Origin: a virus
Taxonomy: Duplodnaviria > Heunggongvirae > Uroviricota > Caudoviricetes
Length of the DNA stretch: 9,136 nucleotides
Reading direction: 5' to 3' (one strand)
Virus record (IMG/VR): IMGVR_UViG_2713896770_000016
Location: 1 to 9,136 of that record
Below the pieces are notes generated by a model, which saw only the letters and a list, made by a program, of their open reading frames with translations, made no database searches and was not told the origin of the DNA. A program made the position numbers and the translations under genes. How positions within the stretch are numbered: the stretch's first letter is position 1; each line of letters opens with the position of its first letter. This document shows positions 1 to 9,136 of the stretch, piece by piece.

Positions 1-2138
1 TCATCGGTCATAATGGCAGACTGCGCTTCACGTGATTGCTTCAGCCACCATTTAATGGTGTCACGATCAATGACTCCGCCAGCAGTTTCCAGATCGATAG
101 TCTTACTAAATTCCGGTCCCATATCTCCGGTTTGCGGATCGAAAAATATTGCACCTATTGAGATAATCGGGGCATCAGGATTTTTTCCCATGGTTTCAAG
201 GTCGATCATTAGATGGTCACACGTCCTGCTGGTGGATGTGATAACACGATGACCGTTCACCGTAATTAAGGGATCTGCCGTCTCGCCAGTTTCACTATCG
301 CTGGCGTGATCCTGAGCGCTGCCAGCATTCTCCTTGTGTGGATGTTCAGCGCCTTCCATTTTCTCCGAATCGTCTTCCTGAACTTCAACCTGGTTCTTGT
401 CATCGAATGTTTCCTGGTATGTTGCGTCGCCCATCACCGCACCACAATCAGGGCAGTTGCCACCGCCGGTCTGACCGCAGGCGGTGCAGACTTTTTCCAC
501 TTCCTGTTGCGCCACTGGTTCAGGCTGTTTCGTTTCTGGCTCGTTTTGTAACGCATTTGGGCTGTTTTGTTCCGCTTTCTGGTCGTTCTGTTCCGTTTCT
601 TGCTGGTTCTGGTTCACAGAATCGCGGGTTTCAATCCCCTTCACCCATTTCGGATCATTCGGGTCGCTAATCCCTGCAACAAATTCACCACGTGATGCGG
701 CGAGCAACTGATTGGCGTCAGGCTGGCTGATATTGGCTGCCTGCATAATTTTGTTTACTTCGTCAGCGGTAACTTTTACCGGTTCTGGCTGTGCGGTCGT
801 GTCAGATGCACCAGTATTTTGTTGTGAACCTGAGTATGTACTGTTTTTGCGGGCGAAATATTCTTCTTTCGTGATTTCAGTAGCCCCGGCAGCCAGCGCC
901 TTATCCAGACCAGAAAGTTTGTTTGCGCGACCGTATTTTTCGCCATCCTTGTCGGTGAAGAGGAAGTAGAACGGCCCCTCACGCTCTACAGATGGTTCGA
1001 CTTCCACTTTGCATTCGGTTTTTTCGTTGTCCGGAATTGCCGTTTCCACTGCATCAGTTTCTGGTACTGGCGACGAGAGAGTATCAGTTGCGCTCTGATT
1101 TGTTCCTTCATCTTCAAACACGCCCTTTGTAGTCAGGTATTCAGTAATGTATTTGTTCAGTGCCACAGGATCTTTGTGAATGTCGATCGGACGTTCACGG
1201 ACAAGGCCAAAAATAGTCTGGCGGTCGTAGCGAAGGGCATCAGGCTGTTTGCGCATCGATGCCGAGATACGCTTCCAGTCTTCGCGGTCGTTGTCGATAA
1301 CTTCATTTTTTGCCCAGCGATGGATGCTGCCGTCAATGTTTCCGGCATCCACATCACCAGGCCAGAGAGCGTAGGCCAGTTCGTCATCCAGTGTTTTCCA
1401 TGTCTGCTTATATTCGCGACGAATGACTGCAGTGACAGGGGGGATTTTTTCTGCTGAGTTTTCAGTGTGCTGTCGGTGGACTCTGGCGCGGGCGAGATCA
1501 ACAACAGACGTGTATTTTCCGGTTTCCTTGCGTTCACCTTCGCGACGTTTTTTCCAGATGCGCATTTCTGCCTGAATTTCGGGCCATTTGGCACCAGGCT
1601 TACATTTATGCTTAACCCACCCGATGGCATGCAGCTTAAGCTCCGGATACATGGCGTTAACTTCTGGCATTTTCATCAACGCTTCAACGATATGTCCGTC
1701 GAATGTTGCCATGTCTTCCTGCAACAATTCCTGCGCGCTAATCACCATATCAACGGTGATGTTTTCACATGTGTCGAACTTAACCATGACAGCGTTCTGT
1801 ACTTCAAGGGACAGTTTGTCAAAATTGACGTTCATCGGTTCGGATTCTGGTTCGACCGGAATAAAGGAAGCGGATTCCTCATCCCAGCGGTTTTCCTGCA
1901 TATATTCGGTATCCCAGGAGTCGATAGCAGGGCGGGGCATGCCGGGTTTATCCTCGCAGATAAGAAATTTATAAGCGCAGTCCTGAGCAGCCGGATATTG
2001 CTCCAGGAATTGCCAGGTAAATTTGGCACGGGCGCGGCGTTCGTCGCCAGCTTCAATGGCAGTGGCTACAGCAACTGCACCTTCTTCCTTTATTGCCTGT
2101 TCGTCCGGAATGGCGGCGCAAATAAAGACTTTACTCAT
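1..2138 (-). CDS. recE: RecE-like exodeoxyribonuclease VIII family protein, N-terminal ~712 codons; 3' end runs off the left edge of the window
   Basis: Minus-strand frame opens at ATG 2138-2136 (MSKVFICAAIPDE...) and stayed open in the stretches hand-checked (1-300, 1440-1500, 2100-2138). It is absent from the ORF track, consistent with having no in-window stop. The plus strand over the same span holds only short, mutually tiling shadow ORFs. GAGG lies about 10 nt upstream of the ATG. An internal segment ...LLAASRGEFVAGISDPNDPKWVKGIETRD... resembles what I recall of Rac RecE. No search was run. Confidence 0.7.
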   Translation of the reverse strand, partial: MSKVFICAAIPDEQAIKEEGAVAVATAIEAGDERRARAKFTWQFLEQYPAAQDCAYKFLICEDKPGMPRPAIDSWDTEYMQENRWDEESASFIPVEPESEPMNVNFDKLSLEVQNAVMVKFDTCENITVDMVISAQELLQEDMATFDGHIVEALMKMPEVNAMYPELKLHAIGWVKHKCKPGAKWPEIQAEMRIWKKRREGERKETGKYTSVVDLARARVHRQHTENSAEKIPPVTAVIRREYKQTWKTLDDELAYALWPGDVDAGNIDGSIHRWAKNEVIDNDREDWKRISASMRKQPDALRYDRQTIFGLVRERPIDIHKDPVALNKYITEYLTTKGVFEDEGTNQSATDTLSSPVPETDAVETAIPDNEKTECKVEVEPSVEREGPFYFLFTDKDGEKYGRANKLSGLDKALAAGATEITKEEYFARKNSTYSGSQQNTGASDTTAQPEPVKVTADEVNKIMQAANISQPDANQLLAASRGEFVAGISDPNDPKWVKGIETRDSVNQNQQETEQNDQKAEQNSPNALQNEPETKQPEPVAQQEVEKVCTACGQTGGGNCPDCGAVMGDATYQETFDDKNQVEVQEDDSEKMEGAEHPHKENAGSAQDHASDSETGETADPLITVNGHRVITSTSRTCDHLMIDLETMGKNPDAPIISIGAIFFDPQTGDMGPEFSKTIDLETAGGVIDRDTIKWWLKQSREAQSAIMTD

Positions 2139-2261
2139 TTTGTTTTAACCTCATGACAGATTTAAGGATGAACAAATCCCTGCCATTGCTGGCATATAAG
2201 AATCAAATCTGATGTATTCATTAAGCTGAATGTCGTATTGTGGCAGTTATTTTATTACTGC

Positions 2262-2483
2262 TCACCATGACTCTGCTTTTACAGGTAAACCATCACGACC
2301 AAGGAAGACTTTAATCATGGTTTCCTTAATACAGTGTTGTGTGGAAAAATCACGAATATAGAGCCGTTGTTTTTTAATGTTGTTTACCGAAGCAATATAT
2401 GTTCTTCCTTTATGAATAACATAATCACCGGGAGTCACGCACTGACGAGGAATCTCATCAGTTCCGAAGTGATGAGCAATCAT
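2262..2483 (-). CDS. kilR: KilR-like small protein (73 aa), putative cell-division inhibitor
   Basis: Track ORF 2262..2495 (77 aa). The internal ATG at 2483 is preferred because GGAG sits 6 nt upstream of it, whereas the 2495 ATG has no SD. The product [22 protein letters not shown]... is 73 aa, the length of Rac KilR, and lies immediately upstream of recE-like in the same orientation. The name rests on recalled similarity, not alignment. Confidence 0.5.
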
Positions 2484-2657
2484 AATTATCTCCATTTTTA
2501 CAAATGAACTTTGTTGATGCGGTGCCTGGTGCCTCCAGGTGACGTTAACCAGTTAACAATTAACGCCGGATACAGAGAACCCACCCATAACACTGTTTTT
2601 GGTTTTAACTGTTCCGCGTGCGCTCAGCCGCATTCACCGCATCACAAAACTCACTTT

Positions 2658-2715
2658 AAAAAGGGCGGCAGACCAGTCACGGAGTAAAACTGATACCGCC
2701 AAACGTCACCAGAAA
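2658..2715 (-). ncRNA. dicF: DicF-type sRNA (prophage-encoded, ftsZ-targeting family)
   Basis: Minus strand reads TTTCTGGTGACGTTTGGCGGTATCAGTTTTACTCCGTGACTGGTCTGCCGCCC followed by TTTTT. This matches the 53-nt E. coli DicF RNA as I recall it, apart from about 1 nt. It has a GC-rich 3' stem plus U-tail and occupies the same operon position as in Qin (after the ydfC-like gene, about 175 bp before the next gene). Confidence 0.7.
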
Positions 2716-3056
2716 ATTGATAACAGAGGGCGTTGCAGCGGGGTTGTCACTTAAGCGTATGGTCAACCTGACAACCCGGTGTCCTCAACGGGGGAAGGAA
2801 TAACCCCGCCATACTTACCGCCGCGCCATTTCGCGGATTGCCACAACCGGAAGCGCACGGTCGACGAAAATTTAACGACAGGCTATCTATGAACCAGCTA
2901 CCTCGCCGTGCGCTTTCGCGTTATGGTCTGACTTTTCAGGGAAATATCCTTTCAGTAAACTGTCAGTGCCGGATGCTCACCCGTGTCCGGCGCAAGCACT
3001 CCACCTCACCCGTGGAGAACTCCTTAATTACCAACCTTAGCTTCGTTGGTTAGCTA

Positions 3057-3275
3057 TTAACGCGGGTATGTAATCATTCTGGCAATGGTTAATGCCGCTG
3101 CTTTTTCCAGATTGGTGATATCCTGCTCCAGAGAGGACAGATTTTCAGCCTGCTTAGCCCTGACTTCATTAGCCCATTTCAGATCCTGCGCTGCATTAAT
3201 TTTCTGGTGCATCCACTCATAAAGTTCATCATTGGTATAGTCTGGCGCGATGATGACGGGTTCTCGTTTCTGCAT
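3057..3275 (-). CDS. YdfC-like small prophage protein (72 aa), function unknown
   Basis: Track ORF of 72 aa with GAGG 5 nt upstream of the ATG at 3275. Its size and position (third small gene after the repressor, before dicF) match ydfC of the Qin dicB operon. The sequence looks coiled-coil-like. Identity is inferred from context and length only. Confidence 0.5.
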   Translation of the reverse strand: MQKREPVIIAPDYTNDELYEWMHQKINAAQDLKWANEVRAKQAENLSSLEQDITNLEKAAALTIARMITYPR

Positions 3276-3304
3276 ACTGATTCCTCGCGGTGCTGTTTCG
3301 CTTA

Positions 3305-3433
3305 TCAGCCATTAGATTTTGCCGAACTGGAAAGCACCTGTTTAAATTCGTTGAAGCTGTGAGCTTCTTCGCCTTCGGCAAGGCCTTCGAAGTATTCTTC
3401 GTAAGCCTTTTCCATGATTGTGTCGAAATCCAT
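3305..3433 (-). CDS. YdfB/YdaG-like small prophage protein (42 aa)
   Basis: Hand-translated MDFDTIMEKAYEEYFEGLAEGEEAHSFNEFKQVLSSSAKSNG, with stop TGA at 3307-3305. The ATG at 3433 lies 1 nt after the stop of the upstream gene, suggesting translational coupling. The 42-aa acidic product matches the ydfB/ydaG family in size. The overlapping 69-aa track ORF 3229..3438 in another frame was rejected. Confidence 0.6.
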   Translation of the reverse strand: MDFDTIMEKAYEEYFEGLAEGEEAHSFNEFKQVLSSSAKSNG

Positions 3434-3434
3434 A

Positions 3435-3590
3435 TCACCCACCTGAATTTCTTTCCAGCCAGCGACGCGCTCCAGATTCGGTTTTAAACGTTTTGCTTTT
3501 GGTATACGTCATTGCGGTGAACGTACCGTACTGGTTGGGGAACACGCCACATACCAGAGATTCGCTGTTGCCAAGATCGATAGTATCCAT
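3435..3590 (-). CDS. YdfA/YdaF-like small prophage protein (51 aa)
   Basis: Part of track ORF 3435..3671. The internal ATG at 3590 has GAGG 5 nt upstream and gives MDTIDLGNSESLVCGVFPNQYGTFTAMTYTKSKTFKTESGARRWLERNSGG (51 aa, the size of YdfA/YdaF). A 78-aa version starting at 3671 is an alternative, also with a GAGG upstream. Confidence 0.6.
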   Translation of the reverse strand: MDTIDLGNSESLVCGVFPNQYGTFTAMTYTKSKTFKTESGARRWLERNSGG

Positions 3591-3775
3591 GCTGACCTCA
3601 TTTCCCCTTAACGCCGGGGTAGCGGAACAAAAACCTGCTGCATAGTTATTAAAGTTGAACCCTGCCGTCATGTTCTTACGCCTCGGGCTGGCTACTTAAC
3701 CCCTGACCACTGCCTGGTAACTCGAAGTATTGCCCTGCATTCTGTGGGGCGGGGTGGGTTGGTATGAAAAGAAGG

Positions 3776-3814
3776 ATACCCATAGGTATTTAAAAAGTAA
3801 ATACCCATGGGTAA
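3776..3814. promoter_or_regulatory. Operator pair downstream of the repressor gene (OL-like), probable control region of the leftward early operon
   Basis: Two 14-bp dyads: ATACC-CATA-GGTAT (3776-3789) and ATACC-CATG-GGTAA (3801-3814), centres 25 bp apart. The second contains the perfect 12-bp palindrome TACCCATGGGTA. They share the half-site with the operators at 4295-4347. Confidence 0.5.
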
Positions 3815-3855
3815 ATTTTTGCGGTGTCTTAACTGGTGACTAGTTGTTTGGTGAG

Positions 3856-4275
3856 CTATGATGCGTTTTGTGCTTTCTTTTTACGGATTTCTTCGTAGAT
3901 CATATTGTAATACTGTTTTTTCTCTTCAAGAGTTTTTAATAATTTATCCGCTTCACTTTCTGGCAGTTCGTCTAAGAGATCTAAAAAAATACGTTGTCGT
4001 GGCGTTAGAACCCTTGTTTCATAACTGGAGGCTGTGTTCGTTGATGATGAAACGATACCATCCATCCATCCCCGGGGTAACCCAAAGGACTCTTCGATAA
4101 TCTCCACCATATCATCAGCGATCCGTTTTTTTCCCTTTTTCCCCTCTGGGTACAACATTCTTGATACATAAGAAGGCTCGCGCCCGATCTTTCTGGCCAC
4201 GTTAACCGCTTTACCATCGCATTTCTCATCACGAATTTTGATGAGTTGCTGTCGTCTAAATTCATATTTGTCCAT
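3856..4275 (-). CDS. Prophage repressor, DicA/RacR-like HTH protein (139 aa)
   Basis: Track ORF. The N-terminal region has an HTH-like segment GKAVNVARKIGREPSYVSRML. The C-terminal LTPRQRIFLDLLDELPESEADKLL resembles the DicA C-terminus as recalled. It is divergent from a cro-like gene and flanked by palindromic operators. No SD precedes the ATG, so the mRNA may be leaderless. Confidence 0.8.
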   Translation of the reverse strand: MDKYEFRRQQLIKIRDEKCDGKAVNVARKIGREPSYVSRMLYPEGKKGKKRIADDMVEIIEESFGLPRGWMDGIVSSSTNTASSYETRVLTPRQRIFLDLLDELPESEADKLLKTLEEKKQYYNMIYEEIRKKKAQNAS

Positions 4276-4350
4276 AGGTAAATAATAGATGCGATTACCG
4301 CAAGGTAAACAACCTGTGGGTATTGACTTTTGTTTACCTGTGGGTATTCT
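4268..4350. promoter_or_regulatory. Divergent promoter/operator region (OR-like) between the repressor and cro-like genes
   Basis: Operators TTACC-GCAA-GGTAA (4295-4308), cAACC-TGTG-GGTAT (4310-4323) and TTACC-TGTG-GGTAT (4334-4347), plus a degenerate copy over the repressor start (4268-4281). Rightward promoter candidate: -35 TTGACT 4323-4328, 16-bp spacer, -10 TATTCT 4345-4350. Leftward candidate: -35 TTTACC (complement of 4304-4309), 16-bp spacer, -10 TATTAT (complement of 4282-4287), ending about 6 nt before the repressor ATG. Confidence 0.5.
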
Positions 4351-4375
4351 TTGCTGTGTTTACTAAGGAGTAGCT

Positions 4376-4657
4376 ATGGAAGAATTAAGAATATTTCTCA
4401 ATTCTCTTTCGTCAGATGAACAGCGTATGTTTGCATGCGAGTGTGGTACCAGCATCGGTTATCTAAGAAAGGCATTGAGTAAAGGTCAAGTGTTAGGGGC
4501 ATCGTTATGTGTCCTTATTGAGCGAGCCAGTAATGGTGAAGTTACACGTCAGCAACTAAGGCCTTTTGATTGGATGAATATTTGGCCCGAGCTGGAAGAT
4601 ACCAAAACGTTAACACAACCACTTTCTAGGAGCTTGATTCATGAAAATCAAGCATGA
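4376..4657 (+). CDS. Cro-like regulator, YdaS family (93 aa)
   Basis: Track ORF with AAGGAG 5 nt upstream of the ATG. HTH-like segment CGTSIGYLRKALSKGQ...ASLCVLIERASNGEVT. It is the first gene of the rightward operon, divergent from the repressor. Confidence 0.8.
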   Translation: MEELRIFLNSLSSDEQRMFACECGTSIGYLRKALSKGQVLGASLCVLIERASNGEVTRQQLRPFDWMNIWPELEDTKTLTQPLSRSLIHENQA

Positions 4658-5066
4658 ACACATCCGCATGGCGATGAATGCCTGGGCGCGTCCTGATGGC
4701 GAAAAAGTTCCAGCAGCTGGAATAACCCAGGCTTATTTTGAGTTGGGTATGACGTTCCCAGAACTGTATGACGACAGCCATCCGGAAGCCCTGGCTCGCA
4801 ATACCCAGAAAATTTTCCGCTGGGTAGAGAAAGACACCCCTGATGCTGTTGAAAAAATGCAGGCTCTGTTACCGGCGATCGAAAAGGCGATGCCGCCTTT
4901 GCTGGTGGCCCGTATGCGCAGCCACAGTTCTGAATATTACCGTGAGATCGTCGAACGGAGGGATCGGCTGGTGAAGGATGTCGATGATTTTGTTGCGTCA
5001 GCGGTTGTTTTGTATGACCAGATGAATCGCGGCGGCCCGGCAGGGAATGCTGTGGTGATGCACTAA
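4641..5066 (+). CDS. YdaT-family protein (141 aa), CII-like position
   Basis: Track ORF with AGGAG 8 nt upstream. It starts MKIKHEHI like Rac YdaT as recalled and is about the same length. It overlaps the preceding gene by 17 nt. Confidence 0.8.
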   Translation: MKIKHEHIRMAMNAWARPDGEKVPAAGITQAYFELGMTFPELYDDSHPEALARNTQKIFRWVEKDTPDAVEKMQALLPAIEKAMPPLLVARMRSHSSEYYREIVERRDRLVKDVDDFVASAVVLYDQMNRGGPAGNAVVMH

Positions 5067-5088
5067 AAGCACGGTGTTCGGGGGTTTT

Positions 5089-6051
5089 ATGAGCAGCAAG
5101 CTTCATGGTCTTGTCTGGGAAGGGTGCGCCTTCACCGGCATGATCTTATCCAGGGTGGCGGTTATGGCCCGTCTTGCAGACTACAGCAATGACGAGGGCG
5201 TGTCATGGCCTGCCATTGAAACTATCCGGCGTCAGATCGGTGCAAGAAGTGAATCCACAGTGAAATCGGCTATTGCAGAACTGGCGAAAGAGGGCTGGCT
5301 GACGAAGGAAGAGCGTAAGGTCGGTGGGCGTAATGTAAGCAATATCTATCGGCTTAATGTGGAAAAACTCGAAGCAGCTGCGGCGGCGGCGCGTGAGTCA
5401 TATAAACCGAAAAGAAAAATTAGCCCGGCAAAAAATGACCCGTTAACAGTTGACCCGTCAAATATTGACCCCTCAACGGTTGACCCGTCAAATTTTGATG
5501 GATCAACTGTTGATAAAAAACTGCCGATTAGGGGGGCGATGATTGACCCCGATCCGTCAGTATTAAAACCTGATCCGTCAGATAAAAGATCTTCTTGTCC
5601 GGACGCTTCGCAACCGGACCCGCAGACGGCTGAACAGGATTTTTTAACCCGACACCCTGACGCGGTTGTGTTCAGTGCGAAAAAACGCCAGTGGGGAAGT
5701 CAGGAAGATTTGGTGTGCGCACAGTGGATCTGGGGACGAATCGTGAGTCTTTACGAGCAGGCGGCCAGCTATGATGGCGAGATCACTAGACCGAAAGAAC
5801 CCAACTGGACAGCATGGGCCAATGACGTTCGCACAATGCGGATGCTGGATGGCAGAACTCACAGACAAATTTGTGAAATGTTTGGGCGTCTCCAGCGGGA
5901 TTCGTTCTGGGTAAAAAACATCATGAGTCCGGCAAAACTCCGGGAAAAATGGGATGAACTGGTTATCCGCCTGGGGCGTTCGCCTGCGCAGCGTTGCGTG
6001 AATCACATTTCTGAACCGGACACTGAAATACCGCCGGGATTCAGGGGGTGA
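5089..6051 (+). CDS. Phage replication initiation protein (O-like): N-terminal winged-helix DNA-binding domain, repeat linker, DnaT-like C-terminal region
   Basis: Track ORF 5074..6051, which starts at a GTG. I prefer the in-frame ATG at 5089, preceded by a G-run, though the start is uncertain by 5 codons. The N-terminus LSRVAVMARLADYSNDEGVSWPAIETIRRQIGARSESTVKSAIAELAKEGWL is typical of phage replication-protein HTH domains. It sits directly upstream of a DnaC-like gene and carries an iteron array inside the coding sequence. Confidence 0.85.
   Translation: MSSKLHGLVWEGCAFTGMILSRVAVMARLADYSNDEGVSWPAIETIRRQIGARSESTVKSAIAELAKEGWLTKEERKVGGRNVSNIYRLNVEKLEAAAAAARESYKPKRKISPAKNDPLTVDPSNIDPSTVDPSNFDGSTVDKKLPIRGAMIDPDPSVLKPDPSDKRSSCPDASQPDPQTAEQDFLTRHPDAVVFSAKKRQWGSQEDLVCAQWIWGRIVSLYEQAASYDGEITRPKEPNWTAWANDVRTMRMLDGRTHRQICEMFGRLQRDSFWVKNIMSPAKLREKWDELVIRLGRSPAQRCVNHISEPDTEIPPGFRG
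5435..5524 (+). repeat. Iteron array (about six tandem 15-bp repeats, TTGACCCGTCAAAT-like) inside the initiator gene; putative replication origin
   Basis: Direct repeats at about 5435, 5450, 5465, 5480, 5495 and 5510, each with an internal dyad TTGAC-cc-GTCAA, followed by an A-rich tract (5513-5520). Two further related copies (GATCCGTCAG) lie at 5551-5560 and 5572-5581. In the protein they encode a DPSxx pentapeptide-repeat linker. Confidence 0.6.
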
Positions 6052-6057
6052 CGTGTC

Positions 6058-6804
6058 ATGAAAAACATTGCGGCAGTTGGGGTTCTTGAACGTATTCGCA
6101 GACTTGCACCACAGGGGTCGGTTCCACCGTACCGGACGGTGGAGGAGTGGCGGGAATGGCAACTTGCTGAAGGACGAAAACGCAGCGAGGAGATTAACCG
6201 CCAGAATCGCCAGTTGCGGGTGGAAAAAATCCTGAATCGTTCGGGCATCCAGCCTCTGCACAGCAAATGCTCGTTTGCAAATTATCAGGTGCAGAACGAC
6301 GGGCAAAAATACGCGCTGAGCCAGGCCAAATCCATAGCTGACGAACTGATGACCGGGTGCACGAATTTTGTGTTCAGTGGTAAAACCGGCACCGGGAAAA
6401 ATCACCTTGCAGCGGCGATGGGCAACCGGCTGATGGTGAAGGGGCGCAGCGTGATTATCGTCACCGTGTCTGACGTCATGAGCGTGTTGCATGACAGCTA
6501 CGACAACGGCAAATCCGGGGAAAAATTTTTACAGGAGCTTTGCGGGGTTGATTTGCTGGTCCTGGATGAAATAGGCGTTCAGCGGGAGACGAAAAACGAG
6601 CAGGTGGTATTGCACCAGATAATTGATCGCCGGACAGCATCACTGTGCAGTGTCGGGATGTTAACAAACCTGAATCATGCCGCAATGAGTACGCTTCTTG
6701 GTGAGAGGATTATGGACCGCATGACCATGAACGGTGGTCGATGGGTGACGTTTAACTGGGATAGCTGGCGTCCAAATGTCAGCAATATGAGGGTTGTGAA
6801 GTAA
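6058..6804 (+). CDS. DnaC-like helicase loader (IstB-type AAA+ ATPase), YdaV-like (248 aa)
   Basis: Track ORF with AGGGGG about 9 nt upstream. Walker A motif FSGKTGTGKNHLAAA and Walker B motif LLVLDEIG. Same length as Rac YdaV as recalled. Confidence 0.9.
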   Translation: MKNIAAVGVLERIRRLAPQGSVPPYRTVEEWREWQLAEGRKRSEEINRQNRQLRVEKILNRSGIQPLHSKCSFANYQVQNDGQKYALSQAKSIADELMTGCTNFVFSGKTGTGKNHLAAAMGNRLMVKGRSVIIVTVSDVMSVLHDSYDNGKSGEKFLQELCGVDLLVLDEIGVQRETKNEQVVLHQIIDRRTASLCSVGMLTNLNHAAMSTLLGERIMDRMTMNGGRWVTFNWDSWRPNVSNMRVVK

Positions 6805-6825
6805 TTTTGTCCGGAGGAAATTTTA

Positions 6826-7596
6826 ATGGAAACCGTATCTGACGCACTGAAAGCACTGAAAAAAGCCTCTTCACATGTGGTGGCAGCTCGCCTTGGAATC
6901 AGTCGTGAAGAGGCTGTCAACGAGCTGTGGGAACTCAAAAGAAAAGGCGTCGTTGATAAAACTGGTCACACCTGGTTTCTGGCTGGCGAAGGTGAATCCC
7001 GGGTAACCGAAGAGCGGCCAGTAAAATCTGAAGCACAGGATATGCTGACCGGGGAGGTCGAACAAAAAGTTACCGCAGACATGATGATTGAGTTTATCGG
7101 TCAGGATGGGGCTAAAACGTGTGAGGAACTGGCGGGTAAGTTCGGTGTCAGTACTCGCAAGGTTGCTTCCACGCTGGCGGTGGTAACCGCAACGGGGCGG
7201 CTGGCACGCGTTAATCAGAACGGTAAATTTCGTTACTGCATGCCGGGCGATAATTTACCAGCAGAGCCGAAAGCCGCGCTGGTAACGGAAAGTGATGGTA
7301 AGGCCTTTCCTCAGCCAGCAGGTGCTGCGTTACCAGTCCGGGAAGCCGCAACACAGGAAGAAATTAAAACAGAAACTGTGGCGGACATTGTGCAGCCGTT
7401 GCCATCGTTTACCGAAACGCAAGCAGATGAGCTGATTTTTCCGTCCCTTCGCAGGGCAAACCTGGCGCTGCGCAGGGCGAAAAGTGATGTTCAGAAGTGG
7501 GAGCGAGTCTGCGCCGCGCTGCGGGAGCTGAACAAGCACCGGGATATTGTTCGACAGATTACTGATTCTTCCCGCCGTGTTGTATCGGAAAAGTGA
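6826..7596 (+). CDS. Hypothetical protein (256 aa) with two winged-helix-like modules
   Basis: Track ORF with GGAGG 8 nt upstream. Internally duplicated 50-60 aa segments (residues about 1-55 and 83-140) of the pattern hydrophobic-x-x-L-x-x-x-G-[IV]-S-x-x-x-[VA]. The C-terminal third is basic and helical. No family was recognised with certainty. Confidence 0.7.
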   Translation: METVSDALKALKKASSHVVAARLGISREEAVNELWELKRKGVVDKTGHTWFLAGEGESRVTEERPVKSEAQDMLTGEVEQKVTADMMIEFIGQDGAKTCEELAGKFGVSTRKVASTLAVVTATGRLARVNQNGKFRYCMPGDNLPAEPKAALVTESDGKAFPQPAGAALPVREAATQEEIKTETVADIVQPLPSFTETQADELIFPSLRRANLALRRAKSDVQKWERVCAALRELNKHRDIVRQITDSSRRVVSEK

Positions 7597-7611
7597 TTGC
7601 CGGAGGCGCTT

Positions 7612-8037
7612 ATGGCAAAAGTATTTACACAAGAAGAGCGGGAAAAAATTAAAGGGCAGGTTGTTGAACTTGTACGTCTGAGCGGTCGCGAGACGTTGCG
7701 GCAACTGGAAGCCAAGACAGGTGCGACAAGATATCTGATGAGTGTTCTCGCCAGAGAGCTGGTTGCCAGTGGCGATGTATACAACTCTGGTTACGGGTTA
7801 TTCCCGTCTGAACAGGCGCGTAAGGACTGGCAAAATGCTCGCAAAAAACTCTCAAGGGCAAAGGTGAAGAAACCTGCAGTGGTTGATCCGGACCTTATCT
7901 GGTCGTTACCAGACGGCGAAATACGCCGCTACGACAGGCGCCTGAATATAATCTGTCGCGAGTGCCGGAAGAGCGAAGCTATGCAGCGTGTACTGGCATT
8001 TTATCAAGGAAATGTTAGGTATTTTAGACGTTACTAG
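7612..8037 (+). CDS. Hypothetical protein (141 aa), N-terminal winged-helix-like module, C-terminal basic region
   Basis: Track ORF 7597..8037 begins at a TTG. I prefer the ATG at 7612, which has GGAGG 5 nt upstream. It starts 16 nt after the stop of the previous gene. The N-terminus resembles the modules of the preceding protein. Confidence 0.7.
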   Translation: MAKVFTQEEREKIKGQVVELVRLSGRETLRQLEAKTGATRYLMSVLARELVASGDVYNSGYGLFPSEQARKDWQNARKKLSRAKVKKPAVVDPDLIWSLPDGEIRRYDRRLNIICRECRKSEAMQRVLAFYQGNVRYFRRY

Positions 8038-8190
8038 ATTAAAGAGCATTAGTTCAGATGTGAATTGACATTTTCATGGCGCAGGGTAGAGCCAGCGTGG
8101 TTGTCCGCTTTGCGTCAAAACCAGATATTACCAGATTTAGACATATATTCCCGATAGCCCTGCTCTGATGCTACACTCTGTGCTATTTTC

Positions 8191-8877
8191 ATGACCCCAA
8201 TAAAAATATTTATGACTATTGCTGATTTCAAACGGCCTAAATTGGAGCTCCCAAACGGGGCAAACAAACTACTACTGCACTCTTGCTGTGCTCCATGTTC
8301 CGGTGAAGTGATGGAGGCGCTTCAGGCCTCGGGAATCGACTACACCATCTTTTTCTACAACCCGAACATTCATCCTCAGAAAGAGTATTTAATTCGTAAG
8401 GATGAAAATATTCGCTTTGCTGAACAACACGGCGTGCCGTTTATCGATGCTGATTACGACACCGACAACTGGTTTGAACGTGCCAAAGGAATGGAATGGG
8501 AGCCTGAGAGGGGGATCCGTTGTACCATGTGTTTTGACATGCGTTTTGAGCGGACAGCGTTGTACGCTGCTGAAAATGGTTTCAGTGTGATCAGCAGTTC
8601 ACTGGGCATTTCACGCTGGAAAAATATGCAGCAGGTTAACGAGTGTGGGCGGCGAGCTGTTGCGCATTATCCGGGTATGGTGTACTGGGATTATAACTGG
8701 CGCAAGCAGGGCGGCTCGTCCCGTATGATTGAAATCAGCAAGCGCGAAAAATTCTATCAGCAGGAATATTGTGGCTGTGTGTATTCTCTGCGCGATACCA
8801 ATCTACACCGCAAATCTCAGGGACGCCCTCTTATCAAAATTGGCCAACTCCACTACGGAAAAGAAGAGAAGGAGTGA
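8191..8877 (+). CDS. QueH-like (DUF208-type) putative Fe-S protein, possible epoxyqueuosine reductase homologue (228 aa)
   Basis: Track ORF. N-terminal [12 protein letters not shown] followed by FFYNPNIHP, and later RCTMC and EYCGCVYS cysteine motifs. I recognise this pattern as DUF208/QueH, not confirmed by search. It follows a 153-bp intergenic region with extended -10-like TGcTACACT (8169-8177) and TGcTATTTT (8181-8189). No SD precedes the ATG. Confidence 0.75.
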
Positions 8878-9136
8878 TTTTATGGATCACCTTTCTGATT
8901 GATTTCATATTGGCGAGGTGACGTGAGTTAAGTAGAATGGCTGCGGGTGCTTGAGGCTATCTGTCTCAGGCATGAACACTGAAAGGCAGATAGAGAAAAG
9001 CCCCAGTTAACATTTCGCGTCCTGCAAGACGCTTAACATTAATCTGAGGCCCAATCTATGTCTCACAAATGTAGGTTAGCCTCTTACGTGCCGAAAGGCA
9101 AGGGGAAGCAGGCTATTGTTAACACCAAGCTGTAAT

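What the first reader, a model, noticed from the sequence alone, without database searches (positions are those of the whole stretch)
1..2138. RecE-like protein with a DEDD-type exonuclease motif, a zinc-ribbon-like CxxC pair and a Q/E-rich linker
The last codons in the window (about 1-225, minus strand) encode ...CDHLMIDLETMGKNPDAPIISIGAIFFDPQTG..., which resembles motif I of DnaQ-like 3'-5' exonucleases rather than the PD-(D/E)XK nuclease I recall for Rac RecE. Upstream there is CTACGQTGGGNCPDCG (about 440-495) and a Q/E/N-rich low-complexity linker (about 500-620). This suggests a RecE-family scaffold with a different nuclease module, which would alter the polarity of the recombination exonuclease.
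Basis: partly seen in the sequence, partly recalled or inferred. Interest (0 to 1): 0.4.

Follow-up and report, generated by a model that had tools for sequence, protein, structure and literature searches.

The report
RecE-like prophage protein with DnaQ-type exonuclease
This is the very common, already catalogued E. coli prophage "exonuclease" (the intact form of the K-12 ydfE pseudogene): a RecE-like body whose usual 5'-3' nuclease is replaced by a DnaQ/DexA-type 3'-5' exonuclease, and it is never paired with a RecT annealing protein, so it is probably not a recombinase of reversed polarity.

Summary
The minus strand of window 1-2138 encodes codons 1-712 of an 823-aa protein. A 100% identical E. 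coli record supplies the rest.

- **Nuclease:** the full protein has a complete DEDDh domain (PF16473, E 2.4e-67; D646, E648, D746, H796, D801). Its best structural match is T4 DexA. It has no PD-(D/E)XK domain.
- **Body:** residues 1-626 are RecE-like throughout. The N-terminus matches RecE's by profile comparison (97.4%). The zinc ribbon region is close to Rac RecE.
- **Family:** it is a mosaic. Either N-terminal type occurs with a DEDD, a PD-(D/E)XK or no recognisable nuclease module.
- **Neighbours:** in 9 of 9 DEDD-type contexts the next gene is xis or int, never an annealase. In 4 of 5 PD-(D/E)XK contexts it is recT.

So the "different nuclease module" reading is right. The "polarity-switched recombination exonuclease" reading is not supported.

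The gene is ordinary: 75% of complete E. coli genomes carry DNA of its nuclease domain. It is annotated as an exonuclease (PGAP, PHROG 2082), and Pfam YdfE_N/YdfE_C cover close homologues. It is under purifying selection. I found no experimental study of its function.

The parts
1..2138 (-). 5' 86% of the exonuclease gene (codons 1-712 of 823). The gene continues 334 nt beyond the left edge of the window.
   Evidence: Open frame. Identical full gene at L001 8667-11138, PGAP 'exonuclease'. PHROG 2082 matches 1-823 of 823.
2149..2152 (-). GAGG ribosome-binding site, 10 nt upstream of the ATG at 2138
   Evidence: Read directly from the sequence.
1524..2138 (-). N-terminal domain, aa 1-205: an alpha/beta subdomain (1-100) plus a helical subdomain (105-205). 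YdfE_N type, a distant homologue of the RecE N-terminal domain PF06630.
   Evidence: AF2 pLDDT above 90. 89% identical to the K-12 ydfE pseudogene product. hhalign against the RecE N-terminal profile: 97.4%, E 1.6e-11; shuffled controls 0.1%. PF27430 YdfE_N is precomputed on close homologues. dN/dS about 0.2.
1119..1406 (-). Central helical domain, aa 245-340, shared with RecE-family proteins
   Evidence: AF2 pLDDT 88-96. Aligns with RecE 278-336. Found in both nuclease types. dN/dS 0-0.1.
843..977 (-). Small beta-beta-alpha module, aa 388-432
Evidence: Present in a subset of family members.
624..782 (-). Helical segment, aa 453-505 (LLAASRGEFVxGISDPNDPKWVKGI), close to Rac RecE
   Evidence: BLASTP. 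The DNA block shared with Rac recE is window 265-707, 76% identity. pLDDT 81-89 for aa 474-504.
495..623 (-). Q/E/N-rich disordered linker, aa 506-548
   Evidence: Composition. pLDDT below 50. dN/dS 0.15-1.14 depending on the pair compared.
414..494 (-). Zinc-ribbon-like module, aa 549-575. The four Cys are 551, 554, 562 and 565 (window 441-488).
   Evidence: The four Cys and their flanks are conserved in 14 representatives of both nuclease types and in Rac RecE. pLDDT about 72 with two short strands. dN/dS 0-0.12. Metal binding was not tested.
222..413 (-). Acidic disordered linker, aa 576-639. It holds the junction (aa about 626, window about 265) where similarity to Rac RecE stops.
   Evidence: BLASTP ends at 626/592. 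DNA similarity ends at window 265. pLDDT below 50. dN/dS 0.5-0.9.
1..221 (-). First 73 residues (aa 640-712) of the DEDDh 3'-5' exonuclease domain (aa 640-823), including motif I (D646, E648)
   Evidence: PF16473 E 1.5e-25 for the window part and 2.4e-67 for the full protein. D646, E648, D746, H796 and D801 are invariant in a 35-sequence alignment. Foldseek best hit is T4 DexA 8ken/8kel, E 9e-12. dN/dS 0.04-0.18.

Best explanation
The gene encodes an 823-aa early protein of a lambdoid (Rac/Qin-type) prophage. It is the last gene of the leftward early operon (DUF1391 - ydfB-like ORF - ydfC - DicF - dicB remnant - kil - exonuclease - xis - int). The protein is a RecE paralogue: the non-catalytic 620-aa RecE-type body is kept, namely the N-terminal domain, helical middle domain, zinc ribbon and disordered linkers. 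The C-terminal PD-(D/E)XK 5'-3' nuclease is replaced by a DEDDh (DnaQ/DexA/Rv2179c-like) domain. Most likely mechanism (inferred): after prophage induction or infection, the DEDDh domain removes nucleotides from free 3' ends by two-metal catalysis (D646, E648, D746, H796, D801). DNA is the likelier substrate, because the closest solved relative is the T4 DNA exonuclease DexA and the body is shared with a DNA enzyme. The RecE-type body would tether the nuclease, through flexible linkers, to whatever RecE's own N-terminal region recognises; that target is still unknown. The protein works alone, not as the nuclease half of an exonuclease/annealase pair. In evolution the exchanged cassette is [PD-(D/E)XK domain + recT] against [DEDDh domain], with the junction in the acidic linker just before the nuclease domain. 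Shown: architecture, homologies, catalytic residues, fold, gene neighbourhoods, purifying selection. Inferred: polarity, substrate, time of expression, biological role.
For: Domains. RecE homology of the middle. RecE homology of the N-terminus by profile-profile comparison with shuffled controls. Catalytic pentad invariant. Mapping to DexA D7, E9, D119, H186, D191. Confident AF2 model of the DEDD domain, with DexA, RNase T and Orn/REXO2 as best PDB matches. Combinatorial mosaic of N-terminal type and nuclease type among 150 representatives. P0129 has PF06630 plus PF16473, and P0131 has YdfE_N/YdfE_C plus PF12684. Neighbourhoods: DEDD type is followed by xis or int in 9 of 9; PD-(D/E)XK type is followed by RecT in 4 of 5. 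Functional constraint: five intact orthologues, folded modules dN/dS 0-0.3, most linker comparisons 0.5-1.1. A 92% orthologue sits in the same position in phage mEp460. DNA of the nuclease domain is in 4071 of 5426 complete E. coli genomes. Literature: DnaQ-type nucleases near int in lambdoid phages, judged not to be Rec-module genes (PMC12315714). The RecE nuclease domain is residues 564-866 and the N-terminal part has unknown function (PMC11611040).
Confidence: 0.62

Rival explanations
1. One reading: a recombination exonuclease of reversed polarity, working in a RecET-like two-component system.
For: The RecE-type body is kept along its whole length. A related standalone DEDD exonuclease sits in the Erf-SSB module of epsilon34. 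PMC12315714 counts such contiguous DnaQ genes as Rec-module members.
Against: No recT, erf or bet gene follows in 9 of 9 DEDD-type contexts. The annotated early-left region of this prophage (ydfA/B/C-like genes, DicF, dicB remnant, kil) contains no annealase gene. recT tracks the PD-(D/E)XK module instead. From established knowledge: RecT- and Beta-type annealases load on 3' overhangs made by 5'-3' resection, and a 3'-5' exonuclease would destroy them. PMC12315714 explicitly does not count int-proximal DnaQ nucleases as Rec-module proteins.
Confidence: 0.07
2. A prophage-borne defence or superinfection-exclusion nuclease of the HREX/EcD kind, which degrades the modified (5hmC) DNA of invading T-even phages.
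For: An E. coli DexA homologue (EcD) degrades T4 DNA and protects against T4 (PMC12153337). This domain's best structural match is DexA. The gene is prophage-borne and extremely common in E. coli.
Against: EcD is a different protein: its primers give MIDTET... to ...TIPETYD, and no such sequence is among the proteins fetched. The DexA residues reported as needed for 5hmC DNA, W152 and D169, are Y766 and A788 here. D90, which is absent in EcD, is kept here as D718. The gene lies in the leftward early operon downstream of the repressor-controlled region; the equivalent K-12 dicBF operon is reported as poorly transcribed under standard laboratory conditions (abstract of 10.1101/2023.04.14.536235). 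That fits a lytic-cycle function better than a lysogen defence. PADLOC gives only a weak generic DEDDh hit.
Confidence: 0.12
3. An exoribonuclease that trims or degrades RNA 3' ends, for example host or operon transcripts, as the Pfam family name suggests.
For: PF16473 is described as a 3'-5' exoribonuclease domain. RNase T, oligoribonuclease and REXO2 are strong structural matches. Many database names read '3'-5' exoribonuclease'.
Against: The top structural and sequence match in the PDB is the DNA exonuclease DexA. The body is shared with the DNA exonuclease RecE. The database names are propagated from the Pfam family, not from tests.
Confidence: 0.1
4. A decaying chimera or pseudogene left by recombination between prophages, with no function.
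For: The K-12 copy (ydfE) is a pseudogene cut by IS2. Synonymous divergence varies widely along the gene, which shows intragenic mosaicism.
Against: The full-length frame is intact in five independent contexts. Folded modules have dN/dS 0-0.3 and the catalytic residues are invariant. The gene is present in phage mEp460 and in thousands of genomes.
Confidence: 0.02

Closest known systems
Rac prophage RecE (exodeoxyribonuclease VIII, E. coli K-12 b1350)
   Same: Similar size (823 versus 866 aa) and the same place in the early-left operon after kil. The N-terminal domain is homologous (profile-profile 97.4%). The middle region is homologous, including the C-x2-C-x7-C-x2-C zinc ribbon and acidic linker (aa 478-626 share a DNA block of 76% identity).
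   Different: The C-terminal PD-(D/E)XK 5'-3' nuclease (PF12684) is replaced by a DEDDh domain. NCBIfam RecE equivalog score is 275 against a cut-off of 1269. No recT follows. The N-terminus is too diverged for PF06630 to hit directly.
YdfE (E. coli K-12 Qin prophage pseudogene b1577; Pfam YdfE_N PF27430 and YdfE_C PF27432)
   Same: 89% identity over aa 1-256. Same operon position (dicB - ydfD - ydfE - ... - int). Close homologues carry the YdfE_N and YdfE_C Pfam families.
   Different: The K-12 copy is truncated by IS2 after about 256 codons. The window's gene is the intact 823-aa form with the nuclease.
Bacteriophage T4 DexA (exonuclease A; PDB 8KEL/8KEN)
   Same: Best sequence and fold match in the PDB. 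The same DEDDh pentad is present (D7, E9, D119, H186, D191 correspond to D646, E648, D746, H796, D801).
   Different: DexA is a standalone 227-aa protein with extra loops. About 20% identity. The W152 and D169 positions implicated in 5hmC DNA are Y766 and A788 here.
Standalone lambdoid/P22-like DnaQ-type exonucleases (for example Salmonella phage epsilon34 gp34, 182 aa)
   Same: 56% identity over the whole DEDD domain. Same Pfam family. Also an early-left gene.
   Different: Those are single-domain proteins inside an Erf-SSB-exo-Abc2 recombination module. Here the domain is fused to a RecE-type body and sits next to xis-int with no annealase.
EcD / HREX defence exonuclease of E. coli (PMC12153337)
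   Same: A DexA-family DEDDh exonuclease encoded in E. coli genomes.
   Different: A different, short protein (starts MIDTET, ends TIPETYD). The residues used to define it are not matched here.
Mycobacterium tuberculosis Rv2179c (the protein that gives PF16473 its name)
   Same: Same Pfam family, matched over the full profile length.
   Different: Pfam describes the family as a 3'-5' exoribonuclease domain, and Rv2179c is not a phage protein. No Rv2179c chain appeared in the PDB sequence search at E up to 1 or among the 50 listed Foldseek PDB hits.

Membership tests
RecE / exodeoxyribonuclease VIII (NCBIfam NF007259 equivalog) | Whole-protein score at or above the curated cut-off (1269 bits) | tested here: not met
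   275.5 bits, covering only aa 246-626. Rac RecE scores 1830.
RecE / exodeoxyribonuclease VIII | C-terminal PD-(D/E)XK nuclease domain (PF12684) | tested here: not met
   No hit at E up to 0.1 on the full-length protein. Rac RecE hits at 4.1e-28.
RecE / exodeoxyribonuclease VIII | N-terminal Exonuc_VIII domain (PF06630) | tested here: inconclusive
   No direct Pfam hit. Profile-profile hhalign of the N-terminal 215 aa against the RecE N-terminal profile gives 97.4%, E 1.6e-11 over 187 columns; column-shuffled controls give 0.1%.
RecE / exodeoxyribonuclease VIII | Middle region with zinc ribbon and acidic linker homologous to RecE 278-592 | tested here: met
   BLASTP E 7e-60. DNA block 76% identical. 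Zinc-ribbon motif conserved.
Two-component exonuclease/annealase recombinase (RecET, Red) | An annealase gene (recT, bet or erf) next to the nuclease gene | tested here: not met
   xis or int follows directly in 9 of 9 DEDD-type contexts.
DEDDh / DnaQ-like 3'-5' exonucleases, Rv2179c-like family PF16473 | HMM score above the gathering threshold over the whole profile | tested here: met
   226.5 bits against 27, profile 2-177 of 177.
DEDDh / DnaQ-like 3'-5' exonucleases | Catalytic D-E-D-(H)-D residues in motifs I, II and III | tested here: met
   D646, E648, D746, H796 and D801 are invariant in 35 sequences. D646, E648 and D746 align to DexA D7, E9 and D119 in the MAFFT alignment; H796 and D801 map to DexA H186 and D191 by matching the H-x4-D motif by hand, because MAFFT misaligned that stretch.
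DEDDh / DnaQ-like 3'-5' exonucleases | RNase H-like DnaQ fold | tested here: met
   AF2 pLDDT above 90 for most of aa 640-823. Foldseek: DexA E 9e-12, RNase T 3e-8, Orn/REXO2 1e-6.
DEDDh / DnaQ-like 3'-5' exonucleases | Metal-dependent 3'-5' exonuclease activity | not testable with these tools
   Needs an enzyme assay.
YdfE family (Pfam PF27430 YdfE_N, PF27432 YdfE_C) | Membership of both Pfam families | tested here: inconclusive
   These models are not in the local Pfam copy. They are precomputed on homologues 91-96% identical over the queried middle region (for example P0108) and named. 89% identity to K-12 YdfE.
HREX / EcD 5hmC-DNA defence exonuclease (PMC12153337) | Trp and an acidic residue at DexA W152 and D169, and loss of DexA D90 | tested here: not met
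   Y766, A788 and D718 at those positions. The mapping rests on an alignment at about 20-28% identity.

The most novel reading that the evidence does not exclude
The roughly 600-aa RecE-type body is a self-contained functional platform that does not depend on which nuclease it carries. Prophages attach it interchangeably to a 5'-3' PD-(D/E)XK nuclease (with RecT), to a 3'-5' DEDDh nuclease (alone), or to no recognisable nuclease. If so, it has a conserved activity of its own, such as binding DNA ends or a host factor. That would explain the long-unexplained N-terminal two thirds of RecE, which improves linear-linear recombineering, and natural domain swaps would make the question directly testable.
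Probability: 0.35. Interest if true: 0.5.

Novelty: already known. Interest (0 to 1): 0.25.

Why it matters
As a sequence feature it is routine. The protein is in RefSeq (WP_061330130.1), in PHROG 2082 and in recent Pfam families. DNA of its nuclease domain is in three quarters of complete E. coli genomes, and DnaQ-type nucleases next to int in lambdoid phages were noted in 2025 (PMC12315714).

What remains of interest is functional. This is one of the commonest prophage genes of E. coli and it is under clear purifying selection, yet I found no study of what it does. One likely reason is that the K-12 copy (ydfE) is broken by IS2.

The link found here (the PD-(D/E)XK module travels with recT, the DEDD module never does) argues that the two RecE forms do different jobs. 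The shared body points to a way of finding out what the N-terminal two thirds of RecE does.

Tried and rejected
- **Homologue search with the middle region:** the 120 listed hits were all close E. coli fragments (91-96% identical over the queried region) and told nothing about diversity. I replaced it with the 50%-clustered representative search plus local phmmer domain mapping.
- **Structure job with the exact C-terminus:** I used the 95% identical P0088 instead.
- **PADLOC:** only a weak generic Cas-associated DEDDh hit, so the gene is not a catalogued defence gene.
- **EcD identity:** the EcD accession could not be retrieved. Only its primers were available, and they show it is a different protein.
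- **Literature:** searches for ydfE function returned nothing relevant. The retron-trigger work concerns Rac RecE itself, not this protein. PMC13344964 on bacterial and human exonucleases had no relevant text.
- **Promoter/terminator scan:** no more consensus sites than in shuffled sequence, and no convincing terminator between kil and the gene.
- **Gene after the Salmonella-type RecE P0255:** it is not RecT and has no Pfam hit (phrog_3657, unknown function). I counted it as 'no RecT shown'.
Full report
**What is in the window**

The minus strand of window 3-2138 is a single open frame of 712 codons. It starts at the ATG at 2138, with GAGG 10 nt upstream, and runs off the left edge.

- The CxxC pair CTACGQTGGGNCPDCG is aa 551-566, window 441-488.
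- The Q/E/N-rich stretch is aa 506-548 (Q 23%, E 19%, N 14%); the matched segment aa 509-549 is window 492-614.
- The segment CDHLMIDLETMGKNPDAPIISIGAIFFDPQTG is aa 640-671, window 126-221.

The in-window part alone matches Pfam PF16473 (Rv2179c-like 3'-5' exonuclease) at E 1.5e-25.

**Getting the whole gene**

Window 1-2400 is 100% identical to the E. coli chromosome NZ_CP074756.1. There the gene is 2472 nt / 823 aa, and PGAP annotates it as 'exonuclease' WP_061330130.1. It lies in a lambdoid prophage integrated next to potC.

Going leftward from the cI-like repressor, the annotated order is: DUF1391 gene, a small ydfB-like ORF, ydfC, the DicF sRNA (Rfam 74 bits), a dicB remnant, a Rac-type kil, the exonuclease, excisionase, integrase.

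**Domains**

The full-length protein has a complete PF16473 domain at aa 642-813 (E 2.4e-67, profile 2-177 of 177), a weak RNase_T hit, and no PD-(D/E)XK domain. Rac RecE, run in the same call, gives PF06630 plus PF12684.

The NCBIfam RecE equivalog scores 275 bits against a cut-off of 1269 and covers only aa 246-626. PHROG 2082 'exonuclease' matches end to end.

In a 35-sequence alignment, D646, E648, D746, H796 and D801 are invariant. They correspond to the DexA catalytic residues D7, E9, D119, H186 and D191.

AlphaFold2 models the domain with pLDDT above 90 for most of its length. Foldseek ranks T4 DexA first (E 9e-12), then RNase T and oligoribonuclease/REXO2. DexA is also the only hit in the PDB by sequence.

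**Relation to RecE**

BLASTP aligns aa 262-626 with RecE 278-592 (E 7e-60). The two are closest from about aa 480, which includes the zinc ribbon and the acidic linker. At the DNA level the shared block is window 265-707, at 76% identity.

Similarity stops at aa about 626, which is RecE about 592. That is roughly where the RecE nuclease domain begins; a review puts the domain at residues 564-866 (PMC11611040).

The first 256 aa do not hit PF06630. They are 89% identical to the K-12 Qin pseudogene ydfE, which IS2 cuts.

I compared a profile of this N-terminal type with a profile of the RecE N-terminal type, after removing mosaic sequences present in both sets. The result was 97.4% probability, E 1.6e-11 over 187 columns. 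Five column-shuffled controls gave 0.1%. So the whole non-catalytic part is RecE-like.

AlphaFold2 shows it as folded modules joined by disordered linkers: aa 1-100, 105-205, 245-340, 388-432, 474-504 and the zinc ribbon. None of these modules found an informative structural relative.

**The family is a mosaic**

I searched 1.8 billion cluster representatives with aa 1-640, mapped domain pieces locally, and spot-checked with Pfam. Every combination exists:

| N-terminal type | C-terminal module | Examples |
|---|---|---|
| YdfE type | DEDD | this protein, P0121, P0122 |
| RecE type | DEDD | P0129, P0123, P0141, P0254, prophage record vB_EcoS-813R8 |
| YdfE type | PD-(D/E)XK | P0131; P0200 and P0228 by local phmmer (Pfam lists only YdfE_C plus PF12684 for P0200) |
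| RecE type | PD-(D/E)XK | Rac RecE, P0255 |
| either | none recognised | P0126, P0130, P0134 and others |

The last class probably corresponds to the 'RecE-2' proteins of PMC12315714.

The zinc ribbon is an optional module found with both nuclease types. Its four cysteines are invariant where it occurs.

**Neighbours decide the interpretation**

In nine DEDD-type contexts the next gene is an excisionase or integrase, with no annealase:
- this prophage;
- phage mEp460;
- the vB_EcoS-813R8 record at potC;
- a Qin-site prophage;
- an ompW-site prophage;
- a P0254 locus in another genome;
- two P0141 metagenome contigs;
- a P0123 contig.

Among five PD-(D/E)XK-type contexts, four are followed immediately by RecT: Rac, P0131 (PF03837, E 2e-36), P0200 and P0195. 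The fifth, P0255, is followed by a 271-aa protein of unknown family.

A simple Fisher calculation on 4 of 5 against 0 of 9 gives p = 0.005. The contexts are not phylogenetically independent, so this figure is only indicative.

The unit that is exchanged therefore appears to be [PD-(D/E)XK domain + recT] against [DEDD domain].

**Is it a working gene?**

Five orthologues from different integration modules are intact. Pairwise dN/dS is 0-0.3 in the folded modules and 0.04-0.18 in the DEDD domain. Most linker comparisons give 0.5-1.1.

A 92% identical copy sits in the same position in phage mEp460. DNA of the DEDD domain is found in 4071 of 5426 complete E. coli genomes, with up to 7 places per genome.

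**Mechanism**

The most likely reading is a stand-alone, metal-dependent 3'-5' exonuclease made from the leftward early operon during lytic growth. It probably acts on DNA 3' ends, tethered by the RecE-type body. Polarity, substrate and role are inferences from family membership.

There is no annealase partner. From established knowledge, RecT- and Beta-type annealases need 3' overhangs, which a 3'-5' exonuclease would remove.

A defence role like that of the E. coli DexA homologue EcD (PMC12153337) is possible but not favoured. EcD is a different short protein. The DexA residues tied to 5hmC DNA (W152, D169) are Y766 and A788 here. The gene also sits in an operon whose K-12 equivalent, dicBF, is reported as poorly transcribed under standard laboratory conditions.

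An RNA substrate cannot be excluded, given the Pfam name and the RNase T and Orn matches.

**What is already known**

Casjens, Smith and colleagues (PMC12315714) reported three relevant points:
- DnaQ-like nucleases occur in lambdoid phages.
- Sporadic ones lie near int, outside the recombination module, and the authors do not count these as Rec-module proteins.
- There are 'RecE-2' proteins without a nuclease domain.

Pfam has recent YdfE_N, YdfE_C and KilR families. I found no experimental paper on YdfE or this exonuclease.

**Verdict**

The nuclease swap is real. The recombinase of reversed polarity is not supported.
- The feature is an already catalogued and very common prophage gene, so its interest as a discovery is low.
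- The link between nuclease type and recT, and the shared body, are modestly useful leads for working out what the N-terminal part of RecE does.

Noticed in passing
window 2663-2714 (-): A complete DicF small RNA (Rfam RF00039, 74.2 bits against a gathering score of 48) lies in the same leftward operon, upstream of the exonuclease gene, as in the K-12 Qin dicBF operon.
   Followed up: partly
window 2262-2593 (-): The early-left region is a Qin/Rac hybrid. A truncated dicB pseudogene (2510-2593) is followed by a Rac-type kil gene (2262-2483). DNA at 2247-2668 is 82% identical to the Rac kilR region. Other copies of the exonuclease are preceded by dicB-ydfD instead.
   Followed up: partly
window 8945-9117 (+): A sok antitoxin RNA (Rfam RF01794, 115.6 bits), belonging to a hokD-type toxin-antitoxin locus at the right end of the window.
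   Followed up: no
window 8191-8877 (+): An ORF that PGAP annotates as epoxyqueuosine reductase QueH (PGAP CDS at window 8212-8877), a tRNA-modification enzyme, carried as prophage cargo after the replication genes.
   Followed up: no
window 3777-3813 (-): A 16-bp-stem inverted repeat (TACCCATGGGTATTTA...TAAATACCTATGGGTA) followed by a T-rich tail. It lies just downstream of the cI-like repressor gene (3856-4275) and upstream of the DUF1391 gene. It could be a terminator or an operator.
   Followed up: no
window 1-2138 (-), compared with L003, L007, L008: Synonymous divergence between orthologues varies about 20-fold along the gene (dS 0.03 to 0.68 in adjacent modules). This suggests repeated recombination inside the gene at module boundaries.
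   Followed up: partly
L018 3001-5109 and L019 3001-5226: RecE/YdfE-type proteins of 700-790 aa whose C-terminal 250-350 aa match no Pfam family (P0126, P0130, P0134, P0136, P0153, P0165, P0181). P0126 is followed by xis-int. P0134 is followed by a Mu Gam-like end-protection gene.
   Followed up: partly
L016 5565-6380: In a genome assembly (GCA_011382265.1), a RecE with a PD-(D/E)XK domain (P0255) is followed by a 271-aa protein in RecT's position. It has no Pfam hit and no similarity to RecT (phrog_3657, unknown function). It may be an unrecognised annealase.
   Followed up: partly
precomputed Pfam lists: The Pfam families PF27430 (YdfE_N), PF27432 (YdfE_C) and PF27398 (KilR) appear in the precomputed annotations but are missing from the local Pfam-A copy. 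Direct scans here therefore under-report the domains of this protein.
   Followed up: yes

Follow-up and report, generated by a model that had tools for sequence, protein, structure and literature searches.

The stretch of DNA analysed here (9,136 nucleotides, referred to below as the window) very probably covers the immunity region and early genes of a lambdoid prophage from E. coli, in which a Qin-type early operon carries kil in the slot that dicB-ydfD occupies in Qin, as the outcome of a classical lambdoid module exchange. Positions 1-9116 of the window are a 100% match to the bovine E. coli strain F2_407_2_2 (chromosome NZ_CP074756), where the lambdoid prophage holding this sequence adjoins potC and is apparently complete, with int and xis lying directly after the exonuclease gene. 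On the minus strand, a repressor-like gene and a promoter/operator region are followed by ydfA, a ydfB-like gene, ydfC, the small RNA DicF, a spacer, kil and the exonuclease gene (Table 1), and the plus strand holds a cro-like gene, a YdaT-family gene, replication genes, a QueH homologue and a hok/sok locus. The Qin dicBF operon has the order ydfA-ydfB-ydfC-dicF-dicB-ydfD-ydfE, and the window retains this order except that dicB-ydfD is replaced by kil. A previous sequence-only reading had described the region as a mosaic joint between a Qin-type ydfABC-dicF front end and a Rac-type kilR-recE back end; its boundary between dicF and kil was retained by the present analysis, while its Rac-type back end was not, Qin homology being found again from position 2223 onwards.

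Table 1. Features of the early operon and its control region, in order of position in the window
Feature	Position	Strand	Remarks
Prophage exonuclease gene, first 712 codons of 823 aa	1-2138	-	ATG at 2138; runs off the window
Conserved right-flank element, 35 nt	2162-2196	-	contains hairpin TGCCAGCAATGGCA (2181-2194)
kil cassette, without Qin homology	about 2224-2503	-	~280 bp; the Qin slot holds ~400-bp dicB-ydfD
kil, 73-aa FtsZ-inhibitor family protein	2262-2483	-	stop codon 2264-2262; SD GGAG 2493-2490
Structured leader, divergent STnc100-family member, ~165 nt	2497-2662	-	between DicF U-tract and kil SD
DicF sRNA with intrinsic terminator hairpin and U-tract	2663-2714	-	Rfam RF00039
DicF precursor region	2715-3056	-	97% identity to Qin
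ydfC, 72 aa	3057-3275	-	97.7% to Qin
ydfB-like small ORF, 42 aa	3305-3433	-	
ydfA, DUF1391, 51 aa	3435-3590	-	
Putative early-left promoter/operator region	3777-3813	-	two TACCnnnnGGTA palindromes around candidate -35 TTTACT / -10 TATCCT
Repressor-like gene, 139 aa	3856-4275	-	PHROG 5736 transcriptional regulator; weak DicA C-terminus match

The Qin-type operon and its control region

For the control region, palindromes of the TACCnnnnGGTA type were found at 7 sites against 1.5 expected, and besides the two that flank the candidate promoter elements, three further sites (4296-4346) lie in the interval that separates the repressor gene from the cro-like gene. The segment upstream of ydfA may accordingly be proposed as the early-left promoter. 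The immunity region as a whole (repressor and operators) is unrelated to that of Qin.

For the front end of the operon, the assignment to a Qin-type ydfABC-dicF module was confirmed. DicF scored 74.2 bits on the Rfam model RF00039 (gathering threshold 48, E 2.4e-15, model positions 1-52 of 52), is identical to K-12 DicF at 52 of 53 positions with one base different, and sits 3' of ydfA, ydfB and ydfC, which is the location expected for RF00039. In the minimum free energy (MFE) fold its terminator forms the hairpin GGCGGUAUCAG...CUGGUCUGCCGCC followed by UUUUU. Altogether ydfA, ydfB, ydfC, the DicF precursor, DicF and the leader downstream of it resemble their Qin counterparts at 94-98% DNA identity. 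In Qin, a promoter that lies before ydfA and is under repressor control drives transcription; RNase III, which cuts on the 5' side of DicF, and RNase E excise DicF, yielding species of 190 nt and 53 nt; its 3' end is set by its own terminator, and a longer transcript passes the DicF terminator into dicB-ydfD (PMC10448788). By homology, the precursor region of the window would carry the sites at which RNase III and RNase E make both DicF species.

DicF blocks ftsZ translation and DicB acts through MinC (PMC10448788, PMC5069750). It is plausible that the window follows the same scheme: derepression would give rise to DicF, which would block ftsZ translation, and read-through of the DicF terminator would give rise to kil mRNA, the product of which would inhibit FtsZ assembly. 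As in Qin, a small RNA and a small protein would both stop FtsZ-ring formation, and the net effect would be a like-for-like swap for the DicF and DicB pair, with the same two-level logic. The duplexfold energies of DicF, of the Rac sRNA KilS and of a further sRNA variant (at locus L004) with the ftsZ leader were within the range of shuffled controls. When compared with a strict definition of the Qin-type dicBF operon, all parts are present at 88-98% except dicB-ydfD; the locus appears to be built from, and to work like, Qin dicBF, and strict membership fails only through the replacement of dicB-ydfD.

The kil cassette and its flanks

In a BLASTN comparison with K-12, window positions 2503-3628 matched Qin at 96% identity, from upstream of ydfA to ~16 nt before the dicB ATG, and the Qin match restarted at 1372-2223 (91%), extending from just past ydfD to the IS2 truncation of ydfE. 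The Rac match was limited to 2247-2668 (82%), which corresponds to kilR and the sequence upstream of it, plus part of the DUF1391 gene. Since Qin homology resumes at 2223 and continues into ydfE, both flanks of kil are of Qin type, and kil is therefore a small cassette in the dicB-ydfD slot of an otherwise Qin-type operon. The alignment to Qin and Rac that the sequence-only reading had recommended for locating the breakpoint showed Qin homology to stop at 2503, a short way before the ribosome-binding site of kil. Copies of the dicB type and of the kil type diverge only after TTCATT, ~20 nt before each start codon. A narrower crossover at 2521-2525, placed by single-nucleotide differences from K-12 Qin and Rac, was rejected as not robust, because the same sites also vary among Qin-type copies (those of E. 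coli CE0007a and of the Rac-like prophage L006 described below); the crossover can safely be placed only as an interval reaching up to the divergence point near 2503.

On the other side of the cassette, the 35-nt right-flank element recurs after dicB-ydfD in Qin, after kil in the window and after kil-ydaE in Rac-type prophages. The simplest origin of the cassette would be homologous recombination within flanks common to Qin-type and Rac-type prophages, namely the leader and this 35-nt hairpin element, and the sequence would fit either direction of exchange, with kil replacing dicB-ydfD or the reverse.

For the kil gene, the description of a 73-aa KilR-like gene after dicF was upheld. Kil aligns with K-12 KilR along its full length at 81% identity, scored 140 bits on the NCBIfam model NF008465 'FtsZ inhibitor protein' (cutoff 92) over residues 1-73 of 73, and matched PHROG 294 with an E value of 7.9e-33; no match was obtained in Pfam. 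Alignment to DicB rather than to KilR had been named as an outcome that would speak against the proposed joint, and BLASTP returned no alignment at all between Kil and the 62-aa DicB at E <= 100. The start codon at 2483 has GGAG 6 nt upstream and PGAP calls the same 73-aa form; with an alternative ATG at 2495 the product would have 77 aa, but that codon overlaps the SD. K-12 KilR was reportedly the subject of work by Conter et al. in 1996. By membership of the KilR family, the Kil of the window is predicted to inhibit FtsZ, at ~19% protein divergence from the tested K-12 KilR. A role of KilR as an FtsZ-directed protein is described in the literature (PMC10448788, PMC5069750). The window allele is 100% identical in phage Evi, in CE0007a and at a third locus (L007), and shows 80-82% DNA identity to Rac-type alleles; at that distance it has not been acquired recently from a K-12-like Rac, and as judged from these identities it is an old, distinct kil lineage.

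For the exonuclease gene, the earlier label 'recE-like' had to be abandoned. The protein is full length on PHROG 2082, and window positions 1372-2223 show 91% DNA identity to ydfE of Qin, the Qin copy being an IS2-truncated pseudogene; on this evidence the gene is the intact form of that pseudogene. At its C-terminus the protein carries the Pfam domain PF16473, an Rv2179c-like 3'-5' exonuclease domain (DEDD). Its resemblance to RecE is confined to the central non-catalytic residues 262-626 (365 residues), which align with RecE 278-592 at 39% identity (BLASTP), and the RecE equivalog model NF007259 gave 275.5 bits against a cutoff of 1269, covering only model positions 271-603 of 877. No recT partner adjoins the gene in the identical genome, where an excisionase and an integrase gene are found instead. 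An identification as RecE therefore fails by equivalog score, by nuclease domain and by the recT neighbour, and because the recE-like label fails while the ydfE match stands at 91%, a Rac-type back end is not in the sequence.

The structured leader between DicF and kil

A spacer between dicF and kil is present, as had been described, although it measures 179 nt (2484-2662) and not 175. The hairpin that the sequence-only reading had pointed out within it (CCTGG-N5-CCAGG in the DNA, CCUGG-AGGCA-CCAGG in the RNA) is likewise real and occurs as a single copy in the window, with 0.01 expected by chance, but it is located at 2539-2525 and not at 2531-2545, a displacement of six bases. It falls within the invariant 22-mer UCACCUGGAGGCACCAGGCACC (2542-2521). 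Around it, the arms 2662-2635 and 2524-2497 constitute a 28-nt inverted repeat that forms a closing helix of 20-28 bp (duplex -32 kcal/mol), which begins directly behind the DicF U-tract and ends shortly ahead of the kil SD; in kil types it continues farther in the direction of the SD than in dicB types. The 251-nt stretch 2720-2470 has an MFE of -86.9 kcal/mol (z = -4.49). At 2546-2538 the leader is moreover complementary over 9 nt to the DicF seed (2710-2702).

Three-way and seven-way alignments showed that the spacer from the sRNA terminator to the inhibitor gene is common to Qin and Rac. RNAalifold was applied to 11 copies, among them loci of Pseudescherichia, Scandinavium and Klebsiella and one from a soil metagenome-assembled genome (MAG), and yielded 43 consensus pairs, 12 of them with compensatory changes. 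In a pair-counting test 97.5% of the cells were paired, none of 500 shuffles reached the observed value and slid registers gave at most 5 such pairs, these figures referring to 11 related sequences only and to a structure derived from the same alignment. As the leader is a conserved and structured RNA, the CCUGG hairpin is one conserved stem of a larger RNA and not an isolated element.

This larger RNA is a divergent member of the STnc100 family by its covariation, with a score below the family threshold: positions 2510-2647 scored 37.7 bits on RF02076, under the gathering value of 47. Sub-threshold matches to RF02076 were also obtained for the spacers of Qin, Rac and related loci, a colinear leader homologue from Pseudescherichia reached 47.8 bits, and canonical STnc100 copies scored 68-138 bits among the matches listed. 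With one genome per species, the core TCACCNGGAGGCACCNGGCACC was found in at least 120 stretches from many Enterobacterales genera. In a set of 113 distinct elements, both free positions of the core hairpin always form a Watson-Crick pair (G-C in 99, U-A in 13 and A-U in 1); of the closing-helix pairs beside the invariant GGUG/CACC, one is canonical in 112/113 elements and the other in 109/113, and U-A/C-G exchange is frequent in them. For five variable pairs across these elements, 444 of the 565 cells pair, compared with 334 +/- 8 in shuffles.

STnc100 is a prophage-associated sRNA family related to PasD, and the leader has in common with it the invariant core UCACCnGGAGGCACCnGGCACC, the GGUGAAU junction, a closing helix and the order of the hairpins. 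There are also differences: the second hairpin is GCG.../...CGC in the leader and CCCCC.../...GGGG in STnc100, the closing helix of STnc100 measures about 6-9 bp and is thus far shorter than that of the leader, and unlike standalone STnc100 the leader is part of an operon, where it follows an sRNA terminator and precedes an ORF. The boundary of the kil cassette coincides with the 3' end of the closing helix, which explains why the two lineages are homologous right up to the ribosome-binding site and makes the leader the natural place for the downstream cargo to be exchanged by homologous recombination.

As to the processing of this RNA, RNase III is described to cut the dicBF transcript at one site only, upstream of DicF (PMC10448788), and a site inside the leader is reported neither in two RNase III studies nor in the work on dicBF regulation (PMC10448788). 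A full-text literature search for the core sequence had as its sole match a PCR primer for STnc100. The closing helix has the length that RNase III requires and is a plausible candidate substrate; if a processing site exists, this helix would be a better candidate than the CCUGG-N5-CCAGG hairpin, for which such a role had been suggested. Cutting of the closing helix by RNase III would detach DicF, free the leader as a discrete RNA and shorten the 5' UTR of kil. It is conceivable, albeit rather doubtful, that the spacer is an RNase III-cut STnc100-family RNA that sets the translation or stability of the inhibitor and also serves as a recombination block for seeds and cargos. Under such a reading the seeds would be DicF, KilS and a third variant, the cargos would be dicB-ydfD, kil, kil-ydaE and others, and the operon would yield a second stable RNA upon cleavage. 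Processive antitermination of the put type by the leader was considered as well and no evidence for it was found; being downstream of the DicF terminator, the leader could not act on that terminator.

Related loci, distribution and alternative histories

The Rac-type early-left operon has the order ydaG-ydaF-sieB-kilS-kilR-ydaE-racC-recE-recT, to which the window does not conform, ydaE, racC, recE and recT being absent from its operon. The window resembles K-12 Rac in having a KilR-family protein behind the same leader and SD region, and an sRNA terminator immediately 5' of the leader. Unlike the window, Rac has KilS in place of DicF, ydaG-ydaF-sieB in place of ydfABC upstream, and ydaE-racC-recE-recT following kilR. 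KilS is a northern-verified sRNA of K-12 Rac for which RIL-seq gives yncL as target (PMC8175672). It takes the position of DicF, has the terminator stem GGCGG.AUCAG in common with it, and reached 39.1 bits with the DicF model, though its 5' part differs, and it appears to be a seed-swapped or diverged relative of DicF in the same slot. In the sRNA of L004 the precursor sequence and terminator of DicF are preserved, and the 5' part is of yet another kind (28.6 bits). With these two variants and the differing downstream genes, both the sRNA seed and the protein cargo vary around a constant leader.

Several prophages stand closer to the window. The Rac-like prophages of E. coli N5D43 (NZ_CP074750, hereafter L006) and O145 RM9872 also have DicF (75 bits), a Qin-type leader (97%) and kil; unlike in the window, the kil of L006 is of Rac type (80% nucleotide identity) and is followed by ydaE, a racC-like gene, recE, recT and ralR, and the genes upstream differ in these DicF-bearing Rac-like prophages. 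The pairing of DicF with Kil is hence not unique to the window mosaic. That the same gene order might be standard in Rac-like phages had been named as a second outcome adverse to the proposed joint, and this came true in part: the order DicF-spacer-kil-ydaE-racC-recE-recT exists in L006, and in K-12 Rac the slot is taken by KilS. Phage Evi (LR597642) and CE0007a carry exonuclease-kil-leader-DicF-ydfC as the window does, but with two extra genes between ydfC and dicF and with other repressor, cro and integrase types. Because the module is found in prophages of differing immunity and integrase types, it evidently travels between phage backgrounds.

Among 5,426 complete E. coli genomes, the Qin arrangement dicF-dicB-ydfD (at least 80% covered) was identified in 3,779, the kil, leader and dicF region, whatever its background and with true Rac-like prophages counted in, in 134, and the exact arrangement of the window with the Qin-type exonuclease in 55; K-12 Rac-type kilS-kilR was counted in 1,840, which is an upper bound. 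Roughly 1-2.5% of complete E. coli genomes have a DicF operon with kil in the dicB-ydfD slot.

Three other accounts of the locus were weighed against the replacement of a Qin cassette. A single fusion of two lineages, with a Qin ydfABC-dicF front and a Rac kilR-recE back, would be in keeping with the KilR family membership of kil, with the 82% alignment of 2247-2668 to Rac and with the central segment that the exonuclease shares with RecE; it is nevertheless very unlikely, as Qin homology restarts at 2223 and runs through the exonuclease gene at 91% to ydfE, the DEDD nuclease domain is unlike that of RecE and the RecE model failed, ydaE, racC and recT are absent with xis and int coming directly, and kil has only 80-82% DNA identity to the Rac alleles. 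Even less credence can be given to an assembly or annotation artefact, or to a decaying remnant with a dead kil. The one observation in its favour is the PGAP annotation of a 'DicB, incomplete' pseudogene at 2510-2593, which was rejected as a dicB remnant because it amounts to a translation of the shared leader: a GTG ORF that crosses the leader happens in Qin to continue in frame into the dicB ATG, and in the window it stops at TAA. Against an artefact also stand the 100% identity of window positions 1-9116 to a complete genome, the recurrence of the module in 55 independent complete genomes and in the 40-kb record of phage Evi, and a kil ORF that is intact, preceded by an SD and 100% conserved in CE0007a and L007.

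A history of reversed polarity, in which sRNA-leader-kil came first in this operon family, dicB-ydfD entered later as a cassette and the lineage of the window never had dicB, is possible, if clearly the less probable course. It is consistent with the presence of kil behind the same leader in Rac-type prophages, with KilS as a weak DicF (39.1 bits) with a common terminator stem, with the co-occurrence of full DicF and kil with a complete Rac recET module in L006, and with full DicF and kil in the soil MAG, where Kil is very divergent; the closing helix, moreover, reaches further towards the SD in kil than in dicB types. On the opposite side, dicB-ydfD is ~28 times commoner than kil behind DicF (3,779 vs 134 genomes), and frequency and distribution do not establish polarity in either direction.

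Returning to the preferred interpretation of a Qin-type operon with an exchanged cassette, the window combines known lambdoid modules in one further way, of which public genomes and a sequenced phage already contain examples. The partner of DicF in prophages is either DicB or Kil, two FtsZ-directed proteins unrelated to each other, and this fits selection for a two-level division block rather than for a particular protein. The spacer between DicF and dicB in Qin and that between kilS and kilR in Rac are the same covarying structured RNA, which belongs to STnc100, a widespread and functionally uncharacterised family. As K-12 carries both Qin and Rac, the results on the spacer and on KilS are testable there by standard RNA biology.

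Small RNAs, leader and exchangeable cargo

For the position occupied by DicF in the window, two other small RNAs were identified in related prophages. KilS takes exactly this slot in K-12 Rac; the DicF model gives it 39.1 bits, against a gathering threshold of 48. The terminator stem is common to KilS and DicF while their 5' parts differ, and judged by its sequence KilS appears to be a relative of DicF with an exchanged seed. A third variant, in a Rac-like prophage, scores 28.6 bits on the same model and has the upstream precursor sequence and terminator scaffold of DicF with the 5' part replaced, and is followed downstream by the same leader and then by kil, as in the window.

A nine-base segment within the 5' region of DicF, GGUGACGUU, is a perfect complement of AACGUCACC in the leader, a segment overlapping the invariant UCACC of the leader's conserved 22-nt core. 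DicF could, judging from this complementarity, pair with the leader of its own operon; chance alone, however, would give approximately 0.7 nine-base matches in 600 nt, and given this expectation the match may be meaningless.

The genes following the leader are not the only type of cargo. After the leader in one Shigella flexneri and one E. coli locus there is no protein gene, and matches to IsrK (61.5 bits) and C4 antisense RNA (75.7 bits) are found instead, which constitute a further cargo type. On the other side of the slot, Qin-type, window-type and Rac-type prophages all retain, 3' of the cargo, a conserved 35-nt element that contains the hairpin TGCCAGCAATGGCA; in the last of these it precedes racC. 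This element marks the right-hand edge of the exchangeable cassette.

Features of the window and of the compared prophage loci
Feature	Location	Remarks
Exonuclease gene	window 1-2138; L001 5528-7999	823 aa
35-nt right-flank element	window 2162-2196	hairpin TGCCAGCAATGGCA
kil	window 2262-2483	
Leader segment AACGUCACC	window 2538-2546	
DicF segment GGUGACGUU	window 2702-2710	
KilS, annotated Rac sRNA	L002 7411-7466, minus	K-12 Rac; counterpart of window 2663-2714
Third sRNA variant	L004 3899-3949	E. coli Z1323CEC0004
IsrK and C4 antisense RNA matches	L025 3122-3424	S. flexneri; likewise L105, E. coli
TACCnnnnGGTA palindromes (n = 5)	window 3777-3813 (2); 4296-4346 (3)	two groups
TTGACCCGTCAA-like repeats, 15-bp periodic	window 5415-5490	inside replication-initiator (O-like) gene
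QueH homologue	window 8191-8877	epoxyqueuosine reductase, 228 aa, full-length
Sok antitoxin RNA	window 8945-9117	115.6 bits

STnc100-type elements in other genomes

Among the matches listed from the 22-mer scan (L008-L127), STnc100-type elements carrying the invariant 22-mer are present in many genera of Enterobacterales, often with several per genome. Paired elements within 500-650 bp were noted at three of these loci (L042, L053, L076), and an intrinsic terminator directly follows the element at four (L019, L020, L039, L123). A well-conserved subgroup, comprising Klebsiella and Raoultella loci among these matches, is located some 100 nt 5' of what is probably an outer-membrane porin gene (L048, L052, L063, L099, L100).

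Annotation of the exonuclease and kil genes

The exonuclease is a chimera of a RecE-like central segment, which includes a Cys-rich CxxC...CxxC stretch, and a DEDD 3'-5' exonuclease domain that stands in place of the nuclease domain of RecE; no recT is adjacent to its gene. The kil product is named 'cell division protein FtsZ' by RefSeq/PGAP in the identical genome NZ_CP074756 and others, a misnomer for Kil, an inhibitor of FtsZ, that has spread over many genomes.

Immunity, replication and early-right genes

The TACCnnnnGGTA site occurs seven times in the whole window against 1.5 expected. Five of these palindromes cluster in two groups, a pair on the left-hand side of the repressor gene and a set of three separating it from the cro-like gene, and form the classical OL/OR layout. 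No Pfam match was obtained for the window's repressor. The TTGACCCGTCAA-like repeats, which encode a repeated VDPS motif in the O-like protein, look from their sequence like origin iterons. The QueH homologue is flanked by the replication genes on one side and by the hok/sok locus on the other; such a tRNA-modification gene is unusual in the early-right region of a lambdoid prophage. The gene adjoining Sok is annotated as hokD in NZ_CP074756, and the Sok match together with the adjacent hokD therefore gives this prophage a toxin-antitoxin locus of type I.

Follow-up and report, generated by a model that had tools for sequence, protein, structure and literature searches.

A dicF gene with a single base change upstream of kil in the leftward operon of a lambdoid prophage

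The question raised by this locus is whether a gap in the leftward operon of a prophage, at positions 2658-2715 on the minus strand of the window (the whole stretch of 9,136 nucleotides analysed here), encodes the small RNA DicF, and whether such an RNA would inhibit host division when the operon is derepressed. DicF has been known since 1989-1992, and what is described here is one more copy of a gene whose characterisation dates back over thirty years. Positions 1-9116 of the window are 100% identical to the chromosome of the bovine E. coli isolate F2_407_2_2 (NZ_CP074756.1) and to that of a second bovine isolate; in NZ_CP074756.1 the region is a lambdoid prophage inserted beside potC, and its RefSeq annotation has no ncRNA feature at dicF. 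The locus is of little importance beyond annotation, where a division- and metabolism-controlling sRNA stays invisible in the gene list because RefSeq/PGAP omits dicF from this record.

Identity and frequency of the dicF copy

The Rfam scan of the whole window at gathering thresholds returned two hits, DicF and the sok antitoxin. The DicF model (RF00039) scored 74.2 bits against a gathering score of 48, with an E value of 2.4e-15, and matched the minus strand at 2714..2663 over model positions 1-52 of 52, with all consensus pairs formed. Aligned with dicF of E. coli K-12 MG1655 (b1574, 53 nt, NC_000913.3 1649382-1649434), the minus strand at 2715..2663 is identical in 52 of 53 positions without gaps. 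The sole mismatch is at nucleotide 43, a C in K-12 and a G in the window (position 2673), while nucleotides 1-42, including the entire 5' end and the anti-Shine-Dalgarno loop, are the same. The flanks also match K-12 fully, both in the U5 tail and in the 26 nt directly upstream, which cover the position equivalent to the 5' end of the 53-nt K-12 species. The complete minus strand of 2658-2715 reads TTTCTGGTGACGTTTGGCGGTATCAGTTTTACTCCGTGACTGGTCTGCCGCCC followed by TTTTT. Over the counterpart of the longer K-12 precursor (Table 1), three differences from K-12 were found, namely one substitution, one extra C and nucleotide 43. The identification of dicF is based on the covariance model and on the identity to a characterised gene, not on folding energy. 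The original prediction, made from the sequence alone, had placed a DicF-type sRNA on this strand and in this interval from a nearly exact match, and had pointed to the Rfam DicF model as a check; strand and coordinates were right, the T's at 2662..2658 completing the interval, and both the model score and the alignment bear out the match.

Table 1. Features of the dicF region, with window coordinates
Feature	Position	Strand	Basis
kil, 73-aa KilR-family FtsZ inhibitor, in place of K-12 dicB-ydfD	2262..2483	-	NCBIfam NF008465, 140 bits vs cutoff 92
Leader, DicF terminator to kil	2484..2657	-	Common to K-12 dicB leader and Rac kilR leader (alignments)
U5 tract, Rho-independent terminator / Hfq-type 3' tail	2658..2662	-	Sequence; same in K-12
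Mature 53-nt DicF sRNA	2663..2715 (5' end 2715, 3' end 2663)	-	RF00039 and 52/53 K-12 identity
Terminator hairpin, DicF nt 16-52	2664..2700	-	MFE fold, Rfam consensus structure, predicted ftsZ duplex
C43G, single difference from K-12 DicF	2673	-	Alignment to K-12 dicF
DicF 5' single-stranded region, nt 1-24, K-12-identical	2692..2715 (approximate boundaries)	-	Alignment; putative role after PMC5069750
Counterpart of K-12 190-nt RNase III-generated DicF precursor	2663..2852 (boundaries by homology alone)	-	K-12 alignment; length from PMC10448788
ydfC homologue, dicF in its 3' UTR	3057..3275	-	RefSeq annotation of identical record; K-12 DNA identity
ydfB-like gene	3305-3433	-	Annotation, PHROG match
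ydfA-like gene (DUF1391), first operon gene	3435-3590	-	Annotation; Pfam DUF1391, 90.8 bits; PHROG match
Putative PL-like promoter	3773..3813	-	-35 TTTACT 3801..3796, 17-nt spacer, -10 TATCCT 3778..3773
Repressor-like gene, 139 aa	3856..4275	-	phrog_5736 'transcriptional regulator', 234 bits

Of 5,426 complete E. coli genomes, about 3,900 carry dicF as judged by a 58-mer match. The G43 version of this 58-mer is exact in 14 E. coli records, compared with 3,055 for the K-12 allele. Among the matches listed (5 of 14), the exact G43 copies belong to O121 or O121:H19-named strains, including RM8352, and to unserotyped 2014C/2015C isolates. A 701-nt query running from the end of ydfC through dicF and the leader into kil is matched at 100% by ST865/ST866 and two bovine isolates. 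In IMG/VR, 120 contigs carry the DicF core, with C43 in 119 and G43 in one; the 105 with enough downstream sequence have dicB (99), kil (2) or neither (4). Linkage of dicF to kil was found in about 134 of the 5,426 complete genomes, as counted with a 531-nt query that can be covered at 80% or more only by dicF-linked kil loci; shorter junction queries of 141 and 321 nt could not split these loci from Rac kilR, as Rac has the leader and the terminator 3' end in common with them. Twenty-two deposited phage records carry the dicF region of the window at 95-99% identity. A strict DicF-core pattern matched two E. coli records only among the GTDB species representatives, a result with little bearing on more diverged relatives. 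Copies with G43, and loci in which dicF precedes kil, are in the minority, and each also occurs outside the window.

Fold, ftsZ pairing and the G43 change

The 58-nt RNA folds in RNAfold as a single hairpin of nt 16-52 followed by U5, which agrees with the terminator-like 3' end noticed earlier. The minimum free energy is -17.0 kcal/mol, compared with -15.9 kcal/mol for the K-12 allele, and G43 gives the hairpin a longer unbroken stem. This energy is modestly better than that of shuffled sequences (z = -1.99; 8 of 200 shuffles as good). The hairpin was absent from the output of a simple terminator scan, probably through its 9-nt loop and bulge, which fall outside the scan criteria; since RNAfold and the Rfam structure both give the hairpin, the miss is read as a limit of the scan. 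Rho-independent termination at U5 produces the 3' end of the 53-nt RNA in K-12 (PMC9438474, citing Faubladier 1990), and a 72-nt alternative DicF arises from read-through transcripts (PMC9438474).

K-12 DicF represses ftsZ by direct pairing of its 3' part with the ribosome-binding site, as established with compensatory mutations; mutations also showed that its 5' end pairs with xylR, and this end is predicted to pair with pykA (PMC5069750). In the window, the predicted ftsZ-pairing residues lie in the hairpin loop and 3' arm, among them the anti-Shine-Dalgarno CUCC at 2681-2684, and the predicted duplex spans ftsZ -28..-1, over the Shine-Dalgarno. We compared the two alleles using DicF nt 23-53 and ftsZ -45..+6, the K-12 leader standing in for that of the source strain. 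The K-12 allele gives a duplex of -27.9 kcal/mol (net -5.9 kcal/mol after unfolding costs), in which C43 pairs with G-20 and U44 is bulged. For the window allele the values are -28.8 and -5.3 kcal/mol, with G43 paired to C-19 and U44 to G-20. G43 lies in the predicted ftsZ-pairing region, where it shifts the pairing register, and it slightly stabilises the hairpin of the sRNA itself; C32-C35 (CUCC) are predicted to pair with the ftsZ GGAG at -11..-8 in both alleles.

The duplex of full-length DicF with the ftsZ leader (RNAduplex) is not exceptional, 63 of 1000 mononucleotide shuffles being as good. Because the energy is not better than that of shuffles, the case for pairing rests on K-12 genetics, and the energies serve here only to compare alleles. 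The base-pairing with ftsZ put forward in the original prediction is direct in K-12 (PMC5069750), and the predicted duplex is kept by the window allele. From these models, the G43 variant is predicted to be functionally equivalent to the K-12 allele.

Operon context, mechanism and rival readings

In transcription order, the leftward operon on the minus strand presents the 139-aa repressor-like gene, the ydfA-like and ydfB-like genes, ydfC, dicF, kil, an exonuclease gene, xis and int; the exonuclease gene is 2.5 kb and runs off the window, xis and int coming after it. The placement of dicF in a leftward prophage operon was therefore correct, the gene lying on the minus strand downstream of the ydfA, ydfB and ydfC homologues and upstream of kil, exonuclease, xis and int. 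It sits in a 573-nt gap without an intact gene, between ydfC and kil. The plus strand carries YdaS/Cro-like and YdaT/CII-like genes, O-like and DnaC-like replication genes, DUF1627, DUF977 and a QueH-like gene. The latter (8212-8877), annotated as epoxyqueuosine reductase QueH, stands between the replication module and hok/sok and belongs to phrog_3217, a family with no assigned function.

The window has a type I toxin-antitoxin locus, hok/sok, at its right end. The second Rfam hit, 'sok antitoxin' (RF01794, 115.6 bits, gathering score 59), covers 8945-9117 on the plus strand, which in the matching record is also the strand of hokD, the gene directly downstream of it. Lying in the hok sense, the match is probably the hok mRNA leader to which Sok is antisense. 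At 9117-9136, 14 of the 20 last bases differ from NZ_CP074756.1, from the third base (G) of the hokD start codon onwards, and the phage record PV340562.1 matches through to 9136; in the true source genome, recombination or an insertion could have created a breakpoint at hokD.

The hexamers of the PL-like promoter match the consensus at 8 of 12 positions, under the threshold of the scan. Two palindromic operator-like sites overlap this promoter on the minus strand, TACCCATGGGTA at 3813..3802 and TACCTATGGGTA at 3788..3777. The motif ATACCCAyrGGTA is found in two copies between the repressor gene and ydfA and in two more at the divergent promoter (4312-4324 and 4336-4348), where the copies overlap a promoter-like TTGACT-16-TATTCT. 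We infer from these sequences that the PL-like promoter is under the control of the prophage repressor. A 'terminator-like' hairpin returned by the scan at 3813..3777 was rejected as a terminator, since it consists of the two palindromic operator-like sites, whose motif is found again at the divergent promoter, and a mir-2041 match at the same pair (3777-3813) is spurious; the sub-threshold Rfam matches to mir-2041, CRISPR-DR41, snoU49 and tsr32 were taken as chance. From the PL-like region to dicF, no other promoter-like or terminator-like site was found on the minus strand by the promoter/terminator scan. Co-transcription of dicF from the PL-like promoter is consistent with this result and agrees with K-12, in which DicF originates from the operon promoter only (PMC10448788).

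The repressor is not DicA: its score on the DicA model is 24.5 bits, with the cutoff at 101, and the protein is a member of phrog_5736. Neither this nor the exchange of dicB for kil had been noticed in the original prediction. The immunity region (3856-5066) is of the Rac-like YdaS/YdaT type, with a Cro-like 93-aa protein (weak YdaS_toxin match) and a YdaT/CII-like 141-aa protein. This Rac-like region has the 139-aa phrog_5736 repressor, not DicA/DicC, and the operon that it controls is Qin-like.

Downstream of dicF, the kil product also matches phrog_294, 'Kil protein for bacterial septation inhibition'. The leader between them has a sub-threshold match to STnc100, a Salmonella sRNA family, at 2510-2647 of the minus strand (37.7 bits for a gathering score of 47, E = 3.4e-6 for a 1.7-kb stretch), and the Rac kilR leader scores 28 bits on the same model. 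Within this leader, PGAP places a 28-codon 'DicB, incomplete' pseudo-CDS (2510-2593). We rejected it as a dicB remnant, as no DicB model matches it and the corresponding K-12 sequence is an untranslated leader, and the pseudo-CDS is regarded as an annotation artefact.

We conclude, with a probability of about 0.88, that 2663-2715 of the minus strand is a genuine dicF, a C43G allele of the K-12 sRNA lying in the 3' UTR of ydfC in the leftward early operon of a lambdoid prophage, which would be expressed and processed as in K-12 so that DicF and Kil both hit FtsZ. The basis for this in the window is the sequence identity, the model score, the fold, the operon context and the ftsZ complementarity.

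The way the locus would work can be drawn from K-12 experiments, on which the expression, processing, Hfq dependence and division block of the window copy are modelled. In K-12, DicF is processed from the dicBp transcript, RNase III yielding a 190-nt species and RNase E the 5' end of the 53-nt RNA, and derepression leads to filamentation via DicF and DicB (PMC10448788). In the prophage, release of the repressor from the PL-like operators would allow transcription through ydfA-ydfB-ydfC, and some transcripts would stop at the hairpin and U5 terminator of DicF. RNase III would then give a precursor of ~190 nt and RNase E the 5' end of the 53-nt RNA, as in K-12. Mature DicF, with Hfq as in K-12, would use its loop and 3' arm to pair with about -28 to -1 of the ftsZ leader; by covering the Shine-Dalgarno it would block FtsZ synthesis and hence septation, again as in K-12. 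Through its unchanged 5' end it would repress xylR and pykA also. Read-through transcripts would supply Kil, a protein inhibitor of FtsZ, and the prophage would in this way hit FtsZ twice, by RNA and by protein, like Qin with DicF plus DicB. The division inhibition on derepression that had been expected of this RNA is supported by homology to K-12.

The hairpin plus U5 is structurally a terminator, and the element could be an intrinsic terminator or attenuator only, set between ydfABC and the kil and recombination genes, with an RNA inactive or unstable in trans, for example through G43. The rarity of the G43 allele fits this reading, as does the hairpin upstream of Rac kilR (KilS), which retains the stem and U-tract without the DicF loop or 5' end, so that a terminator can outlast the DicF targeting sequences. 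Nevertheless, the 42 nt upstream of the change are all K-12-identical, 5' end and anti-Shine-Dalgarno loop included, and the predicted ftsZ duplex is not weakened. Considering moreover that the two roles are compatible, the K-12 sequence doing both (PMC9438474), we regard a terminator without DicF function as quite improbable. An RNA upstream of kil might otherwise be a KilS-type sRNA of the Rac kil module and not DicF, since the Rac gene upstream of kilR is the sRNA KilS (PMC8175672), whose terminator and downstream leader are homologous to those of the window. This reading is refuted by the alignments and has a negligible probability: the window scores 74.2 bits on the DicF model with 52/53 identity to DicF, against 39.1 bits, below the gathering score, for the KilS-type sequence with its other 5' end and loop, and the homology to Qin is unbroken from ydfA through dicF.

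The gap had also been described as free of ORFs, which is essentially right in that no intact annotated CDS lies between ydfC and kil, but two mechanical plus-strand ORFs overlap the dicF site, 2511-2687 (58 aa) and 2599-2754 (51 aa), and the PGAP 'DicB' pseudo-fragment also lies in the gap. That the region codes for protein on the plus strand, with an incidental DicF match, is hardly credible; the two ORFs, each with a TTG start, lie on the strand opposite a conserved operon, the annotations of the identical RefSeq record and of K-12 include neither of them, and the E value of the DicF match is 2.4e-15. Beyond the preferred reading of a K-12-like dicF, a bolder proposal appears unlikely. C43G, placed in the ftsZ-pairing arm and tightening the hairpin, might change the strength or the targets of DicF and, with a KilR-type protein for DicB, make a distinct 'DicF plus Kil' double block of FtsZ in a prophage perhaps still inducible; or DicF and Rac KilS might be diverged forms of one terminator-derived sRNA ahead of swappable division inhibitors.

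Comparison with known systems

The closest system is the dicBF operon of K-12 Qin, with 96% DNA identity over window 3628..2503, a segment that starts 38 nt ahead of ydfA and takes in dicF and the leader. As in Qin, ydfA, ydfB and ydfC lie upstream of dicF on the same strand. At window 2503, some 15 nt short of the dicB ATG, the homology stops, and it is picked up again past ydfD (window 2223..1372); dicB and ydfD, downstream of dicF in Qin, are absent, and a KilR-family gene takes their place. The control by DicA is not matched either, as the repressor and operators of the window are not of the DicA type and the K-12 homology starts only 38 nt before ydfA. Furthermore, Qin is a decayed remnant, whereas in the stretch examined the window element has int and xis as well as genes for replication and Q-type antitermination.

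EHEC is said to carry four dicF copies, and the best-matching record of the window likewise has 4 places matching the 701-nt query. Multi-copy dicF is documented in EHEC O157:H7 and other pathogenic E. coli (Balasubramanian 2016; Melson and Kendall 2019; reviewed in PMC7873438).

KilS of Rac (b4833; PMC8175672), reported as possibly having a promoter of its own, occupies the same position relative to a kil gene. The KilS-type loci compared were those of K-12 Rac (L128, 4406-4503, minus strand) and of a further stretch (L005, 1451-1506, plus strand). The terminator hairpin (GGCGG.ATCAG ... CTGAT..CCGCC, followed by T5) and the leader of ~170 nt are homologous between KilS and the window DicF, but KilS differs in its 5' end and loop, with no CUCC anti-Shine-Dalgarno, and its DicF-model score is 39.1 bits, under the gathering score of 48. 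The comparison suggests that DicF and KilS are positional homologues, a relationship not stated in one paper on KilS (PMC8175672).

Lambda Kil, Rac KilR and Qin DicB are likewise FtsZ-directed, encoded in the early operon on the PL side and expressed on derepression. DicB works through MinC, and KilR is annotated as an FtsZ inhibitor. Unlike these proteins, DicF acts on the ftsZ mRNA. Taken with Qin and Rac, the window locus looks like a ydfABC-dicF block of Qin type to which a Rac-type kil has been joined by way of the leader that all three have in common, and it offers a clean example of lambdoid mosaicism, in which a cassette of dicF, terminator and leader is joined to dicB or to kil, with a different repressor and operators upstream.

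Follow-up and report, generated by a model that had tools for sequence, protein, structure and literature searches.

The window analysed here, i.e. the whole 9,136-nt stretch of DNA (positions 1 to 9,136 of the virus record IMGVR_UViG_2713896770_000016, Caudoviricetes), carries on its minus strand an operon in which a ydfC-like gene is followed by a gap without genes, the sRNA DicF and a kil-like gene (Table 1). This gap is a known element, namely the untranslated leader between ydfC and dicF in the early-left operon of a Qin-type prophage. The Qin prophage of K-12 has the same arrangement, with ydfC ending at 1649041 and dicF starting at 1649382, which leaves an unannotated gap of 340 nt, and a 701-nt query running from ydfC to dicF found matches in 4,341 of the 5,426 complete E. 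coli genomes. A preliminary description of this DNA had offered a DicF precursor leader as one reading of the gap. This is right and was already established, K-12 Qin having the same 340-nt spacer. In that literature the ydfC-dicF spacer is named only as a 'long untranslated region', and DicF is excised by RNase E from the polycistronic ydfABC-dicF-dicB transcript, with RNase E generating its 5' end, and either RNase III or intrinsic termination its 3' end (PMC5069750, PMC9438474). The conserved leader of the kil-like gene (2510-2647) is situated downstream of a terminator that needs read-through.

Table 1. Features from the ydfC-like gene to the kil-like gene, with the helices of the RNA domain (window positions; helix arms are given 5' to 3' on the minus strand)
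Feature	Position	Strand	Evidence or remarks
ydfC-like CDS, 72 aa	3057..3275	minus	ORF list; RefSeq 'protein YdfC' at identical locus; its stop is the 5' edge of the gap
Untranslated ydfC-DicF spacer, 342 nt, ORF-free	2715..3056	minus	ORF lists, Pfam
Hairpin ACCAAC/GTTGGT directly after the ydfC stop	3030..3050	minus	not conserved in K-12
Twin hairpins	2968..3017	minus	3017-2999 CUCCAC/GUGGAG; 2991-2968 GCCGGA/UCCGGC; CGGGUGAG in both loops
Predicted long-range helix, 10 bp	2851..2915	minus	AAGCGCACGG 2915-2906 with CCGUGCGCUU 2860-2851; MFE fold; abuts helix P1 of the domain
Structured RNA domain, 116 nt	2732..2847	minus	four-way junction and pseudoknot; alignments A2, A5; covariance model R1
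Helix P1	2847-2840 / 2739-2732	minus	GUUGUGGC/GCUGCAAC; closing helix
Helix P2	2836-2832 / 2825-2821	minus	CCGCG/CGCGG; GC hairpin of the preliminary description
Helix P3	2820-2817 / 2780-2777	minus	CGGU/ACCG; encloses P3a
P3a, variable hairpin	2808-2804 / 2793-2789	minus	inside P3
Helix P4	2776-2769 / 2749-2742	minus	GGUUGUCA/UGACAACC; 9-bp repeat of the preliminary description
Pseudoknot, 6 bp	2814-2809 / 2762-2757	minus	GUAUGG (P3 internal loop) with CCAUAC (P4 loop)
Single-stranded spacer, domain to DicF	2715..2731	minus	AUCAA|UUUUC junction is the mature DicF 5' end
DicF sRNA	2663..2714	minus	Rfam RF00039, 74.2 bits, E 2.4e-15
DicF terminator	hairpin 2700-2664; U-run 2662-2658	minus	hairpin energy -16.2 kcal/mol
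Untranslated leader of kil-like gene, conserved	2510..2647	minus	STnc100-like, 37.7 bits, E 1.7e-6, below the Rfam gathering score
kil-like ORF	2262..2495	minus	RefSeq 'kil ... Rac prophage Kil protein' at identical locus; first gene past the DicF terminator

That neither strand of 2716-3056 holds a credible ORF was borne out, as six-frame lists, Pfam and RefSeq agree on it. ORFs of the operon strand in this region have 21-31 aa, start with GTG, TTG or ATG and lack a convincing SD sequence according to the six-frame lists, and the plus strand of the gap contains a 71-aa TTG ORF and a 37-aa GTG ORF. Pfam gave zero family matches for all gap ORFs and the gap carries no annotated feature in thousands of genomes in RefSeq. 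There is a 1-nt indel in a C-run between the window and K-12 (alignment A1) and indels of 1-8 nt occur among the variants described below, in P3a (alignment A2). Because of these indels, a conserved reading frame and thus coding in the gap can be ruled out. A decayed sieB-like gene had also been considered, and here the searches decided against the suggestion: tblastn with K-12 SieB found no similarity in 2716-3056 at E-values up to 10 and the gap ORFs had no Pfam family match, which excludes a sieB remnant.

The 200 nt of the gap nearest to the promoter (3056-2848) form a mosaic in which recombination breakpoints lie close to query positions 20, 40, 60 and 120. The ACCAAC/GTTGGT hairpin that had been noted here does exist, but its arms are at 3030-3035 and 3045-3050 and not within 3034-3054, a shift of 4 nt, and it is degraded in K-12 (alignment A3). 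The twin-hairpin piece recurs in other phages that do not have the domain (alignment A3; context of L260). A further hairpin is located at 2966-2928, and a CGC-GAAA-GCG hairpin around 2918-2909 has a stem of 3 bp only. Single-sequence thermodynamics gave a marginal folding z-score of -1.84 for the upstream half of the gap. The loop of the predicted long-range helix contains TAAATT (2874-2869), which is homologous to the -10 element of the KilS promoter of K-12 Rac, and a weak internal promoter giving a ~200-nt transcript of domain plus DicF is possible from this sequence. In the spacer at 2715-2731, GUUAUCA pairs with the DicF seed in the MFE fold of the precursor.

Structure and covariation of a 116-nt RNA domain

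The preliminary description had flagged a perfect 9-bp inverted repeat and a CCGCG-ccattt-CGCGG hairpin in the gap. Both are present as given, the repeat exactly at 2741-2749 and 2769-2777 with 19 nt between the arms and the hairpin at 2821-2836. As RNase III/E processing structures of a DicF precursor, one of the roles suggested for them, they are candidates at best. The best of the flagged hairpins, they form helix P4 (the repeat) and helix P2 (the GC hairpin) of one larger conserved domain of 116 nt (2847-2732, minus strand) that makes up the promoter-distal third of the gap and is found also in the absence of DicF (cdtI, P1/P7, Salmonella phage F1055). The P4 loop of 19 nt is nearly invariant across the variants.

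Hairpins alone are weak evidence for a structured RNA, since 5-6-bp hairpins are to be expected in this region (12 of 5 bp and 3 of 6 bp by chance, with 18 and 7 seen) and an inverted repeat of 9 bp or longer appeared in 29 of 1000 dinucleotide shuffles (2.9%). The single-sequence folding energy of the domain is unexceptional as well (z = -0.66). What really supports structure is the way in which homologues conserve the domain and covary in it. Viral and metagenome contigs were scanned with sequence patterns, and together with nhmmer this yielded 104 distinct full-length variants. A 17-base pattern scan of genome contigs gave mostly chance matches in GC-rich genomes and real ones only in Escherichia.

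Covariation was assessed in two alignments. Alignment A2 is a structure-blind MAFFT alignment of 67 variants and serves as an independent check: 95.8% of its pair cells were paired, vs 30-53% when the partners were slid, and 8 pairs showed double changes vs 3.2 +/- 1.4 in shuffles. Alignment A5 (95 distinct variants) is model-based and, being fitted to the model, leans towards it; in this alignment 96.7% of pair cells were paired and double changes occurred in 18 of the 36 pairs vs 7.2 +/- 1.6 in shuffles, with none of 500 shuffles reaching 18, and 92 cells were compensated vs 13.8 in shuffles. A covariation check on the stems had been set beforehand as a refutation test, and its outcome in both A2 and A5 favours structure.

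Several of the substitutions can be followed in individual lineages. A U-A pair of the pseudoknot changed to C-G in two separate backgrounds, the P1-type and the Qin-type variants L334/L383, and a U-A pair of P3 changed to C-G in the P7-type and in L288. P4 was wholly re-coded in L328 (GGAUCACCA/UGGUGAUCC) and the P3a hairpins have unrelated sequences between variants. P2 showed no covariation at all. A mutual-information scan for further tertiary pairs gave nothing new, as lineage effects in the variable P3a dominated. The family is narrow, with members in elements of Escherichia, Salmonella, Shigella and Klebsiella, and part of the covariation is therefore inherited and not independent. Helix P1 contains adjacent G-U pairs, G-U being tolerated on one strand only, and covariance model R1 scored 156.6 bits on the minus strand vs 6.1 bits on the plus strand, which together fix the functional strand as minus. 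The domain is a discrete, independently folding unit of 116 nt, and we consider it almost certain that it is a real RNA structure under selection.

Distribution and operon contexts

The 116-nt domain occurs in 8,964 copies in 4,315 of the 5,426 complete E. coli genomes (80%), K-12 MG1655 among them, with up to 8 copies per genome, and none of these copies is annotated. Partial BLAST matches showed that ~110 nt of the gap (roughly 2847-2735) is found also without ydfC and DicF. The layouts comprise three lambdoid prophage types (Qin/Rac-like, cdtI/e14-like and Salmonella lambdoid) and the P1/P7 plasmid prophages. In phage cdtI and an e14-like prophage the domain is located between the cI-type repressor gene and yfdP, in P1 and P7 it follows just downstream of the C1-controlled P1ban promoter, and in a phage-plasmid it precedes a tRNA array. 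Further copies are in Salmonella phage F1055 and in a phage deposited as Actinobacillus phage. There is one copy per locus and it is always part of the sense, untranslated RNA of a repressor-controlled early operon. Unrelated phage types have kept the domain and not its flanks; it is a portable unit.

An intrinsic terminator (hairpin and U-run) follows ~10-40 nt after the domain in all 100 variants with enough flank; a scan picked up 98 of these terminators and inspection by eye the other 2. The spacers and terminators vary in type by lineage and include canonical DicF, a short DicF variant, KilS-like seeds, a CCAUGUUGAUUACC type, a CAUGUGUAGUC type, the 13-nt spacer of cdtI and a UUCG hairpin in P1. 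In cdtI a near-consensus promoter (11/12) is situated after the cI terminator, and the domain follows ~280 nt downstream, succeeded by the terminator and the first gene. Phage P1 has the order P1ban, domain, terminator (8-bp hairpin and T6), tRNAs, tciABC and ban, without a further annotated promoter between P1ban and these genes. The genes past the terminator differ by context (kil/dicB/recE; yfdPQR; P1 tRNAs-tci-ban) and the record annotations show no gene common to all four contexts. The lack of a visibly shared gene argues for a host factor or for no factor.

Relatives with a reduced domain also exist. In K-12 Rac, helix P1 has collapsed to the stub GGUUGU-AAAUA-ACGAC, which is the 5' hairpin of the annotated sRNA KilS (98 nt; described in PMC8175672), and KilS occupies in Rac the place that DicF has in Qin. 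The inducible phage Rac-SA53 has the same domain-less arrangement as K-12 Rac and gave no match to N. Among the Stx phages that encode N, phiSTEC1589 has only a stub and POCJ13 only a 3' remnant of the domain. Since the domain-less relatives K-12 Rac and Rac-SA53 keep the same kind of terminator and the downstream kil, the domain is not indispensable.

Comparison with known RNAs

Permissive searches of Rfam 15 (E-values up to 5-10) found no family on the domain in the window or in its copies from P1, the phage-plasmid, F1055, L306 and L328, and the literature searched on described motifs, dicF-like or put-like elements and the P1 ban operon contained nothing relevant to it. DicF and KilS belong to the same transcript and position: DicF begins 17 nt past the domain, KilS is its positional homologue, and the 5' hairpin of KilS corresponds to helix P1. 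The domain is nevertheless not DicF, as RF00039 (a 52-nt model) matches 2714-2663 only, outside the domain. Identity with DicF is also excluded by the domain-bearing loci of P1, cdtI and CT01, which have no Rfam DicF match, and by domains that precede unrelated terminators; nor is the domain known to base-pair with a target. The P1 record NC_005856 has a misc_feature 'dicF-like region' (68791-68892) that overlaps the 3' half of the P1 domain copy and its terminator, indicating that annotators had noticed the similarity of P1 to the E. coli dicF region. That feature is a similarity note without structure or function; Rfam finds no DicF there and the part that is shared is the upstream domain.

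The put element of phage HK022 is a cis-acting, factor-independent processive antiterminator RNA which works through the zinc-binding domain of the RNA polymerase beta' subunit, curbing pausing and termination, and requires no phage proteins (PMC9378689). Like put, the domain is a structured RNA encoded in cis, and both belong to untranslated stretches of early operons that a repressor controls in temperate coliphages. Both are located upstream of intrinsic terminators that have to be passed for early-gene expression, and neither needs a dedicated phage protein gene nearby. They differ in architecture, put being ~70 nt with two stem-loops and a small triplex and the domain 116 nt with a four-way junction and a pseudoknot, and in number, as put is present in both the PL and PR operons and the domain in one copy per locus. 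Membership of the put family is excluded, because there was no BLAST similarity to putL, which was placed from the numbering in PMC9378689, and R1 had no match in the PL/PR region of HK022.

The lambda nut site is likewise a leader RNA of an early operon and governs read-through of terminators, which for the domain is only proposed. The domain, however, is much larger than a nut site and N-encoding relatives lack the full domain. A putative boxA, UGCUCUC, was seen just 5' of the domain in copies of the cdtI/F1055 type only, and no boxB-type hairpin (5-bp stem, GNRA-like pentaloop) was seen. In the window, tblastn searches with lambda N and with two N proteins of Stx phages yielded only matches with E >= 0.65; in 252 domain-bearing loci, these three queries had no match at E <= 1e-3, which is a weak test given the diversity of N proteins and the limited flanks.

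A four-way junction with a pseudoknot is also the layout of the SAM-I riboswitch. Like SAM-I, the domain is closed by a helix P1, has three further helices inside and a pseudoknot between a loop and the junction, and is followed within a few tens of nt by a terminator; it also possesses the conserved fold, the covariation and the conserved unpaired nucleotides by which riboswitches are recognised. In contrast to SAM-I, it has no Rfam riboswitch match, no switching helix was seen and there is no association with metabolic genes. With regard to an expression platform, no conserved competing helix was found in 12 types, and domain and terminator coexist in most of the MFE folds.

Possible roles and significance

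We tentatively favour a role of the domain as a cis-acting leader element that sets termination versus read-through. While the transcript is being made, the domain would fold before the polymerase arrives at the terminator, and it would set the share of polymerases that stop there, releasing a DicF-type sRNA, and of those that read into the downstream early genes. The most likely mode would be antitermination by the RNA itself or together with host factors, similar in function to HK022 put and with an unrelated fold. Termination control is favoured because the place of the domain ahead of the first terminator in early operons is fixed and in two cases falls right in the promoter-proximal leader, because the terminators that it precedes are unrelated and because there is no visibly shared phage gene. 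It is thus the position of the domain that points to this mechanism, and we hold the mechanism with the same reserve. Against it, domain-less Rac-type relatives exist, so that the domain is dispensable; a neighbouring terminator would be just as expected if the domain needs a 3' end within an sRNA; and neither in sequence nor by the model does the domain resemble put. The MFE folds of 12 types showed no conserved alternative pairing of the domain with the terminators. Further downstream in the window no strong terminators beyond chance were predicted and therefore processivity is not evidently required. A bolder version seems doubtful: the domain might represent a new RNA class, either a put-like processive antiterminator of unrelated structure that reprograms RNA polymerase or a sensor of a host or defence signal that gates the terminator, and in both cases it would switch between DicF-type sRNAs and the kil/dicB/recombination genes in Qin-type prophages and act on the tRNA-ban operon in P1.

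Other explanations account for part of these observations. The domain could be a scaffold for sRNA biogenesis: an sRNA of ~200 nt, primary or precursor and made up of leader, domain, seed and terminator, would have it as an enlarged 5' stem-loop that stabilises the precursor and positions RNase E for a defined 5' end. It replaces exactly the 5' stub hairpin of KilS in Rac, the spacer and terminator after it resemble the 3' module of Hfq-type sRNAs, and DicF or KilS-like seeds are present in many variants. A scaffold would also agree with the RNase E-made 5' end of DicF (PMC5069750, PMC9438474), with the upstream GUUAUCA that pairs with the DicF seed in the precursor fold and with the -10-like TAAATT, the homologue of the KilS promoter, just upstream. 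However, KilS and the sRNA-like units of N-encoding Stx phages occur without the domain, the cdtI-type spacer of ~13 nt is too short to hold a seed, a four-way junction with a pseudoknot and invariant loops goes far beyond what a protective 5' hairpin calls for and the domain is conserved better than the sRNAs behind it. We regard a scaffold as rather unlikely. Instead of forming the 5' domain of a ~200-nt primary transcript, the domain could come free as a stable RNA. Termination and cuts by RNase E (or RNase P) would then leave a compact RNA of ~120-190 nt, its ends clamped by helix P1, that acts in trans, for example by serving a host protein as decoy or ligand soon after induction. In stable RNAs the two ends lie together, and helix P1 does the same for the domain; conservation of the loop nucleotides is high, and no phage-encoded partner gene is visibly common to the contexts. 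The domain moreover has its own terminator, comes right behind a strong early promoter in P1 and in cdtI, and shares a transcript with tRNA clusters in P1, P7 and a phage-plasmid. Such an autonomous RNA nevertheless seems unlikely, as the literature searched reports no such species, ARAGORN found no tRNA or tmRNA in the window, Rfam matched nothing tRNA-, Y-RNA- or 6S-like on the domain, either in the window or in five variant loci, no recognisable protein-binding motif was found in the domain and the GGA in J3a/3 is not conserved across variants.

A riboswitch-type attenuator, in which an aptamer for a small molecule or for a host or defence signal switches the adjacent terminator upon ligand binding, would suit the aptamer-like architecture (junction, pseudoknot, invariant unpaired bases) and the order of promoter, long leader, domain, terminator and first gene in cdtI and P1. 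We think it quite improbable, because there is no conserved mutually exclusive antiterminator pairing, domain and terminator coexisting in most MFE folds, and because terminators and spacers are unrelated between lineages, metabolic gene sets are not linked and the taxonomic range is very narrow. Lastly, the region could be nothing special: a mere spacer whose hairpins arose by chance, the remains of a gene (sieB-like or another), or a site that acts at the DNA level in protein binding or recombination. The expected 5-6-bp hairpins, the recurrence of a 9-bp repeat in 2.9% of shuffles, the unremarkable folding z-score and the mosaic nature of the region with its recombination breakpoints would all allow this. 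Yet the helices (P2 excepted) and the pseudoknot show compensatory changes, only one of the strands tolerates G-U pairs, the domain is kept across unrelated phage types and the flanks are not, and neither SieB similarity nor an ORF family match was found. These observations largely refute this last explanation, which we consider very improbable.

DicF is among the oldest known bacterial sRNAs, and Qin, Rac and P1 are textbook elements. DicF represses ftsZ, in EHEC it activates pchA and virulence, and DicB and Kil are toxic. That the gap is the untranslated leader of DicF was known; new is the widespread structured domain that holds two of the three hairpins flagged earlier, a pseudoknotted RNA of 116 nt right beside DicF that is absent from annotation, from Rfam families and from the literature searched. 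We rate it with the structured leader RNAs that are coupled to terminators in phage early operons. If the domain controls the terminator, this would explain read-through in lambdoid prophages without N and in the P1 ban operon, where a terminator is situated between the early promoter and the genes, as well as how DicF is balanced against the toxic DicB and Kil. It would then be only the second put-type RNA, with a different fold, and would inform how a nascent RNA can modify RNA polymerase. Even if the domain is a scaffold or a trans-acting RNA, the combination of a conserved domain with an exchangeable seed and a terminator forms a modular cassette, which temperate phages appear to use for sRNA diversification.

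Apparent alternative small-RNA cargo of a domain cassette

In K-12 Rac, the annotated sRNA KilS lies upstream of kilR and is the positional homologue of DicF. In Salmonella phage F1055 and at three further comparison loci (L288, L306 and L317), the four-way-junction and pseudoknot domain is followed by KilS-like seeds (AUUGCUGUGUGUAGUC). One cassette therefore seems to carry either DicF or KilS as its cargo. The predicted fold of the DicF precursor (window 2703-2725, minus strand) pairs UGGUGAC of the DicF seed region with an upstream GUUAUCA and places the RNase E junction AUCAA|UUUUC in a loop. Judging from this fold, processing may be needed to unmask the DicF seed.

Divergent copies and the 5' flank of the domain

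The most divergent domain copy was found on a metagenomic contig (L328), where helices P4 and P1 are re-coded. It is directly preceded by a 125-nt match to the tRNA model (39.6 bits), conceivably a tRNA that is aberrant or carries an intron. In P1-like elements, the tRNA-cluster regions also contain weak full-length matches to the domain model (7.5-13 bits, E 0.05-2.7), which may represent highly diverged relatives or simply noise. Directly 5' of the P1 helix, cdtI- and F1055-type copies have a boxA-like UGCUCUC; Qin-type copies have GUGCGCUUCC at this place.

Coordinates of features in the window and at comparison loci (L numbers) in other phages, prophages and contigs
Feature	Locus	Position (nt)	Strand	Model, score
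KilS sRNA, annotated	L265 (K-12 Rac)	1906-2003	-	
Weak domain-model matches	L004	2684-2793; 3925-4034		
	L258	2596-2705		
	L007	3836-3969		
tRNA-model match and domain copy	L328	1867-1991 and 1512-1638	-	
boxA-like UGCUCUC	L008/L003	about 2985-2996		
	L256	about 2488-2496		
Two neighbouring hairpins, CGGGUGAG in both loops	window	2968-3017	-	
Twin-hairpin piece	L260	2501-2573		
	L259	about 2520-2600		
16-bp near-perfect palindromic hairpin, then T-rich tail	window	3777-3813	-	
Prophage-borne epoxyqueuosine reductase QueH	window	8191-8877	+	PF02677, 221.5 bits
sok antitoxin RNA, hok/sok-type locus	window	8945-9117	+	RF01794, 115.6 bits
Adjacent C4 antisense RNA and IsrK	L003 and L008	540-728	-	both exceed Rfam gathering scores
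STnc100-like RNA	window	2510-2647	-	RF02076, 37.7 bits, under gathering score
	L007	3842-3961		
	L004	4230-4367		

Other leader and operon elements

The twin hairpins of the promoter-proximal leader form a piece of ~75 nt. A Sepvirinae phage has this piece with 90% identity ahead of a gene for PAPS reductase, and N-encoding Stx phages conserve it as well. The piece resembles a portable motif in its own right, either an RNA motif or one that binds protein. The repressor gene and the DUF1391 (ydfA-like) gene flank the palindromic hairpin, which may serve as an operator or as a terminator. The cdtI/e14-like prophages with the domain encode C4 antisense RNA and IsrK in their rightward region.

The conserved leader directly 5' of the kil-like ORF is the STnc100-like RNA, part of which PGAP labels as a DicB N-terminal pseudogene. 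Phage P1 and a phage-plasmid have the same element upstream of tciA, and the element therefore accompanies cell-division-inhibitor genes.

Follow-up and report, generated by a model that had tools for sequence, protein, structure and literature searches.

Candidate left operators by which an Escherichia coli prophage repressor probably silences the promoter of a neighboring cell-division-inhibitor operon

Introduction

In phage lambda, an operator site is 17 bp long, three such sites form OL, and rexAB and the tImm terminator lie between the repressor gene and OL, which is separated from OR by 2.3 kb. Neighboring sites are about 24–25 bp apart, and the dimer bound at O2 is located at about −42 of the flanking promoters. 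Leaderless repressor mRNA is reported for both lambda cI and paaR2 (PMC8630535). Three left sites are not universal, since phage 933W has five naturally occurring repressor sites in all, three in OR and two in OL (PMC3317979). In the Qin prophage of E. coli K-12, DicA represses dicBp about 22-fold, and operators resembling those of lambda PL have been reported at dicBp (PMC10448788). In CP-933P of E. coli O157:H7, the operators of PL933P are like those of PR/PRM, and PaaR2 and YdaS repress this promoter about 100-fold (PMC8630535). DicA and RacR are also members of a group of short, antirepressor-controlled repressors (PMC3121763), and the short repressors of the DicA/RacR/Gifsy group are inactivated by antirepressors and not by cleavage (PMC3121763, PMC10448788).

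Here we analyzed a 9136-bp stretch of phage DNA (hereafter, the window), in which an OL-like operator pair had been predicted next to a 139-aa repressor gene. We conclude with considerable confidence that the two dyads of this pair are the left operators by which the repressor of an E. coli prophage would silence the promoter of the neighboring cell-division-inhibitor operon.

Results

Gene neighborhood

Over the stretch compared (positions 3400–4700), the window was 100% identical to a prophage in the bovine E. coli strain F2_407_2_2. The leftward genes in the identical RefSeq record are those for integrase, excisionase, exonuclease, kil, a dicB remnant, ydfC, a ydfB-like gene and DUF1391/ydfA, after which comes the 139-aa gene, whose label there is "hypothetical protein." The rightward genes in the same record are those for a transcriptional regulator, a YdaT-family protein, replication, QueH and hokD. 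In the window, the 139-aa repressor (WP_000362153) is encoded on the minus strand at 3856–4275, with its stop at 3856. On the plus strand are a cro/YdaS-like gene (4376–4657) and a YdaT/CII-like gene (4641–5066), both assigned by family with Pfam/PHROGs. The ydfA-like gene on the minus strand (3435–3590; Pfam DUF1391, E = 1.3e-25) is the first gene of the operon that the predicted leftward promoter would control. Downstream of it are a ydfB-like gene, ydfC and DicF (2663–2714, minus strand; Rfam, 74 bits), followed by the dicB remnant, kil and the exonuclease gene known from the identical RefSeq record. Given this gene order and the presence of DicF, this part of the window is the immunity region of a lambdoid prophage like Qin and Rac.

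The dyad pair is located between the repressor gene and this co-directionally transcribed dicBF-type operon. Its placement between the repressor stop (3856) and the ydfA-like gene (3435–3590) is thus as originally described.

Left and right dyads

The promoter-proximal, OL1-like dyad (ATACCCATAGGTAT) is at 3776–3789 and has an exact core match at 3777–3788, and the promoter-distal, OL2-like dyad (ATACCCATGGGTAA) is at 3801–3814 with an exact core match at 3802–3813. The centers of OL1 and OL2 are 25 bp apart, and both the positions and the spacing given in the original prediction are borne out by these exact matches. OL2 agrees with the ideal palindrome ATACCCATGGGTAT at 13 of 14 positions. 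Within it, TACCCATGGGTA (3802–3813) is a perfect 12-bp palindrome that includes CCATGG, so that the palindrome with an NcoI site noticed earlier is indeed present. The commonest half-site is ATACCCA, which accounts for 5 of the 10 half-sites in the five dyads of the window.

The core TACCNNNNGGTA (TACC-N4-GGTA) has four exact matches in the 9136-bp window, whereas 200 shuffles gave an expectation of 0.06 and no shuffle with four matches. All four flank the repressor gene, and a motif scan of the kind suggested with the original prediction returned these four exact cores plus one core with a single mismatch, all of them around that gene. No further core with two or fewer mismatches was found near the pair that could serve as a third left site, and the wider TACC-N14-GGTA repeat of some relatives is absent from the window. 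The left sites therefore number two, compared to the three (OL1–OL3) of lambda.

The half-site had been said to be common to three dyads on the other side of the repressor gene, where we found two exact cores and one core with one mismatch. OR3 (4295–4308) contains an exact core at 4296–4307, OR2 (4310–4323) a core with one mismatch at 4311–4322, and OR1 (4334–4347) an exact core at 4335–4346. All three are inside the 100-bp intergenic region between the repressor and cro genes, with center spacings of 15 and 24 bp. The promoter scan predicted a PR-like promoter on the plus strand (4323–4350; TTGACT-16-TATTCT), which would drive the cro/YdaS-like and YdaT/CII-like genes, and a PRM-like promoter on the minus strand (4282–4309; TTTACC-16-TATTAT). 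OR2 stands between the −35 hexamers of the two promoters, and its GGTA is followed by TTGACT. The predicted start of the PRM-like promoter is the A of the repressor ATG (4275), which predicts a leaderless mRNA; no Shine-Dalgarno sequence was found before this ATG. In layout, the left region in effect repeats the OR1/OR2/PR half of the right one, without OR3 and PRM.

The module (3766–4375) occurs in 822 of 5426 complete E. coli genomes, including those of CFT073 and of O157:H7, O145 and O111 strains. Among five aligned E. coli variants, the TACC/GGTA arms, the −35 and the −10 are invariant, and the central four bases take four forms in one dyad (CATA, CGCG, TATG and CATG) and two in the other (CATG and CGTG). 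Constant arms with a variable center are the pattern that would be expected if the arms were contacted by protein and the center were not. We also considered whether the NcoI site is meaningful in itself and rejected this, as CCATGG is not kept among the E. coli copies while the arms are. The NcoI site is incidental, because the central four bases vary and the arms do not.

The repressor

The repressor matches phrog_5736, which is annotated as "transcriptional regulator," with E = 6e-70 in PHROGs. Pfam returned no family for the 139-aa protein, and a sequence search of the PDB with it gave nothing meaningful. The protein consists of an N-terminal helix-turn-helix (HTH) domain of the lambda-repressor/XRE type (residues 1–75), a disordered linker and a DicA-like helical C-terminal domain; it has no S24 peptidase domain. 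The AlphaFold model (mean pLDDT 86.8) contains a five-helix HTH domain with pLDDT above 90, a disordered linker at residues 76–87 and then a C-terminal helical hairpin. In the fold search, the N-terminal domain matched C.Esp1396I with TM-scores of 0.65–0.70 at 2.2–2.6 Å, and also HigA, TP901-1 CI and the N-terminal domain of lambda repressor. The best overall structural match was Rep of Salmonella phage SPC32H (PDB 5d50), which is a weak one (E = 1e-3, 17% identity).

Residues 1–75 (MDKYE..REPSYVSRMLYPEGKKGKKRIADDM..LPRGWMDG) are 65–82% identical to the N-termini of two kinds of repressor. Those of the first kind are short (133–139 aa) and have the same C-terminal domain as the window repressor, and those of the second kind are 221–242 aa long, carry an S24 peptidase domain and include mEp043 CI and a CharmingMan protein. 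The match to DicA is confined to residues 89–134, with 33% identity, and NCBIfam DicA scored 24.5 bits against a cut-off of 101, again at the C-terminus only. Given this C-terminal-only alignment and a score below the cut-off, we rejected the repressor as a DicA orthologue. Its C-terminal 50 residues are closer to CI of phage Tritos, whose N-terminal HTH differs, than to DicA. The 933W repressor was likewise rejected as a relative of the DNA-binding domain, as it was absent from the tblastn matches; where the mEp043 record mentions 933W, the C-terminal domain is probably meant.

Full-text searches of an open-access corpus returned nothing on the TACC-N4-GGTA motif or WP_000362153, and a literature search on mEp043 returned no paper with a title or abstract on mEp043 operators. 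As far as found in this open-access corpus, both the operator sequence and the repressor are undescribed.

Related loci

Forty-four loci were fetched by the N-terminal domain of the repressor alone, comprising 41 genome loci drawn from one-genome-per-species contigs, mEp043, CharmingMan and the window. Their hosts belong to several orders of Proteobacteria, the Enterobacterales among them, and include Escherichia, Klebsiella, Edwardsiella, Pantoea, Yersinia, Aeromonas, Neisseria, Burkholderiales and Xanthomonadales. In 38 of the 44 loci, the 110 bp before the repressor ATG contain at least two dyads with no more than one mismatch, and the offsets are nearly fixed across loci (−72/−73, −47/−48 and −32/−33). 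The three right dyads of the window, at −32, −47 and −71 from the repressor ATG, compare closely with the −32/−47/−72 pattern of the related loci, across which the layout with a leaderless PRM is also kept.

A downstream pair with a spacing of 24–26 bp was found in 33 of the 44 loci (25–26 bp in 32), at distances from 43 bp, the value in the window, to about 2170 bp past the repressor stop. Shuffled 3-kb stretches contained such a pair in 5 of 2000 trials. For some of the 11 loci in which no such pair was found, the contig ends too early or the domain is more divergent. The motif scan in related loci that had been proposed as a check thus found the dyads both upstream (38/44) and downstream (33/44) of repressors with the same domain.

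These observations bear on the possibility that the dyads are chance or restriction-site palindromes without a regulatory role. Short inverted repeats are abundant in A+T-rich intergenic DNA, and one of the two dyads does contain an NcoI site. Such an origin would, however, have to account for four exact cores around one gene where 0.06 are expected in the whole window, for a pair that recurs at independently chosen loci at a frequency far above that in the shuffled stretches, and for an NcoI hexamer that varies while the arms around it stay. We consider its probability to be negligible.

The sites of the related loci also refine the motif at positions that were outside the selection. An A or T flanks the core on one side in 170 and on the other in 164 of 171 sites, and among the central four bases the first is a pyrimidine in 155 and the last is a purine in 157 of the 171. 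With the flanks and these central positions constrained, the family consensus is W-TACC-YNNR-GGTA-W, with which the 14-bp (A/T)TACC-N4-GGTA(A/T) dyad of the original prediction is equal. In these sequence comparisons, the operator sequence follows the DNA-binding domain of the repressor, and the OL-like reading is strongly supported. The window has everything that marks a CI cassette of the mEp043 type, i.e., the phrog_5736 domain, three upstream dyads and a downstream pair. In mEp043 itself, the annotated putative PL coincides with the dyad pair, and the DNA after the pair (cATCAGCAGGACGCAC...AAGCCCTGAA) appears to match the lambda PL leader with nutL.

Leftward promoter and shared leader

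From a reading of the sequence, a promoter of the PL/dicBp type is predicted on the minus strand at 3773–3801, with a −35 of TTTACT (3801–3796), a 17-bp spacer and a −10 of TATCCT (3778–3773). On this strand the elements are in the order ...AAAAATT TACCCATGGGTA TTTACT TTTTAAATACCTATGGG TATCCT TCTTTTC A..., and the predicted start is near A3765, the seventh base past the −10. The −35 directly follows OL2, and the −10 starts at the TA of the GGTA of OL1. OL1 overlaps the predicted −10 and the spacer, with its center at about −17.5 from the predicted start. The center of OL2 is at about −42.5 from the predicted start of the leftward promoter, much as lambda CI at OR2 sits at about −42 relative to PRM. 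The −35 abuts a dyad in the same way at PR and PRM of the window and in the related loci, and the leftward promoter and PR have the same register relative to their dyads.

The leftward hexamers of the window match the consensus at 8 of 12 positions, which is below the threshold of the promoter scan, and the scan gave no report. The plus-strand reading of the pair, TTTAAA-17-TAAATT, also matches at 8 of 12 positions, because the 37-bp region is nearly palindromic. The promoter under the dyads might accordingly fire on the plus strand and be antisense into the 3′ end of the repressor gene, and by its hexamers alone this reading is equal to the leftward one. The related loci, however, point the other way. 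The six bases after the first dyad resemble TTGACA in one direction only (mean 4.4 of 6, vs. 1.6 in the reverse reading, across the 33 pairs), and in 32 of the 33 pairs a hexamer stands straight after the first dyad (e.g., TTGACA, TAGACA, TTGACT, TTGATT, TTTACT and TTTATT). Most of the pairs (23) have a 17-bp spacer, another 9 have one of 18 bp and a single pair has one of 16 bp; the TA of the second GGTA forms the first two bases of the −10 (e.g., TATATT, TATTCT and TAATAT). In the direction of the repressor gene, 29 of the 33 pairs match the consensus at 8 or more of 12 positions, compared to a single pair in the opposite direction, that of the window itself. In 20 of the 33 pairs, the 15 nt upstream of the first dyad include four or more consecutive A, compared to 5 of 33 on the other side; this run of A may act as an UP element.

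The DNA on the ydfA side is also at odds with a plus-strand promoter. An early-left leader of the dicBF type (3591–3765, minus strand) is 88–99% identical to those of Tritos, Evi, 689R5, 640R1 and 683R6 and is nearly unchanged in phages of other immunity types, and the homology ends at about 3760–3765. The point where homology with the window resumes, at ...ATACCAACCCACC, is a mosaic junction that is identical to the predicted leftward start. Given the one-directional signals of the family and this conserved leader with its junction on the ydfA side, a promoter that fires on the plus strand is very unlikely.

The five phages with the same leader and ydfA side have another repressor, and each has its own inverted repeat on both sides of the repressor gene. 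The CI of Tritos, with a different HTH, is associated with GTAC-N5-GTAC; the 214-aa repressor of 689R5 with TCTAA...TTAGA; the 123-aa repressor of Evi, after which come two further small annotated genes, with GTTTAGT repeats; the 199-aa repressor of 640R1 with TGTTTT...AAAACA; and the annotated Rac repressor of 683R6 with TAGGC-N3-GCCTA. No TACC-N4-GGTA was found in the corresponding region of Tritos or in the dicC-dicA-ydfA region of Qin. From a junction that falls at the predicted start, it would follow that the promoter and operators belong to an exchangeable immunity module and the transcript to a common backbone.

Hairpin in the repressor-sense transcript

The terminator-like scan reported a hairpin in the repressor-sense transcript (3777–3813, minus strand), with a 16-bp stem and a 5-nt loop and followed by UCCUUCUUUUC. 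The stem is formed by the two operators together with 4 bp of pairing within the spacer (TTTA/TAAA), the fold energy is about −22 to −23 kcal/mol (z = −5.1), and the hairpin starts 43 nt past the repressor stop. The 37-bp region could therefore be an intrinsic terminator or insulator, either alone or in addition to its proposed operator role, that would keep PRM transcripts out of the co-directional toxic DicF/kil operon, about 90 nt past the repressor stop. Besides the scan report and the fold energy, this reading is favored by the spacer pairing, which operators do not need, and by the finding of no other terminator in the 42 nt between the repressor stop and OL2, while relatives with longer gaps have a dedicated one. 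A canonical G+C-rich terminator was found in eight relatives with gaps of 69–130 nt (all but one of L012, L014, L015, L017–L020, L030 and L032), and mEp043 and CharmingMan have a canonical terminator between the repressor operon and the pair.

Any two copies of a palindrome, however, pair with each other automatically, and several further points speak against a terminator role. The stem is A+T-rich, with 5 of its 16 pairs G-C. The tail, UCCUUCUUUU in the window, begins UCC, and that in other E. coli copies (UCCUUCCUUU) is still poorer in U (UCCUUCCUUUC). The U-rich stretch is the start region of the predicted promoter, and Klebsiella relatives have a similar one. No compensatory change was found in the hairpin among the E. 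coli copies, where the substitutions in the center include mismatches. The TTTA/TAAA-like pairing is unique to this E. coli type and absent from the other 32 related pairs, and L021 has the same 42-nt gap without the spacer-pairing extension. Taken with the points in its favor, a terminator or insulator function appears unlikely. Equally doubtful is a dual-purpose element, in which the DNA would serve as OL1/OL2 and the RNA hairpin would terminate or insulate the leaderless repressor transcript; if it were true, this compact version, unlike the relatives, would need no separate terminator before the toxic DicF/kil operon. Alternatively, a roadblock by the repressor at the operator pair could protect the downstream operon.

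Discussion

The arrangement that the original prediction likened to lambda OL/OR has, at the sequence level, everything that is expected of an OL-type pair, with binding of the repressor as a prediction. We propose that in the lysogen both OL1 and OL2 would be occupied by dimers of the 139-aa repressor, and that this binding is probably cooperative, given the spacing of 25 bp. The divergently encoded Cro/YdaS-like protein probably binds OL1 and OL2 too. The dimer at OL1 would cover the spacer and the first bases of the −10, and that at OL2 would abut the −35 of the leftward promoter. Because an occupied OL1 would exclude RNA polymerase, the operon of ydfA, ydfB, ydfC, DicF, kil and the exonuclease gene is expected to be silent. 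As the C-terminal domain of the repressor is DicA-like and an S24 domain is absent, relief of repression is more likely to come about via an antirepressor or a Cro-type switch than via RecA-stimulated self-cleavage.

The repressor is labeled as a hypothetical protein, yet the module that contains its gene is widespread among complete E. coli genomes (822 of 5426). The sites provide a concrete and testable operator code, W-TACC-YNNR-GGTA-W, and point to a switch that would keep the DicF small RNA, Kil and the neighboring early genes silent in those strains. The domain-plus-operator cassette is unusually widely conserved: the domain, three right and two left sites and a leaderless PRM are found from E. 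coli to Neisseria, Burkholderiales and Xanthomonadales. In some loci the cassette is joined to a self-cleaving S24 domain and in others to a short DicA-like domain, which makes it a clean natural example of an induction module that is exchanged while the DNA-recognition module stays fixed. The findings in the window leave the accepted picture of lambdoid immunity as it is.

Comparison with known systems

As in OL/PL of lambda, the left dyads of the window share their half-site with OR, are downstream of the repressor gene and overlap the leftward early promoter. The window differs from lambda in its 14-bp W-TACC-N4-GGTA-W dyad, in the number of its OL sites (two) and in the distance between OL and OR (about 0.5 kb). 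Moreover, its OL is 42 nt past the repressor stop, without rexAB or tImm in between, and its repressor has no S24 self-cleavage domain. Phage 933W, which also has two left sites, differs from the window in its DNA-binding domain, in its 15-bp dyad with an odd center and in its cleavable repressor of the S24 type.

Qin dicBp, which is controlled by DicA and DicC, is at a homologous position, with the order of repressor gene, promoter and ydfA-ydfB-ydfC-dicF found in the window, and DicA is short and non-cleavable with a C-terminal domain that resembles that of the window repressor. The DNA-binding domain of DicA, however, is not alignable with that of the window repressor, the operators differ, and the intergenic DNA aligns only near ydfA. 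Since the window pair differs in sequence and its repressor in DNA-binding domain, we rejected the pair as a DicA operator. CP-933P is of the same prophage family as the window, and we infer that PL933P is at the position homologous to the window pair. CP-933P differs in its operators, which are based on GTTTAGTAA, in its three OL sites, in its unrelated repressor and in the toxin-antitoxin pair between the repressor gene and PL. The gene order of phage Evi and its GTTTAGT repeats suggest that this phage is of the PaaR2 type.

The window repressor is also similar to GfoR/GtgR of the Gifsy phages, SPC32H Rep and RacR, all of about 130–160 aa with an HTH N-terminus and no peptidase domain. The operators of this short, antirepressor-controlled group differ from those of the window, as illustrated by the RacR-type 683R6 with TAGGC-N3-GCCTA. 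Taken together, these comparisons indicate that the window pair is very probably of the general OL/PL kind, i.e., an arrangement of the lambda type with another operator sequence.

Results and Discussion

Some S24-type relatives, whose longer CI repressors join the same N-terminal domain to an S24 peptidase domain, carry a third inverted repeat between the terminator of the cI operon and the OL pair, with the sequence TTACCTG-N10-CAGGTAA (comparison loci L003, 4552-4575; L014 and L017, 3744-3767; L023, 1801-1824). The half-site of this repeat is identical to that of the dyad (W-TACC-N4-GGTA-W), but it is 10 bp wider (TACC-N14-GGTA), and a search of the window for this wider form found none. 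At another locus, L047 of E. coli JNEC-KY180, GGTTGTTT-like units form a short tandem repeat between the repressor stop and OL2, which adds ~24 bp to the stop-to-operator gap. The dyad itself is wholly absent at L042 and L046 of Advenella and at L026 of Nitrosomonas. Among relatives of the DNA-binding domain, those encoded at these loci either diverge most (38-42% identity) or are atypical, and the missing dyad may be a sign of altered specificity.

The predicted repressor promoter PRM (4282-4309, minus strand) would start transcription on the A of the repressor ATG (4275), and no Shine-Dalgarno sequence is present upstream of this ATG. Given these two features, the predicted position of PRM implies that the repressor mRNA would be leaderless. 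The same PRM/ATG layout is kept across relatives ranging from E. coli to Xanthomonas. An out-of-frame ORF also overlaps the repressor gene in an alternative frame (4005-4265, minus strand). Translation of this ORF accounts for the N-terminal part of several database proteins (e.g., P0010, 136 aa), the rest of which is read in the repressor frame; these proteins are frameshifted repressor copies without the DNA-binding domain.

The operon under the predicted leftward promoter includes the gene for the DicF small RNA (2663-2714, minus strand; Rfam, 74 bits), and only a remnant of dicB is found in the RefSeq record identical to the window. A sok antitoxin RNA (8945-9117, plus strand; Rfam, 116 bits) adjoins hokD.

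The YdaT/CII-like gene has its start codon (ATG at 4641) within the sequence TTGATT-CATGAA-AATCAA (4634-4651), whose pattern is identical to the reported YdaT site of CP-933P, TTGATT-N6-AATCAA, as quoted in PMC11879457. The C-terminal domain of the window repressor (3856-4010) is similar to that of the CI protein of phage Tritos (L005). Because the two repressors are close in this domain but have different N-terminal HTH domains and operators, the sequence comparison suggests that the DNA-binding domain and operators were swapped around a common C-terminal domain.

Follow-up and report, generated by a model that had tools for sequence, protein, structure and literature searches.

Judged from its sequence, the region at positions 4268–4350 very probably constitutes the right operator in a lysis/lysogeny switch of the lambda type, carried by a Rac-like prophage of Escherichia coli. 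The window, i.e. the whole stretch of 9,136 nucleotides that was analysed (IMG/VR record IMGVR_UViG_2713896770_000016), is a lambdoid, Rac-like E. coli prophage and has the backbone genes intR, xisR, ralR and recET in common with the Rac prophage of K-12. A repressor gene on the minus strand (ATG at 4275) and a Cro-like gene on the plus strand (ATG at 4376) diverge from a spacer of 100 bp, in which three dyads of the type TTACC-N4-GGTAA are interleaved with two sigma-70-like promoters. The features named in a preliminary description of this DNA, which had proposed a tripartite OR-like operator with overlapping divergent promoters and a probably leaderless repressor mRNA, were all recovered at their positions.

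The OR-like reading gains support from the dyad positions, the promoter hexamers and the gap between −10 and ATG, which are kept across 40 diverged loci and in phage mEp043. It is further supported by half-sites that are spared by variation in 80 E. coli copies, by a recognition helix that co-varies with the motif, and by the two sister systems, RacR of K-12 and PaaR2 of CP-933P. For both of these, tripartite operators and leaderless repressor mRNA have been demonstrated (PMC9638921; PMC8630535), and for CP-933P also OL/PL (PMC8630535). The switch is an ordinary kind of element; for its DNA-binding domain and its operator sequence we found no description, and a literature search on the repressor protein and the mEp043 operators returned nothing relevant. 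A search against Rfam gave no RNA family within the 4268–4350 region.

The features of the repressor–cro region are the following.

3856–4275, minus strand: repressor gene, 139 aa (WP_000362153, 'hypothetical protein' in RefSeq)
4268–4281: degenerate dyad copy over the repressor ATG (TTGTCCATAGGTAA), two mismatches, both in the ACC core
4282–4309, minus strand: PRM-like promoter, TTTACC (4309–4304)-N16-TATTAT (4287–4282), predicted start at the A of the repressor ATG (4275)
4295–4308: predicted OR3 (TTACCGCAAGGTAA), perfect 5+5 dyad, lying over the PRM −35 and spacer
4310–4323: predicted OR2 (CAACCTGTGGGTAT), one mismatch, adjoining the PR −35 and just upstream of the PRM −35
4323–4350, plus strand: PR-like promoter, TTGACT (4323–4328)-N16-TATTCT (4345–4350), predicted start near 4357
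4334–4347: predicted OR1 (TTACCTGTGGGTAT), 9 of 10 half-site positions matching, 3-nt overlap with the PR −10
4376–4657, plus strand: Cro-like (YdaS-type) gene, 93 aa, match to phrog_35; PF15943 (YdaS_toxin) at 25.8 bits, below the cut-off of 30 bits

Operator dyads and their conservation

All three dyads of the right operator are present, although to call them 'three full dyads', as was done previously, is slightly generous, since the outer left half of OR2 matches at only three of five positions. The core of OR2 (ACC-N4-GGT) is perfect, and the asymmetry of its left half is itself kept in related loci (GGTTA). The window contains seven WWACCNNNNGGTWW sites with at most one mismatch, compared to 2.5 expected, and five of the seven sit in two clusters. 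First-order Markov simulations produced a cluster of at least three sites inside 60 bp once in 3000 runs. Both values indicate that the clustering of the dyads is non-random. The larger 9-bp dyad that had been described across two operators is real (GGTAAACAA, 4304–4312, and TTGTTTACC, 4330–4338), but the 9-bp extension is not conserved. With only 0.0–0.5 bits in the flanks beyond the 14-bp sites of related loci, it was rejected as a separate element; by its sequence it is merely OR3 and OR1 mirrored and facing one another.

Related loci with the same DNA-binding domain were obtained from Enterobacterales, Aeromonas, beta-proteobacteria and Xanthomonadales (40 loci), to which phage mEp043 was added. 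Altogether 42 loci were compared, and 35 distinct loci were aligned for dyad positions. Roughly three in four of the 42 loci have dyads at fixed offsets of −73/−74, −48/−49 and −33/−34 from the repressor ATG; the loci share ancestry, and counts across them represent non-independent events. Of the 35 distinct loci, 34 have the OR1 equivalent at −72 to −76 and one (L106) at −86. The OR2 equivalent is found at −48/−49 in 32 loci and the OR3 equivalent at −33/−34 in 35. The distance between OR1 and OR2 is 24–25 bp in 31 of 32 loci, and OR2 is 15 bp from OR3 in all 32. TACC...GGTA is near-invariant across the loci and the centres vary; in the alignment, the N4 centre of OR3 is unconstrained and those of OR1 and OR2 are constrained.

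Scanning IMG/VR with the N-terminal domain of the repressor yielded 80 loci, all of them E. coli copies with 100% identity in this search. They were unusable for phylogenetic footprinting and served as a test of polymorphism instead. Among these near-identical copies, 8 of 12 centre positions are variable, compared to 1 of 30 half-site positions (Fisher p = 3e-5).

The comparison also relates the motif to the repressor. Every locus that encodes a recognition helix of the SYVSRMLY type, in some cases with one or two substitutions, has at least one site, and motif sites are absent from the loci with an altered helix (L105, L120 and L124). Across the sequences compared, the recognition helix and the TTACC-N4-GGTAA motif co-vary.

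Promoters and start of the repressor mRNA

A promoter scan that covered positions 3700–4800 gave precisely the two promoters named before and no other sigma-70-like match. The leftward −10 had been placed about 6 nt from the ATG, which is correct: it ends at 4282 and the ATG begins with the A at 4275, which leaves 6 nt in between. The reported lack of a Shine-Dalgarno (SD) sequence also holds, as AGGA, GGAG and GAGG are absent from the 20 nt upstream of the repressor ATG. No in-frame start codon for the repressor was found upstream of 4275. In phage lambda, −10, gap and start codon read TAGATT-TAACGT-ATG, which is the same arrangement as here, and the two start sites of lambda are about 82 bp apart, like the predicted starts in the window. 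The predicted PR leader is short, and an SD sequence (AAGGAG, 4365–4370) precedes the cro-like ATG at 4376.

These features are largely shared by the related loci. In 34 of the 42 loci, the distance from the end of the best −10 to the repressor ATG is 6–7 nt, and in most, TTTACC is located 16–18 nt upstream. An SD sequence at the usual position is absent across the loci, which show a few short purine runs at least 12 nt upstream of the ATG. On the opposite strand, the TTGA of the PR −35 is near-invariant (31–32 of 32 loci). The first three and the last positions of the PR −10 are conserved, the family consensus being TAAAnT and the window sequence TATTCT. These conserved PR −35 and −10 elements lie within the sequences that flank OR2 and OR1.

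Taken together, the repressor mRNA is probably leaderless and starts at its AUG. In the sister systems, a leaderless racR start was mapped in K-12 (PMC9638921), and a leaderless mRNA for PaaR2 of CP-933P was shown by 5' RACE and N-terminal sequencing (PMC8630535). Leaderless repressor mRNA seems not to be peculiar to lambda but to belong to the conserved design of these switches.

Left operator pair

A further pair of operators, absent from the preliminary description, was found together with a PL-like promoter at 3773–3814.

3773–3801, minus strand: PL-like promoter, TTTACT (3801–3796)-N17-TATCCT (3778–3773), predicted start near 3766
3776–3789: predicted OL1 (ATACCCATAGGTAT), perfect dyad, overlapping the PL −10
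3801–3814: predicted OL2 (ATACCCATGGGTAA), adjoining the PL −35

The PL-like promoter scores 8 of 12 against the consensus, which is under the threshold of the scanner, and was read from the sequence. Its layout resembles that of PR with OR2 and OR1, and it is directed leftward into the DUF1391/DicF/dicB region. A pair of sites 25–26 bp apart is located downstream of the repressor gene in 25 distinct loci. Apart from OR, this pair provides the only perfect-core matches in these loci of about 4 kb, and the layout GGTA[TTGACa]...GGTA[TAnnnT] is kept at OL/PL in all 25. The stretch at 3773–3814 is the predicted analogue of OL/PL, i.e. the distal operators of a leftward early promoter.

Repressor, Cro-like protein and YdaT

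The repressor consists of a lambda-repressor-like helix-turn-helix (HTH) domain (aa 1–70), a disordered linker (aa 76–87) and a DicA-type helical hairpin (aa 92–137). The structure model shows an HTH of the lambda/434/P22 type within a five-helix lambda-repressor-like DNA-binding domain. Searches of Pfam, NCBIfam and PDB sequences with the protein and with the domain alignment assigned this domain to no significant family. The C-terminus matches NCBIfam PRK09706 (residues 86–136, E 1.9e-5, below the whole-protein cut-off), and residues 89–134 share 33% identity over 46 aa with DicA of K-12 (E 2e-7). An S24 autopeptidase (PF00717) is absent, the 139-aa protein having no Pfam match and ending in the helical hairpin, whereas relatives that share the N-terminal domain do carry PF00717. 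Across the loci, the DNA-binding domain is paired with at least five different C-terminal partners, and the dyads are kept throughout. The window yielded no antirepressor gene.

The Cro-like protein matches the PDB 'Cro' entries 8c7k and 8co2 (E 1e-10) and is 54% identical to YdaS of K-12 over 28 aa. Cro homologues with identities of 36–73% are divergently encoded in at least 26 related loci. YdaT, located downstream of PR together with YdaS, matches PF06254 above the cut-off and is about 96% identical to YdaT of CP-933P (PDB 8bt1). A perfect YdaT operator, TTGATT-N6-AATCAA (TTGATTCATGAAAATCAA), is present at 4634–4651, at the ydaS/ydaT junction.

Comparison with known systems

The locus resembles OR of lambda, a phage with a leaderless cI mRNA, in its divergent repressor and cro genes, its three dyad operators and its two back-to-back promoters, which are interleaved with them. 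Further likenesses are a weak, probably activator-dependent PRM with the OR2 centre about 42 bp upstream of its start, and distal operators at a PL promoter. The operators differ in length (14 bp, TTACC-N4-GGTAA, compared to 17 bp in lambda), and OL comprises two sites about 525 bp away instead of three sites at 2.4 kb. OR2 and OR3 are 15 bp apart centre to centre, or about 1.4 helical turns, compared to 23–24 bp in lambda, so lambda-style occupancy rules may not transfer to this arrangement. The Cro protein is of the YdaS type and YdaT takes the place of CII. In contrast to lambda CI, the repressor has no S24 autocleavage domain, and RecA-mediated induction is consequently not expected.

CP-933P of O157:H7 (PaaR2/YdaS/YdaT) is similar in its YdaT, for which the window holds a perfect operator, in its short non-S24 repressor, in the leaderless mRNA (demonstrated in that system) and in the combination of OR with OL/PL (PMC8630535, PMC9986795). 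Identity with the PaaR2 operators is ruled out, as the GTTTAGTAA repeats of CP-933P are absent from the window, which contains single chance-level matches only. The two elements also differ in that paaA2-parE2 follows the repressor gene in CP-933P, while OL/PL does so here, and the Cro of CP-933P is only distantly related to the Cro-like protein. This element and CP-933P are predicted to be heteroimmune, set apart by their operators and gene neighbourhood and probably also by their repressors.

The Rac prophage of K-12 (RacR/YdaS/YdaT) shares the prophage backbone and likewise has three inverted-repeat operators, in a racR-ydaS spacer of about 120 bp (PMC9638921, PMC5700373). The strongest racR promoter leads to a leaderless transcript, and −10, 6 nt and ATG follow each other in both systems (GAATAT-6 nt-ATG at racR). 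Identity with RacR is ruled out by BLASTP (E = 2.3, no meaningful alignment). The RacR operator (T/A)TAGGC-N3-GCCTA(T/A) has no match in the window with up to two mismatches allowed. Its third operator in K-12 lies over the ATG, whereas OR3 is found here at −33 to −20. The element is best described as a predicted heteroimmune member of the known switch type to which RacR and PaaR2 belong.

Phage mEp043 (JQ182734) is the closest relative of the operator set and agrees with the window in its three dyads, their spacing and its OL pair. Its PRM (TTTACC-N16-TAGAAT) ends 6 nt before the cI ATG, a geometry as in the window. The N-terminus of its cI is 65% identical to the repressor, the recognition helix is identical and the start of Cro is homologous. 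Differences concern the cI protein, which has 228 aa and an S24 peptidase domain and is of the classic SOS-cleavable type, and the presence of a lambda-type CII, not YdaT. For the C-terminus, DicA of the Qin prophage, CI of phage Tritos and Rep of Salmonella phage SPC32H served as comparators. The helical hairpin is homologous to those of DicA and Tritos CI, but the DNA-binding domains of all three proteins are unrelated in sequence to that of the repressor; no alignment was obtained between the N-terminal domains of DicA and the repressor.

Proposed mechanism

What is established here is the anatomy of the sequence, how it is conserved, and that protein and operator co-vary; binding, activation, looping, the transcription start and competition by Cro are inferred. 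Dimers of the 139-aa repressor would read TTACC-N4-GGTAA through the invariant recognition helix SYVSRMLY. Occupancy of OR1 and OR2, 24 bp apart, would silence PR, which is predicted to drive the cro-like ydaS, the CII-like ydaT and the replication genes. A dimer at OR2 would be centred 41.5 bp upstream of the predicted PRM start, which is the position of lambda CI in self-activation; activation is suggested by this position alone. At high repressor levels, occupancy of OR3 over the −35 and spacer of PRM would turn off the synthesis of the repressor itself. With its start at the A of the AUG, PRM would yield a maintenance mRNA without leader or SD sequence. Some 525 bp away, OL1 and OL2 (3776–3814) would govern the leftward PL-like promoter, and a DNA loop could bring them together with OR. 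The Cro-like protein is presumed to compete with the repressor for its sites.

More tentatively, the N-terminal domain (MDKYE...REPSYVSRMLYPEGKKGKKRIADDM), the operators, the Cro gene and the leaderless PRM might be regarded as one uncurated 'immunity cassette' that recombines and follows a non-lambda occupancy logic, a reading we consider possible but rather doubtful. Such a cassette would have held its geometry at the base-pair level across gamma- and beta-proteobacterial prophages, while recombining with at least five C-terminal modules (three S24 peptidase types, the DicA-type hairpin and others), so that immunity specificity and induction mode would be independently exchangeable. The 15-bp spacing would set the dimers at OR2 and OR3 on nearly opposite faces of the helix, and the YRYR centres of OR1, OR2 and OL are constrained in sequence, with the OR3 centre free. 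Occupancy might then differ from lambda, e.g. by interference between OR2 and OR3 or by tuning of affinity through indirect readout.

Alternative interpretations

The fourth, degenerate dyad that had been placed over the repressor ATG exists at 4268–4281, but it is not conserved and two of three invariant core bases are broken; it is probably not a full operator. That it acts as a functional fourth operator in autorepression, like O3 of K-12 Rac, is unlikely. It has a perfect GGTAA half-site (4277–4281) and a 10-nt repeat of the OR3 flank, a footprinted operator (O3) covers the racR ATG (PMC9638921), and weak binding at 4268–4281 is conceivable. However, it carries GTC in place of ACC, which is invariant at OR1 (35/35) and OR2 (32/32) and found at OR3 in 31 of 35 loci. 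The GTC half is set by the Met-Asp-Lys codons, and the upstream half-site is missing in mEp043 and the 40 related loci compared. A different assignment of the dyads, as operators only or mainly of the Cro-like YdaS with the 139-aa protein binding elsewhere or acting otherwise, is highly improbable. The dyads are inherited together with Cro homologues just as faithfully as with the repressor domain; for this reason the two proteins cannot be told apart by co-occurrence alone. This assignment is opposed by the loss of the motif exactly where the recognition helix of the repressor changes, and by its persistence with the same repressor domain across at least five C-terminal partners. Moreover, repressor and Cro share the operator region in lambda, CP-933P and Rac (PMC8630535, PMC9638921).

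The repressor could also be translated mainly from leadered upstream transcripts, for example from a YdaT/CII-dependent PRE-like promoter in or near ydaS, to which the perfect YdaT site at 4634–4651 would correspond. In CP-933P, a YdaT-controlled PRE promoter drives the repressor operon (PMC9986795, PMC8630535), and any lambda-like system is expected to produce leadered establishment transcripts. By analogy, such a transcript should also occur here, and its presence alone would be compatible with a leaderless PRM transcript, the two modes not being mutually exclusive. As the main source of repressor it is very unlikely, because the −10 is held at 6–7 nt from the ATG in the 34 loci while neighbouring bases change, no SD sequence is available to serve a leadered mRNA, and leaderless starts were mapped in both sister systems (PMC9638921, PMC8630535). 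It is likewise most improbable that the region is a decaying relic of a working switch and regulates nothing in a cryptic prophage. Rac-type prophages are usually defective, repressor genes are frameshifted in some E. coli copies (P0010, P0016 and P0019), and an OR3 half-site change occurs in 20 of the 80 copies. On the other hand, half-sites are almost invariant among these copies while the N4 centres are free, and the intact 139-aa allele predominates (47 of 80). The analogous repressor of K-12 Rac is essential because it silences the toxic ydaS/ydaT (PMC5700373). In view of the cryptic Rac-type prophage and the frameshifted alleles, the switch may nevertheless be decaying in part of the population.

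Significance and distribution

Current understanding of phage switches is unchanged by this element. A protein annotated as 'hypothetical' in RefSeq gains a function and a predicted DNA target, and the consensus TTACC-N4-GGTAA is provided for a repressor domain that has no Pfam, NCBIfam or PDB sequence relative. A third, independent immunity type is added to the Rac/CP-933P group. Carriers of the prophage are predicted to have immunity against phage mEp043 and related phages, and, unlike that of mEp043, the switch is predicted to be unresponsive to RecA-mediated cleavage. Of 5,426 complete E. coli genomes, 822 contain regions that span 80% or more of the 1-kb immunity stretch, and carriers include O55:H7, O145:H28 and O103 pathogens.

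Genomic context

Many E. coli chromosomes, among them those of O55:H7 RM12579, O145:H28 and O103, match the 1-kb stretch at positions 3700–4700 with 100% identity, and at least 80% of it is present in 822 of 5,426 complete E. coli genomes. In strain RM12579, it sits inside a Rac-type prophage, flanked on the left by intR, xisR, ralR, recT, recE and dicB, and on the right by ydaT-family, replication and DUF1627/DUF977 genes. The sok RNA detected near the end of the window is presumably part of a hok/sok-type locus.

Features of the window (operators and promoters are predicted)
2663–2714 (−): DicF antisense sRNA (Rfam match, 74 bits)
3776–3789: OL1, ATACCCATAGGTAT
3801–3814: OL2, ATACCCATGGGTAA
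3856–4275 (−): repressor gene, 139 aa, labelled 'hypothetical' in RefSeq
4268–4281: degenerate dyad copy over the repressor ATG, TTGTCCATAGGTAA
4309–4282 (−): leftward promoter PRM
4295–4308: OR3, TTACCGCAAGGTAA
4310–4323: OR2, CAACCTGTGGGTAT
4323–4350 (+): rightward promoter PR
4334–4347: OR1, TTACCTGTGGGTAT
4376–4657 (+): YdaS/Cro-like gene
4634–4651: perfect YdaT operator copy, TTGATTCATGAAAATCAA, overlapping the ydaS stop and the ydaT start codon
4641–5066 (+): YdaT/CII-like gene
8945–9117 (+): sok antitoxin RNA (Rfam match, 116 bits)

Predicted right operator and repressor mRNA start

A re-check of the sequence located every feature of the preliminary description in its place. Of the three dyads described there as full, OR3 is perfect and OR1 almost so, whereas OR2 combines a perfect ACC-N4-GGT core with a weak outer left half. 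The motif WWACCNNNNGGTWW occurs at seven sites in the window with at most one mismatch, compared to 2.5 expected, and three sites within 60 bp were obtained in one of 3000 Markov simulations. A promoter scan of positions 3700–4800 yielded two hits only, which are exactly the overlapping divergent promoters claimed previously: TTGACT-N16-TATTCT (PR) and TTTACC-N16-TATTAT (PRM).

Between the leftward -10 element and the A of the repressor ATG (4275) are 6 nt, and no purine-rich Shine-Dalgarno (SD) sequence lies upstream of this ATG, matching the earlier account. No in-frame start codon is present upstream of 4275. Across the compared loci, no SD sequence was found in the usual position before the repressor ATG, and in 34 of 42 loci a distance of 6 or 7 nt separates this ATG from the end of the best -10-like hexamer, although the hexamer sequence varies (TATTAT, TAGAAT, TAAAAT, TATGAT, GAAAAT and others). 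TTTACC, which is supplied by the left half of OR3, lies 16–18 nt upstream of the -10 element in most loci. The lambda PRM promoter has the same -10-to-ATG geometry, as does racR of strain K-12 (GAATAT-6 nt-ATG). Primer extension mapped a leaderless start for racR (PMC9638921), and PaaR2 of CP-933P proved leaderless in experiments that used 5' RACE and sequencing of the protein N-terminus (PMC8630535). From this geometry and the analogous systems, we infer that the repressor mRNA probably starts at the AUG itself. In beta-proteobacterial and xanthomonad loci (L101, L114, L116, L119, L121–L123), the cro-like gene starts about 6 nt past the PR -10 element without an SD sequence, and both divergent genes may be leaderless there.

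Predicted second operator pair

OL1 and OL2, both among the seven matching sites, are located 42–80 bp beyond the repressor stop codon. Their arrangement around TTTACT-N17-TATCCT on the minus strand corresponds to the way in which OR2 and OR1 frame PR. Judged by this arrangement, the dyads and promoter at 3773–3814 constitute a putative OL1/OL2 pair with a PL analogue, which is situated outside the coordinates of the preliminary description and had been overlooked there. In related loci of about 4 kb, the sole perfect-core matches outside OR are likewise a pair, spaced by 25–26 bp and located downstream of the repressor gene, and such a pair with the promoter layout GGTA[TTGACa]...GGTA[TAnnnT] is kept in 25 distinct loci. 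The OL dyads also form a 16-bp RNA hairpin on the minus strand (3777–3813; −22.2 kcal/mol, z = −5.95), which lies 42 nt past the repressor stop codon, is followed by UCCUUCUUUUC and could double as an intrinsic terminator of the PRM transcript in the window.

Comparison with related loci

The little-studied phage mEp043 is the nearest operator relative. Its cI-cro spacer reads TTACCTGCCGGTAA, 1 bp, TAACCTATGGGTAT, 11 bp, TTACCTACAGGTAA, with TTTACC-N16-TAGAAT ending 6 nt ahead of the cI ATG. ATACCTACAGGTAA and ATACCTATAGGTAA occur in the region annotated as PL in this phage.

A scan with the N-terminal domain alignment, limited to one genome per species, yielded 40 loci from Enterobacterales, Aeromonas, Neisseria, Paraburkholderia, Massilia, Ferrovum, Xanthomonas, Stenotrophomonas and others. 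Dyads at -73/-74, -48/-49 and -33/-34 from the repressor ATG occur in about three quarters of them, with the consensus TTACC-N4-GGTAA, in which TACC and GGTA are near-invariant. The OR2-OR3 spacing is 15 bp in all 32 of 32 loci, while that of OR1-OR2 is 25 bp in 27 loci and 24 bp in four, including the window. The N4 centres follow a Y-R-Y-R pattern in OR1 and OR2 and are free in OR3. At least 26 loci encode Cro homologues (36–73% identity) in divergent orientation. In a set of 80 near-identical E. coli prophage copies, the spacer is variable at 17 of its 113 positions; 8 of the 12 centre positions are affected, compared to 1 of the 30 in half-sites (Fisher p = 3e-5).

The predicted recognition helix departs from SYVSRMLY in L105, L120 and L124, none of which has such dyads; all other loci have at least one, mostly two or three. 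L120 and L124, both from Advenella, encode the most diverged homologues (38–42% identity; helix PASISHM or PATISHL) and replace TTACC-N4-GGTAA by another upstream inverted repeat, e.g. ATACCGC-N8-GCGGTAT, which is consistent with co-evolution of helix and operator. Taken together, conservation, co-variation and sister systems support the reading as an OR-like operator with divergent promoters. The related loci do not support two of the elements described previously: the degenerate copy over the ATG is present and the inverted repeat of the larger dyad is real, but neither the fourth copy nor the 9-bp extension was retained as a separate element.

The sole half-site polymorphism among the 80 copies changes the outer half of OR3 from TTACC to TTACT (position 4299) in 20 of them (L019, L026, L038, L010 and identical copies); this variant also occurs in Xanthomonas and Arsenophonus loci. 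Four Klebsiella loci (L087, L089, L090, L092) carry the unrelated AT-rich stretch TTTGCTATATTTTA in place of OR2 and a leftward promoter with a different -35 element, TAGATA. OR1 and OR3 are at their usual offsets there, except that only OR1 was called in L087.

Repressor protein

The 139-aa repressor matches no Pfam family. Residues 1–73 are 64–82% identical to the N-termini of S24/LexA-type CI repressors of 220–242 aa from Salmonella, Edwardsiella, Yersinia, Klebsiella and Pantoea, and the N-terminus is 65% identical to mEp043 cI. Residues 86–139 are similar to the C-terminal regions of DicA and phage Tritos CI, the latter having a different N-terminal domain. On these similarities, the protein is a chimera of N- and C-terminal parts. 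An AlphaFold2 model (pLDDT 86) features a helical HTH domain, a disordered linker (76–87) and a helical hairpin (92–137).

The N-terminus MDKYE is kept in all homologues; several gene calls have spurious extensions before it, as expected for a leaderless gene without an SD sequence. Among homologues P0031–P0117, the DNA-binding domain is joined to at least five C-terminal modules (three distinct S24 peptidase types, a DicA-type hairpin and other short tails). Some E. coli genomes harbour frameshifted alleles (P0010, P0016, P0019) that start in an overlapping frame (MNLDDSNSS..., 4005–4265, −) and switch back to that of the repressor near residue 50, indicating repressor decay in part of the population.

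Proposed regulation and relation to known systems

OR1 overlaps the PR -10 element and OR2 abuts its -35 element; repressor bound at both would block PR. OR2 is centred 41.5 bp away from where PRM is predicted to start, the position from which lambda CI activates. OR3 (-33 to -20) covers the PRM -35 element and spacer, and its occupancy would cause autorepression. Binding to OL1 and OL2 would repress PL, and OL-OR looping over about 525 bp may be possible. With no S24 domain in the repressor, RecA-mediated autocleavage is not expected as a route of induction. Its structural resemblance to SPC32H Rep suggests possible antirepressor control; no antirepressor gene was found in the window.

The observation is confirmed and its interpretation as an OR-like region with a probably leaderless repressor mRNA supported, for a kind of element that is already well known. 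New are the particular repressor domain with its operator consensus, an OL made up of two sites, and a conserved distance of 15 bp between OR2 and OR3. The repressor is unrelated to K-12 RacR. Neither RacR operators nor CP-933P repeats were found in the window, so that the left-hand part of the module is predicted to be of a different immunity type from both, making the element a putative heteroimmune member of the Rac/CP-933P/lambda class. The right-hand part corresponds to that of the CP-933P module, whose YdaT (PDB 8bt1) is about 96% identical to the YdaT of the window. The YdaT operator is TTGATT-N6-AATCAA (PMC9986795), and the perfect copy at 4634–4651 implies a candidate YdaT-controlled PRE-like promoter, as in CP-933P.

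Follow-up and report, generated by a model that had tools for sequence, protein, structure and literature searches.

The window (the whole stretch of 9,136 nucleotides analyzed here) encodes a repressor, a Cro-like protein, a CII-like protein, an initiator, and a helicase loader, in that order. Feature coordinates are collected in Table 1; the RefSeq start of the initiator gene was taken from the annotation of a 100%-identical copy. The first-pass annotation had called this gene a replication initiator, and its product is indeed O-like. Its match to PHROG 391 (E = 2e-115), a family of "replication initiation O-like" proteins, spans aa 6 to 325 of the 325-aa ORF, and its C-terminal domain shares homology with the lambda O C-terminal domain (BLASTP to lambda O aa 171 to 277: 39% identity across 119 aa, E = 5e-26). 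Its Pfam matches were limited to HTH_36 (aa 30 to 76 of the 325-aa ORF, which are aa 25 to 71 of the 320-aa protein; 27.8 bits versus a cutoff of 25) and a weak match to DnaD_N. The presumed partner of the initiator, encoded by the next gene, matches Pfam IstB_IS21 (E = 7e-19), the NCBIfam models PRK12377 (506 bits) and PRK07952 (DnaC; 299 bits), and PHROG 50, DnaC-like helicase loader. The pR-like promoter candidate upstream of this operon comes from a consensus scan only, with 9/12 consensus matches, and such sites are no commoner than chance.

Table 1. Positions of the initiator gene, its repeats and domains, and neighboring features in the window
Feature	Position	Strand	Details
pR-like promoter candidate	4323..4350	+	Upstream of the cro-like, cII-like, O-like, DnaC-like operon; would transcribe through the array
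O-like replication initiator gene	5089..6051	+	320 aa; ORF opens at GTG 5074, RefSeq start ATG 5089
N-terminal winged-helix DNA-binding domain, presumed iteron reader	5089..5403	+	aa 1-105; AlphaFold2, Pfam HTH_36
Disordered linker coding sequence	5425..5646	+	aa 113-186; carries all repeats
Tandem array, six 15-bp units	5435..5524	.	Core TTGAC-CC-GTCAA; starts 5435, 5450, 5465, 5480, 5495, 5510
Unit	5435		ATGACCCGTTAA
Units	5450 and 5480		Both TTGACCCGTCAA
Unit	5465		TTGACCCCTCAA
Unit	5495		TTGATGGATCAA; flipped orientation
Unit	5510		TTGAT then A6; degenerate
Distal composite site	5543..5560	.	TTGACCCC-GATCCGTCAG; family sites 1+2; GATC at 5551
Local AT-rich stretch over site 3	5556..5595	.	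GC 0.35; GATC at 5572, 5588; candidate unwinding region
Distal site 3	5569..5581	.	CCTGATCCGTCAG; GATC at 5572
C-terminal domain homologous to lambda O C-domain	5632..5988	+	aa 182-300; BLASTP
C-terminal tail	5986..6048	+	...NHISEPDTEIPPGFRG; near-identical to host DnaT C-terminus
DnaC-like helicase loader gene, presumed initiator partner	6058..6804	+	Pfam, NCBIfam, PHROG

AlphaFold2 predicted a winged-helix N-terminal domain (pLDDT 82 to 94) with the topology helix-helix-helix-helix-strand-strand-helix, and the closest solved folds are winged helices of the ArsR/SmtB, MarR, PadR, and GntR types. The linker was predicted at pLDDT <50 and without secondary structure. The six repeat units and two or three distal sites fall within aa 116 to 165, between the N- and C-terminal domains, and encode NDPLT VDPSN IDPST VDPSN FDGST VD..., then IDPDPSV and KPDPSD, in agreement with the DPSxx peptide linker described in the first pass. 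Because the sites lie in coding sequence, the linker peptide is fixed as a (V/I)DPS(N/T) pentapeptide repeat, and between homologues linker length varies by whole units. The O gene of phage mEp460 matches the window at 86% DNA identity from nt 5584 onward. The C-terminal tail was aligned by phmmer, at residues 300 to 320, with the DnaT PDB chains 2ru8, 6aep, and 9zbt (E = 0.01 to 0.03).

The array consists of five good in-frame 15-bp units and a degenerate one, in keeping with the earlier count of about six tandem repeats. Tandem Repeats Finder covered it with calls of period 15 (5424 to 5498, 5.0 copies, 71% matches) and period 30 (5424 to 5513, 3.0 copies, 80%; a 2.5-copy call scores 101), and the 15-bp spacing was also returned by a second repeat search of the window. 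The internal dyad symmetry noted in the first pass is real: TTGAC and GTCAA half-sites alternate at 7- to 8-bp steps through the array, and the whole array is an inverted repeat of 33 nt. The pattern TGAYSSRTCA has 4 matches in the window versus 0.17 expected, and TTGACCCGTCAA at ≤2 mismatches has 7 versus 0.88 expected; each count was equaled in 0/200 shuffles. All 7 of the latter matches are confined to 5435 to 5506, with the motif nowhere else in the window, and in 19 kb of 100%-identical prophage the motif was again restricted to the array. No internal promoter or terminator was found at 5300 to 5700. Predicted folding of the single strand is more stable than that of shuffled sequence (z = -4.1 for 5425 to 5600), as it is at eight homologous loci (z = -2.3 to -6.6).

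The two related downstream copies reported earlier were also recovered, one as CCCGATCCGTCAG at 5548 to 5560 from the repeat search and the other as distal site 3. Across the family, site 2 is GGGGATCCGTCAGTAAA and site 3 is TGATCCATCAGATAAAA, and their Asp codon is GAT in 63/63 and 57/57 homologues, respectively. Four GATC sites lie within 5501 to 5591. Clustering of GATC was rejected as a signal, the window-wide count being as expected (32 versus 34.6), and what is notable is only that two of the sites are conserved across the family. A Dam-type methylase is encoded just downstream in several of the phages with this system.

An A-rich tract had been described after the repeats, and this claim held in part. 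An A6 run is present at 5514 to 5519 and ATAAAAGA at 5582 to 5589, but these do not resemble the 40-bp tract of lambda. The 30-bp stretch from 5560 is the least stable near the array, yet it falls only among the least stable 3.7% of such stretches in the window. The family mean shows an AT peak of 0.63 to 0.70 over ~45 bp at site 3 with GC-rich flanks. The best unwinding candidate is ~40 bp at ~62 to 70% AT, whereas the lambda tract is visibly richer; no strong AT-rich unwinding element was found in the gene, and the window is at its least stable in intergenic stretches. DnaA boxes (TTATCCACA, one mismatch allowed) were considered and dropped as not significant: there are 5 in the window versus 2.0 expected, a count reached by 14/200 shuffles, and none is an exact match. 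Two of these DnaA-box-like matches lie near the array, at 5358 and 5508, and the residues encoded at 5358 differ, as judged by eye, in the sister subtype of the N-domain (subtype B, the window being of subtype A).

Codon usage was analyzed in 63 non-redundant Enterobacterales homologues with N-domains 50 to 75% identical. The DNA-level work was based on 80 genome loci; a first protein search had given mostly truncated entries. Homologous arrays hold 4 to 10 units, and copy-number variants differ by exactly 15 bp. Normalized codon entropy, counted over columns with conserved amino acids, was 0.84 in the N-domain (54 columns) versus 0.20 in the linker (16 columns; Mann-Whitney p = 6e-9), meaning that synonymous sites are saturated in the N-domain and nearly invariant in the linker across genera. 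Linker Ser is encoded by TCA in 56/56, 62/62, 59/60, and 53/53 homologues, Val by GTA in 56/57, and Lys by AAA in 52/52. The first codon of the units in the window encodes N, V, I, V, and F (AAT, GTT, ATT, GTT, and TTT) with a constant third-position T, which is found in 36/40 subtype-A units. The ORF list holds no ORF of ≥40 aa in other frames that overlaps 5435 to 5583, and an overlapping ORF was rejected as the cause of the frozen synonymous sites.

The orientation of the sites gives a second view of the same constraint. Each of the 8 arrays belonging to the window's subtype has forward and flipped copies of the site; read as TTGACCCCTCAA, it specifies Asp-Pro or Asn-Pro in 21/23 units, and read as TTGAGGGGTCAA, Glu-Gly or Asp-Gly in 12/14. 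A single 12-mer in two orientations thus encodes different dipeptides, Asp-Pro or Glu-Gly, so that the DNA site is kept and the peptide changed. Since the linker codons are frozen and the flipped 12-mer encodes other dipeptides, selection acts on the DNA. The repeats are under DNA-level selection, and the superimposition of DNA and protein constraints proposed in the first-pass annotation is borne out by the difference in codon entropy.

The repeats travel with the N-domain. N-domains of subtypes A and B are each joined to a lambda-O-like or a Phg_2220_C C-domain (C-domains were sorted by motif classification and Pfam scans of example proteins), and each pairing occurs with or without the GFRG tail. 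All four combinations are found in both subtypes, and the repeats stay with the N-domain. Single-linkage BLAST clustering of the C-terminal domains merged everything and was dropped. Similarity to other phages starts exactly past the sites, at nt 5551 or 5584. The unit consensus follows the subtype, being ATTGACCCCTCAAAT in subtype A and TCTGACGCRTCAAAA in subtype B, and unrelated N-domains carry other repeats at the same gene position: mEp460 O has five GGTCAAAATG repeats at 23- to 24-bp spacing, and Rac YdaU has CAGATGTTCAA repeats. Iteron sequence and N-domain therefore covary, the check that had been suggested along with the first reading. These comparisons show the N-domain and the repeats to be inherited as one cassette, although their coinheritance could come in part from physical adjacency.

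A close known counterpart is the ori of lambda within gene O, with four iterons, an AT-rich tract, and the O-some. The array occupies gene nt 347 to 436 here, and the annotated iterons nt 349 to 433 in lambda, which places the repeats at aa 116 to 145 and 117 to 145, respectively. In both, dyad-symmetric sites in the initiator gene encode an interdomain linker directly upstream of homologous C-domains, and the order repressor, cro-like, cII-like, initiator, and loader is the same. The differences are equally clear. The N-domain is HTH_36 here and Phage_rep_O (PF04492, E = 6e-36) in lambda O when searched with the same Pfam library; the sites here have 12-bp cores that repeat every 15 bp and occur in both orientations, in contrast to four 18-bp sites in lambda with starts 20 to 24 bp apart; and only the window has the second site class with an invariant GATC. 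The window also appears to have a far weaker AT-rich tract, the loader is DnaC/IstB-type rather than P-type, and the initiator has an extra DnaT-like tail.

Other initiator-bound repeat clusters lie inside the replisome-organizer genes of Gram-positive phages, for example SPP1 (gene 38) and TP901-1. In iteron plasmids (RepA/pi), the initiator binds a cluster of direct repeats of ~17 to 22 bp, phased at about two helical turns. None of these shares sequence homology with the system in the window, and the 15-bp period, both orientations, and lack of significant DnaA boxes distinguish the array from a plasmid-type iteron origin. Among lambdoid phages, iteron number varies: the Stx phages 933W and P27 have six iterons in O, and the extra iterons lengthen the O protein and matter for plasmid establishment (PMC7466680). 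Those origins have lambda-type O and iterons, to which the N-domain and site sequence of the window are unrelated. The Rac ydaS-ydaT-ydaU-ydaV module shares with the window the synteny of YdaS-like, YdaT-like, initiator, and DnaC-like loader genes and an initiator ending in the same ...IPPGFRG tail, and the YdaU linker also has repeats. This syntenic module is described as an active origin, oriJ (PMC3945230), and PMC11014345 cites oriJ plasmids. YdaU, however, has a DUF1376 rather than an HTH_36 N-domain and carries CAGATGTTCAA/TGTTCAAACA repeats spaced 33 bp and 12 bp apart, compared to TTGACCCGTCAA units in the window. The oriJ specificity type (DUF1376 with TGTTCAAACA-type repeats) is thus absent from the window, and the shared features seen are the synteny and the tail.

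Subtype B of the same cassette is found in SfII, SfIV, phiP27, phiNP, YeP1-3, and Klebsiella prophage-derived phages. These have a homologous N-domain (~44 to 56% identity over N-domain and linker), 15-bp in-frame units, and distal GATCCGTCAG sites, and they differ from the window in their consensus (peptide SDxSK) and in C-domains that are often Phg_2220_C. No isolated phage in the collection searched carried the window's own subtype at ≥60% identity.

Taken together, the lambda-O-like C-domain, matching position, disordered linker, DNA-level selection, and cassette support the first-pass reading of these repeats as an ori-lambda-in-O arrangement. It is very probable that the initiator binds at these repeats and that they belong to a lambda-style origin. 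We infer an origin function for the array and consider it likely that 5435 to 5595 is the replication origin of a lambdoid (Rac/CP-933P-like) E. coli prophage, located inside its own initiator gene. DNA-level selection and linkage to the winged helix point to a protein-binding array rather than to what the binding achieves, and an origin would be expected to have a stronger AT-rich element. The array could accordingly be bound by the initiator, or by some other protein of the prophage, for a purpose other than initiation, such as autoregulation, copy-number handcuffing, a roadblock to transcription within the early operon, or a packaging or centromere-like signal. We judge this improbable, given that the array is placed as the lambda iterons are, just upstream of the homologous C-domain, that neither the window nor the 19 kb of prophage contains a second array as an alternative origin, and that unrelated initiator types have their own repeats in the same place. 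Moreover, phage origins classically take the form of 6 to 13 sites within the initiator gene, as in lambda, P22, and SPP1.

The folding z-scores of the window and the eight homologous loci would also fit hairpins in mRNA or single-stranded DNA that affect translation or mRNA stability or provide a single-strand initiation or priming signal. However, arrays of palindromic half-sites yield low z-scores by construction, the predicted structures vary by locus with no common helix evident in the eight separate folds, and no Rfam family matching the array region was found. Arrays of 4 to 10 units in variable orientation suit duplex binding sites, not one fold, and hairpins are in our view a very improbable explanation. 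Less credible again, and strongly disfavored, is a slippage-prone, low-complexity DPSxx linker whose DNA similarity stems from recent duplication and has no DNA-level function. Predicted disorder, length changes by whole units, and a composition of Asp, Pro, Ser, and Lys typical of flexible linkers would all suit such a linker, but it is at odds with the drop in codon entropy, with a third-position T that is kept as the first-codon residue varies, and with flipped units that hold the DNA word and switch Asp-Pro to Glu-Gly.

As a lambda-style origin, the locus would operate as follows. The N-terminal winged helix would bind the TTGAC/GTCAA half-sites in the six units and two or three GATCCGTCAG sites downstream, and an O-some-like nucleoprotein complex would result. 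A period of 15 bp is, however, a tight fit for one dimer per unit as in lambda. This complex would strain and open the adjoining moderately AT-rich, GATC-bearing stretch (~5556 to 5595). The lambda-O-like C-domain and the DnaT-like tail would recruit the adjacently encoded DnaC-like loader and, through it, host DnaB. Rightward transcription from the immunity region would cross the array, as in lambda.

Some more speculative features of this origin can be proposed jointly, as a combination that we think possible but doubtful. Instead of separate lambda-like iterons, the array would form one unbroken lattice in which inverted 5-bp half-sites alternate 7 to 8 bp apart. On this lattice, two pairing registers could be open to the winged-helix initiator, which could polymerize into a filament. 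The invariant GATC in the second site class could put firing under Dam/SeqA control, possibly exerted by a phage Dam-type methylase. The DNA-binding domain and the origin would form a self-contained portable cassette used with at least two unrelated recruitment domains, and the host dnaT-dnaC pair might be descended from a phage initiator-loader module of this kind.

At least 80% of the 261-bp array stretch (5380 to 5640) is present in 1,517 of 5,426 complete E. coli genomes, including O157:H7, O111, O145, and ST131 strains, and the sister subtype occurs across the Enterobacterales and in phages SfII, SfIV, and phiP27. Many of the copies lie in prophages that may be defective. No paper describing this origin was found; a full-text literature search for the site sequences gave nothing relevant, and a search for iterons in SfIV-type phages found nothing. 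In the paper on CP-933P, the gene is called "o homolog" and no origin is described.

The principle of an origin inside its initiator gene goes back, with lambda, to the late 1970s. The locus is a new member of this arrangement and not a new kind of element, and the textbook picture is unchanged. Locating the origin would make it possible to test whether these abundant prophages remain able to replicate, to build mini-replicons, and to predict which prophages are incompatible in replication. It also gives a reason to read the annotation "helix-turn-helix domain-containing protein" as an initiator. Finally, the locus offers a clean quantitative case of overlapping codes, in which a protein-binding array dictates the sequence of a disordered linker and flips of the site switch Asp-Pro to Glu-Gly.

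The window comes from a lambdoid E. coli prophage of the Rac/CP-933P type and represents its early region. A prophage beside potC in strain FDAARGOS_536 carries the initiator gene in identical form, annotated only as "helix-turn-helix domain-containing protein," and of 5426 complete E. coli genomes, 1514 contain at least 80% of the gene's length. Left of the conserved block that runs from the cII-like gene to the initiator gene, otherwise identical prophages differ in their immunity regions. Where the window has its DicA-like repressor gene, the FDAARGOS_536 prophage (L001, 7308-8171) has a RelE/RelB pair and another regulator, and this mosaic boundary lies near the replication module.

Features of the early region and of the repeat array, in window coordinates
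Feature	Position	Strand	Details
21-bp tandem repeat	525-611		4.1 copies, 70% matches, consensus CTGTTCCGCTTTCTGCTCGTT; left of replication region; no gene assigned by ORF and Pfam checks
DicF antisense RNA	2663-2714	-	Rfam match, 74 bits
Repressor gene	3856-4275	- (leftward)	139 aa, DicA-like
YdaS/cro-like gene	4376-4657
YdaT/cII-like gene	4641-5066
O-like initiator gene	5089-6051		PHROG 391, E = 2e-115; Pfam HTH_36
Array units	starts 5435, 5450, 5465, 5480, 5495, 5510		core TTGAC-CC-GTCAA; fifth unit (5495) flipped relative to the others, TTGATGGATCAA; sixth (5510) degenerate
First two distal sites, fused	5543-5560		TTGACCCCGATCCGTCAG
Related downstream copies	5548-5560, 5569-5581
GATC	5551, 5572		in conserved distal sites
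GATC, further	5501, 5588
DnaC/IstB-like loader gene	6058-6804		adjoins initiator gene
DUF1627, DUF977, QueH genes			downstream of loader gene, in that order
QueH-type epoxyqueuosine reductase gene	8191-8877	+	Pfam E = 1e-65; inside early-gene block after DUF1627/DUF977
sok antitoxin RNA of hok/sok locus	8945-9117	+	Rfam match, 116 bits

The first-pass annotation had described tandem 15-bp repeats with dyad symmetry in the initiator gene, two related copies downstream, and an A-rich tract. Tandem Repeats Finder and a repeat search recovered the array (5424-5513, period 15 bp or 30 bp), and both downstream copies were confirmed. TTGAC-like and GTCAA-like half-sites alternate in a 7/8-bp rhythm, which produces palindromes over unit junctions as well as the described dyads within units. 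The exact version of the motif, with up to 2 mismatches allowed, has seven matches versus 0.88 expected and the degenerate version four versus 0.17; none of 200 shuffles reached the observed count in either case. The motif occurs nowhere else in a scan of the whole window outside the array region or in the 19 kb of prophage scanned. The description is weakest on the A-rich tract: an A6 run follows the array and ATAAAAGA follows the last site. The local stability minimum ranks no higher than the top ~4% of the window.

From a 26-sequence alignment, AlphaFold2 predicted a confident winged-helix domain for initiator residues 1 to 105 (pLDDT 82-94) and no structure for residues 113 to 186 (pLDDT below 50). 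The nearest solved folds to the N-domain are winged helices of the ArsR/SmtB, MarR, PadR, and GntR types, regulators that often bind DNA as dimers. Residues 182 to 300 align with lambda O residues 171 to 277 at 39% identity (E = 5e-26). Given these predicted domains and the lambda O match, the repeats all lie within the coding sequence of a disordered linker between the DNA-binding domain and the lambda-O-type C-domain. The protein closes with 21 residues that match the very C-terminal end of host DnaT; this tail, ...SEPDTEIPPGFRG (window 5986-6048), also ends Rac ydaU (L002, 4120-4977) and is almost identical to the DnaT C-terminus in PDB entries 2ru8, 6aep, and 9zbt. The DnaC-like gene follows the tail-bearing initiator, an order that mirrors the host dnaT-dnaC operon. 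In the 2.5 kb downstream of most related tail-bearing loci no DnaC-like gene was seen, and the tail may therefore address host DnaC.

A repeat in coding sequence could be maintained purely for its peptide, and the frame in use, xxT GAC CCG TCA Axx, does turn the site into Asp-Pro-Ser. Codon choice was scored, only in columns with a conserved amino acid, in homologues drawn from 80 Enterobacterales genome loci encoding a homologous N-domain; with phage and E. coli relatives these gave 64 nonredundant genes, and 63 of these were anchored. Across these 63 homologues, synonymous codons are essentially randomized in the N-domain (54 columns, mean normalized codon entropy 0.84) and nearly fixed in the linker (16 columns, 0.20; Mann-Whitney p = 6e-9). 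Linker Ser columns are TCA in 56/56, 62/62, 59/60, and 53/53, Asp columns GAT in 63/63 and 57/57, Val GTA in 56/57, and Lys AAA in 52/52. Within units, Ser is TCA 296 times, TCG 23 times, and never TCC or TCT, while outside the units all four TCN codons appear in these genes; unit picking excludes AGY codons, a bias from which the aligned columns are free. The first unit codon in the window varies in residue (N, V, I, V, F; codons AAT, GTT, ATT, GTT, TTT), but its third-position T, part of TTGAC, is kept in 36 of 40 subtype-A units, subtype A being the window's N-domain type. Both site orientations occur in all eight arrays of this subtype: TTGACCCCTCAA encodes Asp-Pro or Asn-Pro in 21 of 23 units, and its reverse complement, TTGAGGGGTCAA, encodes Glu-Gly or Asp-Gly in 12 of 14. 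Flipped units thus retain the DNA word and alter the peptide. Together with the codon evidence, this refutes a purely peptide-level repeat and bears out the DNA-level constraint that had been proposed to be superimposed on the linker. One alternative frame would read the TGA of the site as a stop, so the site and a flexible linker appear mutually compatible in the frame used.

Folding z-scores of -2.3 to -6.6 suggest that the constrained element could instead be an RNA or single-strand structure. However, palindromic half-sites yield such scores anyway, the predicted folds differ from locus to locus, and an Rfam search of the region returned no family match. The data show an array of duplex-DNA words under selection. 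A protein-binding array with a role other than an origin is disfavored by its position, which is homologous to that of lambda ori, and by the finding of no other array in the window or the 19 kb of prophage.

In every homologue, 4 to 10 in-frame 15-bp units and an A-run are accompanied by three more sites that form a highly conserved block, TTTGACCCGTCAGAATCTGG, GGGGATCCGTCAGTAAA, and TGATCCATCAGATAAAA; throughout the window's subtype, sites 1 and 2 are fused. Sites 2 and 3 invariably contain GATC (GAT codon in 63/63 homologues at site 2 and 57/57 at site 3), whereas array units use GAC. Phages L006 and L007, which carry the same replication module, have a Dam-type methylase gene just downstream of the replication genes; with the invariant GATC, this raises the possibility that methylation or SeqA controls the candidate origin. 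The family-averaged AT maximum (0.63-0.70 over ~45 bp, with GC-rich flanks) spans sites 2 and 3 and the next A-run, a candidate unwinding region. Array length varies: minor E. coli alleles have exactly one 15-bp unit fewer, an Edwardsiella locus (L012, 2816-2965) repeats a 45-bp block of two forward units and one flipped unit, and a Providencia locus (L058) repeats a 75-bp block, with TCTGTC/TCTGTT replacing TCTGAC in many units.

The comparison with related initiators that the first-pass annotation had called for ties the repeats to the winged-helix domain. The unit consensus is [A/G]TTGA[C/G]SSSTCAA[A/C][T/G] with subtype A (MSSKLHGLVWEG...), TCTGAC[G/C/A]C[G/A]TCAAAA with subtype B (MSTKLTGYVWD...), and, by eye in three loci, CACCCNCCAGAATCTGG-like with subtype C. 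In the corresponding part of the linker, unrelated N-domains have unrelated repeats: the O gene of phage mEp460 (L005, 1332-1461), which is 86% identical to the window in DNA from nt 5584 onward, has five GGTCAAAATG-type repeats spaced 23 to 24 bp, and Rac ydaU (DUF1376; L002, 4472-4578) has direct and inverted CAGATGTTCAA/TGTTCAAACA repeats. Both arrays are candidate origins, the latter for Rac oriJ. Subtypes A and B each occur with a lambda-O-like or a Phg_2220_C C-domain and with or without the GFRG tail, and the window starts to resemble other phages exactly at, or immediately after, the distal sites. N-domain and sites thus behave as one cassette, as expected of an initiator with its cognate origin; the evidence is supportive but not conclusive, since physical adjacency alone would favor coinheritance.

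The proposed ori-lambda-in-O layout is supported: the array (gene nt 347-436) occupies the position of the annotated lambda iterons (nt 349-433), and by C-domain homology the gene is a true relative of lambda O. Unlike lambda, the window has no Phage_rep_O N-domain, and its loader is DnaC/IstB-like rather than P-type. The candidate AT tract is much weaker than that of lambda. A plasmid-type iteron origin was rejected given the 15-bp period and both orientations. The Rac oriJ module has the same synteny and C-terminal tail as the window but differs in both N-domain and repeats. Type-specific, number-variable iterons inside O are known from lambda, phi80, 82, and P22. In lambdoid phages, variation in iteron number lengthens O (PMC7466680); the Rac oriJ module has been described as an active origin (PMC3945230), and oriJ plasmids are cited in PMC11014345. 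We found no description in the literature of the present origin or its site sequence, and the CP-933P study names the gene only "o homolog."

In the proposed mechanism, binding of the half-site lattice and distal sites by the N-domain would assemble a complex like the O-some. The stretch at ~5556-5595, richer in AT and carrying GATC, would open, and the C-domain and DnaT-like tail would recruit the loader together with DnaB. A pR-like region, where the candidate promoter is a bare consensus match, would send rightward transcription across the candidate origin. We conclude that the array is a well-supported new case of the known lambdoid origin layout.

Follow-up and report, generated by a model that had tools for sequence, protein, structure and literature searches.

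The window, the whole stretch of DNA analysed here, comprises 9,136 nucleotides of a tailed virus record (IMG/VR IMGVR_UViG_2713896770_000016, positions 1 to 9,136). Two consecutive genes of this window, here named ORF-A and ORF-B, encode proteins of 256 and 141 aa, and both reading frames were found on the same strand exactly where an earlier note on this DNA had placed them. That note had the second gene starting 16 nt after the first; the spacer between the stop of ORF-A and the start of ORF-B is 15 nt (7597-7611), hence the ATG of ORF-B begins 16 positions past the stop. ORF-A and ORF-B are genuine coding genes. Compared with diverged homologues, the dN/dS values across both genes are 0.11-0.39, and those of the folded modules (0.14-0.34) are lower than those of the linkers (0.6-1.2). 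The features of the locus are as follows.

5074-6051: O-like initiator, upstream of ORF-A
6058-6804: DnaC-like loader, between the O-like initiator and ORF-A
6813-6817, + strand: GGAGG, ribosome-binding site of ORF-A, 8 nt upstream of the ATG (direct sequence reading)
6826-7596, + strand: ORF-A, 256 aa, ATG start, DUF1627 protein
6835-6975, + strand: ORF-A aa 4-50, N-terminal three-helix module, putative winged helix (tentative)
7075-7239, + strand: ORF-A aa 84-138, central winged helix (AF2, Foldseek, hhalign)
7414-7590, + strand: ORF-A aa 197-255, long basic C-terminal helix (AF2 helices 197-237 and 239-255, pLDDT ~76-83)
7602-7606, + strand: GGAGG, ribosome-binding site of ORF-B, within the 15-nt spacer (direct sequence reading)
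7612-8037, + strand: ORF-B, 141 aa, ATG start, DUF977/Ren-like protein
7630-7803, + strand: ORF-B aa 7-64, winged helix (AF2, Foldseek, profile matches to solved winged helices)
7930-8004, + strand: ORF-B aa 107-131, C-terminal Ren signature including CxxC (alignment of homologues and lambda Ren)

The gene order in the window is O-like initiator, DnaC-like loader, ORF-A and ORF-B, and a nin-type region containing QueH, Hok, RusA and Q lies downstream of ORF-B, as read in an identical prophage. The pair occupies the ren/nin slot, in agreement with the nin-like position proposed earlier. A sequence scan detected neither promoter-like nor terminator-like sites between the two genes. No rexAB-like genes are visible within the window.

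Family assignment

The earlier note could not assign a family to either protein, but both belong to curated ones. ORF-A matches Pfam DUF1627 (PF07789), one of the profiles that the note had suggested searching, far above threshold (328 bits, cut-off 28.1), with all 155 model positions aligned to aa 91-245, and it matches phrog_630 at 9e-133 over aa 1-252. ORF-B belongs to Pfam DUF977 (PF06163; 97.9 bits, cut-off 22.1), its aa 1-135 covering positions 1-133 of the 134 in the model, and to phrog_142, which is annotated as "Ren-like exclusion protein" (1.5e-46). Assignment of both proteins to well-characterised families such as Ren had been named beforehand as an outcome that would refute the note's reading, and for ORF-B assignment to Ren is the outcome obtained, as phrog_142 is also the PHROG of lambda Ren. 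The two proteins are 100% identical to RefSeq entries WP_000450998.1 (ORF-A) and WP_001151161.1 (ORF-B). An identical annotated ORF-A CDS is present in E. coli 4/1-1, and many E. coli genomes carry identical annotated copies of both genes.

Membership in the FaeA-like family (PF04703), also suggested earlier, did not hold (14 bits, cut-off 20.7). NinB was not among the Pfam matches of ORF-A or ORF-B, and an NCBIfam scan of the two proteins gave nothing above threshold. When compared with the PADLOC defence models, ORF-A produced weak, sub-threshold matches of its HTH region to Csa3/CARF-HTH (E ~1e-3), and ORF-B and Ren produced none.

ORF-B and lambda Ren

Profile and alignment comparisons show ORF-B to be homologous to, but longer than, lambda Ren (NP_040633, 96 aa). 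The lambda protein matches phrog_142 at 1.6e-41, and the two proteins share this PHROG. Lambda Ren itself has no Pfam DUF977 match; hhalign, however, aligns the DUF977 alignment with it (95%, E 3e-8; columns 27-129 of the query on residues 16-93 of Ren), and this match covers the winged helix as well as the C-terminal motif N-x-[IV]-x-x-E-C-R-x-S-x-x-M-x-R-V-L-A-x-Y. Within the motif, 12 of the 20 residues match between ORF-B and Ren, and seven invariant residues are common to both. The full signature of ORF-B reads Y-D-R-x2-N-x-I-C-x-E-C-R-x-S-x2-M-Q-R-V-L-A-F-Y, and its residues N112, E117, C118, R119, S121, M124 and R126 are invariant among homologues of 32-67% identity and lambda Ren. AF2 places a helix of only moderate confidence at 116-138. 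This motif, which lies outside the HTH, is the most conserved part of a protein whose dN/dS is 0.11-0.21.

The basic C-terminus with the sequence CRECRK, described earlier, was located at aa 115-120, and the C-terminal half is indeed basic; in the whole protein there are 30 Lys and Arg residues versus 17 Asp and Glu. C115 and C118 are the only cysteines of ORF-B, and both are conserved without exception across 24 DUF977 sequences, the most distant of them at 32% identity. Lambda Ren, in contrast, has F-x-x-C in place of CxxC, with Phe at the position of C115, and because the first Cys is missing in Ren, the C-terminal chemistry of the two proteins may differ. ORF-B exceeds Ren by 45 aa and has an additional helix (aa 67-84) as well as a linker of basic character.

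Both lambda ren and ORF-B immediately follow the replication genes of the rightward early operon. In the window, however, ORF-B follows a DnaC-type loader and ORF-A, whereas lambda Ren follows P. According to a preprint, ren comes after O and P in lambda, and Ren reportedly goes with every initiator-helicase-loader module (bioRxiv 10.1101/2021.04.19.439022).

Proteins 70-96% identical to ORF-B are annotated as LygF in Rac-SA53, mEp460, POCJ13, 75/02 Stx and other records. LygF is a recurrent label for DUF977 proteins in phage records with no function attached, and the papers that treat it as a bacterial gene are genome announcements for Salmonella. The name derives from the Sdf region of S. 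Enteritidis. A literature search for LygF, DUF1627, DUF977 and Ren-like proteins retrieved no functional study.

ORF-A and YdaW of the Rac prophage

ORF-A is a full-length relative of YdaW (b1361, 186 aa), a truncated protein encoded by the Rac prophage of E. coli K-12. YdaW is a member of the ORF-A family (DUF1627, 3.6e-34; phrog_630, 2e-71), contains both HTH modules seen in ORF-A and has the same position after ydaU (initiator) and ydaV (DnaC-like). However, it fits the DUF1627 family over its first 151 aa only, continues as unrelated sequence at the Rac deletion and lacks the second linker and the C-terminal helix of ORF-A. The DUF977 gene is absent after ydaW in K-12 Rac.

Besides its folded modules, ORF-A contains two disordered linkers, and the dN/dS of the whole gene is 0.38-0.39. 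The long C-terminal helix has the lowest value within the protein (0.14) and many invariant residues, including L215, R216, R217, K219, W225, R227, C229, R233, N236 and R239. It is probably an oligomerisation or partner-binding element. The Ren family (PHROG 142) was also considered for full-length ORF-A and rejected: the C-terminus is unrelated, the alignment of ORF-A with Ren is not significant, and only the central winged helix matches (phrog_142, 3e-6 on aa 84-137).

Winged-helix modules

The earlier note recognised three copies of one small DNA-binding-like fold, two of them in ORF-A. Structure prediction (AF2) and Foldseek confirmed the winged-helix fold for two of the three, ORF-B aa 7-64 and ORF-A aa 84-138, both with Foldseek probabilities of ~1.0 and domain-sized matches of ~1-3 A rmsd. 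In ORF-B, AF2 predicts helices 7-24, 29-36 and 40-53 followed by a wing of strands 57-59 and 62-64 (pLDDT ~90), and the Foldseek matches are to MarR/GntR/ArsR/MntR/Zalpha-type domains. The central module of ORF-A consists of helices 84-94, 99-106 and 110-123 with wing strands 127-131 and 134-138 (pLDDT ~81) and matches MarR/ArsR-type domains at 1-2.7 A rmsd over ~55-65 residues. These two winged helices are homologous (shuffle z = 5.6; hhalign 92%, E 5e-7), and among five segments compared in pairwise shuffle tests only the ORF-A middle and the ORF-B N-terminus scored significantly.

The third copy, ORF-A aa 4-50, is plausible. Its three-helix pattern is predicted by AF2 (helices 4-10, 16-23 and 27-39) at a pLDDT of 42-60 with the wing barely modelled, and its dN/dS is 0.34. 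The best HTH profile matches are below threshold (HTH_Crp_2, 3e-4), and the corresponding signal is higher in YdaW and the homologue from PPompW than in ORF-A, yet still sub-threshold there. Similarity to the other two modules is marginal (hhalign P 0.008 and 0.0055), with no significant pairwise score, and an internal sequence duplication within ORF-A was not demonstrable in the shuffle tests. Of the two similar modules described in ORF-A, the central one is thus confirmed and the N-terminal one tentative.

The three-helix and beta-wing fold of the modules is common to the MarR/ArsR/GntR-type transcription factors. However, all matches of ORF-A and ORF-B to these families are below the Pfam and NCBIfam cut-offs, the ligand-binding or dimerisation domains of such regulators are absent from both proteins, and the genomic role differs. 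Foldseek searches against PDB and BFVD returned generic winged-helix matches only (E ~0.01) and no viral structure annotated as Ren-like; for the C-terminal parts no match was informative.

Distribution of the two genes

Among 5426 complete E. coli genomes, ORF-A-like DNA was found in 2767 and ORF-B-like DNA in 4040, and the two genes are adjacent in at least 1145. At the loci of the closest ORF-A relatives (96-100% identity) that leave room to see it, ORF-B is the next gene in 77 out of 77. The two-gene cassette proposed earlier is nevertheless not a fixed one: ORF-B at 98-99% identity is also found right behind the initiator where both ORF-A and a loader are absent, it directly follows DnaC in L166, and the PPompW_EH2246 record has an ORF-A homologue (~62% identity) lacking ORF-B. 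Co-occurrence in the phage collection points the same way, with 12 records containing both genes, 12 ORF-B only and 12 ORF-A only. ORF-A and ORF-B are independent modules which are often, but not always, adjacent. Two metagenome proteins in which ORF-A and ORF-B are fused (P0122 and P0124) were judged to be products of stop-codon loss or assembly artefacts and were rejected as natural fusions.

At ~170 loci the gene before ORF-B is an initiator, a loader of the DnaC-like or lambda-P-like type, or ORF-A. A loader, either DnaC-like or P-like, precedes ORF-A in 122 of 124 loci. Since these loci are close relatives and partly duplicated, the gene-order rules could mirror recombination breakpoints and not function. 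The two initial homologue searches yielded only E. coli sequences of 84-100% identity; diverse homologues were drawn from a representative search and from one that started from the homologue in 75/02 Stx. A scan of GTDB species with a strict pattern yielded 12 loci.

Both genes belong to catalogued and very common E. coli prophage families, and PHROG already labels ORF-B as Ren-like. Between half and three quarters of the complete E. coli genomes contain them, and the pair has little weight as a finding. What is added here is that DUF977 has not only the winged helix but also the C-terminal signature in common with Ren, that DUF1627 bears the same type of winged helix, and that both genes strictly adjoin a replication initiator or helicase loader irrespective of the loader type. 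About four decades after ren was defined, these points offer concrete constructs for asking whether the ren slot encodes replication-linked counter-defence.

Possible role in phage replication

As described in the preprint on the lambda genes, ren- heteroimmune lambda grows poorly on Rex+ lysogens and its suppressors map in O and P; the growth phenotype is credited to Toothman & Herskowitz 1980 and concerns lambda ren only. The same source describes BACTH interactions of Ren with RexA and with RexB, the one with RexB being seen in yeast two-hybrid tests too (bioRxiv 10.1101/2021.04.19.439022). In a preprint, ydaW, which corresponds to the N-terminal 151 aa of a DUF1627 protein, is a single overexpression-screen hit, listed among prophage blockers of RcaT, the toxin of retron-Sen2. 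The earlier guess of a regulatory or anti-defence module fits, in its anti-defence part, with the Ren homology of ORF-B and with this hit; the cassette part was not borne out.

ORF-A and ORF-B are ordinary delayed-early genes of a Rac-like lambdoid prophage, placed in the ren slot of the rightward early operon. Their likeliest role, for which we consider the odds about even, is that of Ren-type accessories of the replication module that keep phage replication from triggering Rex-type exclusion. Both proteins probably act in lytic replication as small DNA- or replisome-associated accessories, like Ren. Their winged helices would touch DNA or the complex formed by the initiator, and their C-terminal helices, which are conserved, would touch a partner. 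As a result, phage replication would neither set off nor suffer Rex-type exclusion or abortive infection by resident prophages. Direct inhibition of the defence systems is a rather unlikely alternative, in which ORF-B neutralises RexA/RexB-type sensors and ORF-A an RcaT-type retron toxin, the winged helices being protein-binding scaffolds that work independently of DNA or the replisome. The Ren interactions with RexA and RexB and the ydaW hit agree with it, as do the PHROG category 'moron, auxiliary metabolic gene and host takeover' and the small size and early position common among anti-defence genes. Suppressors in O and P, on the other hand, point to replication rather than to a simple inhibitor, the gene is tightly placed beside very different replication modules, ydaW is a single screen hit, and PADLOC gave no matches beyond the weak HTH-region ones. 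Most winged helices belong to transcription factors. A role as conventional transcription factors at prophage or host operators, with ORF-A as a dimer of four winged helices, agrees with the fold matches to MarR-, ArsR-, GntR- and MntR-type regulators, with the appearance of YdaW in a list of predicted transcription factors of E. coli whose function is unknown (PMC9308461) and with the classification of DUF977 by Kinch et al. as a winged helix fused to Fic proteins (PMC2686095). Yet the genes are inside a lytic early operon and have no promoter of their own, and no candidate operator repeats or palindromes were found near them, the notable repeats being the origin iterons (5415-5511) and the cI/cro operators only. 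Furthermore, conservation in ORF-B culminates outside the HTH, and in sequence the protein resembles solved winged helices only weakly, with Zalpha as the best match (E 6e-4). ORF-A and ORF-B are probably not classical operator-binding transcription factors, and we rate this role as improbable, much as that of direct inhibitors.

The idea of an obligate two-subunit regulatory cassette, which takes up the two-gene cassette of the earlier note and has ORF-A and ORF-B work only together as a heteromer, can draw on the adjacency in E. coli genomes, complete at the closest ORF-A loci, and on the homologous winged helix of the two proteins. It is largely refuted by the occurrence of each gene without the other, and lambda has Ren alone; we hold it to be very unlikely. 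Still further from likely, and close to negligible, is the binding of left-handed or unusual nucleic acid at the phage origin by Zalpha-like domains. At the sequence level, the DUF977 profile finds its best PDB matches in Zalpha domains (4kmf/2rvc of PKZ at E 6e-4, as well as 4lb5 and 5j6x), 4kmf_A superposes closely on ORF-B (rmsd 1.5 A, target TM 0.79), and the N module of ORF-A resembles the poxvirus E3L Zalpha including the wing Trp-Phe, although not significantly (E 0.27). Zalpha domains make their contacts through Lys, Asn and Tyr of helix 3 and Pro-Pro-x-Trp of the wing. By our reading of the alignment with PKZ Zalpha, the helix-3 contact positions are Arg, Ser and Arg in ORF-B, and by our reading of the E3L alignment the N module of ORF-A has Val at the Asn position and Gly-His for Pro-Pro. 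MarR and ArsR domains fit equally well by fold, and the Pfam z-alpha model gave no match at E <= 1. Membership in the Zalpha family was rejected on the grounds that the contact residues are not conserved.

A bolder reading, for which we see only a slim chance, has DUF1627 and DUF977 as paralogous branches of a Ren superfamily of replication-linked anti-Abi proteins. ORF-B would then act against RexAB-type exclusion, possibly as a dimer formed through a Rad50-hook-like zinc site of inter-subunit CxxC motifs, and ORF-A against retron-type (RcaT) toxins. If true, lambdoid phages would carry modular, stackable replication-linked anti-Abi genes in the ren slot.

Genomic context

The window is the early region of a Rac-like lambdoid prophage, in which the following features were delineated:

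3-2144, minus: RecE-like exonuclease ORF, at least 714 codons, running off the left end
2262-2495, minus: Kil-like gene (septation inhibitor), phrog_294 at 2.6e-34
3856-4275, minus: 139-aa protein at the repressor position, phrog_5736 "transcriptional regulator"
4376-4657: YdaS/Cro-like gene
4641-5066: YdaT/CII-like gene
5074-6051: O-like initiator
6058-6804: DnaC-like helicase loader
6826-7596, plus: ORF-A, 256 aa
7612-8037, plus: ORF-B, 141 aa, ATG start
8191-8877: QueH (epoxyqueuosine reductase) gene, PF02677 at 1e-65, in the nin-type region directly after ORF-B

The RecE-like frame, identified by the "exonuclease" CDS at the corresponding place in Escherichia coli strain 4/1-1, and the Kil-like gene together confirm a Rac-type early-left region. 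The 139-aa repressor had no Pfam match at E <= 1, phrog_5736 being its sole family match. The otherwise identical prophage of strain 4/1-1 encodes a different, LexA-family repressor at this position, which shows mosaicism of the immunity region. The divergent interval separating the repressor from the cro-like gene contains two exact copies of ACCTGTGGGTATT, 24 nt apart, and a 20-nt inverted repeat (4293-4349); these repeats are probably the immunity operators. Within the O-like gene, TTGACCC(G/C)T-type iterons recur with 15-bp spacing (5415-5511), and a 33-nt imperfect inverted repeat overlaps them. By analogy with lambda, whose ori likewise lies inside O, this array very probably serves as the origin of phage replication.

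An earlier note had described ORF-A and ORF-B as two coupled genes in a nin-like position. What the note observed is real and for the most part accurate, and the position, after the initiator and loader and before QueH, is also right. The ORF-A TGA and the ORF-B ATG are separated by 15 nt, and each ORF is preceded by a properly spaced GGAGG. In 6600-8400, neither promoter-like nor terminator-like sites were found, so the two genes are most simply regarded as belonging to the rightward early operon. Purifying selection acts on both, with dN/dS of 0.11-0.39 against homologues at 60-92% amino acid identity; in ORF-A the predicted folded parts are more constrained (0.14-0.34) than the linkers (0.6-1.2).

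Family assignment and distribution

Although the note had assigned no family, both proteins belong to described ones. With 328 bits against a cut-off of 28.1, ORF-A is assigned to Pfam DUF1627 as a full-length member, and it also belongs to phrog_630; ORF-B belongs to DUF977 (97.9 bits, cut-off 22.1) and to phrog_142, "Ren-like exclusion protein" (1.5e-46). Many E. coli chromosomes, such as that of strain 4/1-1, where the prophage adjoins ompW, carry CDS pairs annotated as "DUF1627 domain-containing protein" and "DUF977 family protein" that are 100% identical to the 1212-bp two-gene segment. Phage records name ORF-A "YdaW family" and ORF-B "LygF", a label without function. In the K-12 Rac prophage, YdaW (186 aa) shares only its first 151 aa with the DUF1627 family, diverges thereafter, and is thus a truncated copy.

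Among 5426 complete E. coli genomes, ORF-A-like DNA is present in 2767 (up to nine places per genome) and ORF-B-like DNA in 4040 (up to five); 1145 genomes have at least 80% of the two-gene query in one place. Both proteins were catalogued before and are extremely common, and the finding is an ordinary one. The distribution of the family is narrow. A full HMMER pass with ORF-B over 1.84 billion cluster representatives gave only 102 clusters, many of them fragments and about a dozen full-length (32-67% identity), and a GTDB scan of one genome per species with a strict search pattern returned only Escherichia, Shigella, one Enterobacter and MAG contigs, the last probably contamination. Near-identical E. 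coli-type copies in three loci from MAGs labelled Collinsella and Veillonella parvula (L162, L163, L165), and another at 84% nucleotide identity in the "Actinobacillus phage vB_Apl-pPE4" record (PP818812.1), appear to stem from binning contamination or wrong host assignment.

Predicted structures and relationship to lambda Ren

AlphaFold2, given a 24-sequence alignment, predicted for ORF-B a confident winged helix at aa 7-64 (pLDDT about 90), an extra helix at 67-84, a basic linker at low confidence and a C-terminal helix at 116-138 at moderate confidence. In the ORF-A model (46 sequences, 53-95% identity), residues 84-138 form a winged helix (pLDDT about 81) and residues 197-255 a long C-terminal helix (about 76-83); two stretches (41-79 and 143-206) are of low confidence and probably disordered, and the N-terminal three-helix module at 4-39 has a pLDDT of only 42-60. 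The DUF977 family was already classed as a winged helix by Kinch et al. (2009; PMC2686095).

The central module of ORF-A and the N-terminus of ORF-B are homologous (shuffle z = 5.6; hhalign 92%, E 5e-7), and phrog_142 itself matches ORF-A aa 84-137 at 3e-6. The N-terminal module of ORF-A shows only marginal similarity to the other two (hhalign P 0.008 and 0.0055, with the HTH aligned in register), and has repeated sub-threshold HTH matches that are stronger in YdaW and the PPompW homologue. On this module-by-module evidence from AlphaFold2/Foldseek and hhalign, the proposed three copies of one fold hold for two modules and are plausible for the third.

ORF-B is a homologue of lambda Ren (96 aa), which matches the same phrog_142 at 1.6e-41. 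BLASTP aligned NIICRECRKSEAMQRVLAFY of ORF-B with NLVFKECRQSAAMKRVLAVY of Ren (12/20 identities), and hhalign of the 24-sequence DUF977 alignment against Ren gave 95% probability (E 3e-8) across both winged helix and C-terminal motif; DUF977 has an insertion of approximately 45 residues. Residues N112, E117, C118, R119, S121, M124 and R126 are invariant in Ren and in ORF-B homologues down to 32% identity, whereas C115, the leading Cys of the CxxC and invariant within DUF977, is Phe in Ren.

Pairing and gene order

The suggested two-gene cassette did not stand, as each gene is found without the other, and ORF-A and ORF-B are no obligate pair. By tblastn, each protein was detected in 24 records of the GenBank phage collection: 12 with both, 12 with ORF-B only and 12 with ORF-A only. 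In IMG/VR, ORF-B follows the closest ORF-A relatives in 77 of the 77 loci with room for it. The 80 ORF-B relatives closest to the window's (92-100% identity) comprise 47 with ORF-A upstream, 27 without it, and six too near a contig end to judge. An O-like initiator lies directly 5' of ORF-B in these 27 loci. In four of them it is essentially identical to that of the window, so that these loci lack DnaC-like gene and ORF-A jointly; loader and DUF1627 gene thus behave as one insertion/deletion module. At the place of window 6052-7611, one such locus (L029) runs from O straight to ORF-B over a 40-nt spacer, with neither loader nor ORF-A, and in relatives of this type ORF-B starts with GTG.

Gene orders in about 170 fetched loci, which are non-independent, some contigs having been fetched twice (O, initiator; P-like, lambda-P-like loader; DnaC, DnaC-like loader; A and B, ORF-A and ORF-B homologues)
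O, DnaC, A, B: about 100 loci
O, P-like, A, B: 18 loci
O, P-like, A: 1 locus (PPompW_EH2246)
O, B: about 40 loci
DnaC, B: 4 loci
Lambda-P-like, B: 1 locus

In 122/124 loci the gene preceding ORF-A encodes a helicase loader, of one or the other of two unrelated types, and in the fetched loci ORF-A never directly follows a recognised initiator. In PPompW_EH2246 (L005), as in PPompW phages, the DUF1627 homologue is preceded by a 140-aa protein (3045-3464) matching the C-terminal part of lambda P only (PF06992 at 1e-15, model positions 61-161), a short P-like loader beside a DnaT-domain initiator. Two single metagenome proteins (P0122, 403 aa; P0124, 372 aa) contain DUF1627 and DUF977 with 100% identity to ORF-A. 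P0122 is as long as ORF-A and ORF-B joined by in-frame readthrough of stop codon and spacer; both proteins, from one contig each, are probably stop-codon losses or assembly errors.

Putative function

Identity, fold and position of ORF-A and ORF-B are established here, and we infer their role from lambda. According to the supplement of Thomason et al. (bioRxiv 10.1101/2021.04.19.439022), lambda ren overlaps O and P and is co-translated with both, and two-hybrid assays reported there gave RexB-Ren and RexA-Ren interactions. As cited in the same preprint, a ren gene is present in all initiator-helicase-loader modules (Weigel and Seitz), heteroimmune ren- phages show poor growth on Rex+ lysogens, and suppressors of ren- map to O and P (Toothman and Herskowitz). 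Since the gene-order rules fit this picture, the most likely role is that of a Ren-type accessory of the replication module, which would keep phage replication from triggering Rex-type exclusion or falling victim to it. The winged helix would contact either DNA or the initiator complex; the C-terminal helix, which is conserved, would contact a partner.

Other explanations have to be weighed against this one. The proteins might be ordinary transcription factors or, much less probably, Zalpha-like binders; Foldseek searches of the PDB with both models returned MarR, ArsR, GntR, MntR, Zalpha and RPC62, that is, generic winged helices (E about 0.01-0.07; domain-sized matches at high probability, rmsd 1-3 Å over 55-70 residues), and comparison with BFVD added nothing to these. 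An obligate heteromer is improbable; it would agree with the constant presence of ORF-B after the closest ORF-A relatives and has against it the records carrying either gene without the other. Direct inhibition of a defence protein is a further alternative, and the anti-defence role guessed in the earlier note is plausible. A separate preprint lists ydaW among the prophage "blockers" of the retron-Sen2 toxin RcaT, as a hit in an overexpression screen whose description leaves it unstated whether ydaW belongs to the validated hits, and this is the only functional hint for ORF-A in the sources consulted. The Ren-type replication accessory is the reading we prefer.

The QueH gene recurs 3' of ORF-B in many related loci with varying upstream context, and may be a phage-borne tRNA-modification moron.

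Follow-up and report, generated by a model that had tools for sequence, protein, structure and literature searches.

Why should a lambda-like prophage carry, beside its replication genes, what looks like the gene for a queuosine-pathway enzyme, and does this gene belong to the prophage at all? QueH catalyses the last step in the synthesis of queuosine (Q), from epoxyqueuosine (oQ), at nucleotide 34 of tRNA-Asp, -Asn, -His and -Tyr. In the window, by which we mean the whole 9,136-nucleotide stretch of viral DNA analysed, the gene lies near the right end, between a replication-side gene and a toxin-antitoxin locus. It had been proposed, in an earlier reading made from the letters alone (hereafter the sequence-only reading), to be QueH cargo of the prophage. 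The data below identify the enzyme and its setting, and the best reading is that queH is host-derived cargo. The enzyme and the gene family are known; it is their context, on phages and plasmids, that is under-reported. The features referred to in the text are as follows.

7597–8037, plus strand: DUF977/Ren-like (LygF) gene, the last of the conserved replication-side block (Pfam DUF977, E = 7e-28; PHROG 142, 'Ren-like exclusion protein')
8038–8097, no strand: junction segment, from the DUF977 stop to the cassette; not common to phage HannyBb by alignment
About 8098–8890, plus strand: mobile queH cassette, ~0.8 kb, comprising promoter region, gene and ~12 nt past the stop; the largest extent common to other elements
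8148–8153, plus strand: weak −35-like TTCCCG, upstream of the extended −10
8169–8177, plus strand: putative extended −10 element TGCTACACT (TGcTACACT; form TGnTAnnnT), hexamer at 8172–8177
8191–8211, plus strand: upstream in-frame ATG and its 7 codons, most likely 5′ leader, not coding
8212–8877, plus strand: queH coding sequence with the preferred start, 221 aa plus stop (RefSeq WP_000150294.1, Pfam, orthologue N-termini)
8945–9117, plus strand: hok/sok type I toxin-antitoxin (Rfam RF01794 sok, 115.6 bits, E = 2e-26; RefSeq hokD)

Results

The gene product is a full-length QueH

The open reading frame at 8191–8877 on the plus strand (228 aa) is present as described before, and its product contains both the CCxPC and the YNPNIHP motif. 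The assignment to QueH/DUF208, made earlier from CCxPC and NPNIHP, is borne out by Pfam, where the only family matched is QueH (PF02677; E = 1.1e-65, 221.5 bits against a gathering score of 23.5), with profile positions 1–174 of 175 covered. An NCBIfam search of the protein gave no QueH match. Thermotoga maritima QueH (TmQueH; 7lc5) aligns with 33% identity at E = 7.8e-22. The product carries all seven family cysteines, C32, C33, C36, C111, C114, C194 and C196, in the pattern CCxPC ... CxxC ... CGC, and each of these positions is Cys in 62–84 of 87 aligned rows (85 diverse representatives, the query and TmQueH). TmQueH shares C32, C33, C111, C114, C194 and C196 and has Asp at the C36 position, whereas the prophage protein follows the family norm, with Cys in 71 of 77 ungapped diverse homologues. 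These residues are said, from the work of Li and colleagues in 2021, to bind metals, namely an Fe–S cluster and an adjacent metal; the ligand cysteines are intact in all queH alleles examined.

An AF2 model of the prophage protein, of moderate confidence (mean pLDDT 73, pTM 0.76) and built from a 27-sequence alignment, has a predicted fold that matches the T. maritima QueH crystal structures. Thus, its top five PDB matches are all TmQueH (E = 4e-11 to 3e-10, target-normalised TM 0.80–0.86), and superposition on 7lc5, 7lc7 and 9deu gives target-normalised TM of 0.82–0.86 and rmsd of 2.5–2.9 Å. The next best structural matches, TtuA and LarE, have E of 5e-5 or weaker. By family membership, ligand residues and fold, the ORF is a full-length QueH.

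Compared with chromosomal QueH (DUF208, PF02677/IPR003828; T. maritima, Providencia, Scandinavium, Erwinia), the prophage protein has the same full-length domain, cysteine set and predicted fold. It shares 75–92% identity with the chromosomal QueH of Scandinavium, Kluyvera, Enterobacter, Erwinia, Providencia and Photorhabdus, and we infer from this closeness to orthologues named QueH that it reduces oQ34-tRNA to Q34-tRNA without cobalamin. QueH genes reportedly complemented an E. coli queG mutant in the hands of Zallot and colleagues in 2017. Unlike chromosomal QueH, the gene described here sits in lambdoid prophages and on plasmids, in a species with QueG in every genome, with no linked que gene.

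Start codon, leader and promoter

Several lines of evidence favour ATG 8212 over ATG 8191, the start adopted in the sequence-only reading, so that queH most likely encodes 221 rather than 228 residues. The RefSeq coding sequence WP_000150294.1 starts at 8212, and orthologue N-termini line up with M8 of the 228-aa ORF. The upstream ATG is missing in a Rac-site allele (L015), a Salmonella plasmid copy (L099) and Scandinavium (L019), and the seven residues before M8 differ in the comparison with HannyBb (MNLINTF vs MTPIKIF). The spacer does measure 153 bp (8038–8190), and no Shine-Dalgarno sequence precedes either candidate ATG, both as stated earlier. Transcription is predicted to start at ~8183–8186; taking ~8184 and ATG 8212, the leader would be ~27 nt, so the mRNA would be short-leadered and SD-less, not nearly leaderless as had been suggested.

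A −35/−10 consensus scan found no plus-strand promoter in the spacer (8038–8190), and because of this the promoter call rests on comparative conservation, which does favour the earlier proposal that the spacer has a promoter-like element of its own. Thus, an extended −10 (TGCTACACT in the window) stands at −43 from the ATG in the window, E. albertii, Scandinavium, Kluyvera, Enterobacter and Symbiopectobacterium, with unrelated flanks. Among 40 Enterobacterales queH upstream regions, 15 have TGnTAnnnT at −55 to −25, as against 1.8 expected in shuffles. Plasmid copies of queH also carry the extended −10, and one allele (L013) reads TGCCACACT, with C at the first −10 position. Chromosomal Enterobacterales QueH genes and prophage queH are alike in having an upstream extended −10 and no SD. 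A reverse-strand promoter match at 8231–8203 is within chance expectation (2 found, 1.8 expected). Rfam searches at gathering and relaxed thresholds returned only sok and DicF, with no riboswitch or other RNA upstream of queH, and a by-eye comparison of the upstream region with the Fur-box consensus gave 9/19 matches, which we do not take as meaningful.

No terminator-like site was found in a scan of 7800–9136, including the region after queH. In a plasmid copy (L100), the sequence shows by eye an inverted repeat right after the stop, possibly a terminator-like hairpin.

queH lies inside lambdoid prophages

The E. coli source genome, NZ_CP074756, has a complete lambda-like prophage at potC, and queH lies ~10 kb within it, flanked by the DUF977 gene and hok/sok. 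The integrase is ~9 kb to the left, and to the right follow hokD, DUF968, RusA, Q, lysis, terminase, head and tail genes, more than 20 kb of phage genes in all. In strain 4/1-1, queH is likewise internal to a prophage. With phage genes on both sides in these two genomes, the proposal of prophage cargo placed after the replication module, in the same orientation, holds. The sequence-only reading had also offered the alternative that 8038–8190 is the prophage/chromosome junction and queH a conserved chromosomal gene. Such a junction would accord with the non-coding gap and with the dip in G+C to 0.42–0.47 around 8000–8400, and the closest queH homologues outside E. coli are indeed chromosomal; it is nevertheless refuted by the integrase on the left and the phage genes on the right, by the absence of queH from ~82% of E. 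coli genomes, and by its presence in prophages at four chromosomal sites, namely potC, ompW, the Qin site by rspB and the Rac site by ttcA.

The left neighbour is constant and the surroundings otherwise are not. In all five annotated E. coli prophages examined, as in HannyBb, the gene immediately before queH is the DUF977 gene, and the junction position is taken in other elements by a fragment of a methyltransferase gene (L014, HannyBb) or by an additional reverse-strand ORF (L015). vB_EcoS-683R6 and Rac-SA53 have the DUF977 gene in common with the window, and their homology stops at ~8006–8019, before queH. In the window, a promoter-like TTGGCG-17-TAGAAT at 8910–8938 precedes hok/sok, and the hokD coding sequence begins at 9115 and runs off the end. 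In strain 7/2, queH is followed directly by a complete Kiwa system (KwaA and KwaB by PADLOC). Overall, the neighbours of queH include hokD, IS1, DUF1971 and fec genes, a variability expected for a cargo hot spot rather than an operon. None of the queuosine-pathway genes that had been suggested as possible companions (queC, queD, queE, folE, tgt, dpdA) is annotated in the two complete prophages, NZ_CP074756 and 4/1-1.

The cassette is shared by phages, plasmids and chromosomes

Homology between the window and other elements delimits the cassette: it runs from ~8098 to ~8890 for HannyBb, 8116–8881 at 90% for a Salmonella IncFII plasmid, 8147–8884 at 83% for a Klebsiella plasmid and 8162–8881 at 84% for the Scandinavium chromosome. 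As a query, the cassette matches 995 of 5426 complete E. coli genomes (~18%), and 984 of the 995 copies cover at least 80% of it. HannyBb, an isolated phage with a complete genome, encodes QueH at 95% amino-acid identity, and a relative is found on at least 189 IMG/VR viral contigs. QueH homologues are found on 302 plasmids, and the same cassette occurs on IncF-type plasmids; queH is present on some plasmids of Klebsiella, Escherichia and Salmonella. In the GenBank phage collection 25 records matched QueH, of which only HannyBb is clearly phage; the other short or unannotated records and the 328–378-kb 'Acinetobacter phage' records were left out of the phage evidence. The one long 'Bacteriophage sp.' contig examined, MT835504, proved to be of bacterial origin: it encodes glycogen synthase, ABC transporter, argininosuccinate lyase and topoisomerase domains.

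As to origin, the neighbours of the Providencia queH are housekeeping genes, encoding TmcA, SAICAR-synthase, BamC and DHDPS domains. When the phage proteins of the window were compared by tblastn with 80 species-representative queH loci, they were found in E. albertii only. Flanks common to the closest chromosomal copies (Scandinavium, Kluyvera, Enterobacter) were sought and none was found, nor did a donor locus emerge.

queH coexists with queG and is under purifying selection

E. coli does not synthesize cobalamin de novo. Its own epoxyqueuosine reductase, QueG (YjeS), requires cobalamin plus Fe–S clusters (PMC4646009), while QueH is cobalamin-independent (PMC5615194, PMC13443448), and the two are isofunctional and non-orthologous (PMC5372724). 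They carry out the same reaction, oQ34 to Q34 in tRNA, with unrelated folds and cofactors. The queH lysogen 4/1-1 has both genes, its queG being intact; across 5426 E. coli genomes, the core, chromosomal queG occurs in every one and the accessory queH in 995.

Strong purifying selection acts on mobile queH, with dN/dS of 0.044–0.094 (about 0.05) among prophage and phage alleles, over dS of up to 0.45. The cassette is also kept in decayed prophages with IS elements and truncated genes; we counted its presence there and on plasmids as a sign that the cell, rather than the virion, benefits. The low dN/dS of queH, for its part, is also expected if selection acts only in lytic growth.

Discussion

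We propose, with a probability of roughly 0.7, that prophage QueH is a functional cobalamin-independent Fe–S epoxyqueuosine reductase, captured with its native promoter and carried as mobile cargo for B12-independent Q. On this proposal, a single queH would have been captured from an Enterobacterales chromosome along with its extended −10 promoter, and the cassette would travel as ~0.8-kb cargo, in the variable slot after the DUF977 gene in lambdoid prophages and also on IncF-type plasmids. In the lysogen, queH would be transcribed from its own predicted promoter, independently of the phage repressor, and after induction also with the early-right operon; the enzyme would act on the host tRNA pool. 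QueG depends on cobalamin, which E. coli does not make de novo; a cell with the cassette would therefore be able to complete Q even in the absence of B12. We likewise infer that the enzyme is active, that the lysogen expresses it and that B12-independence brings a gain in fitness. We are aware of no phenotype that distinguishes oQ-tRNA and Q-tRNA in E. coli, which leaves the proposed benefit hypothetical. Points that we counted against the explanation are the weak −35 match (TTCCCG), the C at the first −10 position in L013, the negative promoter scan, the lack of both a terminator and an SD, the moderate confidence of the AF2 model and the missing NCBIfam match.

The selection on queH might instead reflect a lytic-cycle role, in which the gene would be expressed mainly within the early-right (pR) operon, Q-tRNA made from oQ-tRNA would favour phage translation and the lysogen would gain nothing. 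This we regard as unlikely, even though queH follows the replication genes directly and in their orientation, shows no terminator-like site between them or beyond it, is found in the complete genome of an isolated phage (HannyBb), and is under strong purifying selection, which fits selection at the phage level. The same cassette and promoter motif occur on plasmids, which have no lytic cycle; decayed prophages retain the gene; the conserved extended −10 appears to have come with it from chromosomal orthologues; and, by reasoning alone, tRNA turnover is slow relative to a lytic cycle. At the other extreme, queH could be a neutral hitch-hiker, a host gene accidentally captured, now functionless and spread only by its prophages and plasmids, an idea that its full redundancy with the universal queG, the lack of any oQ-versus-Q phenotype known to us and the missing SD and terminator might invite. 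It is highly improbable given dN/dS of ~0.05 over dS of up to 0.45 in the mobile-element lineage, metal-ligand cysteines preserved in all alleles examined, at least 80% of the cassette covered in 984 of the 995 copies from E. coli, and retention in prophages that have lost many other genes.

A different substrate, such as a modified DNA base or a small-molecule epoxide, or a part in defence or counter-defence, is suggested by the Kiwa genes directly downstream in strain 7/2, by CBASS-like, NACHT and dGTPase genes among the neighbours on a Klebsiella plasmid, and by the PHROGs entry for the family, phrog_3217, listed with 'unknown function'. We consider it very unlikely, however, as the 75–92% identity to chromosomal QueH leaves little room for a change of function, QueH itself has no PADLOC match at E up to 0.01, neither DpdA/Tgt nor preQ0 genes are annotated in the two complete prophages, and the changing neighbours (hokD, IS1, DUF1971, fec genes) point to a cargo hot spot rather than an operon.

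How unusual is such cargo? The sequence-only reading had called it so for phages, and this agrees with a 2019 survey by Hutinet et al., which recorded no QueA, QueG or QueH in the viruses analysed (PMC6884629); on the other hand, queH is common in E. coli prophages, where RefSeq names it QueH. Our literature search found no paper on a QueH gene in E. coli prophages, and the papers searched do not discuss spread by phages or plasmids. Phage 7-deazaguanine clusters, in which DpdA occurs with FolE, QueD, QueE and QueC but not with QueA, QueG or QueH, put preQ0-derived bases into phage DNA (PMC6884629). The prophages described here resemble these DNA-modification clusters in carrying a queuosine-pathway gene and differ from them in that they hold just the final step, which is specific to tRNA, and have neither dpdA/tgt nor preQ0 genes annotated. 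Cofactor-sparing backups are known in the Q pathway, such as the low-zinc paralogue QueD2 and the S. aureus pair QueG and QueH, which differ in expression (PMC9894224, PMC13443448). Like QueD2, prophage QueH gives a step of the pathway an additional enzyme with no need for a scarce cofactor; unlike QueD2, a regulated chromosomal paralogue, it comes from mobile elements. No riboswitch or other Rfam element was found upstream of queH.

Among lambdoid phages, queH resembles the morons and cargo that lie between replication genes and Q (hokD/relBE, Kiwa and the like): it is a single gene with a promoter-like element and lower G+C, in a slot of varying content, with hokD, KwaAB, IS1 or the methyltransferase fragment in neighbouring positions. 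As in a moron, it lies inside the prophage and is present or absent among related phages; a terminator of its own was not found. In contrast to cargo that specifies a toxin, defence or surface protein, queH encodes a housekeeping tRNA-modification enzyme, and would add such an enzyme to the genes of lysogenic conversion.

Until now, queuosine-pathway genes of phages have been linked with DNA modification. Lambdoid prophages in about one-fifth of E. coli genomes carry instead the gene for the last step, the one specific to tRNA, always beside a B12-dependent host enzyme, which makes testable the question of what finishing Q, as opposed to stopping at oQ, does to fitness when cobalamin is scarce. 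One may speculate further, although we think it a long shot, that queH is a recurrently selected mobile trait in QueG-encoding Enterobacteriaceae and that the difference between oQ and Q counts where B12 is limiting or where mobile elements are in conflict. If so, queH might, for example, offset lost B12 uptake once BtuB-targeting phages or colicins select btuB mutants, or alter sensitivity to anticodon-targeting toxins, and the final, seemingly cosmetic step of queuosine synthesis would have its first physiological role. On a smaller point of annotation, PHROGs family 3217 can now be named QueH.

Identity of the gene

The ORF at 8191–8877 (+) encodes 228 amino acids counted from its first ATG and carries a ten-residue motif together with YNPNIHP. 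This bears out the sequence-only reading, which had noted a 228-aa ORF with CCxPC and NPNIHP motifs. The search that it proposed, against Pfam DUF208, gave an end-to-end match to QueH (PF02677; E 1.1e-65, score 221.5 bits where the cut-off is 23.5). Pfam offered no rival family, and no NCBIfam model matched the product. The solved Thermotoga maritima QueH (TmQueH) aligns across residues 27–203 (E 7.8e-22), and C32, C33, C111, C114, C194 and C196 are invariant in the alignment of the product, its orthologues and TmQueH. C36 lies opposite Asp13 of TmQueH. Since this column holds Cys in 71 of the 77 ungapped rows (85 diverse representatives), CCxPC is typical of the family, and it is T. maritima that departs from it. 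An AlphaFold2 model computed from a 27-sequence alignment was of moderate quality (pLDDT 73, pTM 0.76); the five best PDB matches of this predicted fold are the five TmQueH entries (target-normalised TM 0.80–0.86), and the other folds that it matched, TtuA and LarE, scored E 5e-5 or weaker. Alignment and model together identify the gene as queH, with its predicted ligand residues intact and a matching modelled fold.

Position within the prophage

The window is 100% identical to DNA of bovine E. coli F2_407_2_2 (NZ_CP074756), where the order is potC; integrase, excisionase, exonuclease; kil, ydfC; repressor, cro-like, YdaT; O-like, DnaC-like; DUF1627, DUF977; queH; hokD; DUF968, RusA, Q; lysis; terminase, portal, capsid, tail. 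Thus, queH is inside the prophage, following the replication genes as cargo, as had been suggested. The alternative raised at the same time, a prophage/chromosome junction at 8038–8190 with queH chromosomal, is refuted by the phage genes on both sides. The queuosine-pathway genes that it proposed to look for (queC/D/E, folE, tgt and dpdA) are all unannotated in the two complete prophages, those of NZ_CP074756 and of strain 4/1-1, the latter carrying the same queH module in a prophage adjoining ompW. Three further prophages hold diverged alleles (90–97% DNA identity) after the DUF977 gene. Surroundings of queH prophages in other strains are as follows.

Strain LH10-b-1: adjoins rspB, Qin site
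Strain 7/2: Qin-type genes relBE, hokD, ydfU, ydfT
Strain WL164: adjoins ttcA, Rac site

Among the prophages examined, the right-hand neighbour of queH is hokD, a complete Kiwa KwaA-KwaB pair, IS1 or a DUF1971 gene, and in related phages without queH the DUF977 gene is shared and homology to the window ends at ~8006–8019. The slot after DUF977-queH is a hot spot for cargo and defence. In the window, the following lie directly 3′ of queH.

8910–9136 (+): complete hok/sok type I toxin-antitoxin locus
8910–8938 (+): promoter-like TTGGCG-17-TAGAAT
8945–9117 (+): match to the sok model, 115.6 bits
9115 to beyond the window end (+): hokD CDS

The scan found no terminator-like site 3′ of queH, so its transcripts may run into hok/sok. 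In strain 7/2 (NZ_CP023820), whose prophage has Qin-type genes, a complete Kiwa defence system directly follows queH (9989–11628 of the extracted locus, L013; PADLOC E 1e-101 for KwaA and 3e-159 for KwaB); its KwaA is named 'hypothetical' in RefSeq.

Limits and predicted expression of the cassette

Homology to the window in four queH-bearing elements
Phage HannyBb: about 8098 to about 8890
Salmonella IncFII plasmid: 8116–8881, 90% identity
Klebsiella IncFII/IncR plasmid: 8147–8884, 83% identity
Scandinavium chromosome: 8162–8881, 84% identity

These ranges define a mobile unit that comprises the promoter region and queH, and nothing more. Its left edge is ragged, a pattern that repeated recombination explains better than a site-specific cassette system would.

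The RefSeq protein (WP_000150294.1, 221 aa) begins at ATG 8212. This start is favoured because chromosomal orthologues have their N-termini there in the alignment, the seven preceding residues are divergent in HannyBb, and ATG 8191 is missing from three copies, namely the Rac-site allele and those on a Salmonella plasmid and the Scandinavium chromosome; ATG 8191 is probably not used. No Shine-Dalgarno sequence was seen upstream of either ATG, and no riboswitch or other Rfam family upstream of the gene.

8169–8177 (+): extended -10 form TGCTACACT, assigned from motif shape and recurrence upstream of queH copies

A consensus promoter scan, which requires a good -35, did not report this site. Counted from the start codon, TGCTACA[A/C]T occupies -42 to -45 in the window and in E. 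albertii, Scandinavium, Kluyvera, Symbiopectobacterium and two of four Enterobacter loci, copies whose flanks are unrelated; at this spacing, TGCTACCCT takes its place in the remaining two Enterobacter loci. More widely, TGnTAnnnT occurs within -55 to -25 in 15 of the 40 queH upstream regions compared from Enterobacterales, where shuffles predict 1.8. Conservation is not absolute, as the allele of E. coli strain 7/2 reads TGCCACACT instead. A predicted transcription start near 8184 would leave an A/U-rich leader of ~27 nt to ATG 8212, without a Shine-Dalgarno sequence. The sequence-only reading was right about the gene having an extended -10-like element of its own and no Shine-Dalgarno sequence; its 'nearly leaderless' mRNA holds only from ATG 8191.

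A tandem direct repeat, ACCAGATATT / ACCAGATTTA (8120–8139, +), lies ~30 bp upstream of the promoter's -35 region. It is kept in HannyBb and the Salmonella IncFII plasmid copy, not in chromosomal orthologues, and could be a regulator site or without meaning.

Distribution and origin

Of 5426 complete E. coli genomes, 995 (18%) carry the cassette, nearly always in single copy; at least 80% of it is covered in 984 of the 995. It is redundant with queG, found in 5426/5426 and intact in lysogen 4/1-1. At least 189 IMG/VR viral contigs encode a relative, the best 80 of which have identical protein sequences. HannyBb (complete 45-kb genome) is the sole convincing phage copy among GenBank phage records; its gene is annotated as 'hypothetical protein'. 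The human-faecal record MT835504.1 ('UNVERIFIED: Bacteriophage sp.') also has a QueH homologue and was rejected as bacterial chromosomal DNA, with domains of glycogen synthase, ABC transporter, argininosuccinate lyase and topoisomerase; similar short records in the phage collection should not count as phage-borne QueH. In PHROGs, the family is phrog_3217 (E 1.7e-138), labelled 'unknown function'; its profile begins at residue 34, a hint that phage annotations contain truncated calls of this gene.

PLSDB has QueH homologues on 302 plasmids (Klebsiella 99, Escherichia 67), and 136 of the 302 are typed as conjugative. The cassette itself occurs on plasmids of the IncF type in Klebsiella, Salmonella and E. 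coli. At the three plasmid loci examined (L098, L099, L100), queH stands alone, with IS elements, fec iron-uptake genes or defence genes (CBASS/NACHT/dGTPase) beside it.

The closest non-Escherichia homologues are 75–92% identical. In Providencia, queH sits among housekeeping genes (products with TmcA, SAICAR-synthase, BamC and DHDPS domains), and the other non-Escherichia contexts examined are likewise non-phage. Probing 80 species representatives with the window's phage proteins revealed phage neighbours of queH in E. albertii only. The Scandinavium, Kluyvera and Enterobacter loci have the gene but no flanks in common; in Enterobacteriaceae proper, too, queH behaves as a single-gene island. 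In Enterobacter sp. ECC-175 (NZ_CP143776; 3677–6669 of the extracted locus, L022), an ORF taken by eye to be icd is followed ~1 kb downstream by a lone queH. As icd is a site at which e14-type elements attach, this copy may also be a mobile-element remnant.

Proposed role

E. coli is not known to synthesise cobalamin de novo. Without cobalamin, QueH converts the oQ34 epoxide to the Q34 cyclopentenediol in tRNA-Asp, -Asn, -His and -Tyr (PMC5615194; PMC13443448), and the host's isofunctional QueG requires cobalamin (PMC4646009, citing Frey 1988). In the most likely mechanism, with activity, expression and benefit all inferred, the extended -10 promoter of the cassette would drive its transcription in the lysogen, and after induction it would be transcribed along with the early operon. 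Its product would then finish Q in host tRNA in cells that lack B12.

Neutral hitch-hiking is contradicted by purifying selection: among five prophage or phage alleles, dN/dS is 0.044–0.094 (Nei-Gojobori; dS 0.03 to 0.45), so queH has been kept functional while diverging within mobile elements. A role confined to the lytic cycle fits in part, given the gene's orientation and the missing terminators, but leaves unaccounted for both the plasmid copies and retention in prophages disrupted by IS elements and truncated genes. Its carriage on plasmids speaks for a benefit to the cell rather than to virion production. That the product acts on a different substrate or in defence is hinted at by the Kiwa, CBASS-like, NACHT and dGTPase neighbours; however, these neighbours are variable, PADLOC has no match for QueH, and identity with chromosomal orthologues is very high.

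The QueH family is already known and the window gene already named QueH in RefSeq. In the searchable literature, we found no paper dealing with queH as cargo of E. coli prophages or plasmids, and the principal virus survey of queuosine-pathway genes reports no QueH (PMC6884629). We therefore read queH as a host-derived tRNA-modification enzyme that probably serves as a lysogenic-conversion or auxiliary gene. The annotation is ordinary; the distribution and selection pattern make the physiological meaning of the oQ-to-Q step testable.

Other features of the window

2663–2714 (-): DicF antisense sRNA (Rfam RF00039, 74.2 bits, E 2e-15)
5415–5489 (+): at least four 15-bp-spaced repeats (..TTGACCCGTC..) within the O-like replication-initiator gene 5074–6051
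6826–8037 (+): DUF1627 + DUF977 ('Ren-like'/LygF) gene pair, 3′ of the DnaC-like gene

DicF lies in the ydfC/kil region, where it adjoins a truncated dicB as well as a kil gene of Rac type (2262–2483, -). The repeats look like lambda-style ori iterons, and encode a repetitive DPS/VDPS peptide stretch of the O-like gene. Both the DUF1627 and DUF977 products gave weak winged-helix/HTH matches.
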